From: Clostridia bacterium | GTDB lineage: Bacteria; Bacillota; Clostridia; Oscillospirales; CAG-272 | Direction: 5' to 3' | DNA: 64,000 nt | Assembly (NCBI GenBank): GCA_017461945.1 | Contig: JAFTSB010000067.1 | Span: forward strand, 42,781-106,780 | Part shown: piece after piece, positions 1 through 64,000 of the stretch | How positions within the stretch are numbered: the stretch's first letter is position 1 | Layout: each line of letters starts with the position of its first letter | Program-made: the position numbers and the translations under genes | The notes under the pieces: model-generated | What the model saw: the letters and a program-made list of their open reading frames with translations, nothing else | What the model was told of the DNA's origin: nothing | Databases searched by the model: none

Positions 1-1
1 G

Positions 2-1525
2 ATCAACGATCTGGTCAAAGTGCGTGGCATGACGACCGGAGCAGCCAGCCAATTGTTATATTGTGGGGGATTGAAGATTTGTACCACGGTGGATCCTGAG
101 CTCCAAGAAATTTTGGAAGCGCATTATGCAGACGGATCGAACTTTCCCACTCACAGCGACGGCAGGAAAGCACAAAGCGCTATGATGATTGCAGACCCCG
201 ATACCGGCGATATTTTGGCTATTGTGGGTGCCGTCGGAGAAAAGCGCGGAAATCGCATTCAGAATTATGCCATAGATGCCAAGCGTCCTTCGGGCTCGGT
301 GATCAAACCCTTGTCGGTATTTGCCCCTGCTCTGGAAAAGGGGTTGATCACATGGTCAACGGTCTTTGACGATGTTCCAAAGCAGTTCCGCTCCAACGGT
401 GCCCCCTGGCCGAGGAACTCGCCCAATCTGTATCGTGGGCTTACCAATGTCAGCGCCGCGCTAACACACTCCATCAACACCGTCAGCGTATCGGTGCTGG
501 AACGGTTGGGCTGCGGTTCTTCTTATCGTTTTCTTTCTCAAACACTGGGTTTTTCTTCTCTTGACCCGGTATTGGATACCGGAACAGCTGCATTGGCTTT
601 GGGACAACAGCAGAACGGAGTAACCTTGATAGAATTGATGGGCGGATATACAGCGCTGGCTAACGGTGGGATATACTCCAATCTGCGTAGCTACGAAACG
701 GTGACAGATCAAAATGACAATGTTCTTTTGAGCAAAGAGATTACCCAGCATCGCGCATTGGAGCGTGATAACGCGGCGATTATGACCATGCTGCTTCGCC
801 AGGTCACCAGGCAGGGAACGGCAAAGAGCATGACGCTGACGGAACAGGTCGATGTAGCAGGGAAAACAGGGACCTCAAGCAACAACTGTGACAAATGGTT
901 TATTGGGTACACGCCAGAGCTTTTGGCCGGCGTGTGGTATGGTTATGAATATCCGGAAAGCCTTTCGGATGTAAAGGGAAATCCTGCGCTTGCCACCTTT
1001 GATGCCGTGATGAATCAAGTCCTTTCGATTCGTCCGGCGAAAAAAAGGCAGTTGGATACCGAGGGGGACTTGGTGGCCGTTCGGTATTGCAAGGATTCGG
1101 GAAGGCTGATGAGCGAGGCGTGTCAGCACGACCCACGCGGAGACCGATCGGAGATCGGATATTTTAAAAGGGGAACACAACCAACGGAGCAATGTCAATG
1201 TCACGTTCTGATTTCTTATTGCTCGCAAGGGGGCGTGGCATGCGAAAACTGCCCACCGGAGGAGTGCCAATACAGCGCATTGCTGCGCATTAGCAGAAGC
1301 TTTCCACGGCAAGTGAAGGTTTTGGATGCCCCTTACACGTATGGTGGCCCGGTTATAAAAAAAGAACACCATTTAACAAATAATGAGCCATATTATGTCG
1401 AAAACGATCGTTCTAAACGAAATGTCGGTGTTGGAATGGATGTAATTCCGTATAACCGTCTTTGTCCGTTTCATTCTTGCACGGATAATTTTTGGAGGCG
1501 TCGACAGGGAGAGCGCATCGCATAA
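2..1525 (+). CDS. Class A penicillin-binding protein (PBP1A family), transpeptidase part, 5'-truncated by the window edge
   Basis: SxxK (SVIK), SxN (SIN) and KTG motifs; frame open to the window start; Cys-rich C-terminal tail. Confidence 0.9.
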   Translation: MNDLVKVRGMTTGAASQLLYCGGLKICTTVDPELQEILEAHYADGSNFPTHSDGRKAQSAMMIADPDTGDILAIVGAVGEKRGNRIQNYAIDAKRPSGSVIKPLSVFAPALEKGLITWSTVFDDVPKQFRSNGAPWPRNSPNLYRGLTNVSAALTHSINTVSVSVLERLGCGSSYRFLSQTLGFSSLDPVLDTGTAALALGQQQNGVTLIELMGGYTALANGGIYSNLRSYETVTDQNDNVLLSKEITQHRALERDNAAIMTMLLRQVTRQGTAKSMTLTEQVDVAGKTGTSSNNCDKWFIGYTPELLAGVWYGYEYPESLSDVKGNPALATFDAVMNQVLSIRPAKKRQLDTEGDLVAVRYCKDSGRLMSEACQHDPRGDRSEIGYFKRGTQPTEQCQCHVLISYCSQGGVACENCPPEECQYSALLRISRSFPRQVKVLDAPYTYGGPVIKKEHHLTNNEPYYVENDRSKRNVGVGMDVIPYNRLCPFHSCTDNFWRRRQGERIA

Positions 1526-1529
1526 AAGG

Positions 1530-1556
1530 CGCCCCACATCAACACGATGTGGGGCG
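1530..1556. terminator. Intrinsic terminator between convergent genes
   Basis: 11-bp stem cgccccacatc/gatgtggggcg followed by a T-rich run. Confidence 0.7.
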
Positions 1557-1567
1557 TTCCTTCTTTC

Positions 1568-1783
1568 TTATTGTTCCTCTTTTTTCAACGCTTCCTTCTT
1601 GACATACCAGCAGATACCGCTGATAATTCCCACAAGGCCAACGCTTACCAATATGACAACGATCACCGGCGGGATCACAGTACCCGCGCAGAAATTGATC
1701 ACAATAAAAGCATCCGCTGCCACAATGGCAACAACGCCGATCAAGAACAGTACCTTCAAAAACATCAAAAACTTCATTTGCAT
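1568..1783 (-). CDS. Small two-TM membrane protein
   Basis: Start MQMKFLMF after a gagg SD; two hydrophobic helices, basic tail; lies directly after the 63-aa ORF. Confidence 0.6.
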   Translation of the reverse strand: MQMKFLMFLKVLFLIGVVAIVAADAFIVINFCAGTVIPPVIVVILVSVGLVGIISGICWYVKKEALKKEEQ

Positions 1784-1787
1784 ATCC

Positions 1788-1979
1788 TCATTTCTTTTCT
1801 TTTTGCAGGGCATACCGAACAACGCCAAGAATGGAGCTGATCGCCGCCACGATCAAAAGGGGCAAGACGATGTAAAGCGGAAAAATCTCTTTATCCGCAA
1901 AGATATTGACCATATTCAACGCGCAGGCCAACAAAAAGGTGATACTGCCAATCAGCAGCAATCCTCTGATAATTTTCAT
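1788..1979 (-). CDS. Small two-TM membrane protein
   Basis: 63 aa, gaaggag SD, two hydrophobic helices, basic tail, downstream of mnmA. Confidence 0.65.
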   Translation of the reverse strand: MKIIRGLLLIGSITFLLACALNMVNIFADKEIFPLYIVLPLLIVAAISSILGVVRYALQKEKK

Positions 1980-1998
1980 GATCCTTCTCCTTCACAAA

Positions 1999-3039
1999 TT
2001 AACATATATATCCGCCGCCCACAAGATAGTCGCCGTCATAAAGCACCAGCGATTGTCCGGGGCAGACAGCGCGCTGTGGGGTATCAAACTCGGCGATCAA
2101 GGTATGCTCGTCGATCTGTTCCACACGGGCAGGGCTTGCCTCTTGCCGATATCTGGCCTTGGCCAAAAGCTTCCTAGGGGTATGGAGTGTTTCAAAGGGA
2201 ATAAAATTGATATTTTTTGCCATAACGCGGGTGGTGAACAGTTCTTCGTTTGTTCCCAGCGTTACCGTGTTATCAGAGGCGGATTTTGCGGTAACAAAGG
2301 CAGGCTTTCCGAGAGCAATTCCCAATCCCTTGCGCTGACCGATGGTGTAACAGAGCTGTCCTTGGTGAGTGCCCAATACATTTCCATTTCGATCAATGTA
2401 TGATCCCGGCGCAGGAGTGCGCCCGGTGAAACGTCGGATAAACGCGGCGTAATCGCCGTCCGGTACAAAGCATATATCCTGACTGTCCTTTTTGCGTGCC
2501 ATTGGAAATCCGTTTTCCTCTGCTATTTCCCGCGCTTCTGTCTTGGAAAGCTCTCCCAAGGGAAATACACATCGCGCCAACACATTCTGCGACAGAGACC
2601 AAAGCATATAGGTTTGATCCTTGCTCGCATCCAAGGCGCGTCGCAGCAGGGTGCGGCCGTTTTGCCGTTCCAAACGAATGTAATGGCCGGTGGCAATCCG
2701 ATCATAACCCTTTTGCACGGCAAAATCCAACAAAGCGCCAAATTTTATAGATTTGTTGCAAAAAATGCAAGGGTTTGGCGTGAGACCGGCTTCATATGCC
2801 TGAACGAAAGGGTCGATCACAAAACGGGAAAAATCGTCTTTCAGATCTGCCACATAATGGGGGATTTGCAGCAGAGAGCAGACTTGTCTGGCGCCCGAAA
2901 TATCATCTTGTGCAGCGTCGTCATTCAGCAGACACATGGTCACCCCAGCCGTTTTTTCTGCCAGTCCGGAAGCAAGCAAGGCTGCCACTGCGCTATCCAC
3001 ACCGCCGCTCATGGCAATCATAATGCCGTTATTGCTCAT
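1999..3039 (-). CDS. mnmA: tRNA 2-thiouridylase MnmA
   Basis: AMSGGVDS, TPNPCIFCN, ATGHY, KDQTY, DSQDICF and YTIGQRKGLG motifs; start moved to MSNNG. Confidence 0.97.
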   Translation of the reverse strand: MSNNGIMIAMSGGVDSAVAALLASGLAEKTAGVTMCLLNDDAAQDDISGARQVCSLLQIPHYVADLKDDFSRFVIDPFVQAYEAGLTPNPCIFCNKSIKFGALLDFAVQKGYDRIATGHYIRLERQNGRTLLRRALDASKDQTYMLWSLSQNVLARCVFPLGELSKTEAREIAEENGFPMARKKDSQDICFVPDGDYAAFIRRFTGRTPAPGSYIDRNGNVLGTHQGQLCYTIGQRKGLGIALGKPAFVTAKSASDNTVTLGTNEELFTTRVMAKNINFIPFETLHTPRKLLAKARYRQEASPARVEQIDEHTLIAEFDTPQRAVCPGQSLVLYDGDYLVGGGYIC

Positions 3040-3544
3040 GGCTGTCATTCCAATCAAATTTGGTGAGTTGACCCTCTTGGCAAAGGCCGGCAAAGTCGTG
3101 CTGACGCAGAATCTCATACACCGCGATGGCCACGGTGTTGGAGAGGTTTAAGCTGCGAAGTCCGTTGCGCATGGGGAGTCGAACTGCCTTGTTGGGATGG
3201 GCAAATAAAAGCTCCTCAGGCAGACCGGCACTCTCTTTGCCAAACATAATAAAAACCTCGTCAGGATAAGACACCTCGGTGTAAAGGTGCTTGCCCTTGG
3301 TGGTGAAATAAAAGATGTTTGCACCCGGGTGCTTAGCATTAAAATCGTCCAAGCCATCGTAATACGTAATATCCAGCTTATCCCAGTAATCAAGGCCTGC
3401 GCGCTTTAGCTTTTTATCATCCACGGTGAATCCCATAGGGCGAATCAAGTGCAAGGAAGCGCCGGTGGCGGCACATGTTCTTGCAATATTACCCGTATTC
3501 TGGGGAATTTCGGGCTCGTGAAGCACGATATTGATATGCGGCAT
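3029..3544 (-). CDS. trmL: tRNA (cytidine/uridine-34-2'-O)-methyltransferase TrmL
   Basis: PEIPQNTGNIARTCA, RAGLDYW, FGKESAGLP and RSLNLSN SPOUT motifs; aggagg SD. Confidence 0.95.
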   Translation of the reverse strand: MPHINIVLHEPEIPQNTGNIARTCAATGASLHLIRPMGFTVDDKKLKRAGLDYWDKLDITYYDGLDDFNAKHPGANIFYFTTKGKHLYTEVSYPDEVFIMFGKESAGLPEELLFAHPNKAVRLPMRNGLRSLNLSNTVAIAVYEILRQHDFAGLCQEGQLTKFDWNDSHEQ

Positions 3545-3699
3545 ATTCTTCCTCCTTGCCATACTGGTTTCATTATATCGCATTTCTGCTTATTTCGCAA
3601 GAGAAACGAAAATAATTTGCAAATTTTTTTATATTGTTATAGCATTTTCCACTTATATGTAGTATAATAAATTCTAATATTATGTTACGGAGGAATTCC

Positions 3700-6438
3700 A
3701 TGGGGCTTTTCCGCAAGTTGTTCGGTTCTTACAGCGACCGACAAATCAAAAAACTGAAAAAGATTGCCGATGAAATCGAGGCCTTGGCTCCCACCTATGC
3801 CGCTATGTCTAACGAGGAGCTGGCCGGCGTGACCGCAAAGCTCAAGCAAAGACTGGCTGATGGAGAAGAGCTTGACGATATTTTGTGTGATGCTTACGCC
3901 GCCATTCGTGAAGCGGACGAGCGCGTGTTGGGCAAGCGCCCCTTTTACGTGCAGTTGTTGGGCGCTATCATTTTGCATCAAGGGCGCATTGCTGAGATGA
4001 AAACCGGTGAAGGTAAAACGCTGGTGGCAACAATGCCTGCCTATCTGAACGCTTTGGCCGGCGAGGGCGTGCACGTCGTCACCGTAAACGACTATCTGGC
4101 TCGCCGTGACAGTGAGGAAATGGGTCGCGTCTACTCCTTTATGGGGCTTTCTACAGGTCTTGTGGTACACGGTCTGTCTCCGGCTGAAAAGCAGGCTGCT
4201 TATGCCGCCGATATTACCTACGGTACCAATAATGAGTTTGGCTTTGACTACCTGCGCGATAACATGGTGGTCTATAAAAAAGACATGGTACAGCGCGGTC
4301 ACGTTTTTGCCATTGTTGACGAGGTGGACTCGATCCTGATCGACGAAGCGCGTACTCCCTTGATCATTTCGGGCGCAGGACAGAAGTCCACAGATCTTTA
4401 TGATCGCACCAATGAGTTGGTTCGCCGTATGACCAAGCTGATCCGCAAGGAAGTGGATAACAAAGAGGAAACTGACGAGGTGGACGCCGACTATCTGGTG
4501 GACGAAAAGGCAAGAAATGCCATTTTGACTCCCAGAGGTGCCAAGCGTGCCGAGGAGTTTTTTGGTATTGAAAACCTCAACGACCCCGAAAACGCCGACC
4601 TCGCCCATCATGTAAAACAAGCGATCCACGCTTATGGTGTCATGAAGCGCGATGTGGATTACGTCGTCAATGAGAACGGTGTTATGATCGTGGATTCCTT
4701 CACCGGCCGTATTATGCCCGGACGCCGCTATTCCAACGGCTTGCATCAGGCGATCGAGGCCAAAGAGGGGGTACAGGTCCAAAAAGAAAATCGCACCCTG
4801 GCTACCATCACCTTCCAGAATTACTTCCGCATGTATCGCAAGCTTTCCGGTATGACGGGCACTGCACTGACCGAGGAGACCGAATTCCGCGAAATCTATG
4901 CTTTGGATGTGGTAGAGGTTCCTACCAATCGTCCCATGATCCGCATTGACCAAAACGATGTGGTCTATAAGAACACCAAGGGCAAATACGATGCCATTGT
5001 GGCGCAGATTGAGGAGTGCCATCGAAAGGGCCAGCCGGTTCTGGTGGGCACCGTCAGCGTTGACAAATCCGAGGAATTGTCTGCACGCTTGAAAAAACAC
5101 GGTATTCCGCATAATGTGCTGAATGCCAAGCATCACGAGCGAGAAGCGGAAATCGTTGCCCAGGCGGGTAAGTTCGGAGCTGTGACCATCTCCACCAATA
5201 TGGCGGGGCGTGGTACTGACATTATGCTGGGTGGCAACTCGGAATTTATGGCCAAAAACGAAATGCGCAAGCAGGGAATTCCTGAGGAGCTGATCGCTAT
5301 GGCCACGGGTACTGCCGATATCGACGATGACGAAATTCGGGAGGCAAGACTCACCTTCCAAAAGCTCAATGAGCATTTCAAGGACCTGATCGCCCCTGAG
5401 GCCGATCGTGTTCGGGAGGCCGGAGGCCTGTATATTTTAGGCACAGAGCGCCACGAGAGCCGTCGCATTGATAACCAGCTCCGCGGTCGTTCCGGCCGCC
5501 AGGGTGACCCCGGCGAATCTCGCTTCTTCCTTTCCTTGGAGGACGATTTGATGCGCTTGTTTGGTGGCGACCGTATGATTAATATGGTGGAAAAGCTGGG
5601 ACTTCCCGAGGATCAGCCGATCAATGCGGGTATCTTGTCCAGCTCGATCGAAAACGCTCAAAAGCGCATTGAGGAAAACAACTTCAAGCGCAGAAAATAC
5701 GTGTTGACCTATGATGACGTGATGAACCAACAACGCAATCTTATCTATGAACAGCGTTTGCAGGTTCTCAACGGTGAGGATATTTCCGACACAATTCTTT
5801 CTATGATGCGTTCTTCTATTGAAGAAACGGTAGCGGCCTATGTAGGAGGCGACGATGGCGCCAACCTGGAGGGGCTAGCGGAACAATACAGCTATCTTTT
5901 GGCAGAAGGTGAGCTTTCTGACGATCACAAACAGAAAGCCGACGATCTTGTCGAGTTCATCTACCAAAAGGCTTTGGATGTTTACAATGGTAAAAAGGAG
6001 TTGTTCGGTGCGGATGTGTTCCCGGAGGTGGAGCGCTCGATCTTGCTGCAAACGGTAGACCGCCATTGGATGGAGCATATCGACACCATGGACGATCTAA
6101 AGGAGAGCATTGGCCTGCAGGCATATGCGCAGCGCGATCCCGTTAACGAGTATCGCCTGCAGGGCGCAGATCTGTTTGACGTTATGGTGGCCGAGATACG
6201 GGCAGAAACCGTTCGCATCATTCTTTCTGCCGTTCCTCGCACGCAGACGGTGCAACGTGTACAGGTTGCCAAGCCCTTGGCAGAAAGCTTTGCCGGCGCT
6301 GCAGGGCAGGAGAAAAAGAAAACCACTGTTGTGGTGCGCAAGGCCGAAAAGGTGGGCAGAAATGATCTTTGCCCCTGCGGCAGCGGAAAGAAATACAAAA
6401 AGTGCTGTGGTGCCCCCGGCAACGGCGGCGAGCAGTAA
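3700..6438 (+). CDS. secA: Preprotein translocase ATPase SecA
   Basis: MKTGEGKT, DEVDSILIDEARTPLIIS, TNMAGRGTDI and C-terminal CPCGSGKKYKKCC. Confidence 0.99.
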   Translation: MGLFRKLFGSYSDRQIKKLKKIADEIEALAPTYAAMSNEELAGVTAKLKQRLADGEELDDILCDAYAAIREADERVLGKRPFYVQLLGAIILHQGRIAEMKTGEGKTLVATMPAYLNALAGEGVHVVTVNDYLARRDSEEMGRVYSFMGLSTGLVVHGLSPAEKQAAYAADITYGTNNEFGFDYLRDNMVVYKKDMVQRGHVFAIVDEVDSILIDEARTPLIISGAGQKSTDLYDRTNELVRRMTKLIRKEVDNKEETDEVDADYLVDEKARNAILTPRGAKRAEEFFGIENLNDPENADLAHHVKQAIHAYGVMKRDVDYVVNENGVMIVDSFTGRIMPGRRYSNGLHQAIEAKEGVQVQKENRTLATITFQNYFRMYRKLSGMTGTALTEETEFREIYALDVVEVPTNRPMIRIDQNDVVYKNTKGKYDAIVAQIEECHRKGQPVLVGTVSVDKSEELSARLKKHGIPHNVLNAKHHEREAEIVAQAGKFGAVTISTNMAGRGTDIMLGGNSEFMAKNEMRKQGIPEELIAMATGTADIDDDEIREARLTFQKLNEHFKDLIAPEADRVREAGGLYILGTERHESRRIDNQLRGRSGRQGDPGESRFFLSLEDDLMRLFGGDRMINMVEKLGLPEDQPINAGILSSSIENAQKRIEENNFKRRKYVLTYDDVMNQQRNLIYEQRLQVLNGEDISDTILSMMRSSIEETVAAYVGGDDGANLEGLAEQYSYLLAEGELSDDHKQKADDLVEFIYQKALDVYNGKKELFGADVFPEVERSILLQTVDRHWMEHIDTMDDLKESIGLQAYAQRDPVNEYRLQGADLFDVMVAEIRAETVRIILSAVPRTQTVQRVQVAKPLAESFAGAAGQEKKKTTVVVRKAEKVGRNDLCPCGSGKKYKKCCGAPGNGGEQ

Positions 6439-6460
6439 AAAGAAGAAGGGAGTGTAAAAT

Positions 6461-7066
6461 ATGGGCTTTGGTTGGTTGCTTGTAGGTTATTTCTTTGCCA
6501 ATTTCATGTCTCTGTACTCTCCCTTGTCCATCGGTATGCTGATCGGTTATCCCATGATGATCATGGGATTATACCGATTGGCGCCGTATCATAACCGCTT
6601 TCGATATACCTTTTATCTTTCATTCCTATCCTTGCCCTTTGCCATCTATTTTTCCTTGTATGGCTTGGCGCAGATGGGATTTGGATCGTATCCCTTTCTG
6701 GGCGGCATCTTTTTCATGGTGATGGAATGGGGGTATTTTATCTTTTCTTTCGCGTTTCACGCCTTTCTTTTAAGCGCCATTGCCGCTCTGACCCAGGAAT
6801 TGGGGCTTGCGGCGTTGCAGGGAAATGCTTGGCGCAATATGATTTTTGTTGCGCTTTATTACATCCTGGATTGCTTTGCTCGATTGCCCATTGGTTGGGT
6901 CCTGGCGCATCGCAACTATTTTTCGCTATCCGTGATTTTGCTGCGCATTATTTTTATGATGTTGAATATGTATCTGATCTTTAAATGCTATCGGCACATT
7001 TGCCCCGAAGGGGACGAAACCATGCCGGAGCCCAAGAGAAAAGGGGAGAAAGGAGAGAAAAAATGA
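6461..7066 (+). CDS. Hypothetical multi-pass membrane protein
   Basis: 201 aa, several hydrophobic helices, gggag SD, directly after secA. Confidence 0.75.
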   Translation: MGFGWLLVGYFFANFMSLYSPLSIGMLIGYPMMIMGLYRLAPYHNRFRYTFYLSFLSLPFAIYFSLYGLAQMGFGSYPFLGGIFFMVMEWGYFIFSFAFHAFLLSAIAALTQELGLAALQGNAWRNMIFVALYYILDCFARLPIGWVLAHRNYFSLSVILLRIIFMMLNMYLIFKCYRHICPEGDETMPEPKRKGEKGEKK

Positions 7067-8448
7067 ATGATAGTTACCGTCCCGCGCGACTGACGCTGGT
7101 CTTTATAGGTCTTTGCTTTTTCTTTAATCCTCCCTTTGCCGTGATCGACGTTCTTCCTGATTTTATTGGGTGCTTGCTGATCTGTCTCGGCCTTTTGCGC
7201 GTGGCTCCTATCTGCGCCCCTCTCGCCGAGGCAAGGAAGGCCTTTTTAAAGGTTGGAGCGATCGATATCGTGAAAAATCTGGCCTTGATGATCATTTTTG
7301 GCGCCGGAACCGGAGCGGAGCAGCCCACGGCTATTTTATTGGCCGCCTTCTTGACCGCTACTGTGGGACTTTTCTTTTTAATTCCTGCAATGCGCCACCT
7401 GTTCACGGGCTTTACGCACCTTGCTATGAACTATGAACACGTCGCCCTATATGAAAGCAATTTGGGCTATCTTTCCTATACGGATCGTTTGGAAAAGCTG
7501 ACCTATGTTTTTCTTGTGTTCCGCGAGATTGTTTCGCTTTTGCCCGAAATGACGGCGCTGACGATCAGCTCTTACCAGGATTCGGGAGTGAATCGCATTT
7601 ACGATCACATTGGTGTGATGCGTGGAATGGCTTGCATTTTAGTGAGTGTTTTTGGCATTTATTGGCTGGTTCGTGTGCTGATGTATCGGCATAAATGGGT
7701 CGCTTATTCGCCTTTGACCGATGGGGTGGGCATCCGATGTGGAGAATACTATGCGGCACATCCCGGTATTGCTGTGCTGCGTCGACACGGTGTTGGCTTT
7801 TTGCTGGTGCTGATCGGCGGTGCATTTTTAATCGACTTTTATTTGGATTTTCAAAACATTTTTCCGGATTGGGTGGCGGCACTTTTGATTCTTATAGGTG
7901 CGCTTTGTATGAACGTGGCCCTCAAATTTCGCCTGTTTGCTGCAGGCTCTGCAGTTGTTTATGGCTTGGCATCTGCCGTCTCTTCACGGTTGGCGTATGA
8001 TTTTTCGTTCCAGTATAGCGTGGGTGAAATTTCCAAAAGTAAAGAGGCAACCACCGCATACAACAAAATGTGGGCAGCCTCCCTTGTGGAATTTTTGCTT
8101 TTTCTTGTTCTTTTGGCGGCGTTGTTGCTATTGCTGCGAGTCGTGATCCGGCAATGGGCAGGATATCGCGCACAGCACACCGATGAAGGCTTTGAAGATC
8201 GCTATCACGCCGATTTTTTGGCACAAATGGATAGCAAGCTGATTGGATTGATGATATCGGGCTTTGTTACCGGCTTGTTCTCCTTTTTGTTTGATTACAT
8301 TAAAACGCCCGTGGGAAAGGGCATTTACCATTTGCTGGAGTTCACCTGGATCTTTGATTTTTGCGCATCCTTGCTGTTTGCCGCTTTATTGGGCGCGTTT
8401 CTTTTCCGGGTCTATCATGAAATTAAAAACAGATTTCAATATGATTGA
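7063..8448 (+). CDS. Hypothetical multi-pass membrane protein
   Basis: Start MNDSYRP with ATGA overlap of the upstream stop and aggag SD; many TM segments. Confidence 0.75.
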   Translation: MNDSYRPARLTLVFIGLCFFFNPPFAVIDVLPDFIGCLLICLGLLRVAPICAPLAEARKAFLKVGAIDIVKNLALMIIFGAGTGAEQPTAILLAAFLTATVGLFFLIPAMRHLFTGFTHLAMNYEHVALYESNLGYLSYTDRLEKLTYVFLVFREIVSLLPEMTALTISSYQDSGVNRIYDHIGVMRGMACILVSVFGIYWLVRVLMYRHKWVAYSPLTDGVGIRCGEYYAAHPGIAVLRRHGVGFLLVLIGGAFLIDFYLDFQNIFPDWVAALLILIGALCMNVALKFRLFAAGSAVVYGLASAVSSRLAYDFSFQYSVGEISKSKEATTAYNKMWAASLVEFLLFLVLLAALLLLLRVVIRQWAGYRAQHTDEGFEDRYHADFLAQMDSKLIGLMISGFVTGLFSFLFDYIKTPVGKGIYHLLEFTWIFDFCASLLFAALLGAFLFRVYHEIKNRFQYD

Positions 8449-8476
8449 ATAGACTGCAGATCGTTGCATCATACTA
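8447..8476 (+). promoter_or_regulatory. SigmaG-type forespore promoter
   Basis: GAATA-18 bp-CATACTA matches the B. subtilis sigmaG consensus. Confidence 0.65.
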
Positions 8477-8514
8477 TTTCTGTACCCCAATGAAATACAA
8501 GGAGATGCAAGATC

Positions 8515-8661
8515 ATGGAAAACCGCAATCAAAACCAAAACCAAAACAAAGACAAAAATCAGAATCAGAACCAAAATCAAAATCAGCAGCAAAGCCAAAA
8601 TAAAAACCAGAACAACCAAAATCAAAATCGCAGCGAAAACAAGCAAAACCAAAACGATTGA
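8515..8661 (+). CDS. 48-aa Asn/Gln-rich small protein, SASP-like (not in the ORF track)
   Basis: MENRNQNQNQNKDKNQ...; 35 of 48 residues are N or Q; aaggag SD; own promoter and terminator. Confidence 0.75.
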   Translation: MENRNQNQNQNKDKNQNQNQNQNQQQSQNKNQNNQNQNRSENKQNQND

Positions 8662-8671
8662 TGGAGTGTTC

Positions 8672-8704
8672 AAAGGAGCCGGAAAAATTCCGGCTCCTTT
8701 TTTC
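8672..8704 (+). terminator. Intrinsic terminator
   Basis: aaaggagccggaa/ttccggctccttt stem plus T run. Confidence 0.85.
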
Positions 8705-8715
8705 ATGTCGCATTG

Positions 8716-8744
8716 TTGCTTTTTGTGGCGAATTATTGTATAAT
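8716..8744 (+). promoter_or_regulatory. SigmaA promoter of pcrA
   Basis: TTGCTT-17-TATAAT. Confidence 0.6.
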
Positions 8745-8772
8745 GAAAGAGAATATAAAAGAGAGGTTGGCC

Positions 8773-11178
8773 ATGTCTGAATTAAAACCCCGTTATCTTG
8801 CCGCCAAGCGCGCGCTTTTTGACCGCTATTATGCTTCTTTAAACGAGCAACAACGCCAAGCGGTATATCATATTCATCAACCCTTGCTGATACTGGCAGG
8901 CGCCGGCAGCGGAAAAACCACCGTGCTGGTGCGTCGTATTGCCTACATCATCCGATACGGAAATGCTTATCACAGCGATTATGTGCCATTTGGGATTACC
9001 GATGCTGATGTGGCAGAGCTGGAAGGCGCTGTAAAGCGCCCTATGCCCAAGGGTGATCTGGAGGTGTTTTTAGAGCGTTTTTCCACGGATCTTTGCAAGC
9101 CGTGGAACGTTTTGGCCATCACCTTTACCAACAAAGCCGCCAATGAGATCAAAGCGCGCCTTGCCGCCGCCTTTCCGGAGGATCCCACACTCCCGACCAC
9201 CATTTGGACGGGTACTTTTCACTCGATCTGTATGCGTATCCTGCGTCGTTATACGGTTGAGGCCGGCCTGTTGCCCGGATTTACGGTGTACGATACCGAT
9301 GATCAGAAAAAGGCCTTTAAGGCTGTGCTGGCTTCCTTGAATATTGACGAAAAGGTATTGCCCGTTAAAACTGCAATGAATTTGATCAGCCGCGCAAAGG
9401 ATAAGCTGATCACCCCAGACCGTTTTTTGCTTGAGATGGGAAACGATTATCGCATGAAAATGGTGGAAAAGGTCTATACCGCTTATCAAAAGCGGCTGGC
9501 CGATTCCAACGCGCTGGATTTTGACGATATCATTGTTCGCACCGTAGAGCTGTTGCGCTCTCACAAGGATATTTTGGAGTCCTATCAGCGTCAGTTCCGT
9601 TACGTTTCTGTGGACGAGTATCAGGATACGAACGAGGCACAGTTCCACTTGACCGCTCTGCTTTCCGCAGGCCATCGTAATTTGATGGTGGTGGGTGATG
9701 ATGACCAGAGCATTTATAAGTTCCGCGGTGCTACTATTGAGAACATACGCCAATTTACCACGGTCTTCCATCCCGCAACCCTGATCCGCCTGGAGCAGAA
9801 TTACCGATCGACACAATGTATTCTGGATGCTGCCAATGCCGTCATTGCCAACAATGAAAAGGCAGAGGCAATGCGTAAAACGTTGTTTACCGATCGCGGC
9901 GAGGGGCAAAAGATCCGGGTTTTGAACCCCGAGCATCAAAATGCCGAATCCCGTGCTATTGTGGACATCATCCAAAAGGAAGTGGCCGCGGGGAAAAGTC
10001 GCTATCGCGATTATGCCGTTTTGTTCCGTGCCAATGCGCAGTCCAACGCTTTGGAAACGGCCTTTGCACGCAGTGCGGTTCCTTACCGCATGCTAGGAGG
10101 CGTACGCTTCTCGGATCGTAAGGAAATCCGTGATATCGTTGCCTACTTACAGCTGATTGAAAACCATAATGATAAGGAACGGCTATTGCGCATTGTCAAC
10201 GAGCCCAAACGAAAATTGGGCGACCGTACGCTTGCCGCCGTAGAAGAAATCGGCGAAAACGAGGGCTATAGCATGTTCCAGGTGATGGAAAAAGCCGATC
10301 AATACATTGCGCTATCCCGTTCTGCCAATACGCTCAAGCAATTTGCAGGCTTGATCAATGAATTGACCGAGCTGATGCCCTCTATGGCACTGGACGACTT
10401 TGTAGACGAGGTGCTGGATCGCACCGGCTACCGTCAGATGATCCGCGATATGGGCGAGGAAGAAGCCGATCGCTTGGATAACTTAAACGAGTTTATTTCT
10501 AACGTTAAAGAATATATTGACAATGCAGAACAGCCCTCTCTTTCTGAATTCTTACAGGAAACAGCGCTGGTTGCTGATGTAGACCGTTATGACGACAGCG
10601 CCGACGCCGTTGTTTTGATGACCATCCACAGCGCCAAGGGCTTGGAATTTCCCAAAGTCTTTTTGCCCGGATTTGAGGAGGGGATTTTCCCCGGACTTCA
10701 AACCGTTATGGCCGGACCCGAGGAAATCGAAGAGGAGCGCCGATTGGCGTATGTCGCCATCACACGCGCCAAAGATGAGCTCTATATTTTGCATACCAAA
10801 TCTCGTATGCTTTACGGTAAAACGACCTGTAATCCAGCCTCTCGGTTTCTATCGGAGATTCCGGAGCGACTGTTGGATCGCCCACGTGCAGAGCAGGGTC
10901 GCCCCCCGATGATGAGTGGCAATGCCGCGTACCGTCGCCCCGAAACGGCACGTCAGATTGCTGCCAAGGATAGCATCAGCGTGGGGCGTGCGGCGACTCG
11001 CCCTGCTACCCAGGTTGAGCGCTTTAACGCCGGAGACCGCGTGCGGCATATGCTGTTTGGTGATGGCACAATTTTAACCGTAACCAAAATGGCCGCCGAC
11101 ACACTATACGAGATCGCTTTTGATACCAAGGGCACCAAAAAGCTGATGGCAACCTATGCAAAGCTCAAAAAAATTTAA
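8773..11178 (+). CDS. pcrA: ATP-dependent DNA helicase PcrA/UvrD
   Basis: AGAGSGKT, DEYQDTN, VGDDDQSIYKFRGA, LEQNYRS, TIHSAKGLEF, EERRLAYVAITRA and a C-terminal Tudor-like domain. Confidence 0.97.
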   Translation: MSELKPRYLAAKRALFDRYYASLNEQQRQAVYHIHQPLLILAGAGSGKTTVLVRRIAYIIRYGNAYHSDYVPFGITDADVAELEGAVKRPMPKGDLEVFLERFSTDLCKPWNVLAITFTNKAANEIKARLAAAFPEDPTLPTTIWTGTFHSICMRILRRYTVEAGLLPGFTVYDTDDQKKAFKAVLASLNIDEKVLPVKTAMNLISRAKDKLITPDRFLLEMGNDYRMKMVEKVYTAYQKRLADSNALDFDDIIVRTVELLRSHKDILESYQRQFRYVSVDEYQDTNEAQFHLTALLSAGHRNLMVVGDDDQSIYKFRGATIENIRQFTTVFHPATLIRLEQNYRSTQCILDAANAVIANNEKAEAMRKTLFTDRGEGQKIRVLNPEHQNAESRAIVDIIQKEVAAGKSRYRDYAVLFRANAQSNALETAFARSAVPYRMLGGVRFSDRKEIRDIVAYLQLIENHNDKERLLRIVNEPKRKLGDRTLAAVEEIGENEGYSMFQVMEKADQYIALSRSANTLKQFAGLINELTELMPSMALDDFVDEVLDRTGYRQMIRDMGEEEADRLDNLNEFISNVKEYIDNAEQPSLSEFLQETALVADVDRYDDSADAVVLMTIHSAKGLEFPKVFLPGFEEGIFPGLQTVMAGPEEIEEERRLAYVAITRAKDELYILHTKSRMLYGKTTCNPASRFLSEIPERLLDRPRAEQGRPPMMSGNAAYRRPETARQIAAKDSISVGRAATRPATQVERFNAGDRVRHMLFGDGTILTVTKMAADTLYEIAFDTKGTKKLMATYAKLKKI

Positions 11179-11191
11179 AGGAGGACTTGCT

Positions 11192-11881
11192 TTGAAAGAA
11201 AACAAATTTTTCTCCAAATATGCAGTCCACGTGGCAACCGCCTGTGCTGTTCTGGCTCTTATTCTGTTCATTCCCGCAAGCGTGACCAAAAGCATTGGCT
11301 TGAAGGTGTTTTTCATTGTTTTGATGGCACTTTCTCTGATTGGCGGCGTAGTGCTTTTATTTCTGTCCAACCGCGCCAAAGGCGAGAGATTGCATTATTT
11401 TCTGTACGATCGTCGCCGGGGCGAGAGCGTTTCTAAGGAAGAATTGACCTTTTTGTTGGTGCGTGAGGGAATGGAAGCTTATCTTTCTGATTTTGCCGAA
11501 GCGCCATCCGCCTTGCTTTCGGATCTACCCAAGCGGCTTCGCGTTCAACTGGAAAGCGAAAGCAACGCCGCTTTTGCTCCCCTTGTGGCATATCGAATGT
11601 TTTGGGAGCTTTCTGCAATGGAGCCCGAAGATATCGCTGCAGCATTTCAGAGCGCCAACCCCAAGGTGATCGGATATCTTTGTGCCATCTTGCGCGAGAA
11701 CGCAGACGGTGAAATGGCCGATTACATATTTAATCTAAAGAAAAACGCCTTGCGCGAGGGAACTCGTGTCGCCAACTTTTTTCGCAAGAATCGCCGTTGC
11801 TTTGAGGATCGTATGCTTCACTACGTAGAGCTGCACATGAGCGATTTTTACATGGAAAAGCATCGTGTCTCCCCCAAATAA
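11192..11881 (+). CDS. Hypothetical protein with two N-terminal TM helices
   Basis: TTG start after an aggagg SD; ORF followed by a terminator. Confidence 0.7.
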   Translation: MKENKFFSKYAVHVATACAVLALILFIPASVTKSIGLKVFFIVLMALSLIGGVVLLFLSNRAKGERLHYFLYDRRRGESVSKEELTFLLVREGMEAYLSDFAEAPSALLSDLPKRLRVQLESESNAAFAPLVAYRMFWELSAMEPEDIAAAFQSANPKVIGYLCAILRENADGEMADYIFNLKKNALREGTRVANFFRKNRRCFEDRMLHYVELHMSDFYMEKHRVSPK

Positions 11882-11887
11882 TCCCCA

Positions 11888-11922
11888 TGCACTCCTGCAT
11901 CAATGCAGGAGTGCACTTTTTT
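11888..11922 (+). terminator. Intrinsic terminator
   Basis: tgcactcctgcat/atgcaggagtgca stem plus T run. Confidence 0.8.
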
Positions 11923-11946
11923 ATAAATTTTGTATTCAAAATTTAA

Positions 11947-11975
11947 TTTACAAATAGAAAAGAATGTGTTAAAAT
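11947..11975 (+). promoter_or_regulatory. SigmaA promoter
   Basis: TTTACA-17-TAAAAT with extended TG. Confidence 0.55.
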
Positions 11976-12003
11976 GATGTTGTATATTTGAAAGGAGTCT
12001 AAG

Positions 12004-12903
12004 ATGAACTACTTATTGATTCTAATTTTAATACTGATCTACACAGGGCAATCCTTTTTCTGCAAGGTCTATACCGACCATTATCCCGGTGATGCGGATG
12101 CTACTACGCCCGTATTTTCCGTCGTTAGTGGATTGATTACCGCGCTGTCTGCCTTTGTATTCTCCCTTTGTACATGGTCATTTCATTGGAATTGGCAGAT
12201 TATCGTGCTGGGCGTGCTGAACAGCGTTGTGCTGGCGGCCTATAATTTTTCGTTGATCAAAGCCTCTGAAAAAGGGCCGTACTCCATCCTGATGTCGATC
12301 ATGCTTTCCGGTGGCATCTTAGTGCCCGCGTTTTTCTCCTATGCTTATGGCAACGGACTAAAGCCCTTGGGGTGGTTGTTTGTGGCCGTCATCATCATTT
12401 CCGTCTTTTTGGTCAGCAAAAAGAAAGGGGAGAGCATTTTTGGCGGCAACTGGCAGTTCTGGTTATTCTGTATGGGACTTTTTGTGTTCAACGGTCTATA
12501 CGGTGCTTTTCTTGCACATCAAGCCGCATATTCTGTTACCACTTATTCGAAAAACGAAATGATCATCTGTACCTTTGGTGCATCGGCACTGATCAATTTG
12601 ATTTTAGGCTTTGCGCAAAGAAAAAAGCAATTCCTGTTTGATTTCAAGCAGACAAAAAAATCCTGTCTGTTCTTGCTGCTCAGCTCGTTGGCCACTGCTT
12701 CTGCGATCATCCTGCTGACGGTGCTGATCAACAGTGGCATGAATACCACGGTTTTGTTTACCTTTGATAATGCCGGTGTATTGCTGTTCAGCGTATTGTG
12801 CTCCTTTATTTTCTTAAAAGAAAAACTTTCGGTCGTCAATTTGATCGGTTGTGCCACGATGGCCTTTGGCCTAATCGGAATCGTATTTTGGGGAGGTGCC
12901 TGA
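12004..12903 (+). CDS. DMT/EamA-family transporter
   Basis: About 10 TM helices; C-terminal IFLKEKLS...IG pattern typical of EamA. Confidence 0.8.
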   Translation: MNYLLILILILIYTGQSFFCKVYTDHYPGDADATTPVFSVVSGLITALSAFVFSLCTWSFHWNWQIIVLGVLNSVVLAAYNFSLIKASEKGPYSILMSIMLSGGILVPAFFSYAYGNGLKPLGWLFVAVIIISVFLVSKKKGESIFGGNWQFWLFCMGLFVFNGLYGAFLAHQAAYSVTTYSKNEMIICTFGASALINLILGFAQRKKQFLFDFKQTKKSCLFLLLSSLATASAIILLTVLINSGMNTTVLFTFDNAGVLLFSVLCSFIFLKEKLSVVNLIGCATMAFGLIGIVFWGGA

Positions 12904-12905
12904 TA

Positions 12906-13940
12906 ATGGAAAACAAACTTTTGACCGGTGTTGCCTACCACGGCAACCGCATTCTGCGCCACGTAGAAGAGGATATGCTGGACATTGTCAACCACAATAT
13001 GAATCTTGTGGTGCATATGTTCTCTCACAATGACTGGGATCGTCATCTTGGTGTGATGAAGGACATTGTAGACATTTCTAAAAAAGCCGGCCTGGAGGTC
13101 TGGATAGATAACTGGGGCCTTGCCGGTGCGCCCGGCGATAAATCCTTTTATCTGGAATATCACCCCGATGCCCACCAGGTTTTTAATGATGGCAGCGTCA
13201 GCCCCGTTCGTGTTTGTCTCAATCATCCGGGATTCGTGCAGTTCACCAAGGATTGGTTGGATGCCGTCAAGGGCTTTGGCGGCGAAACGATCTTTTGGGA
13301 TGAGCCTTCCTTTGCCTCCCAAAAAACCGAGAGTGGCGAAGCACTTTTTGCCTGCTGCTGCGAGAACTGCAAGCGGCTGTTCCGTGAACGATACGGCCAC
13401 GAAATGCCAACCGTTATGACCGATGAGATAAAGGCATTTCGTTCTTGGTCGTTGCTCCGTTATTTTGAGCAGGTGACCGAATATGCGGCATCACTTGGGA
13501 TGAAAAACATCACTTGTGTCATGCCTCACACCATTGAGGAGTGTACCGAACTGCTGCAGCTGCCGCATTTGGACAATTTTGGAACCGACCCTTATTGGGG
13601 ACCTCGCCGCCATCCGGAGCGCGATGTATATGATTTTGTATACAGTGGAACTAAGAATATTTTGGATCTGACGGCCAAATATGGCAAAGAGAGCCACCTT
13701 TGGGTGCAAGCCTATGATTTCCCGGCAGGGAGCGAGGATGATCTGATTCTTGCCACCGATGCCGCCTATGATGCCGGTGCGCGCACCATCATTGATTGGA
13801 GCTTCCGCGGAGGCGAATCCAACTCCTACAAGGCAGATCGCTGCGATATGCTGTGGCGTGTGATGGGCGAGGCCATGGGACGTATCAGAGCAAGACACTT
13901 TGATGCCATTCGCGCCGAAAAGTTGAAAAAATATCAATAA
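12906..13940 (+). CDS. Putative glycoside hydrolase-like TIM-barrel protein (GH42-like N-terminal domain)
   Basis: CLNHP, FWDEP, CCCENC..F..RYG and TDPYW resemble GH42/GH-A clan motifs; ggagg SD. Confidence 0.55.
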   Translation: MENKLLTGVAYHGNRILRHVEEDMLDIVNHNMNLVVHMFSHNDWDRHLGVMKDIVDISKKAGLEVWIDNWGLAGAPGDKSFYLEYHPDAHQVFNDGSVSPVRVCLNHPGFVQFTKDWLDAVKGFGGETIFWDEPSFASQKTESGEALFACCCENCKRLFRERYGHEMPTVMTDEIKAFRSWSLLRYFEQVTEYAASLGMKNITCVMPHTIEECTELLQLPHLDNFGTDPYWGPRRHPERDVYDFVYSGTKNILDLTAKYGKESHLWVQAYDFPAGSEDDLILATDAAYDAGARTIIDWSFRGGESNSYKADRCDMLWRVMGEAMGRIRARHFDAIRAEKLKKYQ

Positions 13941-13979
13941 AAAATAAGTGCTTGGAATTTTTCCAAGCACTTATTTTTT
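13940..13979 (+). terminator. Intrinsic terminator
   Basis: aaaataagtgcttggaa/ttccaagcacttatttt stem. Confidence 0.8.
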
Positions 13980-14044
13980 CTCCACAAATTGAAAGGTTGA
14001 ACGTGAAAAAGCGTGATAAACTAAAAAAGAAGGGAGTGGATTCT

Positions 14045-14821
14045 ATGAAAAAAACAATTATAAAATGCTTTTTGCTTTTGCTGGTCGCCTTAACATTGAT
14101 GCTGCAGATCAGTGCAAATTGCGGCGAGCTGCATTGGTATTGCACGCGACAAAAGGCTCATCGACAGGCAATTGCCGCCTCTGAACTGCGGTTTGTAGAA
14201 GAATATGGCAGCTATTATATTGATCACACGCACAACGAGGCAAGCGATGAAAAGGTCATTTATCTGACCTTTGATGCCGGATATGAAAACGGCAATGTGG
14301 AAAAGATTCTGAACACGCTGCAAGAAACCCAAACGCCGGCGGCTTTTTTTGTGTTAAAACATTTGGTTACTGCCAATACGGCTTTGGTACAACGTATGGT
14401 AAGCGATGGGCATTTGGTTTGTAATCATACTGCTCATCACCCCAATTTAGCCATGGCCAGCGCTGATCAGATTGCCAAGGAGCTGCGAGAGCTGGAAACA
14501 GTTTGCCAAGAGAACGGCATTGTGACCGCTCCTTATTTTCGGCCGCCGGAGGGAAGCTTTTCAAAAGAAATGCTACAGCACGTACAAAAGCTTGGTTATA
14601 AAACAATATTCTGGAGTTTTGCATATGCCGATTGGGATAACGCCAAGCAACCCTCTCAGGATCACGCCATTCGGTGCATTATGGATAATGTACACAACGG
14701 CGCTGTATTGCTGTTGCATCCCACATCGGCCACAAATGCAGCCGTACTGCCAACAGTGATAAAAAGTTTGAAGGAGGAAGGGTATCGCTTTGGTACCTTG
14801 AAGGAGCTATGCGGCGATTGA
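14045..14821 (+). CDS. pdaA: Polysaccharide deacetylase, PdaA-like (spore cortex delta-lactam synthesis)
   Basis: Signal peptide; YLTFDAGYENG, NHTAHH, FRPPEG, WSFAYADW and LLHP match the PdaA subfamily. Confidence 0.8.
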   Translation: MKKTIIKCFLLLLVALTLMLQISANCGELHWYCTRQKAHRQAIAASELRFVEEYGSYYIDHTHNEASDEKVIYLTFDAGYENGNVEKILNTLQETQTPAAFFVLKHLVTANTALVQRMVSDGHLVCNHTAHHPNLAMASADQIAKELRELETVCQENGIVTAPYFRPPEGSFSKEMLQHVQKLGYKTIFWSFAYADWDNAKQPSQDHAIRCIMDNVHNGAVLLLHPTSATNAAVLPTVIKSLKEEGYRFGTLKELCGD

Positions 14822-15501
14822 GGAGATGGGGGTGTATTTTTCTTTGTTTGGGCTTGCTGTGGATAGGAGGGCTTTGCGTTGCTGCACAAGAATCACAGAT
14901 TATTTATCGGTATGTGTCAAACAGCGGCCAGCCGCGCATCGCCTTGACCTTTGACGATGGTCCTCATCCACGTTACACGCCCGTCATCCTGGATCTTTTA
15001 GCGGAATATGACATTCCGGCCACCTTTTTTGTGGTTGGAAGCAATGCCGAGACATATCCCGATTTGGTGCGCAGAATTTATACCGAGGGACATGAGATCG
15101 GCAATCACACCTACCATCACAATCACGTTTCAAAATTGAATCCGGAAGAATTATCCAAAGAAATCGCTCTTTGCAATGCCGCAGTAGAACGCATTACAAA
15201 TCACCCCCCAAAGTTATTTCGCCCACCGGAAGGTGTTTGCACCGGCGCTTTGAAAACCATTTGTGGGGCAACGGGAATGACCATTGTACTTTGGAGTGTT
15301 GACACCAGAGACTGGGCGCACACACCTGTGCGAGAGATCTGCCAAAACGTGAAAGCAAACACCGCCAATGGTTCGATTATTCTGATGCACGATTTTATCG
15401 GCAAAAATAGCCCAACCCCCGAGGCACTGCGGCATTTATTGCCAATGCTACGGGAATTGGGCTTTGAATTTGTTACGGTCACTCAATTGCTGGAGGGGTG
15501 A
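14809..15501 (+). CDS. NodB-family polysaccharide deacetylase
   Basis: ALTFDDGP, GNHTYHH, FRPPEG, WSVDTRDW and ILMHD. Confidence 0.9.
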   Translation: MRRLRRWGCIFLCLGLLWIGGLCVAAQESQIIYRYVSNSGQPRIALTFDDGPHPRYTPVILDLLAEYDIPATFFVVGSNAETYPDLVRRIYTEGHEIGNHTYHHNHVSKLNPEELSKEIALCNAAVERITNHPPKLFRPPEGVCTGALKTICGATGMTIVLWSVDTRDWAHTPVREICQNVKANTANGSIILMHDFIGKNSPTPEALRHLLPMLRELGFEFVTVTQLLEG

Positions 15502-16459
15502 GAGCATCTTCGCTCTCGTTGGTATCTTCTCCCTCATTTTTCTGGTAAGGATCGATCATATATTGCTGGATCACGGGCCAGGCGGCGTATCCGGCAATAA
15601 AGCCTGCCAGGGCGGGGAGATAGAACAGCGGCAAAATCAAGGGGAGCGAAAAGCCAACGCTGAGGCAGGGAACGATCAATGCAAGGTTTGCGCCAATCAC
15701 GATTGCCAGACCAAGAAGAGCCATCGCATTGCGCTTAAGGCCAAGCATGACAAAGATCAAGGCGTTTTTCAAAAGCTTTTTCACCGAAAGATCAAAGGTG
15801 ATCATCATGTGGTAGATGTAAAAGCGCATCACGGTATAGATCACGGCCAGGGCGATCATCATCACGTACACCACACCGCACCAAAAAACATCTGCCAGCG
15901 CGCTGAAATAGTAAAGATCGATAAACAGCACGGCAATGACGGAAAAATCCAAAAGACCAAAGAAAAAGCCCTGCTTCAAATTGCGACGAATGGCATAAAA
16001 ATAGTCGGACATTAAAAAGCAGGAGTCGCCGCGAATCAGGCTGCGGAGATTATAAGTAGCTCCCACATTTTGCCAGCCCCACGTTAAAGCGGTTGCGACG
16101 ACCAAAATCAAAATGGCAATCAAACGCCCGGAGGAAAGCACAGGAACATCCAAGGGGCGCGATATGGCGCCCATCAGCAAATTTGCCGTAGGAGAGCCGC
16201 CGGCAAGGCTGACGCCCAAGAGCGGTGCAAATAGGGCACTTTCGGTCGTAGGCATCGTATCACCAAAAAAGTAAACGATCAAGGCAACGATTAAGGGGAT
16301 GTACAATACCGACATCATCAAATTAAGAGACATCAGCTTTCCAAGCTTGCGCCCAAGCAGCTTGAAAAAGAATTTTAACGTGGGCGTTGTGTCCTCGGCA
16401 ACCGCATCCGGGCGATCGGTTTTGCGAGAAAAAAACGACTTTTTCTTTTCGTTTTCCAT
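15479..16459 (-). CDS. YesL/DUF624-like membrane protein
   Basis: Multi-TM; DYFYAIRRNLKQ and LLKNALIF patterns. Confidence 0.65.
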   Translation of the reverse strand: MENEKKKSFFSRKTDRPDAVAEDTTPTLKFFFKLLGRKLGKLMSLNLMMSVLYIPLIVALIVYFFGDTMPTTESALFAPLLGVSLAGGSPTANLLMGAISRPLDVPVLSSGRLIAILILVVATALTWGWQNVGATYNLRSLIRGDSCFLMSDYFYAIRRNLKQGFFFGLLDFSVIAVLFIDLYYFSALADVFWCGVVYVMMIALAVIYTVMRFYIYHMMITFDLSVKKLLKNALIFVMLGLKRNAMALLGLAIVIGANLALIVPCLSVGFSLPLILPLFYLPALAGFIAGYAAWPVIQQYMIDPYQKNEGEDTNESEDALTPPAIE

Positions 16460-16480
16460 AAAGCTTCCTTTCGGATCAAT

Positions 16481-17017
16481 TCAAAGGGAAGAAAAAATCT
16501 CCCATTGCCGCATGAGTTGCGGCCACATAAAGTACAGAGTGGAGCCAATCGCTAACAGTATAACGGTTTCAATCATATATTTTCCAAACTCGCGAGAAAA
16601 AAGCAAGCCAGTATCTCGCTTTGGGCAAAGAAAGCTGAATAGTTGCGCTCTTGCTGCGGATAATGCAAACAGCAACAGGGAGCTGACCACCAGTAAAAAG
16701 CAAATATTCCATTGTAAAATACCCAACGAGCCCCTTTGTGTTAGGGATGATATATGAAACAAAACCGTCACGTCGTATAAGGCCTTACATACCGATAAAA
16801 CCAATAAATAGGGTTTTGTTAAGGTCAGAACTGCCCCCAAAAGAGCCAAAGCGACAAAGAGCAGGGATGCATTACCAAAGGTCAATACATTAAAAGACAA
16901 CCATTGTCGGGCTGCGATGCCAATTCCAACGGGAACTGCAAGTGCATAGCACAGAAAAAAACGCATAAACAATCGCGAAACGATGTTTTGACGGTTGGTT
17001 GCTGCTTTCTTTTGCAT
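16481..17017 (-). CDS. Hypothetical membrane protein
   Basis: Start MQKKAA after a gggggtga SD; about 5 TM helices. Confidence 0.6.
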   Translation of the reverse strand: MQKKAATNRQNIVSRLFMRFFLCYALAVPVGIGIAARQWLSFNVLTFGNASLLFVALALLGAVLTLTKPYLLVLSVCKALYDVTVLFHISSLTQRGSLGILQWNICFLLVVSSLLLFALSAARAQLFSFLCPKRDTGLLFSREFGKYMIETVILLAIGSTLYFMWPQLMRQWEIFSSL

Positions 17018-17122
17018 TTTATCACCCCCAATTACTATATGAGGGCAACAAATAGGATATATCAAATTTATTGTAACATATATCCCTTAAAAAATCAACA
17101 GCCGCGCAAAAGATTTACAATT

Positions 17123-17158
17123 AAAGGCACCGTGTGCCAAGCCACACGGTGCCTTTTT
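17123..17158. terminator. Intrinsic terminator after clpX
   Basis: aaaggcaccgtgtg/cacacggtgccttt stem. Confidence 0.8.
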
Positions 17159-17163
17159 GTCAT

Positions 17164-18495
17164 TTATGAGCCAGCCTCGGTCTTTTCCTCAAGATCGCGA
17201 AGTAGCACGTATTCGGGCTTCTTTTTGCCCTTGACCGATGCCGGGGTGATCACGACCTCGGCCACGTCCTTGCGGGCGGGGATTTCGTACATCGTTTCCT
17301 GCATCAGGTTTTCCATAATCGCGCGAAGGCCACGTGCGCCGGTGTTGCGCTCCAACGCCATTTCGGCAATGGCCTCCATAGAGCCCTTTGCAAAGGTCAG
17401 TTTGACGCCGTCCATTTCAAATAGCTTTTGATATTGGCGCACCAAAGAGTTCTTCGGCTCGCTGATGATACGCACCAGCGCGCTTTTATCCAACTCGTTC
17501 AGCGATACGATCACGGGGATACGACCCACCAATTCGGGGATCAAACCGTATTTCACAATATCGTGGGGGAGTACGTCTTTATAAATACCAACCTGCTTTT
17601 TCTCGGACTTTTTCAAGATCTCGCTGCCAAAGCCCACCGCGTGGTTGCCCTTGCGACGCTCAATAACTTGCTCCAGTCCTTCAAAAGCGCCACCGCAAAT
17701 GAAAAGAATGTTCTTAGTATTGATATGAATGAACTCCTGATTGGGGTGCTTGCGCCCGCCCTGTGGGGGAACGTTGGCAACGGTACCTTCCAGGATCTTC
17801 AGCAATGCTTGTTGAACGCCCTCTCCGGATACATCGCGGGTAATGGAACGGTTTTCGCTTTTGCGCGCGATCTTGTCGATCTCATCAATATAAATGATGC
17901 CGCGCTCGGCCAAAGCAATATCAAAATCGGCGGCTTGGATCAAGCGAAGCAGAATGTTTTCTACATCCTCGCCCACATAGCCCGCCTCCGTTAGCGTGGT
18001 GGCATCGGCAATAGCAAAGGGAACCTTTAAGGTTTTTGCCAAGGTTTGTGCAAGATAGGTTTTACCCACACCGGTGGGGCCAAGAAGTAGCACATTACTC
18101 TTTTGCAGCTCGATGCCTTCTTCTTGCTCCTCCTCGGTGCGTTTACCGTGCTTTTTCTTGCCGGCACTATGTTGCTCTGCGTAAAGCACGCGCTTATAGT
18201 GGTTGTACACCGCCACAGAAAGGGCTACCTTGGCCTCATCCTGTCCGATCACGTAATCATCCAATGCAGCCTTGATCTGTGTGGGGCGAGGGAGCGTATC
18301 CAACGTAAATCCGCTGCGATCCGCCACCTGCTCCTCGGTTTCGCTGATCAGCTCGGCACAGGCATCCACGCAAAAATCGCAGATGTAAATACCGGTGGGG
18401 GAGGGAATGAGAAAATTAGCTTGATTCTCGTTTCTGCCGCAAAAAGAGCAATAGCGCGTAGAGCGACTGCCCTTATTCGTGGTATTATTAGACAT
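17164..18495 (-). CDS. clpX: ATP-dependent Clp protease ATP-binding subunit ClpX
   Basis: CSFCG zinc finger, [24 protein letters not shown] and [10 protein letters not shown]. Confidence 0.99.
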
Positions 18496-18515
18496 GATAA
18501 CCTCTTGATTTGATA

Positions 18516-19121
18516 TTAGTTGCGCTTGGCAAGAACCTTATCCACCAAGCCGTAGGCAAGTGCCTGGTCGGCCGTCATAAAATTGTCACGATCGGTATCA
18601 CGGGCAATCTCCTCAATGGATCTGCCGGTGTTCTCGGCCAAAATGCGATTCAAGGTGTCGCGAGTGCGCAGGATCAGATCAGCTTGGATCTTGATATCAG
18701 AGGCTTGACCTCTGGCACCACCAAGGGGCTGGTGGATCATGATCTCACTGTTGGGAAGGGCAAAGCGCTTGCCCTTAGTGCCGGAGGATAGCAGAAATGC
18801 ACCCATAGAAGCTGCCATGCCGATACAAATGGTAGAAACATCACACTTGATGTAGTTCATGGTGTCATAAATTGCCATACCTGCCGTTACCGAGCCGCCG
18901 GGACTGTTGATATAAAACATAATATCCTTATCGGGGTCCTGTGCCTCCAAAAACAGCATCTGCGCAACCACCAAAGAAGCGGTGGTATCGTTGACTTCAT
19001 CGGAGAGAAATACGATGCGGTCATTGAGCAAACGGGAGAAAATGTCAAAGGAGCGCTCGCCATGGCCGGTCTGCTCGACAACCATGGGAACCAAAGCATT
19101 GTTACGATAAAAATCCATCAT
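18516..19121 (-). CDS. clpP: ATP-dependent Clp protease proteolytic subunit ClpP
   Basis: [29 protein letters not shown] and RDNFM. Confidence 0.99.
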
Positions 19122-19217
19122 AATTCTTTCAAAACCTCCGTGAATCGTTATTTTTTGAAAATAGGAAAGGAAACAGTAGCCGCGACAAGATGCCGCGGCT
19201 ACAATGTTGATCAAAGA

Positions 19218-20531
19218 TTATTCTGCCTTGTCTTCAGCAGCCTTGGGGGCTTCGTCGGTAATGACAGCCTTCTCACGAACGAGATCCATAGCCTTCTTTA
19301 CACGCATATCGTCGGTGATAGCATCGGCAGGGATGCTTTCCTTTACCTGATCAACAGGCATATTGTATGCATCGGCAATGCGCTGATATTCGGCGTTGAT
19401 ATCCTCCTCGGTGGCCTCTACCTTTTCCAGCTCAGCAATCTTCTCCAGGGCAAGGCGAGCCTTTACCTGACGCTCTGCCTGGGGACGGAACTGCTCACGC
19501 AGGCCATCCAGGGTCATACCGGTATACTTCATGTAGGTGTTCAGATCCAAGCCGGACTGACGCAGTCTCATATCGTAATCGCGCAGGAAGTTCTCAGCCT
19601 CGGCCTCAAACATAGGAGCAGGGATATCGGCAACCAACTTCTCGATCAGGGCATCTACCAGCTTTTCGTCAGCAGCAGTGCTGGCGCTGTCCAGATGTCT
19701 CTTTTCGATCTTTGCCTTCAGATCAGCCTTGTATTCAGCAAAGGTGTCAAATTCAGAAACATCCTTTGCAAACTCGTCATCCAGCTCGGGGAGCTCGGTG
19801 CGAGTCAGAGCGTGCAGCTTGCACTTGAACACAGCCTCCTTACCGGCCAGCTCCTTGGAGTGGTACTCGGTGGGGAAGGTGACGTTTACATCAAACTCCT
19901 CGTCGATCTTCTTGCCGACGATCTGATCTTCAAATCCGGGAATAAAGGTGTTGGAGCCCAGCTTCAGAGCGTAATCCTCGCCCTTTCCGCCCTCGAATGC
20001 CTTGCCATCGCAAAAGCCCTCATAGTCGATTACAGCGGTATCGCCCATCTCGGCTGCACGGCCCAGAACCTCGGTCTCGCGAGAATTGCGCTCACGAATA
20101 ACCTCGATTTCGCGATCAACCTCCTCGTCGGTGACGGGAGCAACGGTGCGGGTAACGGCAAGACCCAGGTAATCAGCAATCTCAACCTCAGGCTTTACAA
20201 AAACCTTGGCAGAGAGAACCAGACCCTCGTCGTCCAGAGAAACAATATCAAACTCGGGCTGAGCCACGGGGTTGATCTTGGATTCCTCAAGAGCTGCGGT
20301 ATAAGCATCGGGGATGAGATCGTTAATGGCGGTTTCATAGAACACACCCTTACCGTACATCTTTTCGATAATGCTGCGAGGAGCCTTACCCTTACGGAAG
20401 CCGGGAATGCTCATCTTTTTACCTTCCTTTTGAAATGCCTTGTTTACGGCAGCATCAAAAGTCGCCTTATCAATCGAGATATGCAGCTCGTACTTGCTTG
20501 CCTCGATCTTTTCAGCTTTGACCAATTTCAT
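19218..20531 (-). CDS. tig: Trigger factor
   Basis: IPGFRKGKAP signature and FKBP domain FIPGFEDQ; tig-clpP-clpX synteny. Confidence 0.98.
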   Translation of the reverse strand: MKLVKAEKIEASKYELHISIDKATFDAAVNKAFQKEGKKMSIPGFRKGKAPRSIIEKMYGKGVFYETAINDLIPDAYTAALEESKINPVAQPEFDIVSLDDEGLVLSAKVFVKPEVEIADYLGLAVTRTVAPVTDEEVDREIEVIRERNSRETEVLGRAAEMGDTAVIDYEGFCDGKAFEGGKGEDYALKLGSNTFIPGFEDQIVGKKIDEEFDVNVTFPTEYHSKELAGKEAVFKCKLHALTRTELPELDDEFAKDVSEFDTFAEYKADLKAKIEKRHLDSASTAADEKLVDALIEKLVADIPAPMFEAEAENFLRDYDMRLRQSGLDLNTYMKYTGMTLDGLREQFRPQAERQVKARLALEKIAELEKVEATEEDINAEYQRIADAYNMPVDQVKESIPADAITDDMRVKKAMDLVREKAVITDEAPKAAEDKAE

Positions 20532-20645
20532 TTTTTCATCCTCCAGAGAATTAGAAAATTTCACACATCGTATATTTTACTGTTTTCACACTGGTTTGTC
20601 AAGAGTTTTCCATAAAATAATAATATAAAGCGTGGAAAATACGCT

Positions 20646-21368
20646 TCAAACGATTAAAAAAGGGGTAAAATTTAAGAAATCGGAAGAAATCATCCGAATG
20701 GAAAGCTCGCCGACTTGCTTTGTGGCAGGAATGTGATAGGTGCCGTGGATGTGCCCGTGGTAGCAGCGCCGTATGCCATAGCTTGAAAGCAGGTCAATGA
20801 TCTCCTTACATTCAAAGCCATTCCAAATGGGAGGGAAATGCAAAAAAACCAAAATTTCTTTATCGGCATTTTCGCCGGTTTTCAGCGCCATGGCAGCATC
20901 CAAGCTGAGCTTTAGTCGAAGAACCTCGCGGTTAACAATCTTGGCATAATCCACATCGCCAACCGTTTGTTGCTGCCCTTCTTCTACAAACCAACCGCGC
21001 GTGCCGCAAACAATATAGTTTTCAATCACAAAGGCGTTGTTGTAAAGCAGATTCAAGGTCGAAATTTGGTTTTCGGCAAAGAAACGCCCCATCTTTGCGG
21101 CGGTTTCCCACCAAAAATCGTGGTTGCCCTTGCCAAGATATTTTTGCCCGGGAAGGGAATCCAAAAGCTTGAAATCCTCTCGCGCCTCGTTCAGATGCAT
21201 CGCCCAAGAAACGTCGCCGGGAATAATGACAGAATCCCGCTCGCCAACCACGGCACGCCAATTCTTGCAAATCTTTTCGGTGTAACCTTGCCAACGGGCG
21301 CCGAACACGTCCATAGCATGATCTGAGCCGTTTGACAAGTGAAGATCGGCGATAACAAAAAGTGACAT
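20646..21368 (-). CDS. Calcineurin-like metallophosphoesterase
   Basis: ADLH, PGDVSW, GNHD, HFPP and GHIH motifs. Confidence 0.9.
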   Translation of the reverse strand: MSLFVIADLHLSNGSDHAMDVFGARWQGYTEKICKNWRAVVGERDSVIIPGDVSWAMHLNEAREDFKLLDSLPGQKYLGKGNHDFWWETAAKMGRFFAENQISTLNLLYNNAFVIENYIVCGTRGWFVEEGQQQTVGDVDYAKIVNREVLRLKLSLDAAMALKTGENADKEILVFLHFPPIWNGFECKEIIDLLSSYGIRRCYHGHIHGTYHIPATKQVGELSIRMISSDFLNFTPFLIV

Positions 21369-21389
21369 AACGGCTCCTTTCTAAAAAGT

Positions 21390-21419
21390 GTATAAGTGAA
21401 GGGAAAGTGGGGCAAACTG
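21390..21419 (+). promoter_or_regulatory. SigmaF/sigmaG-type forespore promoter
   Basis: GTATA-15-GGGCAAACTG upstream of the DUF1540 gene. Confidence 0.5.
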
Positions 21420-21449
21420 ATATCATCCCGGGAAAGGAGATGAAATCAA

Positions 21450-21635
21450 ATGGAAATGAACAAGAAAAACGATTGCTGTGAAAACGTCAACCAAGGCATT
21501 ACCTGTGACGTTAAGAACTGCCAATACCACGAGGGCGATTGCTATTGCACCGCACACAAGATTGCGGTTGGCCCCAGCTTCGCTACGTCCAGCACCGATA
21601 CGGTGTGCGCCACTTTTAAGCCCAAGAAGGACTGA
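21450..21635 (+). CDS. DUF1540-family small Cys-rich protein
   Basis: ITCDVKNCQYH...YCTA...TVCATF pattern; aggag SD. Confidence 0.8.
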   Translation: MEMNKKNDCCENVNQGITCDVKNCQYHEGDCYCTAHKIAVGPSFATSSTDTVCATFKPKKD

Positions 21636-21688
21636 TTTTATCTTTTCTTGCAAAACGGAGCAAATTTGCTCCGTTTTGTCTTTTATGA

Positions 21689-23170
21689 TCAGCCAAGATA
21701 TTTCTGAACGGCCTTCCACATATCGGCAGCAGGAACCACGTCGGTAAAGCGAATCTTTCGCTGCCCAATGCCGCGCAAGGGATAAGGGATTTCGGTACCG
21801 GTTTTCGCAGAAAGCTCATCCAGCGCAGCCAAAGGATCGGTAGGATTGGTGCCGTAAAGAGAACGGTAAACATCGTTTGCAAACTTGTAAGGGCTGGCGG
21901 TAGAGGCCACGACCATAGGCTTGGTATCGCCGGACACCTTCATATACTGGCGAGCGGCCGAAAGTGCAACTGCAGTGTGCGTGTCGGCCAAATATCCCGA
22001 CTCTTTCATGGTGTCTCGGATGGTTTGGGCGGTCTCCTCCTCGTTGGCGCAGAAGCCACTAAAGGAGGCGTCAATTGCCTTTTTGATTTCAGGCTCTATG
22101 GTATAAGCACCGGTTTTATTCAAGGACTCCATGTAAGCTGCCGTATGCTCGGCACCGGCCATGAAATAGAGGAGACGCTCCAGGTTGCTGGAGATCAGAA
22201 TGTCCATAGAAGGGGACATGGTCAAATGGAAGGCGCGGTTACGGTCATACGTGCCGGTCCGGAAGAAGTCGGTCAAAATATTGTTTTTATTAGAGGCACA
22301 GACCAGACGATCAATGGGGAGACCCATGAGCTTGGCAATATAGGCGGCCAGAATATTGCCGAAATTGCCGGTGGGGACCGTAACATTCATTTTCTCGCCC
22401 ATTTGTAGCGTACCGTTGTTCAACAGATCGCAGTAAGCCGATACATAGTATACGATCTGCGGTGCAAGACGTCCCCAGTTGATCGAGTTGGCAGAGGAGA
22501 AGAAAAATCCTTTTTCATTGAGATATTTCACATCCTCGTCGCTGGAGAAGATCTTTTTCACGCCGGTTTGTGCATCATCAAAGTTGCCGTTAATGGCGCA
22601 AACATACACATTATTGCCAGTTTGGGTCTGCATCTGCAGCTTTTGGACACGGCTGACACCGTCAACAGGGTAAAACACCACCATTTTAATACGGTCAATG
22701 TCCTTATAGCCCTCCAATGCCGCTTTGCCGGTATCACCGGAGGTTGCGACCAAAATCAGCGCTGTGCGCTCCTCGCCGGTCTTGACCAAAGCACGGGAGA
22801 GCAAACGGGGCATGATCTGCAGAGCCATATCCTTGAAGGCAGCAGTGGGACCGTGCCAAAGCTCCATAGAAAACACGTTGTTCTTCAGAGCCACCAAGGG
22901 CGCAGCACCGCCCACAAAGGAGCTTTCCGCATAGGCGGCACGGCAGTCGGCCAGCAACTCCTCCTCGGTATAGTCGGTTAAAAATTTGCCCAAAATTTTT
23001 GCAGCGCGCGTAGGATAATCAGCGTTGCGCAATGCCTCGATCTCGGCTACGGTTAAGGTGGGAATGGATTCGGGCACAAACAGACCCCCATCCGAAGCAA
23101 GACCTTGCTTGATCACCTGTGCGGCAGAAAATTTAGTGGCGCTTTGATCGCGAGTACTTTGAAATTTCAT
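21689..23170 (-). CDS. thrC: Threonine synthase
   Basis: GLASDGGLFVP, ELWHGPTAAFKDMAL, ATSGDTG, NSINWGR and VPTGNFGN. Confidence 0.97.
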   Translation of the reverse strand: MKFQSTRDQSATKFSAAQVIKQGLASDGGLFVPESIPTLTVAEIEALRNADYPTRAAKILGKFLTDYTEEELLADCRAAYAESSFVGGAAPLVALKNNVFSMELWHGPTAAFKDMALQIMPRLLSRALVKTGEERTALILVATSGDTGKAALEGYKDIDRIKMVVFYPVDGVSRVQKLQMQTQTGNNVYVCAINGNFDDAQTGVKKIFSSDEDVKYLNEKGFFFSSANSINWGRLAPQIVYYVSAYCDLLNNGTLQMGEKMNVTVPTGNFGNILAAYIAKLMGLPIDRLVCASNKNNILTDFFRTGTYDRNRAFHLTMSPSMDILISSNLERLLYFMAGAEHTAAYMESLNKTGAYTIEPEIKKAIDASFSGFCANEEETAQTIRDTMKESGYLADTHTAVALSAARQYMKVSGDTKPMVVASTASPYKFANDVYRSLYGTNPTDPLAALDELSAKTGTEIPYPLRGIGQRKIRFTDVVPAADMWKAVQKYLG

Positions 23171-23198
23171 GATAGATATGCTCCTTTAATAGGTTTCA

Positions 23199-23600
23199 TT
23201 AGTGCAAGGAACCGTCCGCGCCAAAGGCGTCGGGAATGTGGTTCACCTTAAAAGGCTTGTTGGTGGATCGGTTCAAGTAGATTTCAATCACATCCAAGCG
23301 TGGGATAAGGTTTGTGGGGTGTTCTTGGAGATAATAGCGCATCGCTTCGACGGTTCGCCGCCTTTTGGCCATATTGACAGCCATAGAAGGGCGGCGTTTC
23401 AAGGAATCCTCCGAACACTCAAAGGTCAGGGATTTTACCTCCACAAAGACAATATAGCGGCCGTCGCGCATTACAAGATCCAGTTCATTCTTGCCACATT
23501 GGCAATTTCGATTCAAGAGCTTGTATCCTTGCTTTTTTAAGTGTCTTGCAGCCGCATCCTCGCCTAAAAATCCGATGTCTTTTTTAGAAAACAGCTTCAT
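23199..23600 (-). CDS. YraN-family putative endonuclease
   Basis: GEDAAARHL, ELDLV, VFVEVK and RLDVI; lies after rnhB. Confidence 0.88.
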   Translation of the reverse strand: MKLFSKKDIGFLGEDAAARHLKKQGYKLLNRNCQCGKNELDLVMRDGRYIVFVEVKSLTFECSEDSLKRRPSMAVNMAKRRRTVEAMRYYLQEHPTNLIPRLDVIEIYLNRSTNKPFKVNHIPDAFGADGSLH

Positions 23601-24196
23601 TGATCCAAGAACCGAATGAATTTGGTGCGATAGATCTCGCAAGGACCGTATTGGCGCAAGGCATCCATATGCGCTTTTGTGCCGTAACCTTTGTGCTTGG
23701 CAATGCCGTATTGGGGATATTTTGCATCCAACTCGGCGCACAGGCGATCACGGGTCACCTTGGCTAAAATTGAAGCGGCAGCGATGCTGGGAGAGGTGGC
23801 ATCACCGTGAACCACAGCACGGCAGGGAAGTGTGAAATCGCGTGTAATATTCCCGTCGATCAAGGCAAAATCGGGCTTGGGATCCAGTTGATCAATGGCC
23901 TCGCGCATAGCGTGCAACGTGGTGGAAAGAATATCCGTTTCGTTGATCTCCTCTACACTCCCCAGCACAATGGCATAAGCAACGGCGTTTTCGCAGATCT
24001 GATCGTACAGGATCTCGCGTTTTTTCTCGCTCAATTTTTTAGAGTCGTTTAACCCCTCCAGCACAAGCCCGGTAGGCAAGATGCAGGCTGCGGCGGCAAC
24101 CGGTCCGCACAAGGGGCCTCGTCCCGCCTCGTCCACACCGCAAATAAGGGAATACCCTTGGCGGATCAGCTCTTCTTCCAATTCATATGTCAGCAT
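23597..24196 (-). CDS. rnhB: Ribonuclease HII
   Basis: GVDEAGRGPL, DSKKL, SIAAASILAKVTRD and HKGYGT. Confidence 0.97.
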   Translation of the reverse strand: MLTYELEEELIRQGYSLICGVDEAGRGPLCGPVAAAACILPTGLVLEGLNDSKKLSEKKREILYDQICENAVAYAIVLGSVEEINETDILSTTLHAMREAIDQLDPKPDFALIDGNITRDFTLPCRAVVHGDATSPSIAAASILAKVTRDRLCAELDAKYPQYGIAKHKGYGTKAHMDALRQYGPCEIYRTKFIRFLDQ

Positions 24197-24198
24197 GA

Positions 24199-25074
24199 TT
24201 ACGGTGCCTCCTTACCAAGGAAATCCAGCGTAATGCGGCCGATTTTGGCAGCGCGGAACTCGTCCAACAGGGTGTTGGCGGTCCGCTCCTCATTGATATC
24301 GCCGCCGCTGATCAAAAAACCGCGCTTCTTACCGATCAGCTCAAAAAGCTCATAATCGGTTAGCTCTGACGCTGCATCGGGATCGAATTTATAGCGAGCG
24401 CCCAGCAAAGCAGGGTAGTGGGAACGCAGCTTGTGGCATAACGCCACGGCAAGCGTCTCGATCTGTACGACGTCATCCTTGATGGCGCCGGTGATCGCCA
24501 GATTTTCGCCAATTCTTCGATCATCAAATCGCGGCCAAAGCACGCCGGGCATATCCATCAGATCCAGCCCTAAAGAGGTGCTGACCCATTGTGGGGCAAG
24601 CGTTACACCGGGGCGATTTTCCACCTTGGCTTTTTTATTGCCGCAAAGGCGATTGATCAGAGAGGATTTTCCCACATTGGGGATTCCTACAACCATTGCG
24701 CGCAGCTTGCGTCCGCTCATACCCTTTTGATTGTAGCGTTCGATCTTATCCGAAAGCAGCGCGCGGATAGTGGGCATCAGCTTGTCCATTCCTTTGCCGC
24801 TGACACAGTCCACGGCAAGGCATGTCTGGCCAAGGGAACGATAATGGGCGATCCAACGCTCGGTGGCATCGGGATCTGCCAGCATCGCCTTGTTTAACAG
24901 CGTGACCACCGGTTTTCCCTCGGTCAGCTTTTCGATTTCGGGGTTGCGGGAGCTATACGGAATGCGCGCATCCAAAAGCTCGATCAAAACATCCACATTT
25001 TTAAGATTTTCCTGCATCAAACGGCGGGTTTTCGCCATATGACCGGGAAACCATTGAATAATATCTGTTGGCAT
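24199..25074 (-). CDS. rbgA: Ribosome biogenesis GTPase RbgA (YlqF)
   Basis: IQWFPGHMAK, DARIPYSSRNP and GIPNVGKSSLIN. Confidence 0.96.
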   Translation of the reverse strand: MPTDIIQWFPGHMAKTRRLMQENLKNVDVLIELLDARIPYSSRNPEIEKLTEGKPVVTLLNKAMLADPDATERWIAHYRSLGQTCLAVDCVSGKGMDKLMPTIRALLSDKIERYNQKGMSGRKLRAMVVGIPNVGKSSLINRLCGNKKAKVENRPGVTLAPQWVSTSLGLDLMDMPGVLWPRFDDRRIGENLAITGAIKDDVVQIETLAVALCHKLRSHYPALLGARYKFDPDAASELTDYELFELIGKKRGFLISGGDINEERTANTLLDEFRAAKIGRITLDFLGKEAP

Positions 25075-25081
25075 TGTTACC

Positions 25082-25711
25082 TCATTCTACCTTTCCAAAG
25101 GAGGAAAAGGGACTTAAGCGAAGCAGAACCTTTCCCAAAACGCGGCGCTCATCCACAAGCCCCACATAATGTGAACGGCTGTCAGCCGAGTTGTTGCGAT
25201 TATCGCCCATTACAAAAAGATACCCTTCGGGAACAGCAAAGGTCTCCTCTGCGCGACCTCCAACTGCCTCTTTCCAAGCGCCGTTGGGGTTGGCAAAATA
25301 GGCATAATTGCTCTCATCAATTACTTCGTTTTCTGTAAAATCAGCATCGTTTGATACATACACCTTATTTTCAGTATAGTTGATGCGCACGTGTTGACCG
25401 CCTGTGGCGATCACGCGCTTGACAATGGGCTCGTTGAACTGATCATAAACTTCGCTGGTTTGGTGAAAAACAATGATGTCGCCCTGCTTGGGAGTATACA
25501 TAAAATTGGAAATCAAAACGCGCTCGTTGTGCTGCAGGGTCTGATTCATCGAAGGACCATTGACAGCGCAAAGGCGTACTGCAAAGGTCATCAGCAAAAT
25601 CACCGCCACAGCGGCGAACACAAACATTTCCATATACTCAAATAGCGCGGCGGTGAAGCTTTTTTCCTTTTGGGGAGCAGGGGAGGGGGTGATTTCGGTT
25701 TGCTCGTTCAT
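25082..25711 (-). CDS. lepB: Signal peptidase I
   Basis: GPSMNQTL, VKRVIA and MGDNRNNSADSR. Confidence 0.95.
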   Translation of the reverse strand: MNEQTEITPSPAPQKEKSFTAALFEYMEMFVFAAVAVILLMTFAVRLCAVNGPSMNQTLQHNERVLISNFMYTPKQGDIIVFHQTSEVYDQFNEPIVKRVIATGGQHVRINYTENKVYVSNDADFTENEVIDESNYAYFANPNGAWKEAVGGRAEETFAVPEGYLFVMGDNRNNSADSRSHYVGLVDERRVLGKVLLRLSPFSSFGKVE

Positions 25712-25721
25712 AAAAACCTCC

Positions 25722-26936
25722 TTATTTTTCGATGAGAAGCTCCATGAGTTGATAACCGTTGGCCACATAATAATTCTGTTGTGCGGCGCTTTCCTCTGAA
25801 AAATGACAAACACCGTTCTGTGTATTGCTGGAGGAATAGATCATAAAGGGAACCGGCAAAATGGTGTGGGTGCGCAAACGAATGGGAGTTGGATGATCGG
25901 GCAGAATCATCACCTTAAATTCCTCTCCGGTGCTACGCAGATAGTCCAAAACAGGCGAAAGGATCTCGGCATCGATCTTTTCCACGGCCATCACCTTATT
26001 TTCCAGTTCGGCGCGGTGGCCGCACTCATCGGGGCCTTCAACGTGAACGTAAACATACTCATAACCGTCACGGAACGCTTGTACGGCAGCATCTGCCTTG
26101 CCCTTGTAATTGGTGTGACAGTTGCCGGTGGCACCTTCTACATCGATCGAACGCATGCCGGCGCAAAGGCCAATGCCCTTGATAAGATCCACGGCAGAGA
26201 TCACGGCACCCTTCAATCCCCATTTTTCAGAGAAGGAAGGAAGCTGCGGCTTTTTGCCGGGGCTCCACAGCCAAGCGGAATTGGCAGGCTTTAAGCCACG
26301 GGCACGTCGGACCTCATTAACGGGATGATGATTTAAAACATCAAAGCTTTTGCGCATCAGTTCATAAAACGCCGCACCGCCATTTTCCGCCTTGGGCAGA
26401 TAGTCTCCGATACGCTGCCCCAAGATATCGTGAGGACGATTAAAGTCATAACGATCATCACCATTTTTCCAAATCAGGCAATGACGATAACTGATGCCGG
26501 TATGAAAGGTCTTGATCTCGTCGCCCATTTCTGCCTGCAAGGCCTTGATCAACTGATCGGCTTCCTCAGTACTGATCTCGTCAGCGCTATGATCCAAAAT
26601 GATCTTATCGTCATAGTCCTCGCCGTTGTCGCTCAGGGTCACCACGTTGCAACGATAAGCGGTTTCGTCAGGCTGCATTTCGATGCCGATGCTGACAGCC
26701 TCCAATGGGGAACGACCCTTGGAAAAAACCTTGGGATCATACGAAAGAATCGCAAGATTGGCGGTGTCACTTTCCGGCACCATTCCTTGCGGTACATTCG
26801 AAACAGTACCTACCAGTGATTCCTTGGCCAAAGCATCCATACAGGGCTTGTGCGCTTTTTGCATGGGCGTGACGCCGCCCAACGCTTCAATAGGCTCGTC
26901 GGCCATGCCGTCTGGAATCAAAACGAAATATTTCAT
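25722..26936 (-). CDS. apgM: Cofactor-independent phosphoglycerate mutase, ApgM family
   Basis: DGMADEP, ESDTANL, GRSPLEA, HVEGPDECGH and DHPTP. Confidence 0.85.
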   Translation of the reverse strand: MKYFVLIPDGMADEPIEALGGVTPMQKAHKPCMDALAKESLVGTVSNVPQGMVPESDTANLAILSYDPKVFSKGRSPLEAVSIGIEMQPDETAYRCNVVTLSDNGEDYDDKIILDHSADEISTEEADQLIKALQAEMGDEIKTFHTGISYRHCLIWKNGDDRYDFNRPHDILGQRIGDYLPKAENGGAAFYELMRKSFDVLNHHPVNEVRRARGLKPANSAWLWSPGKKPQLPSFSEKWGLKGAVISAVDLIKGIGLCAGMRSIDVEGATGNCHTNYKGKADAAVQAFRDGYEYVYVHVEGPDECGHRAELENKVMAVEKIDAEILSPVLDYLRSTGEEFKVMILPDHPTPIRLRTHTILPVPFMIYSSSNTQNGVCHFSEESAAQQNYYVANGYQLMELLIEK

Positions 26937-27042
26937 GACAAATTCCTCATTAAATATATAAAATTATATTTTATTATATCATATTATAACGTACAGAGCA
27001 ACAGCGAAAATCGGATTTTTTGAAAAATTTACGAAAAAATAA

Positions 27043-27074
27043 AGAGTCGATCCTGAAAAAATCAAGATCGACTC
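27043..27074 (-). terminator. Probable terminator
   Basis: agagtcgatc/gatcgactct stem with a minus-strand T run. Confidence 0.55.
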
Positions 27075-27087
27075 TACGTTTTTATAA

Positions 27088-27507
27088 TTAGAGGCTGTCA
27101 ACGATGCGATGTGCCCAATCCAGACAAGCTTTCTTTTCCTCATCCTTAACGCTGTTAAGGAAGGGAAGGAAGCTGCTCTTTACATAAAAGACCTCGTCCT
27201 TAACGTTAGTTCCGGCCTCGGCCAAAATACCTTTAACGTACTTGGCACCGGCTTCGTTGCCGTCGATAACCAAAGCCACGTTCTGGGCACGAGCCTTGGT
27301 CAGCTCGCGGCAGAACAAGCGAACCTGGTTTTCCAGATCGCCCTTGGTAGCAAGCAGCAGAACAACCAAACGCTCGTTATTGCAGGAATAAGCAGGAGGA
27401 ATAACGTCGGTAGCGTTGATGTCAAGACCAAACTCCTGATGAATCATAGGGGCGAGAGCGGCAACTTTGCCTTTGCCGGTATGAAGAACGCGCATTTTGA
27501 TAGCCAT
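27088..27507 (-). CDS. Hypothetical protein, possible flavodoxin-like fold
   Basis: 139 aa alpha/beta pattern, ggagg SD, own extended -10 promoter. Confidence 0.65.
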   Translation of the reverse strand: MAIKMRVLHTGKGKVAALAPMIHQEFGLDINATDVIPPAYSCNNERLVVLLLATKGDLENQVRLFCRELTKARAQNVALVIDGNEAGAKYVKGILAEAGTNVKDEVFYVKSSFLPFLNSVKDEEKKACLDWAHRIVDSL

Positions 27508-27676
27508 GAAAAAACCTCCAAAATATGTTTAAAATATCATGTAAATATGATCTTATTATAGTATAACATAGCAGGGAAGCATAACGCAAATATTTTTATA
27601 AAAAAAGAATAAAATCGGAGTTTTTAACAGTTTTTTATGGCATTTTTTATTCAAAATGCTTTAATAAACCCTTCTT

Positions 27677-27708
27677 TTTTTTGTTGTTGACTTGTCAACA
27701 ACAAAAAA
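27677..27708. repeat. Perfect 15-bp inverted repeat
   Basis: ttttttgttgttgac-tt-gtcaacaacaaaaaa. Confidence 0.8.
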
Positions 27709-27758
27709 GGGTGCCATTACAATTATTTTAAATAAGTCAAGGTATCAATTGTTTTTCG

Positions 27759-28145
27759 CATTTAAAATTTTTAATAAAAGCCAAAGATGGAATTGTCTAT
27801 TAAAAAAAATAATCAAAGATAATAATAAATATTTTTTATGGAAACAATCCGTGGTCGTTGCAGCAGTTTTTTGTAGAATGAAAAGATTAAATACTTTCAT
27901 TAAAAATTTTAAATAAAAACGATGGATCGTCCATCCGGCAACTTTTTATTGATTGGCGGAAAACGCGTTCGCAAATGGCAATGAAAATTTTTGAACAAAA
28001 CAAGGGAGAGTCCGTTGAAAGAAATTTTAAAAAAGCATATATGATCCGCCACAGCCTTTATAACATTAAAAATTTTCAACGAAAACGATGAACTGTCCAT
28101 AAGATCCATTTTTATTAAACGCATCCAAGCGATCGGCACGCGTTC
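27759..28145. repeat. Degenerate ~37-bp direct repeats in an AT-rich intergenic region
   Basis: Copies at 27898 and 28064 are 31/37 identical; 27979 is 26/37 to 27898; weaker copies at ~27759 and ~27823. Confidence 0.55.
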
Positions 28146-28317
28146 AGAATAAAAGGTATTAAAAGTTCAAAACGCTCCTTGGCTCAGGGGCTATTTATTT
28201 ACCAATGTAGATCAGAAAGAACACTTCGAAACAAACCTCGCTAAAAACACCATTTAACAAAGACATCCGCATTGCAACGCGTTCGATTGATTTATCCCGG
28301 CTTTTTTATCCCCTTTT

Positions 28318-28343
28318 TTATACAAAACTTTGATTTTGTATAA
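28318..28343. other. Palindromic tyrosine-recombinase-type site (candidate dif; attL of the prophage)
   Basis: TTATACAAAA-CTTTGA-TTTTGTATAA: perfect 10-bp arms and 6-bp spacer; AAAA-CTnnnn-TTTT core resembles difSL/difH. Confidence 0.6.
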
Positions 28344-28385
28344 TTTAATACATATTTTAAAAAGGGGTAAGCCCTCCACGTTTAT

Positions 28386-28414
28386 AGTATATCATACTCT
28401 TTTTGTTTTGTCAA
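28386..28414 (-). promoter_or_regulatory. Outward-facing sigmaA promoter at the prophage left end (faces the phage operon in the circle)
   Basis: Minus strand TTGACA-17-TATACT with extended TG; predicted TSS ~28379. Confidence 0.75.
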
Positions 28415-28440
28415 GAAGTAATTTGCGCCAACTGGGTGGG

Positions 28441-28507
28441 GCGAAGGGGCGCTGCACTTGGGTGCCCCCCACTACTGGTGGGGCCCCCAAGTGAGCGCCA
28501 TTTTCGC
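28441..28507. other. GC-rich long hairpin, candidate rolling-circle origin or packaging signal
   Basis: Nested stems gcgaa/ttcgc, ggcgct/agcgcc, cacttggg/cccaagtg and ccccac/gtgggg with a TACTG loop. Confidence 0.5.
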
Positions 28508-28612
28508 AAAGCAAAAAGCCGTAGCGCTTGCGCCACGGCTTCAATTTGCCCTACTCTTAGACTTGCTCCGTTATGGACGGGCTTCGTAAACAAGCCGAAA
28601 GGAGGTGATATT

Positions 28613-28699
28613 ATGCTACTACATCGTATTTGCTATTTTGTCAATGTCCATGGCCAAATGTTCCTTGACATAATAGCATTGCTCGTTGTCGCAAGATAA
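28613..28699 (+). CDS. 28-aa hydrophobic peptide, putative type I toxin
   Basis: MLLHRICYFVNVHGQMFLDIIALLVVAR; AGGAGGTGA SD; 14/28 identical to copy 2 with synonymous changes. Confidence 0.7.
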   Translation: MLLHRICYFVNVHGQMFLDIIALLVVAR

Positions 28700-28723
28700 C
28701 ACGCTCTTTCGGCTTGCCCGTCT

Positions 28724-28752
28724 ATTATACCATAACGGGCAAGTCTTGTCAA
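28724..28752 (-). promoter_or_regulatory. Consensus antisense promoter (putative antitoxin RNA)
   Basis: Minus strand TTGACA-17-TATAAT with extended TG, firing back across the peptide gene. Confidence 0.75.
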
Positions 28753-28937
28753 GAGCCAAGGTAGATACCTCAATCCACCCCTAACCGAATTTGTAGCCGT
28801 GGAAAACGCAAGCGCTTTTTGTTGGCCCGGGGGAGCATCTCGCCGCGCACCTCTCGGTGTCTGCGGCTTCGGTCACCTCGTCTGCGGACTCGGAAAAATG
28901 GCAATTAGGGATGGTGTCCCTGACCCACCCACCCTTG

Positions 28938-29732
28938 TTAGTCGGTGTCGGTTGTGAGCGGTTCCCTTCTCTCTTTGGGCAAGGTCAAAAGGCGGTTGGT
29001 CTGTAGCACCTTCCATCGGTCTGCAACTTCGGTGGGTACGCTTTTATAACGGCCTGCATAGCAGTGGGTATCGTAGGAGCGGAAAAAGGGGTTGATGAAG
29101 CCAACGAGGGTGCGCATATTGTCTTCGGTATTCCCTTCTTCTACTGTCTTGATTTCCTCGGAAATGCTGATGTTACGGCACTTGACCCAGTAGAAGCACA
29201 GAAACTTCTTAAAGTGCATCAAGTTATACACTACGTTAATGCGGCGGCGGATTTCAAGCACGATGTTTTCGGAGCACTGGTCATTGCACACGATATAGCC
29301 ACCGCGCGTGTAGTGTCGAAATAATCGAATGGCTTCGTTAAAGTTCTTCAGCACCAAGGGATTTTTGAAATCAAACTGATTGGCAAATGCACCTATCTCG
29401 TCAATGAAAACCACGGAGCGTGGGACGATACGTTCCCACAAAAGCAAATGCCCTGCTGTGAGAACTTCGGCATACTCCTTGCGGCTGATGCGCAAAGGGA
29501 TAGACGAATATAGCAAGGGCTTTTCCCATCTATCCTTGGGGTGCAAAAGGTTGTGCCATTTCACCTTGCGGCGGTTTTTACGTAGCAACTTCTTTGCCTG
29601 CTGTACCGATTTTAATGACTTCCCCGAGCCAAGGCCGCCAGTATAACATTGAATGGTGTCATAATGGATGATGTAAGGCTTAATGAGCCACACAAGAAAG
29701 ATGATTGTCAGCGCAATGATAAGAAATGCCAT
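28938..29732 (-). CDS. Zot-like / pI morphogenesis ATPase with N-terminal TM helix
   Basis: N-terminal TM, Walker A GGLGSGKS, Walker B VVFIDE, RHY and downstream Q motifs; aggag SD. Confidence 0.88.
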   Translation of the reverse strand: MAFLIIALTIIFLVWLIKPYIIHYDTIQCYTGGLGSGKSLKSVQQAKKLLRKNRRKVKWHNLLHPKDRWEKPLLYSSIPLRISRKEYAEVLTAGHLLLWERIVPRSVVFIDEIGAFANQFDFKNPLVLKNFNEAIRLFRHYTRGGYIVCNDQCSENIVLEIRRRINVVYNLMHFKKFLCFYWVKCRNISISEEIKTVEEGNTEDNMRTLVGFINPFFRSYDTHCYAGRYKSVPTEVADRWKVLQTNRLLTLPKERREPLTTDTD

Positions 29733-29733
29733 A

Positions 29734-30339
29734 TTATCTCCTTCCTCGCCACTCACTACCATAGAATTTATCAAAATCTACAGTATCAGCGGCAACACCG
29801 ATATTTATACCATCCATTCTGACCTCGCCGTCCTCTACCATCCGTTGCCAGTCCAACGGCAACAAACAATACTTGAAAGCGTTAAACCAATCTTTCGAAT
29901 TAAAGACTCGGTCAAGATAACTGGTCATAGTTCCCCACGCATTACGGATAGGCAGAGTCAACCACTCTACGGCGGTTTGGATATTTGACCATAACTTGGG
30001 AAAAACACCGCCAAGATTGTCAAAGAAATGCCGCATATAAGTTATACAGTTATTCATAAAGTCTGTGATGGCCTTGGGCACTTCAGACCATTTTTCAACA
30101 CTAACTTCTTGCCAACTGGGGAAATTAGGCATTAACTCAACATAGCGCGGCACAAACCCTTCCTTGTGATATTCTACATCATCAAGGGTTGGGAAGGTTT
30201 CAAAAAGCACGGCCATACGATTGAGATATTGAGCCGCATTGATGTGATAAGTGCTCACGATCGGCATTGATCCTATCTTTGCAAACAGAGCCGATACCAG
30301 TAATGCGGCACACAAAACGAAAACAAAAAACGTTCTCAT
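29734..30339 (-). CDS. Phage membrane-associated protein (pVI-position)
   Basis: N-terminal hydrophobic segment and amphipathic helices; ATGA-coupled to the upstream ORF; lies directly before pI. Confidence 0.65.
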   Translation of the reverse strand: MRTFFVFVLCAALLVSALFAKIGSMPIVSTYHINAAQYLNRMAVLFETFPTLDDVEYHKEGFVPRYVELMPNFPSWQEVSVEKWSEVPKAITDFMNNCITYMRHFFDNLGGVFPKLWSNIQTAVEWLTLPIRNAWGTMTSYLDRVFNSKDWFNAFKYCLLPLDWQRMVEDGEVRMDGINIGVAADTVDFDKFYGSEWRGRR

Positions 30340-30533
30340 CGTTTCAACCACCCTTTATATTTCATAAAGCGAAGCAAAAAATGGTAAGGCACACACACAA
30401 AGAAATGTACCATCACGGCGGCTACGGCGGTGATGAAGATATAGTAGAAGGTCTTTTCGCCATAGCCTTCGTATAGGCTTAAGTCGCCAAAATGAGGCAT
30501 AATGTACGTATGAAGAATTTCATAAAAGGTCAT
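30336..30533 (-). CDS. Small single-TM phage protein (minor coat candidate)
   Basis: 65 aa, one TM, basic C-terminus, ggaggg SD. Confidence 0.65.
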   Translation of the reverse strand: MTFYEILHTYIMPHFGDLSLYEGYGEKTFYYIFITAVAAVMVHFFVCVPYHFLLRFMKYKGWLKR

Positions 30534-30545
30534 ATACTTCCCTCC

Positions 30546-31496
30546 TTATCCGAAGAAGAATTTGCCACAGATGCCAATCACGAAAGCGGCAACAACGAAC
30601 GTAAACACTTGGACTACTACACCTGCAAGATTGAAACCGAAAACCTCAAAATCAAACATGGTCGATACCGCCCTATAGGGAGCAAATGCAATCTCGCCTA
30701 TAATGTCAAGGAAACTTTCGCTTACATCGTTGCTTTCGCCTTTAGTGACTCCGTTTCTGTACGCAGTATTAACTTGTTCAGCAACATCAGCAAGGCCTGC
30801 GGCCTTTCCTTCGTCAAAGCCTTCATTATAGCCGCTTGGTTCACCATCGTTAAAACCCTCTTCGTACCCGTCATTCCACGCAAAGCCCAAATCTTCCTCA
30901 TCATAATATCCTGCATGTTTTTCAATCCAAAAGATAGGGGGTGTATATGGCATTGAATAGACTCCAACCGTACTGGGTAAAGCGTTCAAATTCATTGAAA
31001 TAGAAGTGTCTAAACCATTACCACCATTGGCATAATAAAGCCATATGGTGCAATGTGCCCCAGCCTTAACCACAGAAGACGAACACTCGTAATTATCATC
31101 ACCGATAAGCCGTATTTCGCTTTCAGTACCATCTAAATTCTCGATATAAACAACAATCTGCCAGTCAAGCATTTCAGAGTCCTCTATTGGGCGATCCGTA
31201 TATTCAACAGTAACACCGAAATATACATCTTGGGTGGTAAACAATTCAAAAGAGCCAAGTTTAATTTCATCAGTTTGGCTTTCGTGATCTATTACCATAT
31301 CAATCACCCCATTTGAGTGAATAACATAATTGCACTCCTGCCTTTCAATAGGAATTTCAGGCATTTCATTCCAAATGATGTGATTTGTATAAATATTTTC
31401 TTCCATTGGGCTAAGATATGTTGCCGATGCCGTAACGGCAAACGCAGAAACCATCAGCACAACCAGAGTCAGCAATACAAACATTCTCTTTTTCAT
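30546..31496 (-). CDS. pIII-like adsorption protein
   Basis: Signal peptide ending ASA, acidic N-terminal domain, GxxxG linker GYEEGFNDG...GYNEGFDEGKAAG, C-terminal TM anchor. Confidence 0.7.
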   Translation of the reverse strand: MKKRMFVLLTLVVLMVSAFAVTASATYLSPMEENIYTNHIIWNEMPEIPIERQECNYVIHSNGVIDMVIDHESQTDEIKLGSFELFTTQDVYFGVTVEYTDRPIEDSEMLDWQIVVYIENLDGTESEIRLIGDDNYECSSSVVKAGAHCTIWLYYANGGNGLDTSISMNLNALPSTVGVYSMPYTPPIFWIEKHAGYYDEEDLGFAWNDGYEEGFNDGEPSGYNEGFDEGKAAGLADVAEQVNTAYRNGVTKGESNDVSESFLDIIGEIAFAPYRAVSTMFDFEVFGFNLAGVVVQVFTFVVAAFVIGICGKFFFG

Positions 31497-31510
31497 TTCT
31501 TTCTCCTTTC

Positions 31511-31547
31511 AAATAAAAACCCCATCCGGCATTGCTGGATGGGGTTT
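31511..31547 (-). terminator. Intrinsic terminator directly after the major coat gene
   Basis: aaaccccatccagc/gccggatggggttt stem plus U run; same position as the terminator after gene VIII in Ff phages. Confidence 0.85.
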
Positions 31548-31551
31548 ATTA

Positions 31552-31776
31552 TCAGCCGCGCAGGTGCTTGATAAAGGCAAAAATGCCCATTACAAGACCA
31601 ATCGCAAGACCAATGCCGCCGACAGTCAGACCAACTTTTGCAATGTCCGAGAGCACAGGCTCGGCTGCTGCAGGGTCAGCATAAATCAAATGCGAAAATG
31701 CCGTTTTAATGCCCTGCGTCATAGGCTCGATGATGCCAGTAAAGCCATCGCCAATCTGTTTAACGATATCGCCCAT
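31552..31776 (-). CDS. Major coat protein candidate (pVIII-like)
   Basis: 74 aa, amphipathic N-terminal half, Gly-rich TM helix, basic C-terminus KHLRG; aaggag SD. Confidence 0.75.
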   Translation of the reverse strand: MGDIVKQIGDGFTGIIEPMTQGIKTAFSHLIYADPAAAEPVLSDIAKVGLTVGGIGLAIGLVMGIFAFIKHLRG

Positions 31777-31778
31777 TA

Positions 31779-31940
31779 TTACTCCTTTCCGACAAGCGCA
31801 AGAAGCAAGCGACGGTCGCTCTTGAACACGGGTTTGATGGGAATATCAAAACCGCGCACGCGCAGAATTAACTGCTCAAAATGTACCTTCTCGCCCGTCT
31901 CCTGATTGTCAAAATCACGGGTTTCAGTATAAAGTTCCAT
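31779..31940 (-). CDS. 53-aa protein, ssDNA-binding (pV-position) candidate, not in the ORF track
   Basis: MELYTETRDFDNQETGEKVHFEQLILRVRGFDIPIKPVFKSDRRLLLALVGKE; aggagg SD; between rep and coat. Confidence 0.65.
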   Translation of the reverse strand: MELYTETRDFDNQETGEKVHFEQLILRVRGFDIPIKPVFKSDRRLLLALVGKE

Positions 31941-31996
31941 ATGCACATACCTCCTTTATGGCTTTATTATAAAGCCATAAATCCGAATATGATATA

Positions 31997-32581
31997 TCAC
32001 TCTAAAATTTCTCCAGTTTCTGTATCGCACGTATTCCACATAGGGCTCTGTGCCAAAGCAACCAATTTCAGCAAGGAATTTGCTTGATAAATGAAGGAAG
32101 GGTGTGTGCGCAAAAATGCCTTGTAGCCAATTTGATTTAAAGCAAGGGATTCAATATCTTCAAGCAGAGTTTCGTTCTTATCTTCTTCGGTCTGCTCTGT
32201 GACCTTTTGAAGCACTTCTTCTAATTCGGCAGGGGCTAAATTAGTATCAAGGTCAACTTGCTTATATTCGGGCTTTTCGGGGTTATCCAAATGGAGCAAA
32301 TATCGCACCGCGCCGTTGGGCTTGGTGGCAAGAGGGGCTTGCACAAATCTATTGTCAAGGCCAAGCCGCTTGGCTATGGTGTACTGAAATTCCCTTTTAT
32401 CCGACATCACAACAAGGTGAAAATGGACTTTTTTGGCCGTTCCATCTTCGTTAATGTCTTGGTCATGTTTTATCATCGCATAACGATAGCCAAAGGCCTT
32501 AAGGCCTGCCCTTACGCTCTCTACGTGTTCCTCATAGAACATGGACGGAAACCACTTTGCACGCGCTCCTCTTTCAGCCAT
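31997..32581 (-). CDS. Rolling-circle replication initiator, HUH superfamily, pMV158 RepB/Rep_2-like
   Basis: HDQD...KKVHFHLVV (HUH motif 2) and YLLH (motif 3 Tyr). Confidence 0.85.
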   Translation of the reverse strand: MAERGARAKWFPSMFYEEHVESVRAGLKAFGYRYAMIKHDQDINEDGTAKKVHFHLVVMSDKREFQYTIAKRLGLDNRFVQAPLATKPNGAVRYLLHLDNPEKPEYKQVDLDTNLAPAELEEVLQKVTEQTEEDKNETLLEDIESLALNQIGYKAFLRTHPSFIYQANSLLKLVALAQSPMWNTCDTETGEILE

Positions 32582-32855
32582 TTCTCGCCACCTCGCTTTC
32601 GTTCACAATTTGTTCATGGACAATGGACAATGGGGGCAGATGGTCGCAGTACATCTGCCCTGCCCACCCTTCCTCTGCAGGGTCAAAATCGTCAACGAAA
32701 ATACCGTAATATGGGTTTTGAGTACATCCAGTTACAATGCGGTGCACTTGTAACCAAGATAGACCAAGGAAACGTGCAACGTCTGCTTGCGAGTAAAACA
32801 ACGCTACTGGTAATTGTGCTTCGGTGCGCTTTTCGTAAATAAGATATGAACGCAT
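32574..32855 (-). CDS. Putative HTH DNA-binding protein, first gene of the phage operon
   Basis: SQADVARFLGLSWLQVHRIV helix-turn-helix-like segment; ggagg SD; overlaps the rep start. Confidence 0.6.
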   Translation of the reverse strand: MRSYLIYEKRTEAQLPVALFYSQADVARFLGLSWLQVHRIVTGCTQNPYYGIFVDDFDPAEEGWAGQMYCDHLPPLSIVHEQIVNESEVARNG

Positions 32856-32886
32856 AAAAAAACCTCCACAGTTTTTACTGTGGAGG
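32856..32886 (-). terminator. Terminator/SD-sequestering hairpin directly before the first phage ATG
   Basis: Minus strand CCTCCACAGT-AAAA-ACTGTGGAGG-TTTTTTT-ATG. Confidence 0.75.
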
Positions 32887-32973
32887 GCTTGCAATCTAAA
32901 AATATAATAAATTATGCCCTATACGGGCACTCGCTCTACCCGCGCGCCTTGCGGCTTTCAAAGCACGGGCGAG

Positions 32974-33079
32974 TACAAAATCAGCATTTTGTGCAAAGAA
33001 GCAAATGTATAGGTAAAAAGCCCTACTGGCTTTTTGCAATCCTTCTTTACACAAAACACACGCTCGATTTTGTATAATT
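32974..33079. other. Two inverted dif-like sites (attR region, folded-attP remnant)
   Basis: TACAAAA-TCAGCA-TTTTGTGCAAAGAAG at 32974-33001 is complementary to CTTCTTTACACAAAA-(11 nt)-TTTTGTA at 33042-33074. Confidence 0.65.
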
Positions 33080-33141
33080 GTATGTATAAATAGATGAGGG
33101 CATGTGCCCCCTTGCTCCCTTGTTATAGCATACCTTTCGAA

Positions 33142-33364
33142 TTGCGCCACGGTTGTCAATTTGCCCTACTCTTAGACTTGCTTCGTCATGGACGAGCTTC
33201 GTAAACAAGCCGAAAAGAGGTGATATCATGCCGTTTAAAACTTTTTGCTACATAATCAATACTCACACCCAAATGATACTTGATATTGTAGCACTAATCG
33301 TTATTGCAAAATAACACGCTCTTTCGGCTTGCCCGTTTATTATACCATAACAGGCATGTCAAGA
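33142..33364 (+). repeat. Type I TA-like module, copy 2
   Basis: Direct repeat of 28528-28754; antisense TGnTATAAT retained, -35 spacer only 12 bp. Confidence 0.8.
33228..33314 (+). CDS. 28-aa hydrophobic peptide, putative type I toxin (not in the ORF track)
   Basis: MPFKTFCYIINTHTQMILDIVALIVIAK; GAGGTGA SD; paralog of 28613-28699. Confidence 0.7.
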   Translation: MPFKTFCYIINTHTQMILDIVALIVIAK

Positions 33365-33391
33365 AATTGTTCCCTTTTGCTTAATGTTATC

Positions 33392-33661
33392 TCAGATGTT
33401 CTTTTTTTCGCCACTATTTTTATACTTTTGGCGCGTAGCCTCGCCGCCACGCAAATGGCGCTCGTTTTTGTTTTTTTGTAAAATATCCTGTACGCGCTCA
33501 AACAAACAACGATTGACCCCTTGCAATTCTACTGTAACGTCTTTATGTACGGTGCTTTTGCTGATGCCAAAATATTGTGCAGCGGCACGAACGGTGCAGC
33601 CGTATTCCACAATATAATTCCCGATCAGCTCGCAGCGCCTTGGTTGACTGAAGTATGCCAT
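33392..33661 (-). CDS. spoIIID: Sporulation transcriptional regulator SpoIIID
   Basis: TVRAAAQYFGISKSTVHKDVT and ERHLRGGEATRQKY. Confidence 0.93.
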   Translation of the reverse strand: MAYFSQPRRCELIGNYIVEYGCTVRAAAQYFGISKSTVHKDVTVELQGVNRCLFERVQDILQKNKNERHLRGGEATRQKYKNSGEKKNI

Positions 33662-33751
33662 GATTCTCTCTTTTCTGTTGAAAAATCAGAAGAAATCTGT
33701 TATACTATATTATGCCAATTACCGCAGATAAAGAACTGAAGGGTTAAAAAT

Positions 33752-34522
33752 ATGATAAAAGAAGAAAACCGCTTTGTTTCCTCCAATATTTTAGAAGGAA
33801 TGACTTCTATTTCTGCCCTCCTTGGGGCGCAGGATGCCGGTGTAAATGATCGCATGATAACCGAGATTCTGTTTGACAAGGCTAAAAAAGCCAAAAAGTC
33901 ACGTGAATATGCTTTTCTTGCCCACAAATGTGCAGAAAAAAATATAAAACTAACCTTGACCGATGCCGAAGCCTTGACAAAGATCTGCATCGGTAATACC
34001 CACGGCGGTATCGTTGCCCTTTGCGGAGAGCGGACACTCCCCTCCCCCTCGCGCAACAATTTGCCCTCAAACGGTTTTTTATGCCTTTTGGAAGGGATTG
34101 AGGATCCCTATAATTTCGGCTATGCACTTCGCTCTCTTTATGCGGCCGGATGCGACGGCATCCTGTTGGGTGAGCGTAACTGGATGAGCGCAGCCGGCGT
34201 TGTTGCCCGCGCCTCGGCTGGTGCTTCAGAGTCTATGCCCATTTGGACCGGTAACACCGAGGACGCCATTTCTTTGCTGAAGGAAATGGGATATCGGATC
34301 GTATGCGCCGGTATACGCGACTCGGTTGGTTTGTACGATGCCGACTTAAAAAAACCTCTATTGCTGGTGGTGGGTGGCGAAAAACGCGGCATTTCTGCCG
34401 ATATGCTTTCCAAGGCCGATCAGATCGTGCGCATTGACTATGGTCGGGAATTCCGCGGTTCCCTTTCTGCCGCATCGGCCGCAACCGTAATGGCGTTTGA
34501 GATTTTAAGACAAAACTCATAA
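33752..34522 (+). CDS. TrmH/SpoU-family RNA methyltransferase
   Basis: HGGIVA, EGIEDPYNFG, VVGGEKRGIS and SLSAASA. Confidence 0.88.
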   Translation: MIKEENRFVSSNILEGMTSISALLGAQDAGVNDRMITEILFDKAKKAKKSREYAFLAHKCAEKNIKLTLTDAEALTKICIGNTHGGIVALCGERTLPSPSRNNLPSNGFLCLLEGIEDPYNFGYALRSLYAAGCDGILLGERNWMSAAGVVARASAGASESMPIWTGNTEDAISLLKEMGYRIVCAGIRDSVGLYDADLKKPLLLVVGGEKRGISADMLSKADQIVRIDYGREFRGSLSAASAATVMAFEILRQNS

Positions 34523-34568
34523 ACAAACCTTGGCGGTTGTGCAACGAAATTTGAAAGATTGGAAATAG

Positions 34569-34605
34569 AAAAAGCCCCTTGCGATTACTCGCAAGGGGCT
34601 TTTTT
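34569..34605. terminator. Bidirectional intrinsic terminator
   Basis: aaaaagccccttgcga/tcgcaaggggcttttt between convergent genes. Confidence 0.85.
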
Positions 34606-34606
34606 A

Positions 34607-35791
34607 TTATTCGGTGGTATAGTTGTCGAAATAACCTTGGATATAGATGATAGGAGTGCCCTTATCGCCCGAGCCGGAGGTCAGATCGCAAAGGGAGCCA
34701 ATCAGGTCAGTGAGACGTCTGGGGGTGGTGCCCATCTGCCCTTCTTGCTTGGTATCCTTATGAGAAATCTTATCCTCAATAGCGGCACGAAGTTCCTCAC
34801 CGGTCAGATTGGCAAAATCATTGTCAGCCAGGTACTTCAGCTTCAACTCATTGGGGGTTCCCTCCAGGCCCTTGGTATAAGCAGGAGAAACCACCGGGTC
34901 AGCCAGCTCCCAGATCTTACCGACAGGATCCTTAAAGGCACCATCGCCATATACCATGACCTCAACCAACTTGCCGGTCTCCTGCAGGATACGATCCTGA
35001 ATGGCTTCTACCAACGTCTGGCAATCGCGGGGAAACAGCTTGACCTTATCATCGGTGGCCTTATTGGAACCAAGCAGACCGTAATTCTCGTTATAACCGC
35101 TGCCGTCGATGGGGGCAGACATAATATCGTCCATGCCGTATACCGTCTTGGCACCGGCAGCCTTCAGCAGTCTCTTGGTGCGAGCACGGGTGTGAATATC
35201 GCAGCAAAGAACGTTATCGGTATACTTCAAAATGGCGCGAGGATCGTTTGCAAAAATAATTTCGCAATCGGCGCCTTCTGCACGGACAAGCTGCTCGTAA
35301 TATTCTACATAGTCTACACCGGTAAAGGTGTGCTTTTCATAGCCAAAGCACTCACGGTAGCGCTTCACGTCCAAAACATCGCTGTAAGGATTGATCCCTG
35401 CTGCGTCAATAGCATCCAGGCTGACCAAGTGGTTGCCCACCTCGTCCGAGGGATAGGACAGCATGATCACAACCTTTTTGGCACCTCTGGCAATGCCGGT
35501 CAGACACACAGAAAAGCGATTGCGAGAAAGGATCGGGAAAACGATACCAACCGTCTCACCGCCGAATTTATTGCGAATGTCGGTTGCAATATTGTCATTG
35601 GTGACGTAATTCTCCTGTGCGCGCGCAACGATAGATTCAGTCATAGCAACAATGTCACGATTTCTGATCTCATAGCCGCCGTCCTTGGCAGCCTCTATAA
35701 TGCAATTGGTAACGATTGCTGTCAAATCGTCTCCGCCGCGAATAATGGGGGCGCGAACTCCGCGAGATACAGTACCGATCATACGGCTCAT
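34607..35791 (-). CDS. Coenzyme F420-0:L-glutamate ligase (CofE)-like protein
   Basis: RAPIIRGGDDL, TESIVARAQ and DLTSGSGDKGTP patterns of the Firmicute CofE-like family. Confidence 0.75.
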   Translation of the reverse strand: MSRMIGTVSRGVRAPIIRGGDDLTAIVTNCIIEAAKDGGYEIRNRDIVAMTESIVARAQENYVTNDNIATDIRNKFGGETVGIVFPILSRNRFSVCLTGIARGAKKVVIMLSYPSDEVGNHLVSLDAIDAAGINPYSDVLDVKRYRECFGYEKHTFTGVDYVEYYEQLVRAEGADCEIIFANDPRAILKYTDNVLCCDIHTRARTKRLLKAAGAKTVYGMDDIMSAPIDGSGYNENYGLLGSNKATDDKVKLFPRDCQTLVEAIQDRILQETGKLVEVMVYGDGAFKDPVGKIWELADPVVSPAYTKGLEGTPNELKLKYLADNDFANLTGEELRAAIEDKISHKDTKQEGQMGTTPRRLTDLIGSLCDLTSGSGDKGTPIIYIQGYFDNYTTE

Positions 35792-35971
35792 AAACAAACC
35801 ACTCCTTTTTTAAGCCGCTTGCCTTGCAAGCAGGGGTAAGATGATTTTACCACATCCATTAGTATACCAAAAAAATGTCGGTTTGTAAAGGTTTTTCGAA
35901 TAAAAAAACGCTGTTTTTTTCGTTTTGGCAAAGTAGTATAATATTATTGTATTATAGTTTGAATTTCCGTA

Positions 35972-36014
35972 AAAATGAATAAAGAGGGGCGTATTGCCCC
36001 TCTTTATTCATTTT
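35972..36014 (-). terminator. Intrinsic terminator
   Basis: aaaatgaataaagaggggc/gcccctctttattcatttt stem. Confidence 0.8.
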
Positions 36015-36020
36015 GGGTCA

Positions 36021-37172
36021 TCAATATTCCAATGCTGCATAGATCAAATTGCGCAGTCTGGGATGTACAATGGGCTCTTTGCTGTTCAGCATGTGCTGCA
36101 GATAAACAATAGAAAGCTCCTTTTCTGGGTCACAATGCACATATGCCCCCGCAGCACCTCCCCAGGCAAATTCACCAAGCGAGGTAAGCGATCCGCCCTT
36201 TGCCGGGCTGATAAAGGTGCGAACGCCAAAGCCGTAGCCATAGCCACGGAAAGCATCCCAGTTGAAATCGGGACGCGTGTTATCATCCAGGCAGTCCGAA
36301 CGCATCAGATCCACCGCACGTCCGGAGAGAATACGGTTGCCATTGGGAGCAACGCCCTTGTGCGTCAACGTCTCAGCAAACAGAATATAGTCGTCCACGC
36401 AAGAAATGCACCCTGCCCCACCGCTTTCAAACTTGGGGCCAAAGATATGATCGTTTTTAAAGCCAAACTCAATCGGCTTTCCCTGTGCAGCGTCGAACTT
36501 ATATTGCATGGCCATTCGTGGGATCAGATCATCGGTCAGGTGATAATAAGAATTCTTCATCCCGATCGGATCAAAAATATTTTTTTGCACATAATTGCCA
36601 AAGGATTCTCCGGTCACCACCTCGATAATGCGTGCCAACACATCGTGTGAAAAACCGTACATCCAATGCTCGCCCGGATGGAAATTCAAGGGACGAGTGG
36701 CAAAGGCCTTGATGATATCAGCAGTGCTGGGGGCGCCGTTGTGCTCCTCCATACAAGCCATAATTTCAGGGGCCTTTGTGTTGTAAGCGATACCGGAGGT
36801 CATGGTCATTAAATGCCAAATGCGCAAGGTGTGACGGGCGGGAACGGTGGAGCTTGCACCTCTTGCATCCATCACCTTTACTTTGGGGTTAACATATTCG
36901 GGTAGATACTTACTAACCGGCTCCTGCAAAAGGATTTTTCCTCGCTCCAGCTGCTGCAGGGCCGCCACCATTGTCAAGAGCTTAGAGGCGGAATACATAT
37001 AATAAAGATCGTCACGGCGAATCGGTTCTGCGGTGGCCAGATTACGATATCCGGCGCTGTGCCGATAGATTTCTTTTCCCTTTTGATAGATTACAATATC
37101 TCTGGAAGGAACGCCCTCCAAATCATACAAATTGTCAATGTATTCAGTCAAATATTTGAAATTCATAGCCAT
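36021..37172 (-). CDS. Serine hydrolase, beta-lactamase/esterase family VIII
   Basis: SASK (SxxK), HLMTMTSG, PGEHWMYG and WGGAAG. Confidence 0.88.
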   Translation of the reverse strand: MAMNFKYLTEYIDNLYDLEGVPSRDIVIYQKGKEIYRHSAGYRNLATAEPIRRDDLYYMYSASKLLTMVAALQQLERGKILLQEPVSKYLPEYVNPKVKVMDARGASSTVPARHTLRIWHLMTMTSGIAYNTKAPEIMACMEEHNGAPSTADIIKAFATRPLNFHPGEHWMYGFSHDVLARIIEVVTGESFGNYVQKNIFDPIGMKNSYYHLTDDLIPRMAMQYKFDAAQGKPIEFGFKNDHIFGPKFESGGAGCISCVDDYILFAETLTHKGVAPNGNRILSGRAVDLMRSDCLDDNTRPDFNWDAFRGYGYGFGVRTFISPAKGGSLTSLGEFAWGGAAGAYVHCDPEKELSIVYLQHMLNSKEPIVHPRLRNLIYAALEY

Positions 37173-37180
37173 CCTCCCCC

Positions 37181-37909
37181 TTATTTTGCTTGGTACATTG
37201 TGCTTTCGTTTTCCGGCGTTGCGTTCAATTCTTTGCCAAAGATCGTATCAAACAGCATATCCGCAAACAAATGGTGCATTTCTCTCGTAGGGTGATTGAT
37301 GCGATTGCACAGCATCATAGTGGTATCCTCGGTCTTGCTTTTTTTCTTCCAGACCGAATAGCAATCACACACCGTAACGCCCATTTCCCTGGCCAAATCG
37401 CAAGCTTTTCCAATAAACAGATCCATTTTGCCGCTGTTTTGCATATCGGCGGTTTTGTGGGCGTAATCCCACCAGCGTTTTTCGGTATCCTCGGCCACGT
37501 AGGTATTCAGCATATTGGGAGACAGATAAATAACATCCGCCCCCGAGGCAAGACATTTTGCAAAAATTTCGCGCATAGCCTCAAGAAAGCTTTCCAGTTC
37601 CTTGTTCACATCATTAAGGCCAAAACAAACAATTACAAGGTCGGGCTCGTGCTTCAGCACCTGCTTTTCCAAACGCGCCACCGAGGCCTTGGCGGTGGTA
37701 CCGCCGATAGCGGCATTGATCACGTTAACCGGCACGTAATTCCGCACCTTATTCAGCTTTTGCCGCAACAGATTCCAGTAAACAGTATCATAATCGATTT
37801 CGCCCTGTAGGGCACCGTGTGTGACACTGTCGCCAAAAGCAACAATTGTAATCGGACCGTACTTTTCCAGATCGGCGCGCTCCATATACAATTTATCTTT
37901 AATATGCAT
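37181..37909 (-). CDS. SGNH/GDSL hydrolase
   Basis: AFGDSVT, FGLND and NHP blocks. Confidence 0.88.
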   Translation of the reverse strand: MHIKDKLYMERADLEKYGPITIVAFGDSVTHGALQGEIDYDTVYWNLLRQKLNKVRNYVPVNVINAAIGGTTAKASVARLEKQVLKHEPDLVIVCFGLNDVNKELESFLEAMREIFAKCLASGADVIYLSPNMLNTYVAEDTEKRWWDYAHKTADMQNSGKMDLFIGKACDLAREMGVTVCDCYSVWKKKSKTEDTTMMLCNRINHPTREMHHLFADMLFDTIFGKELNATPENESTMYQAK

Positions 37910-38089
37910 CGGACATCCCTCCCATCGGTTTCTTTTATTATACTCTTTTAAGCAACCACCCGTCAACCCTTTTTCACAAAAAGCAAGATATTGAAAGAAA
38001 ACTTGACCAAAAACTTTGATTTTGAGAGTTTAGGGCGGTTTTTTTATCGATTTTAAAGGAAAACAGCGATTTTTCCCCTTTTTGACCCA

Positions 38090-38118
38090 TTGACGAGTAC
38101 CCTAAATTGTGATATAAT
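38090..38118 (+). promoter_or_regulatory. SigmaA promoter
   Basis: TTGACG-17-TATAAT with extended TG. Confidence 0.75.
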
Positions 38119-38163
38119 TAGGCTATCCTAATAATATTGAGGAAAGGAGAACCCACACCGAAC

Positions 38164-38281
38164 ATGGACGCGGACAGTTGTACCCCCAAGCACGACGAAC
38201 CCCCTTTACAATCTTGGCTGTTTTGTGATGGACATAACCCGATGCTTATGTAAATAAGCGTTTTTGGTTATGCCTTTTTTT
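38164..38281 (+). promoter_or_regulatory. Putative leader peptide (38164-38253) and attenuator
   Basis: uORF MDADSCTPKHDEPPLQSWLFCDGHNPMLM; its stop lies in the loop of a hairpin followed by a T run, upstream of the main ORF. Confidence 0.5.
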
Positions 38282-38316
38282 GCGCCTATTTTTAAATTGT
38301 AAAGGAGTTTTTTAAC

Positions 38317-39660
38317 ATGAATATTGCTTTGATGCTATTGCTTCAGGTCGTTCTGATCGCCCTGAATGCCATTTTTGCCTGTGCCGAAATTGCGGTGATC
38401 AGCACCAATCCTGCCAAGCTGGAGCAGCTGGCCGAAAAAGGTGATAAGCGCGCCAAGCGGCTGCTGAAATTAACCGCCCAACCCGCCCGTTTTTTGGCCA
38501 CGATTCAGGTCGCCATTACCCTTTCCGGCTTTTTGGGCTCTGCGTTTGCAGCAGATAACTTTGCCGAGCCCCTCGTTCATTGGCTAGAGAGTATAGGCTT
38601 ACATATCCCCGAGGCGGTTATCGTGATTTTGATCACATTGATCCTGTCCTTTTTCACGCTTGTTTTTGGTGAGCTTGTTCCCAAGCGTCTTGCCCAGCGA
38701 AAGGCCGAATCGCTCTCCCTTGGCATTTCCGGCTTGGTTTACGGTATTTCCAAGATTTTTGCCCCTTTGGTAGCCCTTCTGACGGTTTCCACCAACGGCA
38801 TTTTGCGATTGTTTCACATCGATCCCAATGCCACTGAGGAGGATGTCAGCGAGGAGGATATCAAGTTGACGATTGATACTGCCTCCAAGCAGGGATCCAT
38901 TGAAGAAGAAGAAAAAGAACTGATCCAAAATATTTTTGAATTTGACGATCTGACGGCCGGTGAGATCGTAACTCACCGCACCGAGCTGGCTTTGCTTTGG
39001 ACCGAGGAAAGCGACGAGGAGTGGGAAAACACCATCAAGACCAACCGCTTTACCCTTTACCCTGTTTGTGAAGAAAGCGTTGACAAGGTGGTGGGTATTC
39101 TCAGCACCAAGGATTATTTCCGTTTGGAGAGCACCGATCGCGAAACCGTTATGAAAGAGGCTGTCCGTCCCGCTTATTTCGTCCCCGATGGCGTGAAGGC
39201 TGACGTATTGTTCCGCAATATGAAGCAAGAGCGCGTTTCTTTAGCCGTGGTCATCGACGAGCACGGTGGCGTACTGGGCATCGTTACCATGAACGACCTG
39301 ATCGAATGTCTGTTGGGCGACCTGACCGACGAGGAGACCCCCATTGCTCCCGAGCCTGAAATCCAGGCCTTGGAGGACGGTAGCTGGCATGTACTTGGTT
39401 GTGTCACCTTAGATGCCCTTAGTAAGGAGCTTGGCATCGAGATTGAAAACGAGGATTGTGACACCATTGGCGGCCTTGCCCTGGCAAAGCTTGGCTCTAT
39501 CCCCGCCGACGGAACCGGATTTACCGTGGAGACCGAGCAGCTTTCTATCGAGGTAGATAACGTACAAGATCTCCAGGTTGTCAGCGCCCTTGTGCGCATT
39601 CTCCCCCCCGTCCTCACTGAAGAAGACGAGAAAAACACCGATGATGAAGAAAATGAATAA
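38317..39660 (+). CDS. HlyC/CorC (CNNM/DUF21-CBS-CorC) family transporter
   Basis: FACAEIA, LATIQVAIT, VFGELVPKRLA, CBS pair VIDEHGG and CorC domain DTIGG. Confidence 0.92.
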   Translation: MNIALMLLLQVVLIALNAIFACAEIAVISTNPAKLEQLAEKGDKRAKRLLKLTAQPARFLATIQVAITLSGFLGSAFAADNFAEPLVHWLESIGLHIPEAVIVILITLILSFFTLVFGELVPKRLAQRKAESLSLGISGLVYGISKIFAPLVALLTVSTNGILRLFHIDPNATEEDVSEEDIKLTIDTASKQGSIEEEEKELIQNIFEFDDLTAGEIVTHRTELALLWTEESDEEWENTIKTNRFTLYPVCEESVDKVVGILSTKDYFRLESTDRETVMKEAVRPAYFVPDGVKADVLFRNMKQERVSLAVVIDEHGGVLGIVTMNDLIECLLGDLTDEETPIAPEPEIQALEDGSWHVLGCVTLDALSKELGIEIENEDCDTIGGLALAKLGSIPADGTGFTVETEQLSIEVDNVQDLQVVSALVRILPPVLTEEDEKNTDDEENE

Positions 39661-39697
39661 CAACAAGCGCCGTGGAGCTTCCACGGCGCTTGTTGTT
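39659..39697. terminator. Bidirectional terminator
   Basis: aacaacaagcgccgtgga/tccacggcgcttgttgtt stem. Confidence 0.8.
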
Positions 39698-40592
39698 ATA
39701 ATTTTCTTTTTTTGATCGCGTGAATGAAAATATACACTCCTATTAAAATTGCAACGCTGATACCTAAAATGAGGTACATAACAGAAGTGCTGACCAAATG
39801 ATCGAAAAAATAGAGGTTACAATCCAACGCATCTCGCAATCCAACCATCGTCTGTTCGGGAACGCCTTCCTTTTCCAATTGCTCCAGTGCCCCTCGCATG
39901 GCGTGATTGCGGATCAGCGAGGTTCCATAAGTGCCGGGCAAAAAAGAGATCACCGTGCGCAGGCCTTCTCCAAAGGTGGAGATTGGCATATATGCACCGC
40001 AAATAAAACCATATCCCGCGCTGACCAATGTTCCAACAGCAGAGATCTGCCCCTGTGTCGACAAAAAGACGTTAATAATGGAAGAAAGTGCCGTGCCAAA
40101 CAACACCAGCAGGAAAACATCCAAAAGAAGTAAGAATACATCTGCAACAGAAAAATACCAACCCACAAACCCGATATAAATCAGGCACACAGCAGCCGCC
40201 ACAAGGCAAACCAATAATGTGGAAAGCAGCGTCGCGGTATAATAACTGATCGACAATGCCGCAGGACGGAGCGGTGAGATGCAAAAATCCTTATTTGCTC
40301 CGGTCACCTTGTCCTGTACCATTAAAAAATTAGAGCAAAAGGCAACGGTTACGCAAGACACCGCTAAAATGGAGGAGATCAGCTGACCGCCAACAAGGCC
40401 GTTGATCAGCTTTTCTGACAGCTGTAGTTGTGGCGGCAGGTTGGAAAGAAAGCTGTCTCGATATACATTTCCTAAAAAGGTAACATACAGAACCAGCAAA
40501 ATGGCGGGTGTGATCAGCGCGGTAAAAAACATCCCCTTATCTTTAAAAAACAGCTTGACATGGCGTTTTATCAAGATGATTGTTGTGTTCAT
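39696..40592 (-). CDS. ABC-2 type transporter permease
   Basis: Six TM helices, GAYMP motif, overlaps the ATPase gene. Confidence 0.85.
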   Translation of the reverse strand: MNTTIILIKRHVKLFFKDKGMFFTALITPAILLVLYVTFLGNVYRDSFLSNLPPQLQLSEKLINGLVGGQLISSILAVSCVTVAFCSNFLMVQDKVTGANKDFCISPLRPAALSISYYTATLLSTLLVCLVAAAVCLIYIGFVGWYFSVADVFLLLLDVFLLVLFGTALSSIINVFLSTQGQISAVGTLVSAGYGFICGAYMPISTFGEGLRTVISFLPGTYGTSLIRNHAMRGALEQLEKEGVPEQTMVGLRDALDCNLYFFDHLVSTSVMYLILGISVAILIGVYIFIHAIKKRKL

Positions 40593-41503
40593 TTCCCTTC
40601 ACCTCCATTCAATTTCTTGCCGGTAACTGCAAGAAACACATCATCCATTTTCCCCTTTGTGACCTCGAAATCACGGAATGCTGCAGGATGATTTGCGATC
40701 AACTCAGCAGCAGCGCGTGTATTGGGAACAGACAAACGGAATGCATCCCGGATCGGCTCGTACGGAAGACCAAATGCACGAATTGTCTCCTCGCTCTCTC
40801 CGTAAACGGTGATAAAATCCCCGGTGTAGGCGTTTTTCAATTCCAGCGGTGTTCCCTTTGCGGCAATGCTTCCCTCGTCAATGATCACCACGTAATCGGC
40901 CTCTGCTGCCTCTTCCATATAATGCGTCGTTAAAAACACCGTCAGCTGCTCGTCCCTTCTCAAAACCGATAGAACATCCCACAGCATTTTTCGGGTCTGA
41001 GGATCCAATCCTGTGGTGGGCTCGTCCAATATCAGAATCTCGGGCTGATGCAATAAAGCTCTTGCAATATCGATTCTGCGCCGTTGTCCCCCTGAAAGCT
41101 TGGCAACAGGGCGCTTTAAAAGCGGCTCCAGCTCCAATAGCGCAGCAAGAACATTTAACCGCTGACGAAAACGCTCGCCGGTCAAGCCGTAAAGTGCGCC
41201 GCGACACTCTAAATTGTCATACACACACAATGCGCCGTCCAGCACAGAATTCTGAAAGACCACTCCAAGTTTTTGTTTTACCGCATCCGGAGCAATGGCA
41301 GGATCATCTCCGCCTATTAAAATTTTACCGTTATCCTTTGAGAGCTGACCGCACATCATATGAATCGTAGTAGACTTGCCGGCGCCGTTGCTGCCAAGAA
41401 ATGCAAAAAGATCTCCCTTTTTAACGCAAAAGCTGATATCCTTTACCGCCTTTACTTCGCCAAAGCTTTTTTGCAAATGTTCGATTTCAATAATGTTGCT
41501 CAT
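40589..41503 (-). CDS. ABC transporter ATP-binding protein
   Basis: GSNGAGKS, LSGGQ, ILDEPTTGLD and TTHYMEEA. Confidence 0.95.
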   Translation of the reverse strand: MSNIIEIEHLQKSFGEVKAVKDISFCVKKGDLFAFLGSNGAGKSTTIHMMCGQLSKDNGKILIGGDDPAIAPDAVKQKLGVVFQNSVLDGALCVYDNLECRGALYGLTGERFRQRLNVLAALLELEPLLKRPVAKLSGGQRRRIDIARALLHQPEILILDEPTTGLDPQTRKMLWDVLSVLRRDEQLTVFLTTHYMEEAAEADYVVIIDEGSIAAKGTPLELKNAYTGDFITVYGESEETIRAFGLPYEPIRDAFRLSVPNTRAAAELIANHPAAFRDFEVTKGKMDDVFLAVTGKKLNGGEGK

Positions 41504-41600
41504 AATACCCTCCCTTGCCGTTTCTGCTTTTATTTTACACAATCTCTATGAGTTTTGCAATATTTTTTTACTGTTCGGTCAGTTTAAAAGGGTAAACGGC

Positions 41601-41638
41601 AAAAAAGGAACAGACACTTGCGTGTCTGTTCCTTTTTT
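41601..41638 (-). terminator. Intrinsic terminator after fucO
   Basis: aaaaaaggaacagacac/gtgtctgttcctttttt stem. Confidence 0.85.
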
Positions 41639-41643
41639 GTTTA

Positions 41644-42789
41644 TTACATCAGGCTTCTGTAAAGCTCGGCGATCTCGGCCTCGCTGGTTTCGCGAGGGTT
41701 GCCGGGACGGCAGGCATCGGCAAAGGCATCTCTTGCCAGTGCGGGGATATCCTCCTCCTTGGCAACGCCCTTAAGGGAGCACTGAATACCAACGTCTTCA
41801 GCCAACTGGCGAACGGCGTCAACAGCAGCCTTGCGGTATTCTTCCTGGGTCATATTATCTACGCCCTTAACGCCCATAGCACGGGCAATCTCGCGGTATT
41901 TTTCGCCGGTGTAATCCGCATTGTAAGCCATAACGGTGGGCAACAGCGTTGCGCAGGCCTTGCCGTGAGGCATGTCGTAATAAGCGGAGAGGGTATGTGC
42001 CATGGAGTGGTCAACACCAAGACCTACATTCGAGAAGCCCATGCCGGCCACATATTGGCCAAGCGCCATGCCTTCTCTGCCCTCCTGGGTGTTCTCCACA
42101 GCACCGCGCAGACTCTTTGCAATGATTTCAATGGCCTTAATATGGAACATATCAGAAAGCTCCCAAGCGCCCTTGGTGATATATCCCTCGATGGCGTGGG
42201 TCAGTGCATCCATGCCGGTTGCGGCAGTCAGGCCCTTGGGCATCGTGGACATCATATCGGGATCGACCACAGCCACAACAGGGATATCATGCACATCAAC
42301 GCAAACAAACTTACGCTTCTTTTCCACGTCGGTGATTACATAGTTGATGGTAACCTCGGCAGCAGTACCGGCGGTGGTGGGCACAGCAATGATCGGCACG
42401 CAGGGGTTCTTGGTGGGAGCTACACCTTCCAAAGAACGAACATCCTCAAATTCGGGGTTGGCAACGATGATGCCAATCGCCTTGGAGGTATCCATAGAAG
42501 AACCGCCGCCAATGGCAACGATGCAATCTGCGCCGCAAGCCTTAAAGGCCGCAACGCCGTTCTGCACGTTTTCAATGGTGGGGTTTGCCTTGATGTCGGA
42601 ATAAACAGCATAAGGAATCTTGGCGGCATCCAGAAGGTCGGTAACCTTGGCAGTTACACCAAACTTGATCAGATCGGGATCGGAGGCAACGAAGGCCTTC
42701 TTAAAGCCGCGGTTCTTGATCTCGTCAGGAACAACGGAAATGGCTCCTGCGCCGTGGTAAGAGGTCTCATTCAATACAAAACGATTCAT
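41644..42789 (-). CDS. fucO: Lactaldehyde reductase (iron-containing alcohol dehydrogenase)
   Basis: NRFVLNETSYHG, GGGSSMD, PTTAGTAAEVT, DALTHAIEG and HSMAH; adjacent to rhaA. Confidence 0.93.
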   Translation of the reverse strand: MNRFVLNETSYHGAGAISVVPDEIKNRGFKKAFVASDPDLIKFGVTAKVTDLLDAAKIPYAVYSDIKANPTIENVQNGVAAFKACGADCIVAIGGGSSMDTSKAIGIIVANPEFEDVRSLEGVAPTKNPCVPIIAVPTTAGTAAEVTINYVITDVEKKRKFVCVDVHDIPVVAVVDPDMMSTMPKGLTAATGMDALTHAIEGYITKGAWELSDMFHIKAIEIIAKSLRGAVENTQEGREGMALGQYVAGMGFSNVGLGVDHSMAHTLSAYYDMPHGKACATLLPTVMAYNADYTGEKYREIARAMGVKGVDNMTQEEYRKAAVDAVRQLAEDVGIQCSLKGVAKEEDIPALARDAFADACRPGNPRETSEAEIAELYRSLM

Positions 42790-42837
42790 TTGTAGTACCT
42801 TCCTTTATTATTTTTGAAGCAATGTTGCTTTACAAAC

Positions 42838-44088
42838 TTATTTGCGCGCGGCAAGTACATTTTTTTCGTACTGCTGCACTTCTGTAAACCAGCGCTCATC
42901 TGCAGGAACGCCGCAGCGGTTGCAGAACTCCTCCCAAACGATGCATTCGGGATAGAATTTCAGTTCCTCACTCATCACAAGCAGATCGGTGAATTTGCCC
43001 TCATCCTGCAGCTTTTTAAAGGCAGCATGAGGCATCAGCAATGCGCCCAACAAAGCACGCTGCATATTGCGCATGCCAACTACCCAAGCAGCTACGCGAT
43101 TGATGCTGGCATCGAAGAAATCCAGCGCCAACGCCACATCGCCCATGCGGCCGGAAGCCACCAGCTCCTTGGCGATCTCACGGGTCTCATCATCCAAACG
43201 AACAACGTGATCGCTATCCCAGCGAACACCGCGAGTCACGTGCAAAGCAACCTTTTTGTTGAACAAGAACATCGCGGATAGCTTATCGGATACCACCTCG
43301 GTGGGATGATAATGGCCGTTGTCCATCAAGGGCACCAAGCCGTTCTTAGCTACATAGCTCATGGTGAATTCGGCAGATCCAACCGTATAAGACTCCACGC
43401 CAATGCCAAACACCTTGGATTCCAAGCAAACCAGAACCTTCTCCTTATCGTAAGGAATGGAAAGGATCTCGTCCAACGACTGAGCGAAACGCGCACGGGG
43501 GCCCATACGATCTGCGGGGGTATCCTTGTATCCATCGGGAATCCAAATGTTCATTACACAAGGAATGCCGGTCTCATTTGCAAAATATTCAGAAATGCGG
43601 ATGCAAGCCTTACCGTGCTCTACCCAAAAGCGACGGACCTCATCATCGGGCGAGGAGAGGGTCAAGCCGGAGGCGGCCATGGGGTGGGAGAAAAAGGTAG
43701 GATTGAAGTCAATACCCATACCGCGCTCCTTTGCATAGGAAACCCAACGCTTGAAATGCTTAGGCTCCAGCTTGTCGCGATCGGCAAACTCGCCCTTTTC
43801 AAAAATGGCATAGCTAGCATGCAAATTGACCTTATGCTTGCCGCCAATCAGCGAAAAAGCTTTATCCATATCGGCCATCAGTTCCTCAGGCGTGGTAGCG
43901 CGACCGGGATAGTTACCCGTGGTCTGAATGCCACCGGAAAGTGCCTCTTTGGTGTCAAAGCCGCGGACGTCATCCCCTTGCCAGCAATGCATCGAGATGG
44001 CATATTTTTGCAACGCTTTGATGGCGGCCTCGGTATCAACACCCAATGCCGCATATTTAGTTTTAGCCCATTCATAGCAGCTTGCCAT
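42838..44088 (-). CDS. rhaA: L-rhamnose isomerase
   Basis: SMHCWQGDDV, GGIQTTGNYPG, ESKVFGIGVES, GHYHP and VRWDSDHVV. Confidence 0.95.
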   Translation of the reverse strand: MASCYEWAKTKYAALGVDTEAAIKALQKYAISMHCWQGDDVRGFDTKEALSGGIQTTGNYPGRATTPEELMADMDKAFSLIGGKHKVNLHASYAIFEKGEFADRDKLEPKHFKRWVSYAKERGMGIDFNPTFFSHPMAASGLTLSSPDDEVRRFWVEHGKACIRISEYFANETGIPCVMNIWIPDGYKDTPADRMGPRARFAQSLDEILSIPYDKEKVLVCLESKVFGIGVESYTVGSAEFTMSYVAKNGLVPLMDNGHYHPTEVVSDKLSAMFLFNKKVALHVTRGVRWDSDHVVRLDDETREIAKELVASGRMGDVALALDFFDASINRVAAWVVGMRNMQRALLGALLMPHAAFKKLQDEGKFTDLLVMSEELKFYPECIVWEEFCNRCGVPADERWFTEVQQYEKNVLAARK

Positions 44089-44255
44089 GATTTAATCCCC
44101 CTTAAAAGGTTTTATTTTCAATTTCATTGTAACACAAATATGAGAAAATAATAAGAACGGCTATTTCACAAAAATAGGGCTATTTTTAATGAAACCTATT
44201 GCAGAACAACGCTTTTTGTGATATACTGAATGTATCTTACCAAAGGAGTGGCATC

Positions 44256-45254
44256 ATGAGAGAGGATATTCTGACACGCTTGGCTCAAATCAACGAAGAG
44301 GAACGCAAGATCCTGGATGGCGAGCACAAGGTAAACAAGCGCCTTTACACCGCCTTTGCCAAAGAATTTATCGTGAATAGCCACCGCTTGATGCAAGAGG
44401 GCGAGCAGATTGCCCTGCGCCGCCACACACGCTTTGCTGACTTTCCCGCTCACGGTCACAACTATGTAGAAATGACCTACGTAGCCAGCGGTCATGTTAC
44501 CCACGTGATCAAGCACCGCGAGGTTAAAATGCAGGCCGGCGATGTTTTGCTGCTGAACCGCCATACCCAGCACAGCGTACGCAAGACCGGCGAGCACGAT
44601 CTGGCGGTTAACATCATGTTGGCCACAGAATGCTTCCATTCGCTGGCATCGGTGCTGCCCCCGGCATCTCCCCTTTCCTCCTTTATGGCCGAAAACATCC
44701 GCTCCAATGGTGAGCCGGAATATATGCTGTTTTCCACCGAGGGTGTCCCCCCTTTGGAAAACCTGTTTGAAAATCTGACCTATGCCTTGGTAGGCAACGA
44801 CATCACCGGCGTTGACACACTCAAGGCCACGGTGGCCTTAATCCTTCGTTATTTTGGCGAGCTGCCCGAATGTATGATCTCCGCCGCCCGTCACCGTTCG
44901 GATTCCGAGCTGCTGCAGGCACGCATTGAGGACTATCTGCAGACCGATTTCCGCACCGCAACGCTCAGCGAGCTTGCCGAAAAGCTGGGGCTTAGCGTTC
45001 CCTATCTTTCCAAACGCGTACGCGAGCTTTGCGGCTTTACCTTCAGCCAGCTTTTGCAGGAGGAGCGCTTCAAAGAAGCTATTCGCCTTTTGGAGGAAAC
45101 CGATCTTCCCGTTGGCGACATCATTATTGCCGTAGGCTATGAAAATACCAGCTTTTTCCACAATCAATTTAAAGAGCGTTACCATTGCTCCCCTTTCCGA
45201 TGGCGCCGCAATCAGCGATTGCTGCATGAAAATGAAGAGCTTGGTGTACAATAA
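44256..45254 (+). CDS. AraC-family regulator, divergent from rhaA
   Basis: Cupin motif HGHNYVEM and C-terminal double HTH VGYENTSFF. Confidence 0.9.
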   Translation: MREDILTRLAQINEEERKILDGEHKVNKRLYTAFAKEFIVNSHRLMQEGEQIALRRHTRFADFPAHGHNYVEMTYVASGHVTHVIKHREVKMQAGDVLLLNRHTQHSVRKTGEHDLAVNIMLATECFHSLASVLPPASPLSSFMAENIRSNGEPEYMLFSTEGVPPLENLFENLTYALVGNDITGVDTLKATVALILRYFGELPECMISAARHRSDSELLQARIEDYLQTDFRTATLSELAEKLGLSVPYLSKRVRELCGFTFSQLLQEERFKEAIRLLEETDLPVGDIIIAVGYENTSFFHNQFKERYHCSPFRWRRNQRLLHENEELGVQ

Positions 45255-45342
45255 GCAAAAAAGCGCCTTTATGCAGGAAACGGAAACGCCCCTTCCCAAT
45301 AAAATAAAAAACCGGCCGAAATAATCGGCCGGTTTTTTGCAA

Positions 45343-46200
45343 TCAGGAATTTCCGCAGCAACCAGACGAGCGTCCGCCACATCCGCCACTGCCGTTGGCG
45401 GTGGTAGCGGGCGAGGTGATCGGGCAAAATGCCGAGGTCGGGAACGGCATCTTGCGGAAGGTGCAGCAAGGATCCTCCTCGTTCGGCTCGCAGCACTCCT
45501 TGTCGGGCAAGCAGAACTCGGTAGCCTGCACTAAAAGCTGACCGGGACGAACCAACCGAACAACCGAGAAAATACCAAGAGAAACCGTGAGATAGCGAAC
45601 CGCACCATCCCCCATATCTACCAGCGTTCCGTTAACGGTATCTGCCACCGAAGCGGGGATATCGCAGCAGCTGCAGCAGCAATGACAGCTGTTACAAGCC
45701 TCTTGGATCTGCGCCCCAAGCACCACCGGCTCTACCACCTCAACAACCGCCTCGGGATCCTTTTTGGCGCAGCAAACAGGCTCAGGAATCGAGCAAAATC
45801 CGTTGGTATCGCCGCTGCGGAACACGCTGACGCAACTCTCGCCGCCAAACAGCACCACACGCTTTTCCAGCACGGCAACGCCTTCAAATTCCTGGGATTG
45901 CCCCATAGGCACACAGACCTCAAAGGTCAAGGTGATATAAAAGCGGATCGAAACCGAGTAAAAACCGCGATTGAACTGAATGGGATCGGTGGTAATGTTG
46001 GCGCCGCAGAGCTTGGCGCATTTGACGCGAACGTTGTTGGTGCGAGTGATCAGATCCTCTCCGACGGCGGTCAGAAAAACACGCACGTTCTCAAAGCAAT
46101 CTCTGTCACGGCAGGCGTCCAGAATACGAGAGGCTTCAATGCCAAAGCTCTCACTCGCCCCCGAAGAATGTCCGAGACAGGAATATCTGTTTTCTCCCAT
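45343..46200 (-). CDS. Cys-rich hypothetical protein, possible spore coat protein
   Basis: CHCCCSCC and other Cys clusters; aggagg SD; bounded by hairpins. Confidence 0.7.
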   Translation of the reverse strand: MGENRYSCLGHSSGASESFGIEASRILDACRDRDCFENVRVFLTAVGEDLITRTNNVRVKCAKLCGANITTDPIQFNRGFYSVSIRFYITLTFEVCVPMGQSQEFEGVAVLEKRVVLFGGESCVSVFRSGDTNGFCSIPEPVCCAKKDPEAVVEVVEPVVLGAQIQEACNSCHCCCSCCDIPASVADTVNGTLVDMGDGAVRYLTVSLGIFSVVRLVRPGQLLVQATEFCLPDKECCEPNEEDPCCTFRKMPFPTSAFCPITSPATTANGSGGCGGRSSGCCGNS

Positions 46201-46306
46201 AGGATAAGGGCCCTCCTTATTGGATTTGAGCTACAAAAAGCAGCTCTTCCTTATTATGCTATGCGAGAATACCGAATTTGACAAAAAACTTGGAGTTTTG
46301 TCGAAA

Positions 46307-48589
46307 TCACTCCAGACGGTAGATACACTCCCCGGGCAGTAATATGTGCTTTTCTTTATCATACCCGATAAACAGATCCGGATATTCTTTTCTGGCAAGC
46401 ACCAGCTCGTCAGGGGGCGTGGTATACGACAGTGCAAATATTTCTTTTGGGATGGGACCATGTGAGCCAAGAATCAGAACCTCCGGTGCTTCGCCGCTCC
46501 GTACAATATTGGCGTGAGCGGCATATTCCGTATAAGAAGCGCTTTGATAAAGCAGCTCGCTTTCTCCAAAGCGGAAGGACAAGCAATACGCAGGCTCTAC
46601 CGATCTTTCTTCAAACAACGGCGTTGACAACTGTATGCTCCCCGTCTCAAACACCGTTAAGGGACAGTTTCGTTCATAAACCGTTACGGGAATCTCGGCG
46701 CGCATGGCGACCTCTAAAAGCGAAAAATGAACGGCAAGATCCTTCTCGGTGATCGGCGGCGGCAGCCAAAGGGCTCGCACGGGAATATCGCTTGCAAAGC
46801 GTGAGAGAGCGGTCACCTGCTTGCTATGATAATGCGTCAGTAGCAGAACATCCACATCGGTGGCGCCCATTTCCTGCGCCAAACGATAGCTCCCTTGCAA
46901 TTGCGTGCGGCTTCCGTTTGAAAGATCACAAAGCACCGTGTCTCCATTTTGCACCAACACGATCCCCTCGTTACTTCCTTGATATCGATAGATAGCCTCA
47001 ACATGGTCCTTGCCCGTCTTAGCAACTACGATCGTGCATATCACAAAAGCAAGCAATGCCACAGCCGATGGTACGCAAACAAGCGCGCGCCATTTCTTCA
47101 GATCGACCAGTAAGAGCACGGCAGTCATGAAAAAGAGTGGGATAAAAATGTACGGAACAAACTCCTGGCGCAGTGAAATCACACAATCCAGAGATGCCAG
47201 TTGTTCTGTTACGATCAGAATGCCTTTTGCCGGCAAAGCGGTTATTGTTGCCACAATAGAAGCAACTGCCGGCAATGGCAGCAGAAGTACCGTGATCACC
47301 GACAAGATCAAAAGCGGAGTCAAAGGCAATAGCATTGCCAGATTGGATAGCGGTGCCACAAGAGAAAGCTCACCGAAAACCAGCCATTGCACCGGCAGGA
47401 CGGCAATCGTTGCAGAAAATGTAATAAAAAGCGAGGCGATCACAGCGCGCAAAGCGCCCACAGCAATTCCCTTGATTCCTTTTTGGGCCGGCAGCCATTG
47501 GTGCAGTTGATTCCAAAGCTCTCCAAACGCCAGAATACCAAAGGTAGCCAACATGGTCATTTGAAAAGAAAGATCAAACACCGCACCCGGGGTCGCAAGC
47601 ACCATCGCAGCGCCCGAGAAACACAAGGAGGTCAAGGGGTCACGGTCTCCCCCTGCAAAGAAGGCACCGCCTGCCATCAGCAGCATCAGCACGGAGCGCA
47701 GCATCGAAAATGTACACCCGGTAAAAATCAAATATCCGACACAAAGCACCGCCACACCGAGAATGCGCCAACGCCGTGACACTCGACAAAGATACAAAAA
47801 ACGATCGGTAGCCCCGGCGAGGATCGACAGATGCAATCCGCTAAGAGCCAGCAAATGCGATAATCCTACGCGGCGAAAATCGCGCGTTACGCGATCCGAA
47901 AGTCCATTCTTTGTACCAAGCACCAAGGCAGAAATCAAATCCCCTTCATCACCCGAAACAACGCGCTTTATTCGCAAGCGTAAGCCTTCTCTGAAATCGG
48001 CCAGACGCGCACGGAAGGAATGCGTGCCGCTTGCCATCAGTTCTACATCAGCTTGCGCAACCAAAGCGGCATAAGCGCCTTCGGCAACATAGCGGCTGCT
48101 CTCCCCCTTATAATATATGTGATCCTCCAGCGGTGTAATCGTAGCGCGCACACGAATTTGGTCGCCATAGTAAAGCGGAGTCATGCCGTCAAAAACCATC
48201 AAAGCATTGCCCTGCACGCGCTCCCCTGCCAGTTCTTCTACTTTCACCAAAAGGCGCGAGCCATAGGCGGTACGATCATAGATCTCCCGAACACGCACCA
48301 CGCAGGTAACGGTATTGCTCATATAAGAATCAAAATCTTCCTTTGCCTGTGTCCGATCCCATAACACGCGGCCGCCACCAAGCAACATGCACAGCAAAAT
48401 TAAAAATACAGTCAAGGCGTGGTGGTCAAAGCCGCGGCATTTTGCACATATAAAAAACAATAACAGCAGCGCGGCCAAGACAACGATTGCGATTTGAAGA
48501 ACGATATGCGAAACAAAGAAAGAAGCAGCAACGACCACGATCAAGCAAATGGTTGCAAACGCAAGAGGACGAAACCGCAAAAGTGCCAT
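46307..48589 (-). CDS. comEC: ComEC/Rec2 competence protein
   Basis: GLSHLLALSGLHL, LRSVLM and SFQMT; OB-like domain and C-terminal beta-lactamase-like domain. Confidence 0.88.
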   Translation of the reverse strand: MALLRFRPLAFATICLIVVVAASFFVSHIVLQIAIVVLAALLLLFFICAKCRGFDHHALTVFLILLCMLLGGGRVLWDRTQAKEDFDSYMSNTVTCVVRVREIYDRTAYGSRLLVKVEELAGERVQGNALMVFDGMTPLYYGDQIRVRATITPLEDHIYYKGESSRYVAEGAYAALVAQADVELMASGTHSFRARLADFREGLRLRIKRVVSGDEGDLISALVLGTKNGLSDRVTRDFRRVGLSHLLALSGLHLSILAGATDRFLYLCRVSRRWRILGVAVLCVGYLIFTGCTFSMLRSVLMLLMAGGAFFAGGDRDPLTSLCFSGAAMVLATPGAVFDLSFQMTMLATFGILAFGELWNQLHQWLPAQKGIKGIAVGALRAVIASLFITFSATIAVLPVQWLVFGELSLVAPLSNLAMLLPLTPLLILSVITVLLLPLPAVASIVATITALPAKGILIVTEQLASLDCVISLRQEFVPYIFIPLFFMTAVLLLVDLKKWRALVCVPSAVALLAFVICTIVVAKTGKDHVEAIYRYQGSNEGIVLVQNGDTVLCDLSNGSRTQLQGSYRLAQEMGATDVDVLLLTHYHSKQVTALSRFASDIPVRALWLPPPITEKDLAVHFSLLEVAMRAEIPVTVYERNCPLTVFETGSIQLSTPLFEERSVEPAYCLSFRFGESELLYQSASYTEYAAHANIVRSGEAPEVLILGSHGPIPKEIFALSYTTPPDELVLARKEYPDLFIGYDKEKHILLPGECIYRLE

Positions 48590-48701
48590 GAATACCACAC
48601 TCCTTTCTTGTTTTTTCAACAAATTCCTTTTCATTATAGACAAAAATCGGCAAAGTGTCAACTTTTCCTATAGTCCCCCACAAAAATAGCATCAAACGCC
48701 C

Positions 48702-48730
48702 TTGACAAATACGTTTTTTTTCGCTATAAT
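48702..48730 (+). promoter_or_regulatory. Consensus sigmaA promoter of the acp gene
   Basis: TTGACA-17-TATAAT. Confidence 0.85.
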
Positions 48731-48779
48731 GATAAAAAAATATGCGACAACAGTTTGAATTTATTGGAGGAAGATTTCT

Positions 48780-49001
48780 ATGTTTGAAAAAGTAAAAGAC
48801 TTGTTGGTTGAAGAACTGCAGCTCAACCCCAACGACATCACGCTGGACGCTGAGCTCTCCAAGGATCTGGGTATCAACTCCATCGAGTTGGCCGATCTCA
48901 TCATGCTGTGCGAAGAAAAGTTCGGCATTGAGATCTCCGAGGATGATTCCAACACCTTTAACACCGTTGGAGACGTTGTTAACTATCTCGAAACCCTCTG
49001 A
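48780..49001 (+). CDS. acpP: Acyl carrier protein
   Basis: 73-aa acidic protein with DLGINSIE, EEKFGIEI and TVGDVVNY. Confidence 0.85.
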   Translation: MFEKVKDLLVEELQLNPNDITLDAELSKDLGINSIELADLIMLCEEKFGIEISEDDSNTFNTVGDVVNYLETL

Positions 49002-49009
49002 TCAAACTT

Positions 49010-49040
49010 AAAAGCAGAGCGCCTTGGCGCTCTGCTTTTT
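49010..49040 (+). terminator. Intrinsic terminator
   Basis: aaaagcagagcgcc/ggcgctctgctttt stem. Confidence 0.85.
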
Positions 49041-49091
49041 ACTTGTCATAAAAGCCGTGAACTGCCCTTATATTGTAACGAGGTGATTACA

Positions 49092-49811
49092 ATGAAGCAA
49101 AACAGGGCTTTTTTCTTTTTTGGAGCTGTATTTCTTTCCTGCACGTTGCTGTTCTCTGCCGTTTTTCGCGTATGTCTACAACAATTAGAGACCGAAATCC
49201 CCACCAACGGTTCATCCATTCGCGATTCGCCCGTGATCATTTTGGATGCCGGCCACGGTGGTGAAGACGGCGGCGCCACCGGCACCAACGGCGTTCTGGA
49301 AAAGGATCTGAATTTAACAGTTACCAACACGCTGGCCGCCTTACTGCGCCTATCGGGCTACACCGTAGTGGAAACCCGCACAGAAGATAAGCTTTTATAC
49401 ACCGAAGGCACCAAAAAGGGGCACAAAAAGCAATCCGATCTGGAAAACCGTTTGTTTTTTACCACCCAATATGAGCAATGCCTGCTGATCAGCATTCATA
49501 TGAACACCTTTCCTGATACCTTTTGTCAAGGGGCGCAGGTATGGTTTTCTCCAAATCACCCAACTTCACGTGAGCTTGGCGAGCGTATACAAAACCGAAT
49601 CACCAACCTTGTGCAGCAAGACAATCATCGCCGCATAAAAGAGGCAACCAGCGGCATTTACATTCTGCGACACGCGCAGGTACCTGCAGTGTTGATCGAA
49701 TGTGGATTTCTTTCCACTCCATCGGATTGCGAAAGGCTTTGCACCCCTGAATATCAAAAAAAGCTGGTGCTGGCCATTTTTGATGCCATTGTGAAAAAAA
49801 CAGAGTTATAA
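49092..49811 (+). CDS. cwlD: N-acetylmuramoyl-L-alanine amidase (Amidase_3), CwlD-like
   Basis: N-terminal TM, ILDAGHGGEDGGA, EKDLNL, SIHMN, GAQVWF and LIECGFLS; possible sigmaE promoter GTCATA...CTTATATT at 49045-49074. Confidence 0.78.
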   Translation: MKQNRAFFFFGAVFLSCTLLFSAVFRVCLQQLETEIPTNGSSIRDSPVIILDAGHGGEDGGATGTNGVLEKDLNLTVTNTLAALLRLSGYTVVETRTEDKLLYTEGTKKGHKKQSDLENRLFFTTQYEQCLLISIHMNTFPDTFCQGAQVWFSPNHPTSRELGERIQNRITNLVQQDNHRRIKEATSGIYILRHAQVPAVLIECGFLSTPSDCERLCTPEYQKKLVLAIFDAIVKKTEL

Positions 49812-49874
49812 TCTTGAAAGCCTGCCATCAATATGTTATAATAACGGTAAAGTAAGACTTGATGCGAGGTCCAT

Positions 49875-51263
49875 ATGAAGCTAAAAACCGTTTATGTTTG
49901 CTCCGAATGCACCTACCGCTCCCCGAAATGGATGGGTAAATGCCCTTCTTGCGGTGCTTGGAACAGCTTTGTGGAGGATGTGATCGGTGAGGAAAGCAAG
50001 CCCGACACCGCCCGTTCTCCCCGTCGTGCGCTGACAGCACGCACCGGTGATCATAAAGCAACCCCTTATAAGGAAATGGAAATGCCCTCCTATATCCGTA
50101 CCGCAACCGGCCTTGGCGAGTTGGATCGCGTACTGGGCGGTGGTCTGGTGCTTGGCTCCGTGGTTTTACTTGCCGGTGAGCCCGGCATTGGTAAATCCAC
50201 ATTGCTGATGCAAATATCGGATATTTTAGGCAGCCACCGCAAGGTGCTCTACGTTTCGGGCGAGGAATCTGACGGTCAGCTTAAGCTTCGTGCCGAGCGG
50301 CTGGGCGTGGAGGGAGCCAATCTTTCGATTCTGACCGAAACCAACATTGAGCGGATTCTGGGAGAGATCGACCGCGTGTCCCCGGATGTCATCATTGTGG
50401 ATTCTATTCAGACCATTTACAGCGATAATATCGCCTCTACTCCCGGCGCCGTAACGCAGGTCAAGGAAACCGCACTTGCCTTTATCAACAAAGCCAAAAC
50501 CGATAATATTTCGGTAATTCTTGTAGGCCACGTTAACAAAGAAGGCACCATTGCAGGCCCCAAGGTATTGGAGCATATGGTCGATGCCGTGCTTTATTTT
50601 GAGGGCGAACGTCAGCAGACCTATCGCATCATTCGCGCCATTAAAAATCGCTATGGCTCCACCAATGAGATCGGTGTCTTTGAAATGACCGACGAAGGGC
50701 TTGCAGAAGTAGTCAATCCCTCGGAAATGCTGCTGGCAGGCCGCCCCCAAAACACCCCCGGCAACTGCGCCGTTTGCACCATGGAGGGTACTCGCCCTTT
50801 AATTGCAGAGATCCAGGCTTTGGTCAGCCCCACCGCCTTCCCTGCCCCCAGACGCACCTCCAACGGCATTGATTATAACCGTCTTTGTTTAATTTTGGCC
50901 GTTTTGGAAAAAAGACTTGGCCTTCGTTTTTCTGTCAACGATGTGTATCTGAATGTCATTGGCGGCATGCGCTTAGACGAGCCTGCCTCGGATGTGGCCG
51001 TGGCTATGGCTTTGATTTCGTCGCTGACCGATCGCGCCGTGCCCGACGATCTGATTGCCATTGGCGAGCTGGGGCTGTCGGGCGAATGCCGCTCGGTTTC
51101 CGGGTTGGAATACCGCGTCAAGGAGGCCGCCCGGCTGGGCTTTAAAAAGGCTGTGATCCCCTACCGCAATCTGGAAAAGCGCGCCATCAAGGCCGACATT
51201 GAGCTGATTCCCATCAAAAGCATTTTTGAGGTGCTGAAATATCTCTCTGCTCCTGAAAAATAA
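49875..51263 (+). CDS. radA: DNA repair protein RadA/Sms
   Basis: C4 zinc finger, GEPGIGKST, KNRYG and Lon-like C-terminal domain; TTGAAA-17-TATAAT promoter at 49814-49842. Confidence 0.97.
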   Translation: MKLKTVYVCSECTYRSPKWMGKCPSCGAWNSFVEDVIGEESKPDTARSPRRALTARTGDHKATPYKEMEMPSYIRTATGLGELDRVLGGGLVLGSVVLLAGEPGIGKSTLLMQISDILGSHRKVLYVSGEESDGQLKLRAERLGVEGANLSILTETNIERILGEIDRVSPDVIIVDSIQTIYSDNIASTPGAVTQVKETALAFINKAKTDNISVILVGHVNKEGTIAGPKVLEHMVDAVLYFEGERQQTYRIIRAIKNRYGSTNEIGVFEMTDEGLAEVVNPSEMLLAGRPQNTPGNCAVCTMEGTRPLIAEIQALVSPTAFPAPRRTSNGIDYNRLCLILAVLEKRLGLRFSVNDVYLNVIGGMRLDEPASDVAVAMALISSLTDRAVPDDLIAIGELGLSGECRSVSGLEYRVKEAARLGFKKAVIPYRNLEKRAIKADIELIPIKSIFEVLKYLSAPEK

Positions 51264-51305
51264 ATGCAAAAGAAGCGCTTGGTTTTCCAAGCGCTTCTTT
51301 TGTTA

Positions 51306-51857
51306 TTAAGCGGTTTTATCCTCTGCATCCTTTTTCCGAAAAAGCGGCATCAGCAGCGAAACCAACGCCGAGGTGATTGTAAAGGTCACCCCAATGTATA
51401 CCGTAATGGAATGTGCCTGCATAATGTTATAGATCAAGGTGCAAAGCGATGCCAGAATTGCCAGCATTTTGGTGTGCCTCGGCTCCTTCATCCAGAACGC
51501 AACGGTAGATAGCGAGGAACTGATGGCCGGAAAAATGCTGAAAATGTTGCTCCACGTCAGCACGGCAGACACCGCATACAGAATGATAAAAAACGGAAGC
51601 CACAGAATGCTTTTGCCAAATTTTTTATCTTGATTGTAAAATACAAAGGCACGGCAAAGGCAAAGGGCGCTGGTGGCGGCCGCCGGAAAGGCCGCAATCA
51701 GTAAATAGTGCGTCAGCCAGGATAGATCCTGCACCGTTTTAAAGGTCAAAATTCCCTTTCGCGTTTTGCGCTGATAAATGATCAGCGACATCGTCACGGC
51801 GACAACGCCAAAGCCTTGTGCGATCCAGTATAACGGCGAATTCAAAGCTCCACCCAT
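51306..51857 (-). CDS. YgjV-family inner membrane protein
   Basis: IAQGFG...YQ.K.RK.IL pattern, about 6 TM helices. Confidence 0.7.
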   Translation of the reverse strand: MGGALNSPLYWIAQGFGVVAVTMSLIIYQRKTRKGILTFKTVQDLSWLTHYLLIAAFPAAATSALCLCRAFVFYNQDKKFGKSILWLPFFIILYAVSAVLTWSNIFSIFPAISSSLSTVAFWMKEPRHTKMLAILASLCTLIYNIMQAHSITVYIGVTFTITSALVSLLMPLFRKKDAEDKTA

Positions 51858-53722
51858 CCTTCTTTGCCCTTGGCGCTCTCATACAGCTTATCCAGGACAT
51901 AGCGAGAACGAATACCGTTTTCTGCAGTCACGATAAGGGGTGTGCCGGTGCGCAGCGCATAAGCGAAATTATCGGCTGCCTGGTTCCATTCCTTTTTCAC
52001 GGGATAGGGGCTTTCCTCGGTCCAGCTGCCGTCCTTCCACCAATAGATGTGATCGCCCTCCGGACCGCCTGCGGTCAGCAGATAGGCACCCTTGTCACCA
52101 TAAACCTCCAGCCTGGTATACCAGGACGAGGCGGGATAGGAGGTGGTGGAGGAAAAGCGTGCGATCATACCGTTTTCGTAAAGAAGCTCACCGATGCCGT
52201 AATCCTCTGCCTCGATCTGATGGGTTTGCGTGGTCATGGTACATCTGACCTTTTGAGGCATGCCAAACACGCTTAAAAAGCGGTCTATCTCGTGGATGCC
52301 CTGATTGCTCATCGCACCGCCACCATCCATAGCCCACGTGCCGCGCCAAGCGCCGTTTTCATCAAAATAGGCCTTGTTGCGGCGGATATTCAAAATGATG
52401 TTGGCAGATTTCAGCTTGCCGAAATATCCGTCCTTCACTGCCAACTGCAGCTCCTTCAGTGGGCCGCGAAAATGCAGATCAAAATCCGGGGCAAACAGCA
52501 GACCCTTCTCCTTTGCCAGCTCCGCCACGTGGGCACATTTTTCATAAGTGACGTCCATGGGCTTGGTGGTCAGCACGTGCTTGCCGGCGCGCAGGCATTT
52601 CTCTGCAATATCGCAATGGGTGCCGGTGGGTGTTACAACATACATCACCTCTACGGCCGGATCCTTTAAAAAGGTGTCGATCTCCGTGCTATGGGGCACC
52701 TTGAACTGCTCGCCAATGGTCTTTGCCTTTTCGGCATTGATGTCACAAACACCCATCAGCTTGATGCCGCAGGTATCGCTGATCTGTGCGCAACGGTTTT
52801 TGCCCATACCAAGACCCACCACCACCATACGAACGGGATCATCCTTGTAGGGGCGATCAAAATAATGCTTCACCGACAGTGCCGTCTTCATATCCGCAGG
52901 CGCACTTTCGGGCCATACCTTTTTGATGTGCTGATAGCAGCGCTTAGTAGCTTCCTCGGCGGTCATGGAGGTCACGACGGAGGGTAAATGTGTTTCAATG
53001 GAAATGGGCAGCTGCTTTCCCGTCACGGCGGCGCCGCGCAAAACGCGATCCCAAGGCACCTTTTTGCCCTCGACCTCTGACAGCACGCCACGGCATTTCA
53101 CGTGTAGCATATTGGCATATTTCAAAGCCTTGGTGAAATAAGCAATGCAGTCTCCTTGCGCCTCGGGCAACAGTTCAAACATATTGGAAACATCCCACGC
53201 CATACCCCATTCGGGCACGTTCAATGCCTCAAGAAGCGTGATGACCTCATCAGGGGTTTGACCGCAATTTTCAAAACCGAGGATCAAGCCCGCCTCCCTG
53301 GCGCGCTTGGCAAAGGGATCAAACATCTCCAGCACGCGAGAGAGCTCGTCGGGGCGCATAGCAAGATCGCCGCAATGGGGATCATTTTGATCGTGCTGCC
53401 AGAAGTTAAAGGCGCGCACCATACGGCAATCCAGAATGTCGGCCGCACGGATGATTCCCTCCAGCTTTTCTCTTTCGGCCTGGATGCGTTCTGCATCGGG
53501 TAAATGTGTTTTACAAAGCGAGGATTGGATCACACCGGTTTTGAGTCCAAGGGCATCCAGCTGAGCCTTTAAGGCCTTTAACTGCTCGGTGCTTTGCTTT
53601 TCAATGGGTGCACCGTTGATCCGACCGCGGAAATCAACGTACTCCAACCCCCACTCGGCAAATTTGGGTAATACCTCGGTAACCTCTTTTTTTAGTTCAT
53701 CGGTAAAAACAGAAATATACAT
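51842..53722 (-). CDS. Fusion of a xylose-isomerase-like TIM barrel and a Gfo/Idh/MocA oxidoreductase
   Basis: N-terminal SVFTDE, GFEN, WDVSN, HVK and SIETH; C-terminal VVGLGMG, TPTGTH, TKPM and GGGAMSNQGIHEID. Confidence 0.85.
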   Translation of the reverse strand: MYISVFTDELKKEVTEVLPKFAEWGLEYVDFRGRINGAPIEKQSTEQLKALKAQLDALGLKTGVIQSSLCKTHLPDAERIQAEREKLEGIIRAADILDCRMVRAFNFWQHDQNDPHCGDLAMRPDELSRVLEMFDPFAKRAREAGLILGFENCGQTPDEVITLLEALNVPEWGMAWDVSNMFELLPEAQGDCIAYFTKALKYANMLHVKCRGVLSEVEGKKVPWDRVLRGAAVTGKQLPISIETHLPSVVTSMTAEEATKRCYQHIKKVWPESAPADMKTALSVKHYFDRPYKDDPVRMVVVGLGMGKNRCAQISDTCGIKLMGVCDINAEKAKTIGEQFKVPHSTEIDTFLKDPAVEVMYVVTPTGTHCDIAEKCLRAGKHVLTTKPMDVTYEKCAHVAELAKEKGLLFAPDFDLHFRGPLKELQLAVKDGYFGKLKSANIILNIRRNKAYFDENGAWRGTWAMDGGGAMSNQGIHEIDRFLSVFGMPQKVRCTMTTQTHQIEAEDYGIGELLYENGMIARFSSTTSYPASSWYTRLEVYGDKGAYLLTAGGPEGDHIYWWKDGSWTEESPYPVKKEWNQAADNFAYALRTGTPLIVTAENGIRSRYVLDKLYESAKGKEGWVEL

Positions 53723-53826
53723 AACAATGCTCCTTTTTCTTGACTTTTTGTGTCTTCTCTTTTATAATAATCTTAAAATCATTTTATTTATAGCACAAAA
53801 TTTCTCAAAAATAGGATATTTTTAAT

Positions 53827-54690
53827 ATGAGCGTTTATTTTAACAGACAAATCGAACTGAAGCTGATGCAAAAAAGCGCACCTGTCCTCTTTGTACACAA
53901 ACGCAGCTTTGACACGCCAGAGGGCTTTTCGCTACATCTGAACGACTGTGTTGAAGTCTATGTTTACGTTTCAGGCGAAACCGATTATATTATTGAAGAA
54001 AATTATCACACCCTGCGCCCCGGCGATATTATGGTGATATCTCCCCACGAGGTACACGTCCCCGTATTGAAATCTCCCTGTGAATATGAGCGCTTTTATT
54101 TGCTGTTTCCCCTTGACACCTTTGCGGATTATCGGTTTGACCCCCTGCTCCCTTTTGTGACAAGGCAGAAGGGCGCGTCGGCCAGGCTGGCACTCTCTGC
54201 ACAGGAAAAAGACAAGGCGTTAGATATTCTGCATCAGATCAGCGCCCTGTGTAAGGCTGATCCATCTCCCGGTGATCAGCTGACCGCGTGGGGGCTGACA
54301 ACGCAATTTTTGGGGCTGCTATCTCCGATTTCGCAGACCTGCGGTGATGAGGAGCCCTCCGGTGTTCCCGTTTTGCTGCGGCAGATCCTGCAATTCATCA
54401 GCATTTCTCCCCAGGAGCTGAAATCTGTTGGCGACATTGCCAAACATTTTCATATATCACCCCCTTATCTTTCCGCCTTGTTCAAAAAGCACGTAGGGGT
54501 GACAGCCAGCAGTTATCTGCGTATTAAAAAAATAGCACTTGCCAAAAAGCTGCTGGAAGCGGGAAACTCTGTGGCCTACACCTGCTATGAATGCGGCTTT
54601 TCGGATAGCTCTCACTTTATCAAAAACTTTAAGAATTTCACCGGGATCACGCCCTATCAATACAAGGAAATACACACAAAAAAGAGATGA
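53827..54690 (+). CDS. AraC-family regulator
   Basis: Cupin domain and C-terminal HTH CGFSDSSHFIKNFK. Confidence 0.9.
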   Translation: MSVYFNRQIELKLMQKSAPVLFVHKRSFDTPEGFSLHLNDCVEVYVYVSGETDYIIEENYHTLRPGDIMVISPHEVHVPVLKSPCEYERFYLLFPLDTFADYRFDPLLPFVTRQKGASARLALSAQEKDKALDILHQISALCKADPSPGDQLTAWGLTTQFLGLLSPISQTCGDEEPSGVPVLLRQILQFISISPQELKSVGDIAKHFHISPPYLSALFKKHVGVTASSYLRIKKIALAKKLLEAGNSVAYTCYECGFSDSSHFIKNFKNFTGITPYQYKEIHTKKR

Positions 54691-54691
54691 T

Positions 54692-54730
54692 AAAAGGGAG
54701 AGATGCTCCGTTTGGAGTATCTCTCCCTTT
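54692..54730. terminator. Bidirectional terminator
   Basis: aaaagggagagatgctcc/ggagtatctctccctttt stem. Confidence 0.8.
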
Positions 54731-54737
54731 TATAGCT

Positions 54738-55592
54738 TTATGCTTTTTCAAACATTTCGATCAATAGTCGACCGGTTTTGCCTGCCGTGGCCAAGAAATC
54801 TGCCACCATACAATCGGGCAGCTTACCATAAACAAATTCAAAAGTCAGATTCCCTTGATAACCAATCTCCTTAAGGGATGCCATTTGCTCTCTCCAGTCA
54901 ATATCCCCTTGAAACGGCATAACGTGCAGATCTTTGTTGTAGTAATTGTCATGAATGTGGGTGCAGGTTATGCGGGAGCCAAGCTCACGCATAGCAGCCG
55001 GCATCCCCTCACGGGTAAAAGCAAGACGTGCGTGACCGCTATCCCAACAACATACGACATGAGGATTATCAAAGCGATCGATCAGACCCTTTAATTCCTC
55101 CAAGCGCGAGGTGAAACGGTTGGGGGGTGCATCCTTGGCCCGGTTATCTTCAAAAACCGTTTCAAAAGCCACGCAAAGCCCCTTGGCTGAAGCCCGATCT
55201 ACATACGGTGCCCACAGCTCATACATTTCCTTCATAGCAGCATCAGCATCGTAAACGCCATCCTTTTGGACACGATAATCATCACCGTGCACGACAATTT
55301 GCTTGTTTCCCATGCGAATGGCGGCCTCAAAGGCGATATCCAGCAAAACCTTGTACTCCTCCATAGAGCGTTTTTTATAACGGTTAAAGGGAGCGTGGCT
55401 CTGCTCGATGGGCAGTTCCAGGGACTCGGAGGCATTTAAAAGCGAGGCCACCTGCTTTTCCCAGTTTTCGCTGCTGGGACTGTAATCAACAACAGTAAAA
55501 CCAGCCTCTTTGCAAAGGCGGAACATATTCATTGCACTTTTATCGGTCAGCTCGGTTCTTTGCAAATAGTTGGCACAAATCGAAAGCTCCAT
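54738..55592 (-). CDS. Sugar phosphate isomerase/epimerase (AP_endonuc_2 TIM barrel)
   Basis: QSHAPF, AFET, CWDSGH, HIHDN, DLH..PF.G.IDW and TFE. Confidence 0.88.
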   Translation of the reverse strand: MELSICANYLQRTELTDKSAMNMFRLCKEAGFTVVDYSPSSENWEKQVASLLNASESLELPIEQSHAPFNRYKKRSMEEYKVLLDIAFEAAIRMGNKQIVVHGDDYRVQKDGVYDADAAMKEMYELWAPYVDRASAKGLCVAFETVFEDNRAKDAPPNRFTSRLEELKGLIDRFDNPHVVCCWDSGHARLAFTREGMPAAMRELGSRITCTHIHDNYYNKDLHVMPFQGDIDWREQMASLKEIGYQGNLTFEFVYGKLPDCMVADFLATAGKTGRLLIEMFEKA

Positions 55593-55615
55593 ATCTTTTT
55601 CCTTTCCGAACGTTT

Positions 55616-57061
55616 TTACTTTCTTCCGTATAGTTGATTCATATGGCAAAATTTAGAGCGATCCAGGCTTTGCAGTTGCTCCTTGGTAATGCGGTAACCC
55701 CAGTTACCGTCGGCCTTGCCGGGGGTGTTCATACGGGTATCTGCCCCAAAGCGCAGGAGATCCTGCACGGGAAAAATGGTCAACCCTGCGTGAGAGCCCA
55801 GCATGGTGCGGAAGATAGCATCATACCCCCGATCCCAATCGGAATCGGTATAACCGCAATATTCCAGCATCTGCCGCCGGGTGTTGGCATCCTGCTCCCA
55901 GACATAACCAAGCAGAGTGTTGTTATCGTGAGTACCGGTGTAGGCAATGCAGTTTGCCGGATAATTATGAGGCAAATGCGGCGTTTGGGGATCTCCAAGA
56001 AATGCGAATTGGAATACGCGCATCCCCGGGAAACCACTCTTTTCCAACAGCTTTTGCACAGCGGGCGGAATATCGCCCAGGTCCTCGGCAATGATCATCC
56101 GCCCCCCTGCGACCTCTTTCATAGCTTTTACAAAAGCCATCCCTGGGCCCTTCTTCCACTGACCTTCTCTGGCGGTTTCGGCCGTTGCGGGAATGCGCCA
56201 ATAGGATTCGATACCGCGAAAATGATCGATACGAACGCCATCAAACAGTGACAAGGTATGCGCCATACGCGCGCGCCACCAAGTGAAATCATCCTGCTTC
56301 ATCACATTCCAGCGATAAAGCGGATTGCCCCACATCTGGCCATCCTTGGAAAAATAATCAGGCGGACAACCGGCAATGCTTGTGGAATATCCATCGGCAT
56401 CCAGTTCAAACTGATCGGGATGACAGTAGACATCTGCACTATGCAAGCCCACATAAATCGGCAGGTCACCGATGATGAAGATCCCCTTTTTGTTGGCATA
56501 TTCCTTGACGCGTTTCCATTGCTTTAAAAAGTGGAACTGCACAAAAGCGTGATAGAAATAATCCTGCTCATCATATTGCGTGCTTTTCCAATCCTGCCAA
56601 GGCAAGAAATGATTGGCTTTATCCAAAGCCAAAAAGCGACAGGCTTCATCCAAATAGGGTTGCCCTTGGATGAAATCAAGGATTTCCTGCTTATGGATAG
56701 TGCGAGATGCGGCACGGCGCAACAACAGCTCGCGCTCGATCGAAAGGCGCTTGGCTTCTACCTGATAAGGGTCCTTTTGCTGCGCCAGGGCAAGCTCGGC
56801 AGTGGTGATCAGCCCCTCTTCATAGAGCGTAGGCAGATCAATAAAGTAAGGATTGCCCGCAAAAGCAGATACTGATTTATAGGGTGAGTTGCATTCATCG
56901 GGAATGGTAAAAGGCAGGACCTGCCAATAACGAAAACCACAATCCGACAAAAAATCTATAAACTCCAAGGCTTCCTTGCCAAAGGAGCCAACCGAAAACT
57001 CACCATGAAGTGAGGAAACATGCATCAATACGCCCGAGGCACGGGATTCAGTGACTGTCAT
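55616..57061 (-). CDS. malQ: 4-alpha-glucanotransferase (GH77)
   Basis: SGVLMHVSSL, WQVLP, GQMWGNP, RIDHFRG, AEDLG and TGTHDN. Confidence 0.95.
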   Translation of the reverse strand: MTVTESRASGVLMHVSSLHGEFSVGSFGKEALEFIDFLSDCGFRYWQVLPFTIPDECNSPYKSVSAFAGNPYFIDLPTLYEEGLITTAELALAQQKDPYQVEAKRLSIERELLLRRAASRTIHKQEILDFIQGQPYLDEACRFLALDKANHFLPWQDWKSTQYDEQDYFYHAFVQFHFLKQWKRVKEYANKKGIFIIGDLPIYVGLHSADVYCHPDQFELDADGYSTSIAGCPPDYFSKDGQMWGNPLYRWNVMKQDDFTWWRARMAHTLSLFDGVRIDHFRGIESYWRIPATAETAREGQWKKGPGMAFVKAMKEVAGGRMIIAEDLGDIPPAVQKLLEKSGFPGMRVFQFAFLGDPQTPHLPHNYPANCIAYTGTHDNNTLLGYVWEQDANTRRQMLEYCGYTDSDWDRGYDAIFRTMLGSHAGLTIFPVQDLLRFGADTRMNTPGKADGNWGYRITKEQLQSLDRSKFCHMNQLYGRK

Positions 57062-59555
57062 ACCAATTCTCTCCTTCTGCAACACCAACCTTCAGGGCTA
57101 CCTTTAATGAAACGGCATTTTCCATTTCGCTAACCAACAGCTCTCGTGCGGCGGCGACATCCTGCTTGGAGGCTTCTACGATCAGCTCGTCATGCACCTG
57201 CAGGATCAAACGCGCGTCCAAGCCGGAGGCCTTCAGCTTTTGATCCACACGCACCATAGCGATCTTGATGATGTCAGCAGCAGTACCCTGAATGGGGCTG
57301 TTCATGGCCACGCGCTCGCCAAAGTGTTGCATATTTTTGTTTTGCATTTTCAGCTCCGGAATGTACCGGCGGCGGCCCAAAAGCGTGGTAACATATCCGT
57401 TATCATATCCACTTTGAATCACCGATTTCAAGTAACCGTCAATCTGGGGATAGGCGGCGAAATAGCCCGCAATATACTCCTTGGCCTTGGCCTGCGAGAT
57501 GTGCAGATCCTCGGAAAGGCTATAGGCCCCCATACCGTAAAGAATGCCAAAATTCACCGCTTTGGCACGTTTTCGTAACTCAGGAGTCACCTGTTCTATC
57601 GGCACGCCAAAGACGTTGGCGGCGGTTGCTGTGTGGATATCCTCGCCGCTTTCAAAAGAGGCCAGCATTGCCTCGTCCTCGGCCAAAGCAGCTAACAAGC
57701 GAAGCTCAATTTGCGAGTAGTCTGCATCAATTAGCAAATAATTGTCGTTCTCGGAGATAAAATAACGCCTTAATTCCTTTCCCAGATCAGTACGAATCGG
57801 AATGTTTTGCAGGTTCGGCTCCGCCGAAGAAAGTCGGCCCGTGGCCGTTCCGGTCTGCTTGAACACCGTGTGAATGCGACCGTCGTCGGCAATTTGCTTC
57901 AGCAATCCGTCGGCATACGTGCTGTTCAGCTTGGTAACCTGCCGATAATCCAAGATCTCCTCAATAATAGGATGATACGGCCGTAATTTTTCCAAAACCT
58001 CCGCATTGGTAGAATATCCCGTTTTCGTCTTTTTTCCATGGGGCAAGCCCAGCTTTTCGAACAGCACCTCGCCCAACTGCTTGGGAGAATGAATGTTGAA
58101 TTCTCCCCCTGCCAGATAGTAGATGCGTTCTGCCAATGCCTCGCTGACACTGGTCAGCTCTGCGCCATAAGCCGCAAGGCCATCCTTGTTCACACGAAAG
58201 CCGATCCGCTCCATATCGGCCAGTACGGCCGCCAAGGGCATTTCGATCTCATACAACAGCTTTTCCATGGCAAGCTCGGTAATGCGCTTTTCCAGCTCTG
58301 CAGCAAGAGACAGAACGGCGGTCAGATGAGAAGGGGCAGCGGCAGGCTGTTTGCCGCAGTATTGCAATGAAAGACGAGATAGATCAAACCCACCCTCTGC
58401 AGCATTGAGTACATACGCAGCCAGCATCGTATCCATTGCACAACCGCGCCAATGGATCCCCTGCTCCTCCAGCTCCTTATAAATTCGCTTGCAATCGTGG
58501 CAAACCACTTTCAGATCTTTCGAAAGCAACGTTTGAATCGCCTCGGTATCCGCCAATTTCCATATGCGGCCCTCTGCGGCCATATAGCCCGCACCTTCGT
58601 AAAGATCAAATGCCACCGTACCGTTCCACGCAGCAAGGGCAGCAGCATCCATCGTGCCGATTTCGGTAACTGTCTCGATTGTTACTTGTTGTGGCTCAGC
58701 CAATCCAAAGCGCTTGATAAAGGCATTGAATTCAAATCTGGTGAAAAGCGCCAGTGCGGCGGTTTTGTCAATGCCGTTGTATGTCAATTGCGATAGGGAT
58801 TTTTCAATGGGCGCTTGGCGAAAAATGGTAGCCAGCTTTTGCGATAAATAGGCACTATCCTTGCCGCCCTCCAGCTTGGCGCGCACCGAAGGAGTGTGCT
58901 TGGCGGTGGGCAACTCACGATAGATACCATCTAGGTTGCCGTATTCGGCAATCAGCTTTAGAGCAGTCTTTTCACCGATGCCCGGCACGCCCGGAATATT
59001 ATCAGAGCTATCTCCCATCAGCGCCTTGACATCCACAAATTGCGTGGATTCTACACCGTATTTCTCGCGGAATTTCTCGCGGTTCATATCAATTGTCTCG
59101 GTATTAGTAGCCAACAACACGTGTACCCGATCCGAAATCAGCTGCAAAGCATCGCGGTCCCCCGTCAAGATATAGGCTTCGCAGTCTTCAGCCTCTGCCA
59201 TAGCAGCCAGCGTGCCAAGTATATCGTCTGCCTCATATCCCTCCAGCTCCAAAGGCGTAAACCCAAGAGCGGCGGCAAGCTCCTTTGCAAGGGGCAATTG
59301 CGTAAGCAGCTCCTCCGGCGTGGGGCGGCGACCGGCCTTATAAGCATCGTACATCTTGTGGCGGAAGGTCGGCGCCTTAAGATCAAAGGCGATGGCGGCA
59401 AAATCGGGCTTGACCAGCTCCAGATTTTTCTCCAGGATACTGACCATGCCAAACAGCGCATTTGTAGGCAATCCCTCTTTATTGGAAAGGGGGCGAATGC
59501 CGTAAAAAGCGCGATTAACAATGCTATTGCCGTCTACAGCCAGAATTTTTTTCAT
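57048..59555 (-). CDS. polA: DNA polymerase I
   Basis: 5'-3' exonuclease (VDGNS, YEADD, GDSSDNIPGVPGIG), DYSQIELR, RAKAVNFGILYG and QVHDE. Confidence 0.99.
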   Translation of the reverse strand: MKKILAVDGNSIVNRAFYGIRPLSNKEGLPTNALFGMVSILEKNLELVKPDFAAIAFDLKAPTFRHKMYDAYKAGRRPTPEELLTQLPLAKELAAALGFTPLELEGYEADDILGTLAAMAEAEDCEAYILTGDRDALQLISDRVHVLLATNTETIDMNREKFREKYGVESTQFVDVKALMGDSSDNIPGVPGIGEKTALKLIAEYGNLDGIYRELPTAKHTPSVRAKLEGGKDSAYLSQKLATIFRQAPIEKSLSQLTYNGIDKTAALALFTRFEFNAFIKRFGLAEPQQVTIETVTEIGTMDAAALAAWNGTVAFDLYEGAGYMAAEGRIWKLADTEAIQTLLSKDLKVVCHDCKRIYKELEEQGIHWRGCAMDTMLAAYVLNAAEGGFDLSRLSLQYCGKQPAAAPSHLTAVLSLAAELEKRITELAMEKLLYEIEMPLAAVLADMERIGFRVNKDGLAAYGAELTSVSEALAERIYYLAGGEFNIHSPKQLGEVLFEKLGLPHGKKTKTGYSTNAEVLEKLRPYHPIIEEILDYRQVTKLNSTYADGLLKQIADDGRIHTVFKQTGTATGRLSSAEPNLQNIPIRTDLGKELRRYFISENDNYLLIDADYSQIELRLLAALAEDEAMLASFESGEDIHTATAANVFGVPIEQVTPELRKRAKAVNFGILYGMGAYSLSEDLHISQAKAKEYIAGYFAAYPQIDGYLKSVIQSGYDNGYVTTLLGRRRYIPELKMQNKNMQHFGERVAMNSPIQGTAADIIKIAMVRVDQKLKASGLDARLILQVHDELIVEASKQDVAAARELLVSEMENAVSLKVALKVGVAEGENWYDSH

Positions 59556-59683
59556 ATCTTCCTCCGCGAATGGGATTTTATGATCACATTATACTACTTT
59601 TTTATGCTTTCGTCAATCTTTCACTTGCCTTTTGAAGCAAGATATGCTACAATAAAAATAGATATTTTCAAAGGAGACCCCTT

Positions 59684-60190
59684 ATGATCGCAAAAGATTT
59701 CTTTAAAAAGATCTGCATACATACCTGCTTCTATTTTACAGCTGCTACGCTGCTGCTGATCTTATTCGGACTTGCCGTAAATCAAGATTTGAGTCGCGGC
59801 ATTCACCCAGGGGCACAAGCACTTTTGCTCCCCTTCTCATTTTTGCTTGCCACTGCCAACATCCAATTTAAATATGCGGACTTTCACATTGCCGGCCGAA
59901 CCGCAATACATTATGCTTTGACAATGTTTGGAACGATGTGCTGTTTGTATCTCCCCAATAAAAATGCAGGGGCTGGCGGCTCGCAGGGCCTGATCCTTTT
60001 CGTGGCACTATCGGCAATTTATGCCATCATTATGGGTATTGTGCTGGGCATCCGCGCCAGAATCAAGCGCGTGACTCGTGATGAATCGCGTTACAAAAGC
60101 GTATATAAGCAAGACCGAGATGAGCCAGAACCGGTAAAAAGAGACCATAAGAAAAAAGACGATTATCAAAGCGTATTTAAAAAGAAATAA
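59684..60190 (+). CDS. Hypothetical four-TM membrane protein
   Basis: aaggag SD, hydrophobic helices, charged tail. Confidence 0.7.
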   Translation: MIAKDFFKKICIHTCFYFTAATLLLILFGLAVNQDLSRGIHPGAQALLLPFSFLLATANIQFKYADFHIAGRTAIHYALTMFGTMCCLYLPNKNAGAGGSQGLILFVALSAIYAIIMGIVLGIRARIKRVTRDESRYKSVYKQDRDEPEPVKRDHKKKDDYQSVFKKK

Positions 60191-60219
60191 GGGTTACAAT
60201 ACGGTTGGAGGTATTTGAT

Positions 60220-60933
60220 ATGCCATTCAACCGTATTTTTCTTTTTATTTTTATAGCATCCTTAACCGTAATTCTAACGGCAAGCTGCCAAAAGACCGCT
60301 ACCGATCTGCCGACAGATATTGCGCCTTCTGATCGCAATTTTACAGAAAAACTGACCTTTCTCGGTGACTCTACCACCGCCCATATGCAACAGCGTTCCT
60401 CATTAAAGCCACAGCAGATCTGGGCCACAAAAAACCGCTATCTGAATTTGGATAGCCGCATCACCTATGCCAAGATCATTGCCCCCGACACCGGCAAAGA
60501 GGAGCCGATCGCCGATGTGGCGGCTCGCCTTCATCCTTCCTATTTAGTAATCACCTTGGGCGTGGATTACGGCGTTTATTATTATCGCGACCGCCCCGAG
60601 GAATTCACGCACTATTATGAAAAACTACTTTCTGCCATTCAGCAGGCCTCGCCCGATACCGTTTTGGTGCTGCAATCCATCTTTCCAGTGGCGAAAAGCA
60701 GTCAGGTGATTACAAACGCCATGATCCAAAAGGCCAACCAACTGGTCTCAGATATCGCGCAAAGGCGCGGTATTATATATGTTGATCAAACACCGATACT
60801 GGCTGATGAAAACGGTTTTTTACGCCCCGAATTCTGCTTTAGCGAGGATGGCATCCATCTGACTGCCAAGGCGTATGATGCTATTTTAGAGCATCTCGCC
60901 ACTTTGCAAGCAGAGATTGGAGGCCACGCATGA
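60220..60933 (+). CDS. SGNH/GDSL-family lipoprotein
   Basis: Lipobox-like TASC, FLGDS and DGIH. Confidence 0.8.
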   Translation: MPFNRIFLFIFIASLTVILTASCQKTATDLPTDIAPSDRNFTEKLTFLGDSTTAHMQQRSSLKPQQIWATKNRYLNLDSRITYAKIIAPDTGKEEPIADVAARLHPSYLVITLGVDYGVYYYRDRPEEFTHYYEKLLSAIQQASPDTVLVLQSIFPVAKSSQVITNAMIQKANQLVSDIAQRRGIIYVDQTPILADENGFLRPEFCFSEDGIHLTAKAYDAILEHLATLQAEIGGHA

Positions 60934-61394
60934 AAAAAATCTGCATCGTGCTGATCCTGTTGTCTTTTTTACTCTCGGCTTGTGCGCGCGCGGCACACAG
61001 CCTGCGCGTTGATGATGCAGCAAAGGCTGTTCTGCAAGAATTCGGAGAGACGGAACAATTTCAAAAAGCAGACGAGGATTTTATTACAACCAATTTTGAC
61101 ACCGAAAACGTAACCGAGGCAGCTGTTTATTTTGCCGATGATGGCACAGAATTCGGCTTTTTTCAACTGGCTGACATCAATGAAAAAGATACAATGCAAG
61201 CCTCTATCAGAGCCTATGTGAATAGCGAGCGTGAATCGGTAAACTCTCTTGCTGCGCTTTACCCCGCCGAGGAGCTGACGCGACGCTTAGAGCGCTTTGA
61301 CCATGTTAATATAGGGGTTGTAGGAGATCTGGTCTATTATTTTATCTCCGACGAAGCCTTGACAAAACGCGCACTAAAGCAAATTCACTCATAA
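60930..61394 (+). CDS. Lipoprotein, DUF4358-like
   Basis: LSAC lipobox, EFGFFQ and YPAEE patterns; ATGA overlap with the upstream gene. Confidence 0.65.
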   Translation: MKKICIVLILLSFLLSACARAAHSLRVDDAAKAVLQEFGETEQFQKADEDFITTNFDTENVTEAAVYFADDGTEFGFFQLADINEKDTMQASIRAYVNSERESVNSLAALYPAEELTRRLERFDHVNIGVVGDLVYYFISDEALTKRALKQIHS

Positions 61395-61430
61395 AAGAGG
61401 CCCGCAGGCAAACTGCCTACGGGCCTTTTT

Positions 61431-62882
61431 TTATTTTCCTCTTTGCTTTTTGATCATGCCATATTTGAGGTCCCACAGCTTTTGAGACAAGTCTACATAA
61501 TAATTATGGGGGTTTTCAAAGCGCTTGACCTCGTCCCACATACTTTCCAAAGAGGCGCGACAATGGGCGCGTATCTCCTCAATGGTAGGCAACTCATATA
61601 CCTGATTGCCATCCTTGAAAATGGGTACAAGCAATTCTTCTGCCTTAAAGTTAGTGAGTGTCTTGGTTTTCCAAGTATTGTCAGGATCAAAAATTTCCAA
61701 AGGCTTGGTGTCATCCACGGTCTCATCATATATGCAAAGCAGATCGGCCTCTGCCTTTCCGTTTTCGCGGTCATAGAGACGATAGACCTTTTTGAAATGG
61801 GGCGTGGTGATCTTGCCCACGTTCTCGCTGAGCTTAATCTTGGGCGTAATATTCCCTTGATCATCCTCAACAGCGCAAAGCTTGTAAACGCCGCCAAATA
61901 CAGGAGCGCTCTTGGCGGTGATCAACCGTTCGCCAACGCCAAAGGCGTCGATCTGCGCACCTTGATGAATCAGGCCACGAATGATATACTCGTCCAAAGA
62001 GTTGGATGCCACGATCTTGCATTCCGGAAAGCCGGCGTCATCCAGCATCTTACGGATCTTGTTGGAAAGATAAGCAATATCTCCGGAGTCAATGCGCACA
62101 GCGCATTTGGTGATACCTTTAGGCGCCAAAATTTCCTTGAACACGCGAATGGCATTGGGCACACCGGATTCCAGCACATTGTAAGTATCCACCAATAAGG
62201 TAACGTCATTGGGATAGATCTCGCAATAGGCTTTGAAAGCCTCATATTCGCTATCAAACATCTGTACCCAAGAATGGGCCATGGTGCCGGTCGCAGGCAC
62301 GCCAAATACCGTGTCAGCAATCGCGCAAGCGGTACCGTTTACGCCACCGATATAGGCAGCGCGAGCGCCCAGGATTGCCGCATCTGCGCCCTGTGCGCGA
62401 CGGGAGCCAAACTCGCTGACCACACGCCCCTTGGCCGCACGAGTAATGCGAGCGGCCTTGGTTGCGATCAAGGATTGATGGTTGAGCATCATCAGCAAAT
62501 AGGTTTCGATAAACTGCGCTTCAATGGCAGGGGCGCGCACGGTCATCAAGGGCTCACCCGGGAACACAACCGTGCCCTCAGGCACAGCCCAGATGTCACC
62601 GGTAAAATGAAAGCCACGCAGATATTCCAAAAAGTCCTCGTTAAAGCAACCGCGGCGGCGGAGATAATCAATATCTTCCTTGTCAAAGTGCAAGTCGTTA
62701 ACATATTCTACCACCTGTTCAAGACCCGCTACGATAGCATATCCGCCTTCATCGGGATTTTTGCGATAGAAAACGTCAAAATATGCGATCTTATCCTTCA
62801 TTCCCTTGCGGAAATATCCATTGCCCATGGTCAGCTCATAATAATCGACCAGCATTGTCAGATTACGAGAAATGTCTTTCAT
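61431..62882 (-). CDS. pncB: Nicotinate phosphoribosyltransferase
   Basis: DYYELTM, EFGSRRAQG, GTMAHSW, LVDTY, RIDSGD and FGVGERL. Confidence 0.96.
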   Translation of the reverse strand: MKDISRNLTMLVDYYELTMGNGYFRKGMKDKIAYFDVFYRKNPDEGGYAIVAGLEQVVEYVNDLHFDKEDIDYLRRRGCFNEDFLEYLRGFHFTGDIWAVPEGTVVFPGEPLMTVRAPAIEAQFIETYLLMMLNHQSLIATKAARITRAAKGRVVSEFGSRRAQGADAAILGARAAYIGGVNGTACAIADTVFGVPATGTMAHSWVQMFDSEYEAFKAYCEIYPNDVTLLVDTYNVLESGVPNAIRVFKEILAPKGITKCAVRIDSGDIAYLSNKIRKMLDDAGFPECKIVASNSLDEYIIRGLIHQGAQIDAFGVGERLITAKSAPVFGGVYKLCAVEDDQGNITPKIKLSENVGKITTPHFKKVYRLYDRENGKAEADLLCIYDETVDDTKPLEIFDPDNTWKTKTLTNFKAEELLVPIFKDGNQVYELPTIEEIRAHCRASLESMWDEVKRFENPHNYYVDLSQKLWDLKYGMIKKQRGK

Positions 62883-62883
62883 A

Positions 62884-64000
62884 TTATCCGTCCTTTTTCT
62901 TTTCGTGCTTTCCCTCTGTGCTATCCTCTGCACGGGGAGCTTTGCCGTTTGCGAAAATGCGAGCGTGGTGGCGGTGACGCAGTATCAGGCTTGCTACCAA
63001 CGCAAGGCTTGCAGCAATGATGATCACCGTAACCAAAATAGGCGTGGTGTAATCCTTGCTTGCCTCTTGTTCGCCTGCATCCGCTCCATCATTTTGCGCT
63101 GCAGCAATGCGATCAGCAAGCTGCTCGCTGTTTAAGGTAGTGCTTTCCAGCGTTAAGGTGTGCAATTTTAAATTATATTCGGCTGTGGTTGATTCCAATG
63201 GGCGTGCCATAATACGAATGCCGCGCAAAGCGTTAATGCCAGACAACGCGCCCGAGAAATCCAAAAAGAGATCGTTTGTGCTTCCTCCCAGCATTACAAC
63301 AGAGGAAATAACCGTTGTGCTCTCTCCCAGTAATCGCACCTGTACCTCAAAGGGAACCGCGCTCTCACCATCCAGTGTCACGCGCAATCGCATCAAGGGA
63401 GCGAAGGAGAAATTTTTGATACTACTGTAATGATAGGCAAGCTCGGCATATTCCTCACCGCCGGTGGATTTAAACGTGGCATTCAGTGCATTTCCCAATA
63501 CAGAAACATCCGTACAGGCGTAGCCGGCATACCAACCAAGGGTATCGGTTGTGGTAGTAAAGCTCCATAGATCATAGCTTCCAATGGGCTGCGCTCCACT
63601 TTGATATGCATTCTCCTGCAGTGGCAACCGTATGATGCTATGGTGCTTCAACGAAGAAGCATTGAAATTCGGAAAAATCTGTGCCAAGGAATCAACACGA
63701 AGGCTTTCTAAAATGGGGGCAAGCACTTCAGCGCTGGAATCGGTATCTATGTGCGTCACCAAATGCTGCAACGCGTTCTTTACGAAACGGTATCCCTCCC
63801 CTTCCAAGAGCGAAAGATCCACGAAAAATCCGTCCACACGTCCGTTTCGCAATAACATGATATATTGAAGCACATATGCTGCTCGTAACGTCTCGGCCGA
63901 GCAAGAGGCATCGGGCTGCCAGGCATAGAGAACACTGGTGTCAATAAAATTGTAATAACTGTGATATTGCTCTAAGATGGAAAGAAAGGATTGCACGCGA
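62884..64000 (-). CDS. C-terminal part of a large membrane-anchored extracellular protein (5'-truncated)
   Basis: Open frame to the window end; beta-rich domain, C-terminal TM and basic tail. Confidence 0.7.
   Translation of the reverse strand, partial: RVQSFLSILEQYHSYYNFIDTSVLYAWQPDASCSAETLRAAYVLQYIMLLRNGRVDGFFVDLSLLEGEGYRFVKNALQHLVTHIDTDSSAEVLAPILESLRVDSLAQIFPNFNASSLKHHSIIRLPLQENAYQSGAQPIGSYDLWSFTTTTDTLGWYAGYACTDVSVLGNALNATFKSTGGEEYAELAYHYSSIKNFSFAPLMRLRVTLDGESAVPFEVQVRLLGESTTVISSVVMLGGSTNDLFLDFSGALSGINALRGIRIMARPLESTTAEYNLKLHTLTLESTTLNSEQLADRIAAAQNDGADAGEQEASKDYTTPILVTVIIIAASLALVASLILRHRHHARIFANGKAPRAEDSTEGKHEKKKDG

What the first reader, a model, noticed from the sequence alone, without database searches (positions are those of the whole stretch)
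28369..32890. Circularisation-dependent promoter and antiterminator switch for the phage operon
Seen: the first phage gene is preceded by CCTCCACAGT-AAAA-ACTGTGGAGG-U7-AUG (minus strand, 32886-32853), which is both an intrinsic terminator and a hairpin hiding its own GGAGG SD. A TTGACA-17-TATACT promoter (28414-28386) points out of the prophage; its predicted +1 (~28379) begins GTGGAGGGCTT, the exact complement of AAGCCCTCCAC overlapping the 5' arm of that hairpin. Inference: only in the circle does this promoter read through attP into HTH-rep-coat, and its 5' end then disrupts the terminator and frees the SD. When integrated, the promoter is detached and read-through from the right terminates. 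attP would double as a riboregulatory leader, giving repressor-independent lysogenic silencing.
Basis: partly seen in the sequence, partly recalled or inferred. Interest (0 to 1): 0.9.

Follow-up and report, generated by a model that had tools for sequence, protein, structure and literature searches.

The report
Filamentous prophage switch spanning its attachment site
A tiny filamentous prophage sits in the chromosome's dimer-resolution site, and cutting it open there separates its one strong promoter and a short matching RNA segment from a terminator hairpin that guards its first gene, so the phage genes are probably readable only from the circular form.

Summary
The hairpin-U7-ATG (32886-32853, minus), the TTGACA-17-TATACT promoter (28414-28386, minus) and the 11-nt complementarity (28379-28369 with 32890-32880) are all present. 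None of 20000 shuffles reached 11 nt.

The prophage ends are not at the 11-mers. The element is a 4734-bp inovirus-like prophage with no integrase. It lies between a canonical single-copy dif-like site (28318-28343) and a degenerate copy (33045-33079). To its right is the remnant of an older phage end, not host DNA.

A related metagenome contig (L024) ends and restarts inside the HTH gene, so it is circular or tandem. It carries promoter, attP, leader and hairpin in one piece, with different letters but the same complementarity (9 nt).

The modelled circle leader folds into one long hairpin closed by the 11-mer, leaving the terminator open (pair probability about 0.95). The integrated sequence forms the terminator (about 1.0). 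L024 is balanced or favours the terminator.

Two rivals remain. The repeated motif could be DNA operator sites. The fold could serve only as a CTXphi-like single-stranded attP.

No RNA data exist. The logic matches Tn916 T1/canT and ICEKp1. Verdict: interpretation partly supported; a new variant of a known kind.

The parts
28318..28343 (.). Canonical dif-like site TTATACAAAA-CTTTGA-TTTTGTATAA. It is the left junction (attL) and presumably the still-functional chromosomal site.
   Evidence: Found once per genome in 28 of 40 genus genomes including this one (G017 has two), with 0 hits for the reversed control. It sits at the same place between the 139-aa gene and spoIIID in 8 of 8 relatives printed. 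GC skew changes sign nearby.
33045..33079 (.). Degenerate dif-like site (attR): a phage-derived poor arm, an 11-nt spacer and a perfect right arm. The 14-nt core 33066-33079 is identical to 28332-28345.
28386..28414 (-). Outward promoter P_out, TTGACA-17-TATACT with an extended -10.
   Evidence: 11 of 12. Same extended -10 as host promoters. The same promoter sits at the same place in L024 5087-5115.
28369..28379 (-). Predicted 5' end of the P_out transcript and 5' strand of the basal stem (the proposed antiterminator).
32880..32890 (-). 3' strand of the basal stem. It overlaps the 5' arm of the terminator hairpin by 7 nt.
32853..32886 (-). Intrinsic-terminator hairpin (10 bp, loop AAAA) with GGAGG in its 3' arm, then U7 and the ATG of the first gene.
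   Evidence: Conserved in L024 with 3 compensatory pairs.
32891..33065 (-). Leader between the att junction and the hairpin. It holds the rest of site 1 (33065-33042) and a second dif-like site (33001-32973) complementary to site 1, plus the split complement of the att arm (32917-32891). It folds as one long forked hairpin.
   Evidence: The L024 leader folds with z -4.17.
32574..32855 (-). First gene: 93-aa protein with a weak HTH match.
   Evidence: 48% identity over 42 aa to L024.
31997..32581 (-). Rolling-circle Rep (Rep_OBD, PF01719, E 5.5e-12). It overlaps the HTH gene by 8 nt.
28938..31940 (-). Structural and assembly genes: 53 aa, coat-like 74 aa, 316 aa, 65 aa, 202 aa and a Zot-like assembly ATPase (28938-29732).
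28448..28542 (-). Terminator (28542-28515) and a G+C-rich long hairpin (28499-28448). The hairpin is a candidate replication origin or packaging signal.
   Evidence: z -6.81. This stretch is missing from the remnant.
28541..28752 (.). Small-ORF and antisense module: a 28-aa hydrophobic ORF (28613-28699, +) opposed by a perfect promoter (28752-28724, -). It resembles a type I toxin-antitoxin pair.
   Evidence: No Pfam hit.
33080..33390 (-). Remnant of the left end of an older, related phage. It is a second copy of the small-ORF module (81% identical) plus a crippled outward promoter (-10-like at 33132-33122, no -35) that points into the prophage.
   Evidence: A complete version of this end is seen in a contig of run X6.

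Best explanation
The region is a 4.7-kb inovirus-like prophage without an integrase. It is inserted in the chromosomal dif-like site, making it an element that exploits the host Xer recombinase.

In the circular form the only strong promoter (P_out) lies just upstream of attP. It transcribes attP, a roughly 230-nt leader and then the HTH-Rep-coat-assembly operon. The leader folds into one long forked hairpin. Its basal stem pairs the first 11 nt of the transcript with the sequence that would otherwise be the 5' arm of an intrinsic terminator. That terminator also buries the ribosome-binding site of the first gene.

The basal stem can form before the terminator's 3' arm is made, so the circle-form transcript reads through and is translatable. 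Integration cuts the circle between the att arm and the rest of the leader. The promoter and the 5' strand of the basal stem are then moved to the far end of the prophage. Any transcript entering from the right folds the terminator and stops.

Shown: the anatomy, the topology, and conservation with covariation in one relative. Inferred: the transcription start site, the RNA-level competition and the expression states.
For: Insertion at dif:
- The palindromic site is single-copy in 28 of 40 genus genomes (G017 has two) and sits at the same locus in 8 of 8 printed relatives.
- The window spans a GC-skew sign change.
- None of the 8 phage ORFs hits an integrase family. The genome has 6 tyrosine-recombinase matches elsewhere.

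Topology:
- Contig L024 carries the 3' part of the HTH gene at its start and the 5' part at its end. Joining them gives an intact 93-aa ORF.
- L024 carries TTGACA-17-TATACT, then the att arm, leader, hairpin and ATG in one piece.
- X6 contig record 25 likewise joins a perfect outward promoter to the att arm and leader.

Necessity: the ATG follows the U-run directly and the SD is in the stem. Every mRNA for the first gene must therefore pass the terminator.

Complementarity at the predicted TSS: 11 nt here (0 of 20000 shuffles) and 9 nt in L024 with different letters (22 of 20000).

Folding:
- Modelled circle leader: MFE -102.9 with the basal stem against -100.2 with the terminator forced. Pair probabilities are about 0.95 against 0.04-0.39.
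- Integrated sequence: terminator 0.72-1.0.
- Stepwise folding keeps the basal stem as the MFE until the 3' arm is complete in the window and in both L024 start-site variants.

Covariation: a two-sequence consensus fold has 38 pairs: 27 unchanged, 5 one-sided, 6 compensatory (3 in the terminator, 3 in the att fold) and 0 broken.

Precedent: Tn916 and ICEKp1 work this way.
Against: - No transcript data exist: all 7 listed runs are DNA contigs, so the TSS and termination are unverified.
- Only one full relative exists. There the terminator is favoured at equilibrium (0.72 with a start at 5120; 1.0 with a start at 5122).
- At the decision length the two conformers differ by only about 1 kcal/mol in the window.
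- L024 has extra copies of the motif in DNA that would not be transcribed: in the promoter spacer, 21-22 nt from the +1 copy, and a partial inverted copy upstream of the -35. This fits protein-binding sites or ssDNA pairing better than an RNA switch.
- With DNA parameters and more flanking sequence, the window forms the terminator hairpin rather than the basal stem.
- The circle leader of the window is a model built in a script, not an observed molecule. No circle junction was seen in the contigs of runs X1 and X2, though contigs cannot show rare forms.
Confidence: 0.45

Rival explanations
1. The repeated motif is a set of DNA operator sites for the phage HTH protein (or iterons for Rep). These would be a palindrome over the start of its own gene and half-sites at P_out. 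The match between the +1 region and the hairpin arm then reflects shared protein recognition, and the regulation is ordinary repression or autoregulation.
For: In L024 the 9-10-nt motif occurs at 5098-5107 (promoter spacer) and 5120-5128 (+1). That is 21-22 nt apart, or two helical turns. It also occurs as the inverted pair forming the hairpin (5311-5321, 5325-5334), with a partial inverted copy just upstream of the -35. The first gene has a weak HTH match. It differs between the two phages (48% identity), as do the motifs.
Against: The window has no copy in the promoter spacer or upstream of the -35. The match to the 5' side extends 4 nt beyond the half-site shared with the 3' arm (11 nt against 7 nt). 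The distance between the conserved half-sites of the palindrome differs between the phages (about 17 against 13 nt centre to centre, by eye). A U-run directly after the stem and an SD inside it are conserved in both, and an operator does not need them.
Confidence: 0.2
2. The long fold matters only as single-stranded DNA. It would be a CTXphi-type attP(+) forked hairpin that presents a double-stranded dif-like site to the host Xer recombinase, with the 11-mer merely extending its stem. The hairpin before the first gene is then a plain insulator that leaks or is overcome some other way.
For: Site 1 (att arm, 11-nt spacer, poor arm) and site 2 (33001-32973, with a 6-nt spacer) are complementary. 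They pair in every fold. L024 shows compensatory changes in these stems. The prophage junction lies exactly at the border of the perfect arm of site 1, as expected for exchange of one strand of a folded site. An 11-nt spacer is a poor double-stranded Xer substrate (general knowledge of Xer sites; review passages).
Against: The complementarity begins within 2 nt of the predicted TSS in both phages and does not extend into the promoter in the window. Its 3' strand overlaps the terminator arm in both phages. With DNA parameters the window's basal stem is not in the MFE. This rival is compatible with the main explanation rather than exclusive of it.
Confidence: 0.25
3. P_out mainly serves the integrated state. 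It would read out of the prophage across dif towards the host 139-aa gene (27088-27507, same strand), or make a trans-acting RNA whose 5' end opens the hairpin of transcripts made elsewhere.
For: The promoter points at the host gene in the window and in the second integrated relative, L023. There the homologous gene starts about 280 nt beyond the dif-like site.
Against: About 870 nt of repeats lie between the promoter and the gene in the window. The same promoter is kept in the non-integrated L024 arrangement. A trans action would defeat the insulator.
Confidence: 0.06
4. The 11-nt match is chance next to an ordinary terminator.
For: Only two full sequences are available.
Against: 0 of 20000 shuffles reach 11 nt. 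An independent 9-nt match occurs at the same two places in L024 (22 of 20000).
Confidence: 0.03

Closest known systems
Tn916 terminator T1 and antiterminator canT (Wirachman and Grossman 2024, PMC11658703; abstract, Introduction and Discussion read)
   Same: The main promoter sits at one end of the element and reaches the replication and transfer genes only after circularisation. A terminator at the other end, with the first gene's start codon inside the terminator hairpin (at the 3' end of its loop), insulates the integrated element from outside transcription. A cis-acting RNA made from the promoter end overcomes that terminator.
   Different: Tn916 is an 18-kb conjugative element with its own integrase, not a phage at dif. 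canT is a 452-bp element described as a processive antiterminator acting on several and on foreign terminators, probably by modifying RNA polymerase. Here the prediction is a simple competing helix specific to one terminator, which would also free the ribosome-binding site. No sequence comparison with canT was made.
ICEKp1 state-dependent promoter switching (Liu et al. 2026, PMC13023037; abstract only)
   Same: A 3'-end promoter drives a 5'-end gene only in the excised circle. Stem-loops in the 5' UTR act as a potential terminator on transcripts entering from the host when the element is integrated.
   Different: That system concerns the integrase gene of a Gram-negative ICE at a tRNA gene. 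No pairing of the transcript's 5' end against the terminator is described in the abstract.
CTXphi-type elements exploiting Xer (PMC3442271 listing abstract; PMC5357621 passages; the 2005 ssDNA-integration paper is recalled, not seen)
   Same: A filamentous phage without an integrase, inserted at dif. Two dif-like sites can fold into a forked hairpin in the viral strand, and the junction lies at the border of one arm. Arrays with older remnants sit beside the active site.
   Different: Here the host is a Gram-positive gut clostridial genus. The dif-like site has two identical arms, which suggests (by inference) a single recombinase. The fold lies in the transcribed leader of the phage operon. 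Xer dependence and single-strand exchange are untested.
XacF1 of Xanthomonas (PMC5666396; listing abstract only)
   Same: An inovirus at dif whose attP lies inside a regulatory unit, so integration changes phage regulation.
   Different: In XacF1 the attP splits the coding region of a putative regulator. Here it splits a non-coding leader from its promoter.

Membership tests
[quoted passage not shown] | Inserted at the chromosomal dif site | tested here: met
   The palindromic site is single-copy in 28 of 40 genus genomes (G017 has two), with 0 hits for the control pattern. It lies at the same locus in 8 of 8 relatives without the phage. The GC-skew sign change falls within about 5-12 kb. Binding by Xer was not tested.
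[quoted passage not shown] | No recombinase of its own | tested here: met
   None of the 8 ORFs matches an integrase family in Pfam or PHROGs. There are 6 PF00589 matches elsewhere in the genome.
[quoted passage not shown] | Flanked by a dif site and a dif-like hybrid site | tested here: met
   28318-28343 and 33045-33079, sharing a 14-nt core.
[quoted passage not shown] | Integration depends on the host Xer recombinase | not testable with these tools
   Needs genetics or in vitro recombination.
CTXphi-type attP(+) | Two dif-like sites in the viral strand that pair into a forked hairpin with an unpaired central region | tested here: met
   Site 1 and site 2 pair in all folds, leaving an 11-nt against 4-6-nt internal loop. 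L024 shows 3 compensatory pairs. This is prediction only.
CTXphi-type attP(+) | Exchange of a single pair of strands with the ssDNA genome, and irreversible integration | not testable with these tools
   The junction position is compatible but would also fit a double-stranded reaction.
Intrinsic terminator | G+C-rich stem-loop followed directly by a U-run | tested here: met
   10 bp with 6 G-C pairs, loop of 4, then T7; -18.1 kcal/mol. In L024 the same stem was listed by the scan on the opposite strand only. On the gene strand it is followed by T6 by eye.
Tn916-type termination and antitermination (T1/canT) | Terminator at the element end just before the first gene, with the main promoter at the other end reading across the joint | tested here: met
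Tn916-type termination and antitermination (T1/canT) | Processive RNA antiterminator acting on heterologous terminators | not tested
   The model here is a local competing helix. Nothing suggests processivity, and no comparison with the canT sequence was made.
Known RNA families (Rfam) | Match to a curated leader or riboswitch model | tested here: not met
   No match at or above any family's gathering score in 20000-42000. Four weak hits lie far below their thresholds.
Inovirus (filamentous phage) | Zot/pI-like assembly ATPase, small coat protein and rolling-circle Rep, all on one strand in a genome of 4-12 kb | tested here: met
   Zot matches are below Pfam's cut-off (16.3 against 20.3 bits) and weak in PHROGs (E 2.5e-4). 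However, the protein is 54% identical to the annotated Zot of a circular inovirus record. Rep_OBD scores E 5.5e-12. No virion evidence.

The most novel reading that the evidence does not exclude
One nucleic-acid fold is read twice. As single-stranded DNA, the forked hairpin would present the attachment site to the host Xer recombinase. As RNA, the same fold, closed by the transcript's first 11 nt, would act as the antiterminator and anti-sequestrator of the whole phage operon. Integration cuts this fold at its stem. The recombination event itself would therefore switch the phage off without a dedicated repressor, in a Gram-positive filamentous phage.
Probability: 0.3. Interest if true: 0.8.

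Novelty: new variant of a known kind. Interest (0 to 1): 0.6.

Why it matters
If true, this is the simplest known way for a mobile element to sense its own physical state. The recombination site sits inside an RNA switch, so integration removes both the promoter and the antiterminator strand, and no repressor is needed.

It would extend the terminator and antiterminator insulation logic shown for Tn916 (2024) and ICEKp1 (2026) to filamentous phages that borrow the host Xer system, using a much smaller part list of 11 nt against a 10-bp hairpin.

It would also add a clostridial gut commensal to the hosts of dif-integrating inoviruses. The papers I saw describe these for Proteobacteria. The searches returned no listed paper that combines filamentous phage, attP and antitermination, or an inovirus at dif in a Gram-positive host.

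The design is short enough to test directly with reporter fusions.

Tried and rejected
- More relatives. A single-protein scan of viral contigs and an alignment scan of it found no relative. Two DNA patterns from the leader and attP found 0 stretches.
- A class-wide sample of 399 scored genomes gave only this genome.
- A genus scan gave only distant Zot relatives (28-33% identity) at other loci. I fetched these but did not analyse them further, because one lies near its own integrase gene.
- Genome contigs gave one relative (L023) holding the left end only. Its genome gave no match to the HTH protein or to the dif pattern, so its right end could not be examined.
- The closest deposited phage (a circular inovirus, Zot 54% identical) has a different gene order and an A+T-rich intergenic region, so it was not comparable.
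- Hits to the promoter region in G017 and G011 proved to be ordinary host promoters.
- Expression: no RNA holder is listed among the 7 runs.
- Circle junction: none was seen in the contigs of X1 and X2. Joints from 28343-28345 to 33528-33543 have sides of 26-34 nt and probably come from related strains without the phage.
- I first took 33080-33110 for host flank because relatives have similar letters there. I rejected this after one search showed the same letters downstream of a phage promoter in X6.
- The small ORFs have no Pfam family.
- Earlier findings of this scan were not open.
- Supplementary files of the Tn916 paper (its S6 figure on related elements) could not be seen and may bear on how widespread such pairs are.

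Full report
WHAT IS THERE. Window 28.3-33.1 kb holds eight genes, all on the minus strand.
- A 93-aa protein with a weak HTH match.
- A rolling-circle Rep (Rep_OBD, E 5.5e-12).
- A 53-aa ORF.
- A 74-aa coat-like protein.
- ORFs of 316, 65 and 202 aa.
- A Zot-like assembly ATPase. It is 54% identical to the annotated Zot of a deposited circular inovirus.

None of the eight matches an integrase family.

THE OBSERVATION.
- The hairpin CCTCCACAGT-AAAA-ACTGTGGAGG (32886-32863, minus) is followed by T7 and the ATG. It was picked up as an intrinsic-terminator pattern. It folds at -18.1 kcal/mol, z -4.05. GGAGG lies in its 3' arm.
- The promoter TTGACA-17-TATACT (28414-28386, minus) scores 11 of 12 with TG before the -10. 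It shares its extended -10 with two ordinary host promoters of the same genus.
- Seven nt after the -10 begins GTGGAGGGCTT, the exact complement of AAGCCCTCCAC at 32890-32880. No shuffle out of 20000 gave 11 nt between these two zones.

WHERE THE PROPHAGE REALLY ENDS. In 8 of 8 same-genus relatives printed, the interval between a 139-aa gene and spoIIID carries a palindrome, TTATACAAAA-N6-TTTTGTATAA.
- A genus-wide pattern search finds it in 28 of 40 genomes including this one, once each except G017, which has two at contig ends. There were no hits for the reversed control.
- The window spans a change of GC-skew sign at about 15-26 kb.
- I read the palindrome as the chromosomal dif site.

In the window the canonical copy is at 28318-28343. 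A degenerate copy is at 33045-33079. The two share a 14-nt core (28332-28345 = 33066-33079). The inserted element is therefore 4734 bp. The 11-mers lie 24 nt and 155 nt inside its ends.

The DNA to the right (33080-33390) is not host DNA. It repeats the phage's small-ORF module at 81% identity and then continues into a -10-like element. A 119-nt deletion has removed the -35 and the G+C-rich hairpin. A contig of run X6, from another study, shows the complete form of this end. There, TTGACA, 17 nt and TATAAT are followed by the same flank, the att arm and the leader (record 25 and table 5c). The locus is therefore an array of a full prophage next to the stump of an older one, as is usual at dif.

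TOPOLOGY. The promoter points out of the prophage through the dif site. Metagenome contig L024 (Zot 71-73% identical) begins with the 3' part of the HTH gene and ends with its 5' part. Joining the two across a 12-nt overlap gives an intact 93-aa ORF aligned end to end with the window's. L024 is therefore circular or tandem.

In L024 the same TTGACA-17-TATACT (5087-5115) is followed by these elements in order:
- the att arm AATTATACAAAA (5134-5145);
- an 11-nt spacer and a poor arm;
- a homologous leader;
- a hairpin (5311-5334);
- a T-run and the ATG (5339).

No other promoter-like site scoring 9 of 12 or better lies on the gene strand between promoter and gene in L024. None lies between the hairpin and 33940 in the window. 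The ATG abuts the U-run and the SD is in the stem. Every mRNA for the first gene, and for Rep, which overlaps it, must therefore pass this terminator.

THE FOLD. I modelled the circle leader in a script by joining the two halves at the shared core.
- Its MFE (-102.9 kcal/mol) is one long forked hairpin. The att arm pairs with a split complement, and site 1 pairs with a second dif-like site (33001-32973). The whole fold is closed by the 11-mer pair, leaving the terminator unformed and GGAGG free.
- Forcing the terminator costs 2.7 kcal/mol (-100.2).
- Pair probabilities are about 0.95 for the basal stem and 0.04-0.39 for the terminator.
- The natural integrated sequence of equal length gives the terminator at 0.72-1.0.

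Prefix-by-prefix folding keeps the basal stem as the MFE until the terminator's 3' arm is complete. At that length the two states are about 1 kcal/mol apart.

In L024 the matching pair is CCGTGGGTA with TACCCACGG, 9 nt (22 of 20000 shuffles).
- With a start at 5120 the basal-stem state is the MFE (-83.1 against -82.5), but the ensemble favours the terminator (0.72).
- With a start at 5122 the terminator wins outright.

A two-sequence consensus fold has 38 pairs: 27 unchanged, 5 one-sided, 6 compensatory (3 in the terminator, 3 in the att stems) and none broken.

WHAT COUNTS AGAINST THE RNA SWITCH.
- There is no RNA evidence of any kind.
- Only one full relative exists, and it is thermodynamically lukewarm.
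- L024 carries the motif twice in P_out, 21-22 nt apart. One of these copies lies in the untranscribed spacer. A partial inverted copy with an A-run lies upstream of the -35. That pattern is what operator sites or single-strand pairing would look like.
- With DNA parameters the window prefers the terminator hairpin.
- The site 1 and site 2 pairing by itself is fully explained by a CTXphi-like folded attachment site.

COMPARISON WITH WHAT IS KNOWN. Tn916 keeps its main promoter and a cis-acting RNA antiterminator (canT) at one end. At the other end it has a terminator (T1), with the first gene's start codon inside the terminator hairpin (at the 3' end of its loop). Expression follows circularisation, and T1 insulates the integrated element (PMC11658703; abstract, Introduction and Discussion read).

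ICEKp1 switches from a host promoter to a 3'-end promoter on excision and has terminator-like stem-loops in the 5' UTR (PMC13023037; abstract). XacF1 has its attP inside a regulator gene (listing abstract).

The present case has the same logic in a different kind of element. It is a filamentous phage using the host's recombinase at dif in a Gram-positive host. Its predicted mechanism is simpler: a competing helix formed by the very 5' end of the transcript, which would also unmask the ribosome-binding site.

None of the papers listed by four literature searches describes this for filamentous phages. In one search none of the 10 listed papers contained the word stem 'antiterminat'.

VERDICT.
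The topology and the need for read-through are well supported. The 5'-end antiterminator is plausible and conserved in one relative, but untested and rivalled.
- It is a new variant of a known kind.
- Interest is 0.6.

Noticed in passing
window 28541-28752 and 33156-33367; L024 about 4725-4980: This is a small-ORF and antisense module. A 28-aa hydrophobic ORF with a strong SD is opposed by a perfect TTGACA-17-TATAAT promoter and a terminator. The RNA folds into a long hairpin (z -6.06). It resembles a type I toxin-antitoxin pair, is present in both phages and in the remnant, and has no Pfam family.
   Followed up: partly
window 27750-28120; relatives L005, L006, L009, L010, L013: Beside the dif-like site, the window and the relatives printed carry several copies of a unit of about 80-85 nt (AAAATTTT...ACGATGG...GTCC...). 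Tandem Repeats Finder did not report them at score 30. Their function is unknown.
   Followed up: no
window 28448-28499 (minus): This G+C-rich, nearly perfect long hairpin lies between the module's terminator and P_out (131-nt fold, z -6.81 as DNA). It is replaced by a different G+C-rich stretch in L024, which has a different Rep, and it is deleted in the remnant. It is a candidate replication origin or packaging signal.
   Followed up: partly
G000:C31:67791-68507 (locus L027), with a tyrosine recombinase match at C31:62536-63030: The same genome holds a second, distant inovirus-like Zot gene (28% identity). It lies near a recombinase gene, so it may use a different way of integrating.
   Followed up: no
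G017:C7:129-154 and G017:C88:198-223 (loci L033, L011): One relative has two copies of the dif-like site, both about 130-220 nt from contig ends. This suggests that another dif-inserted element broke the assembly there.
   Followed up: no
window 28318-28343 and genus relatives: The two arms of the dif-like site are perfect reverse complements of each other and only the 6-nt centre varies between species. This suggests (inference) a single-recombinase Xer system rather than a XerC/XerD pair.
   Followed up: no
L023 2100-2260: In the second integrated relative, the region before the att arm holds a local 11-bp hairpin (GTGGGCACTAT...ATAGTGCCCAC) overlapping a TATAAT. The spacing differs from the window and L024. 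Its right end was not recovered, so the model could not be tested there.
   Followed up: partly
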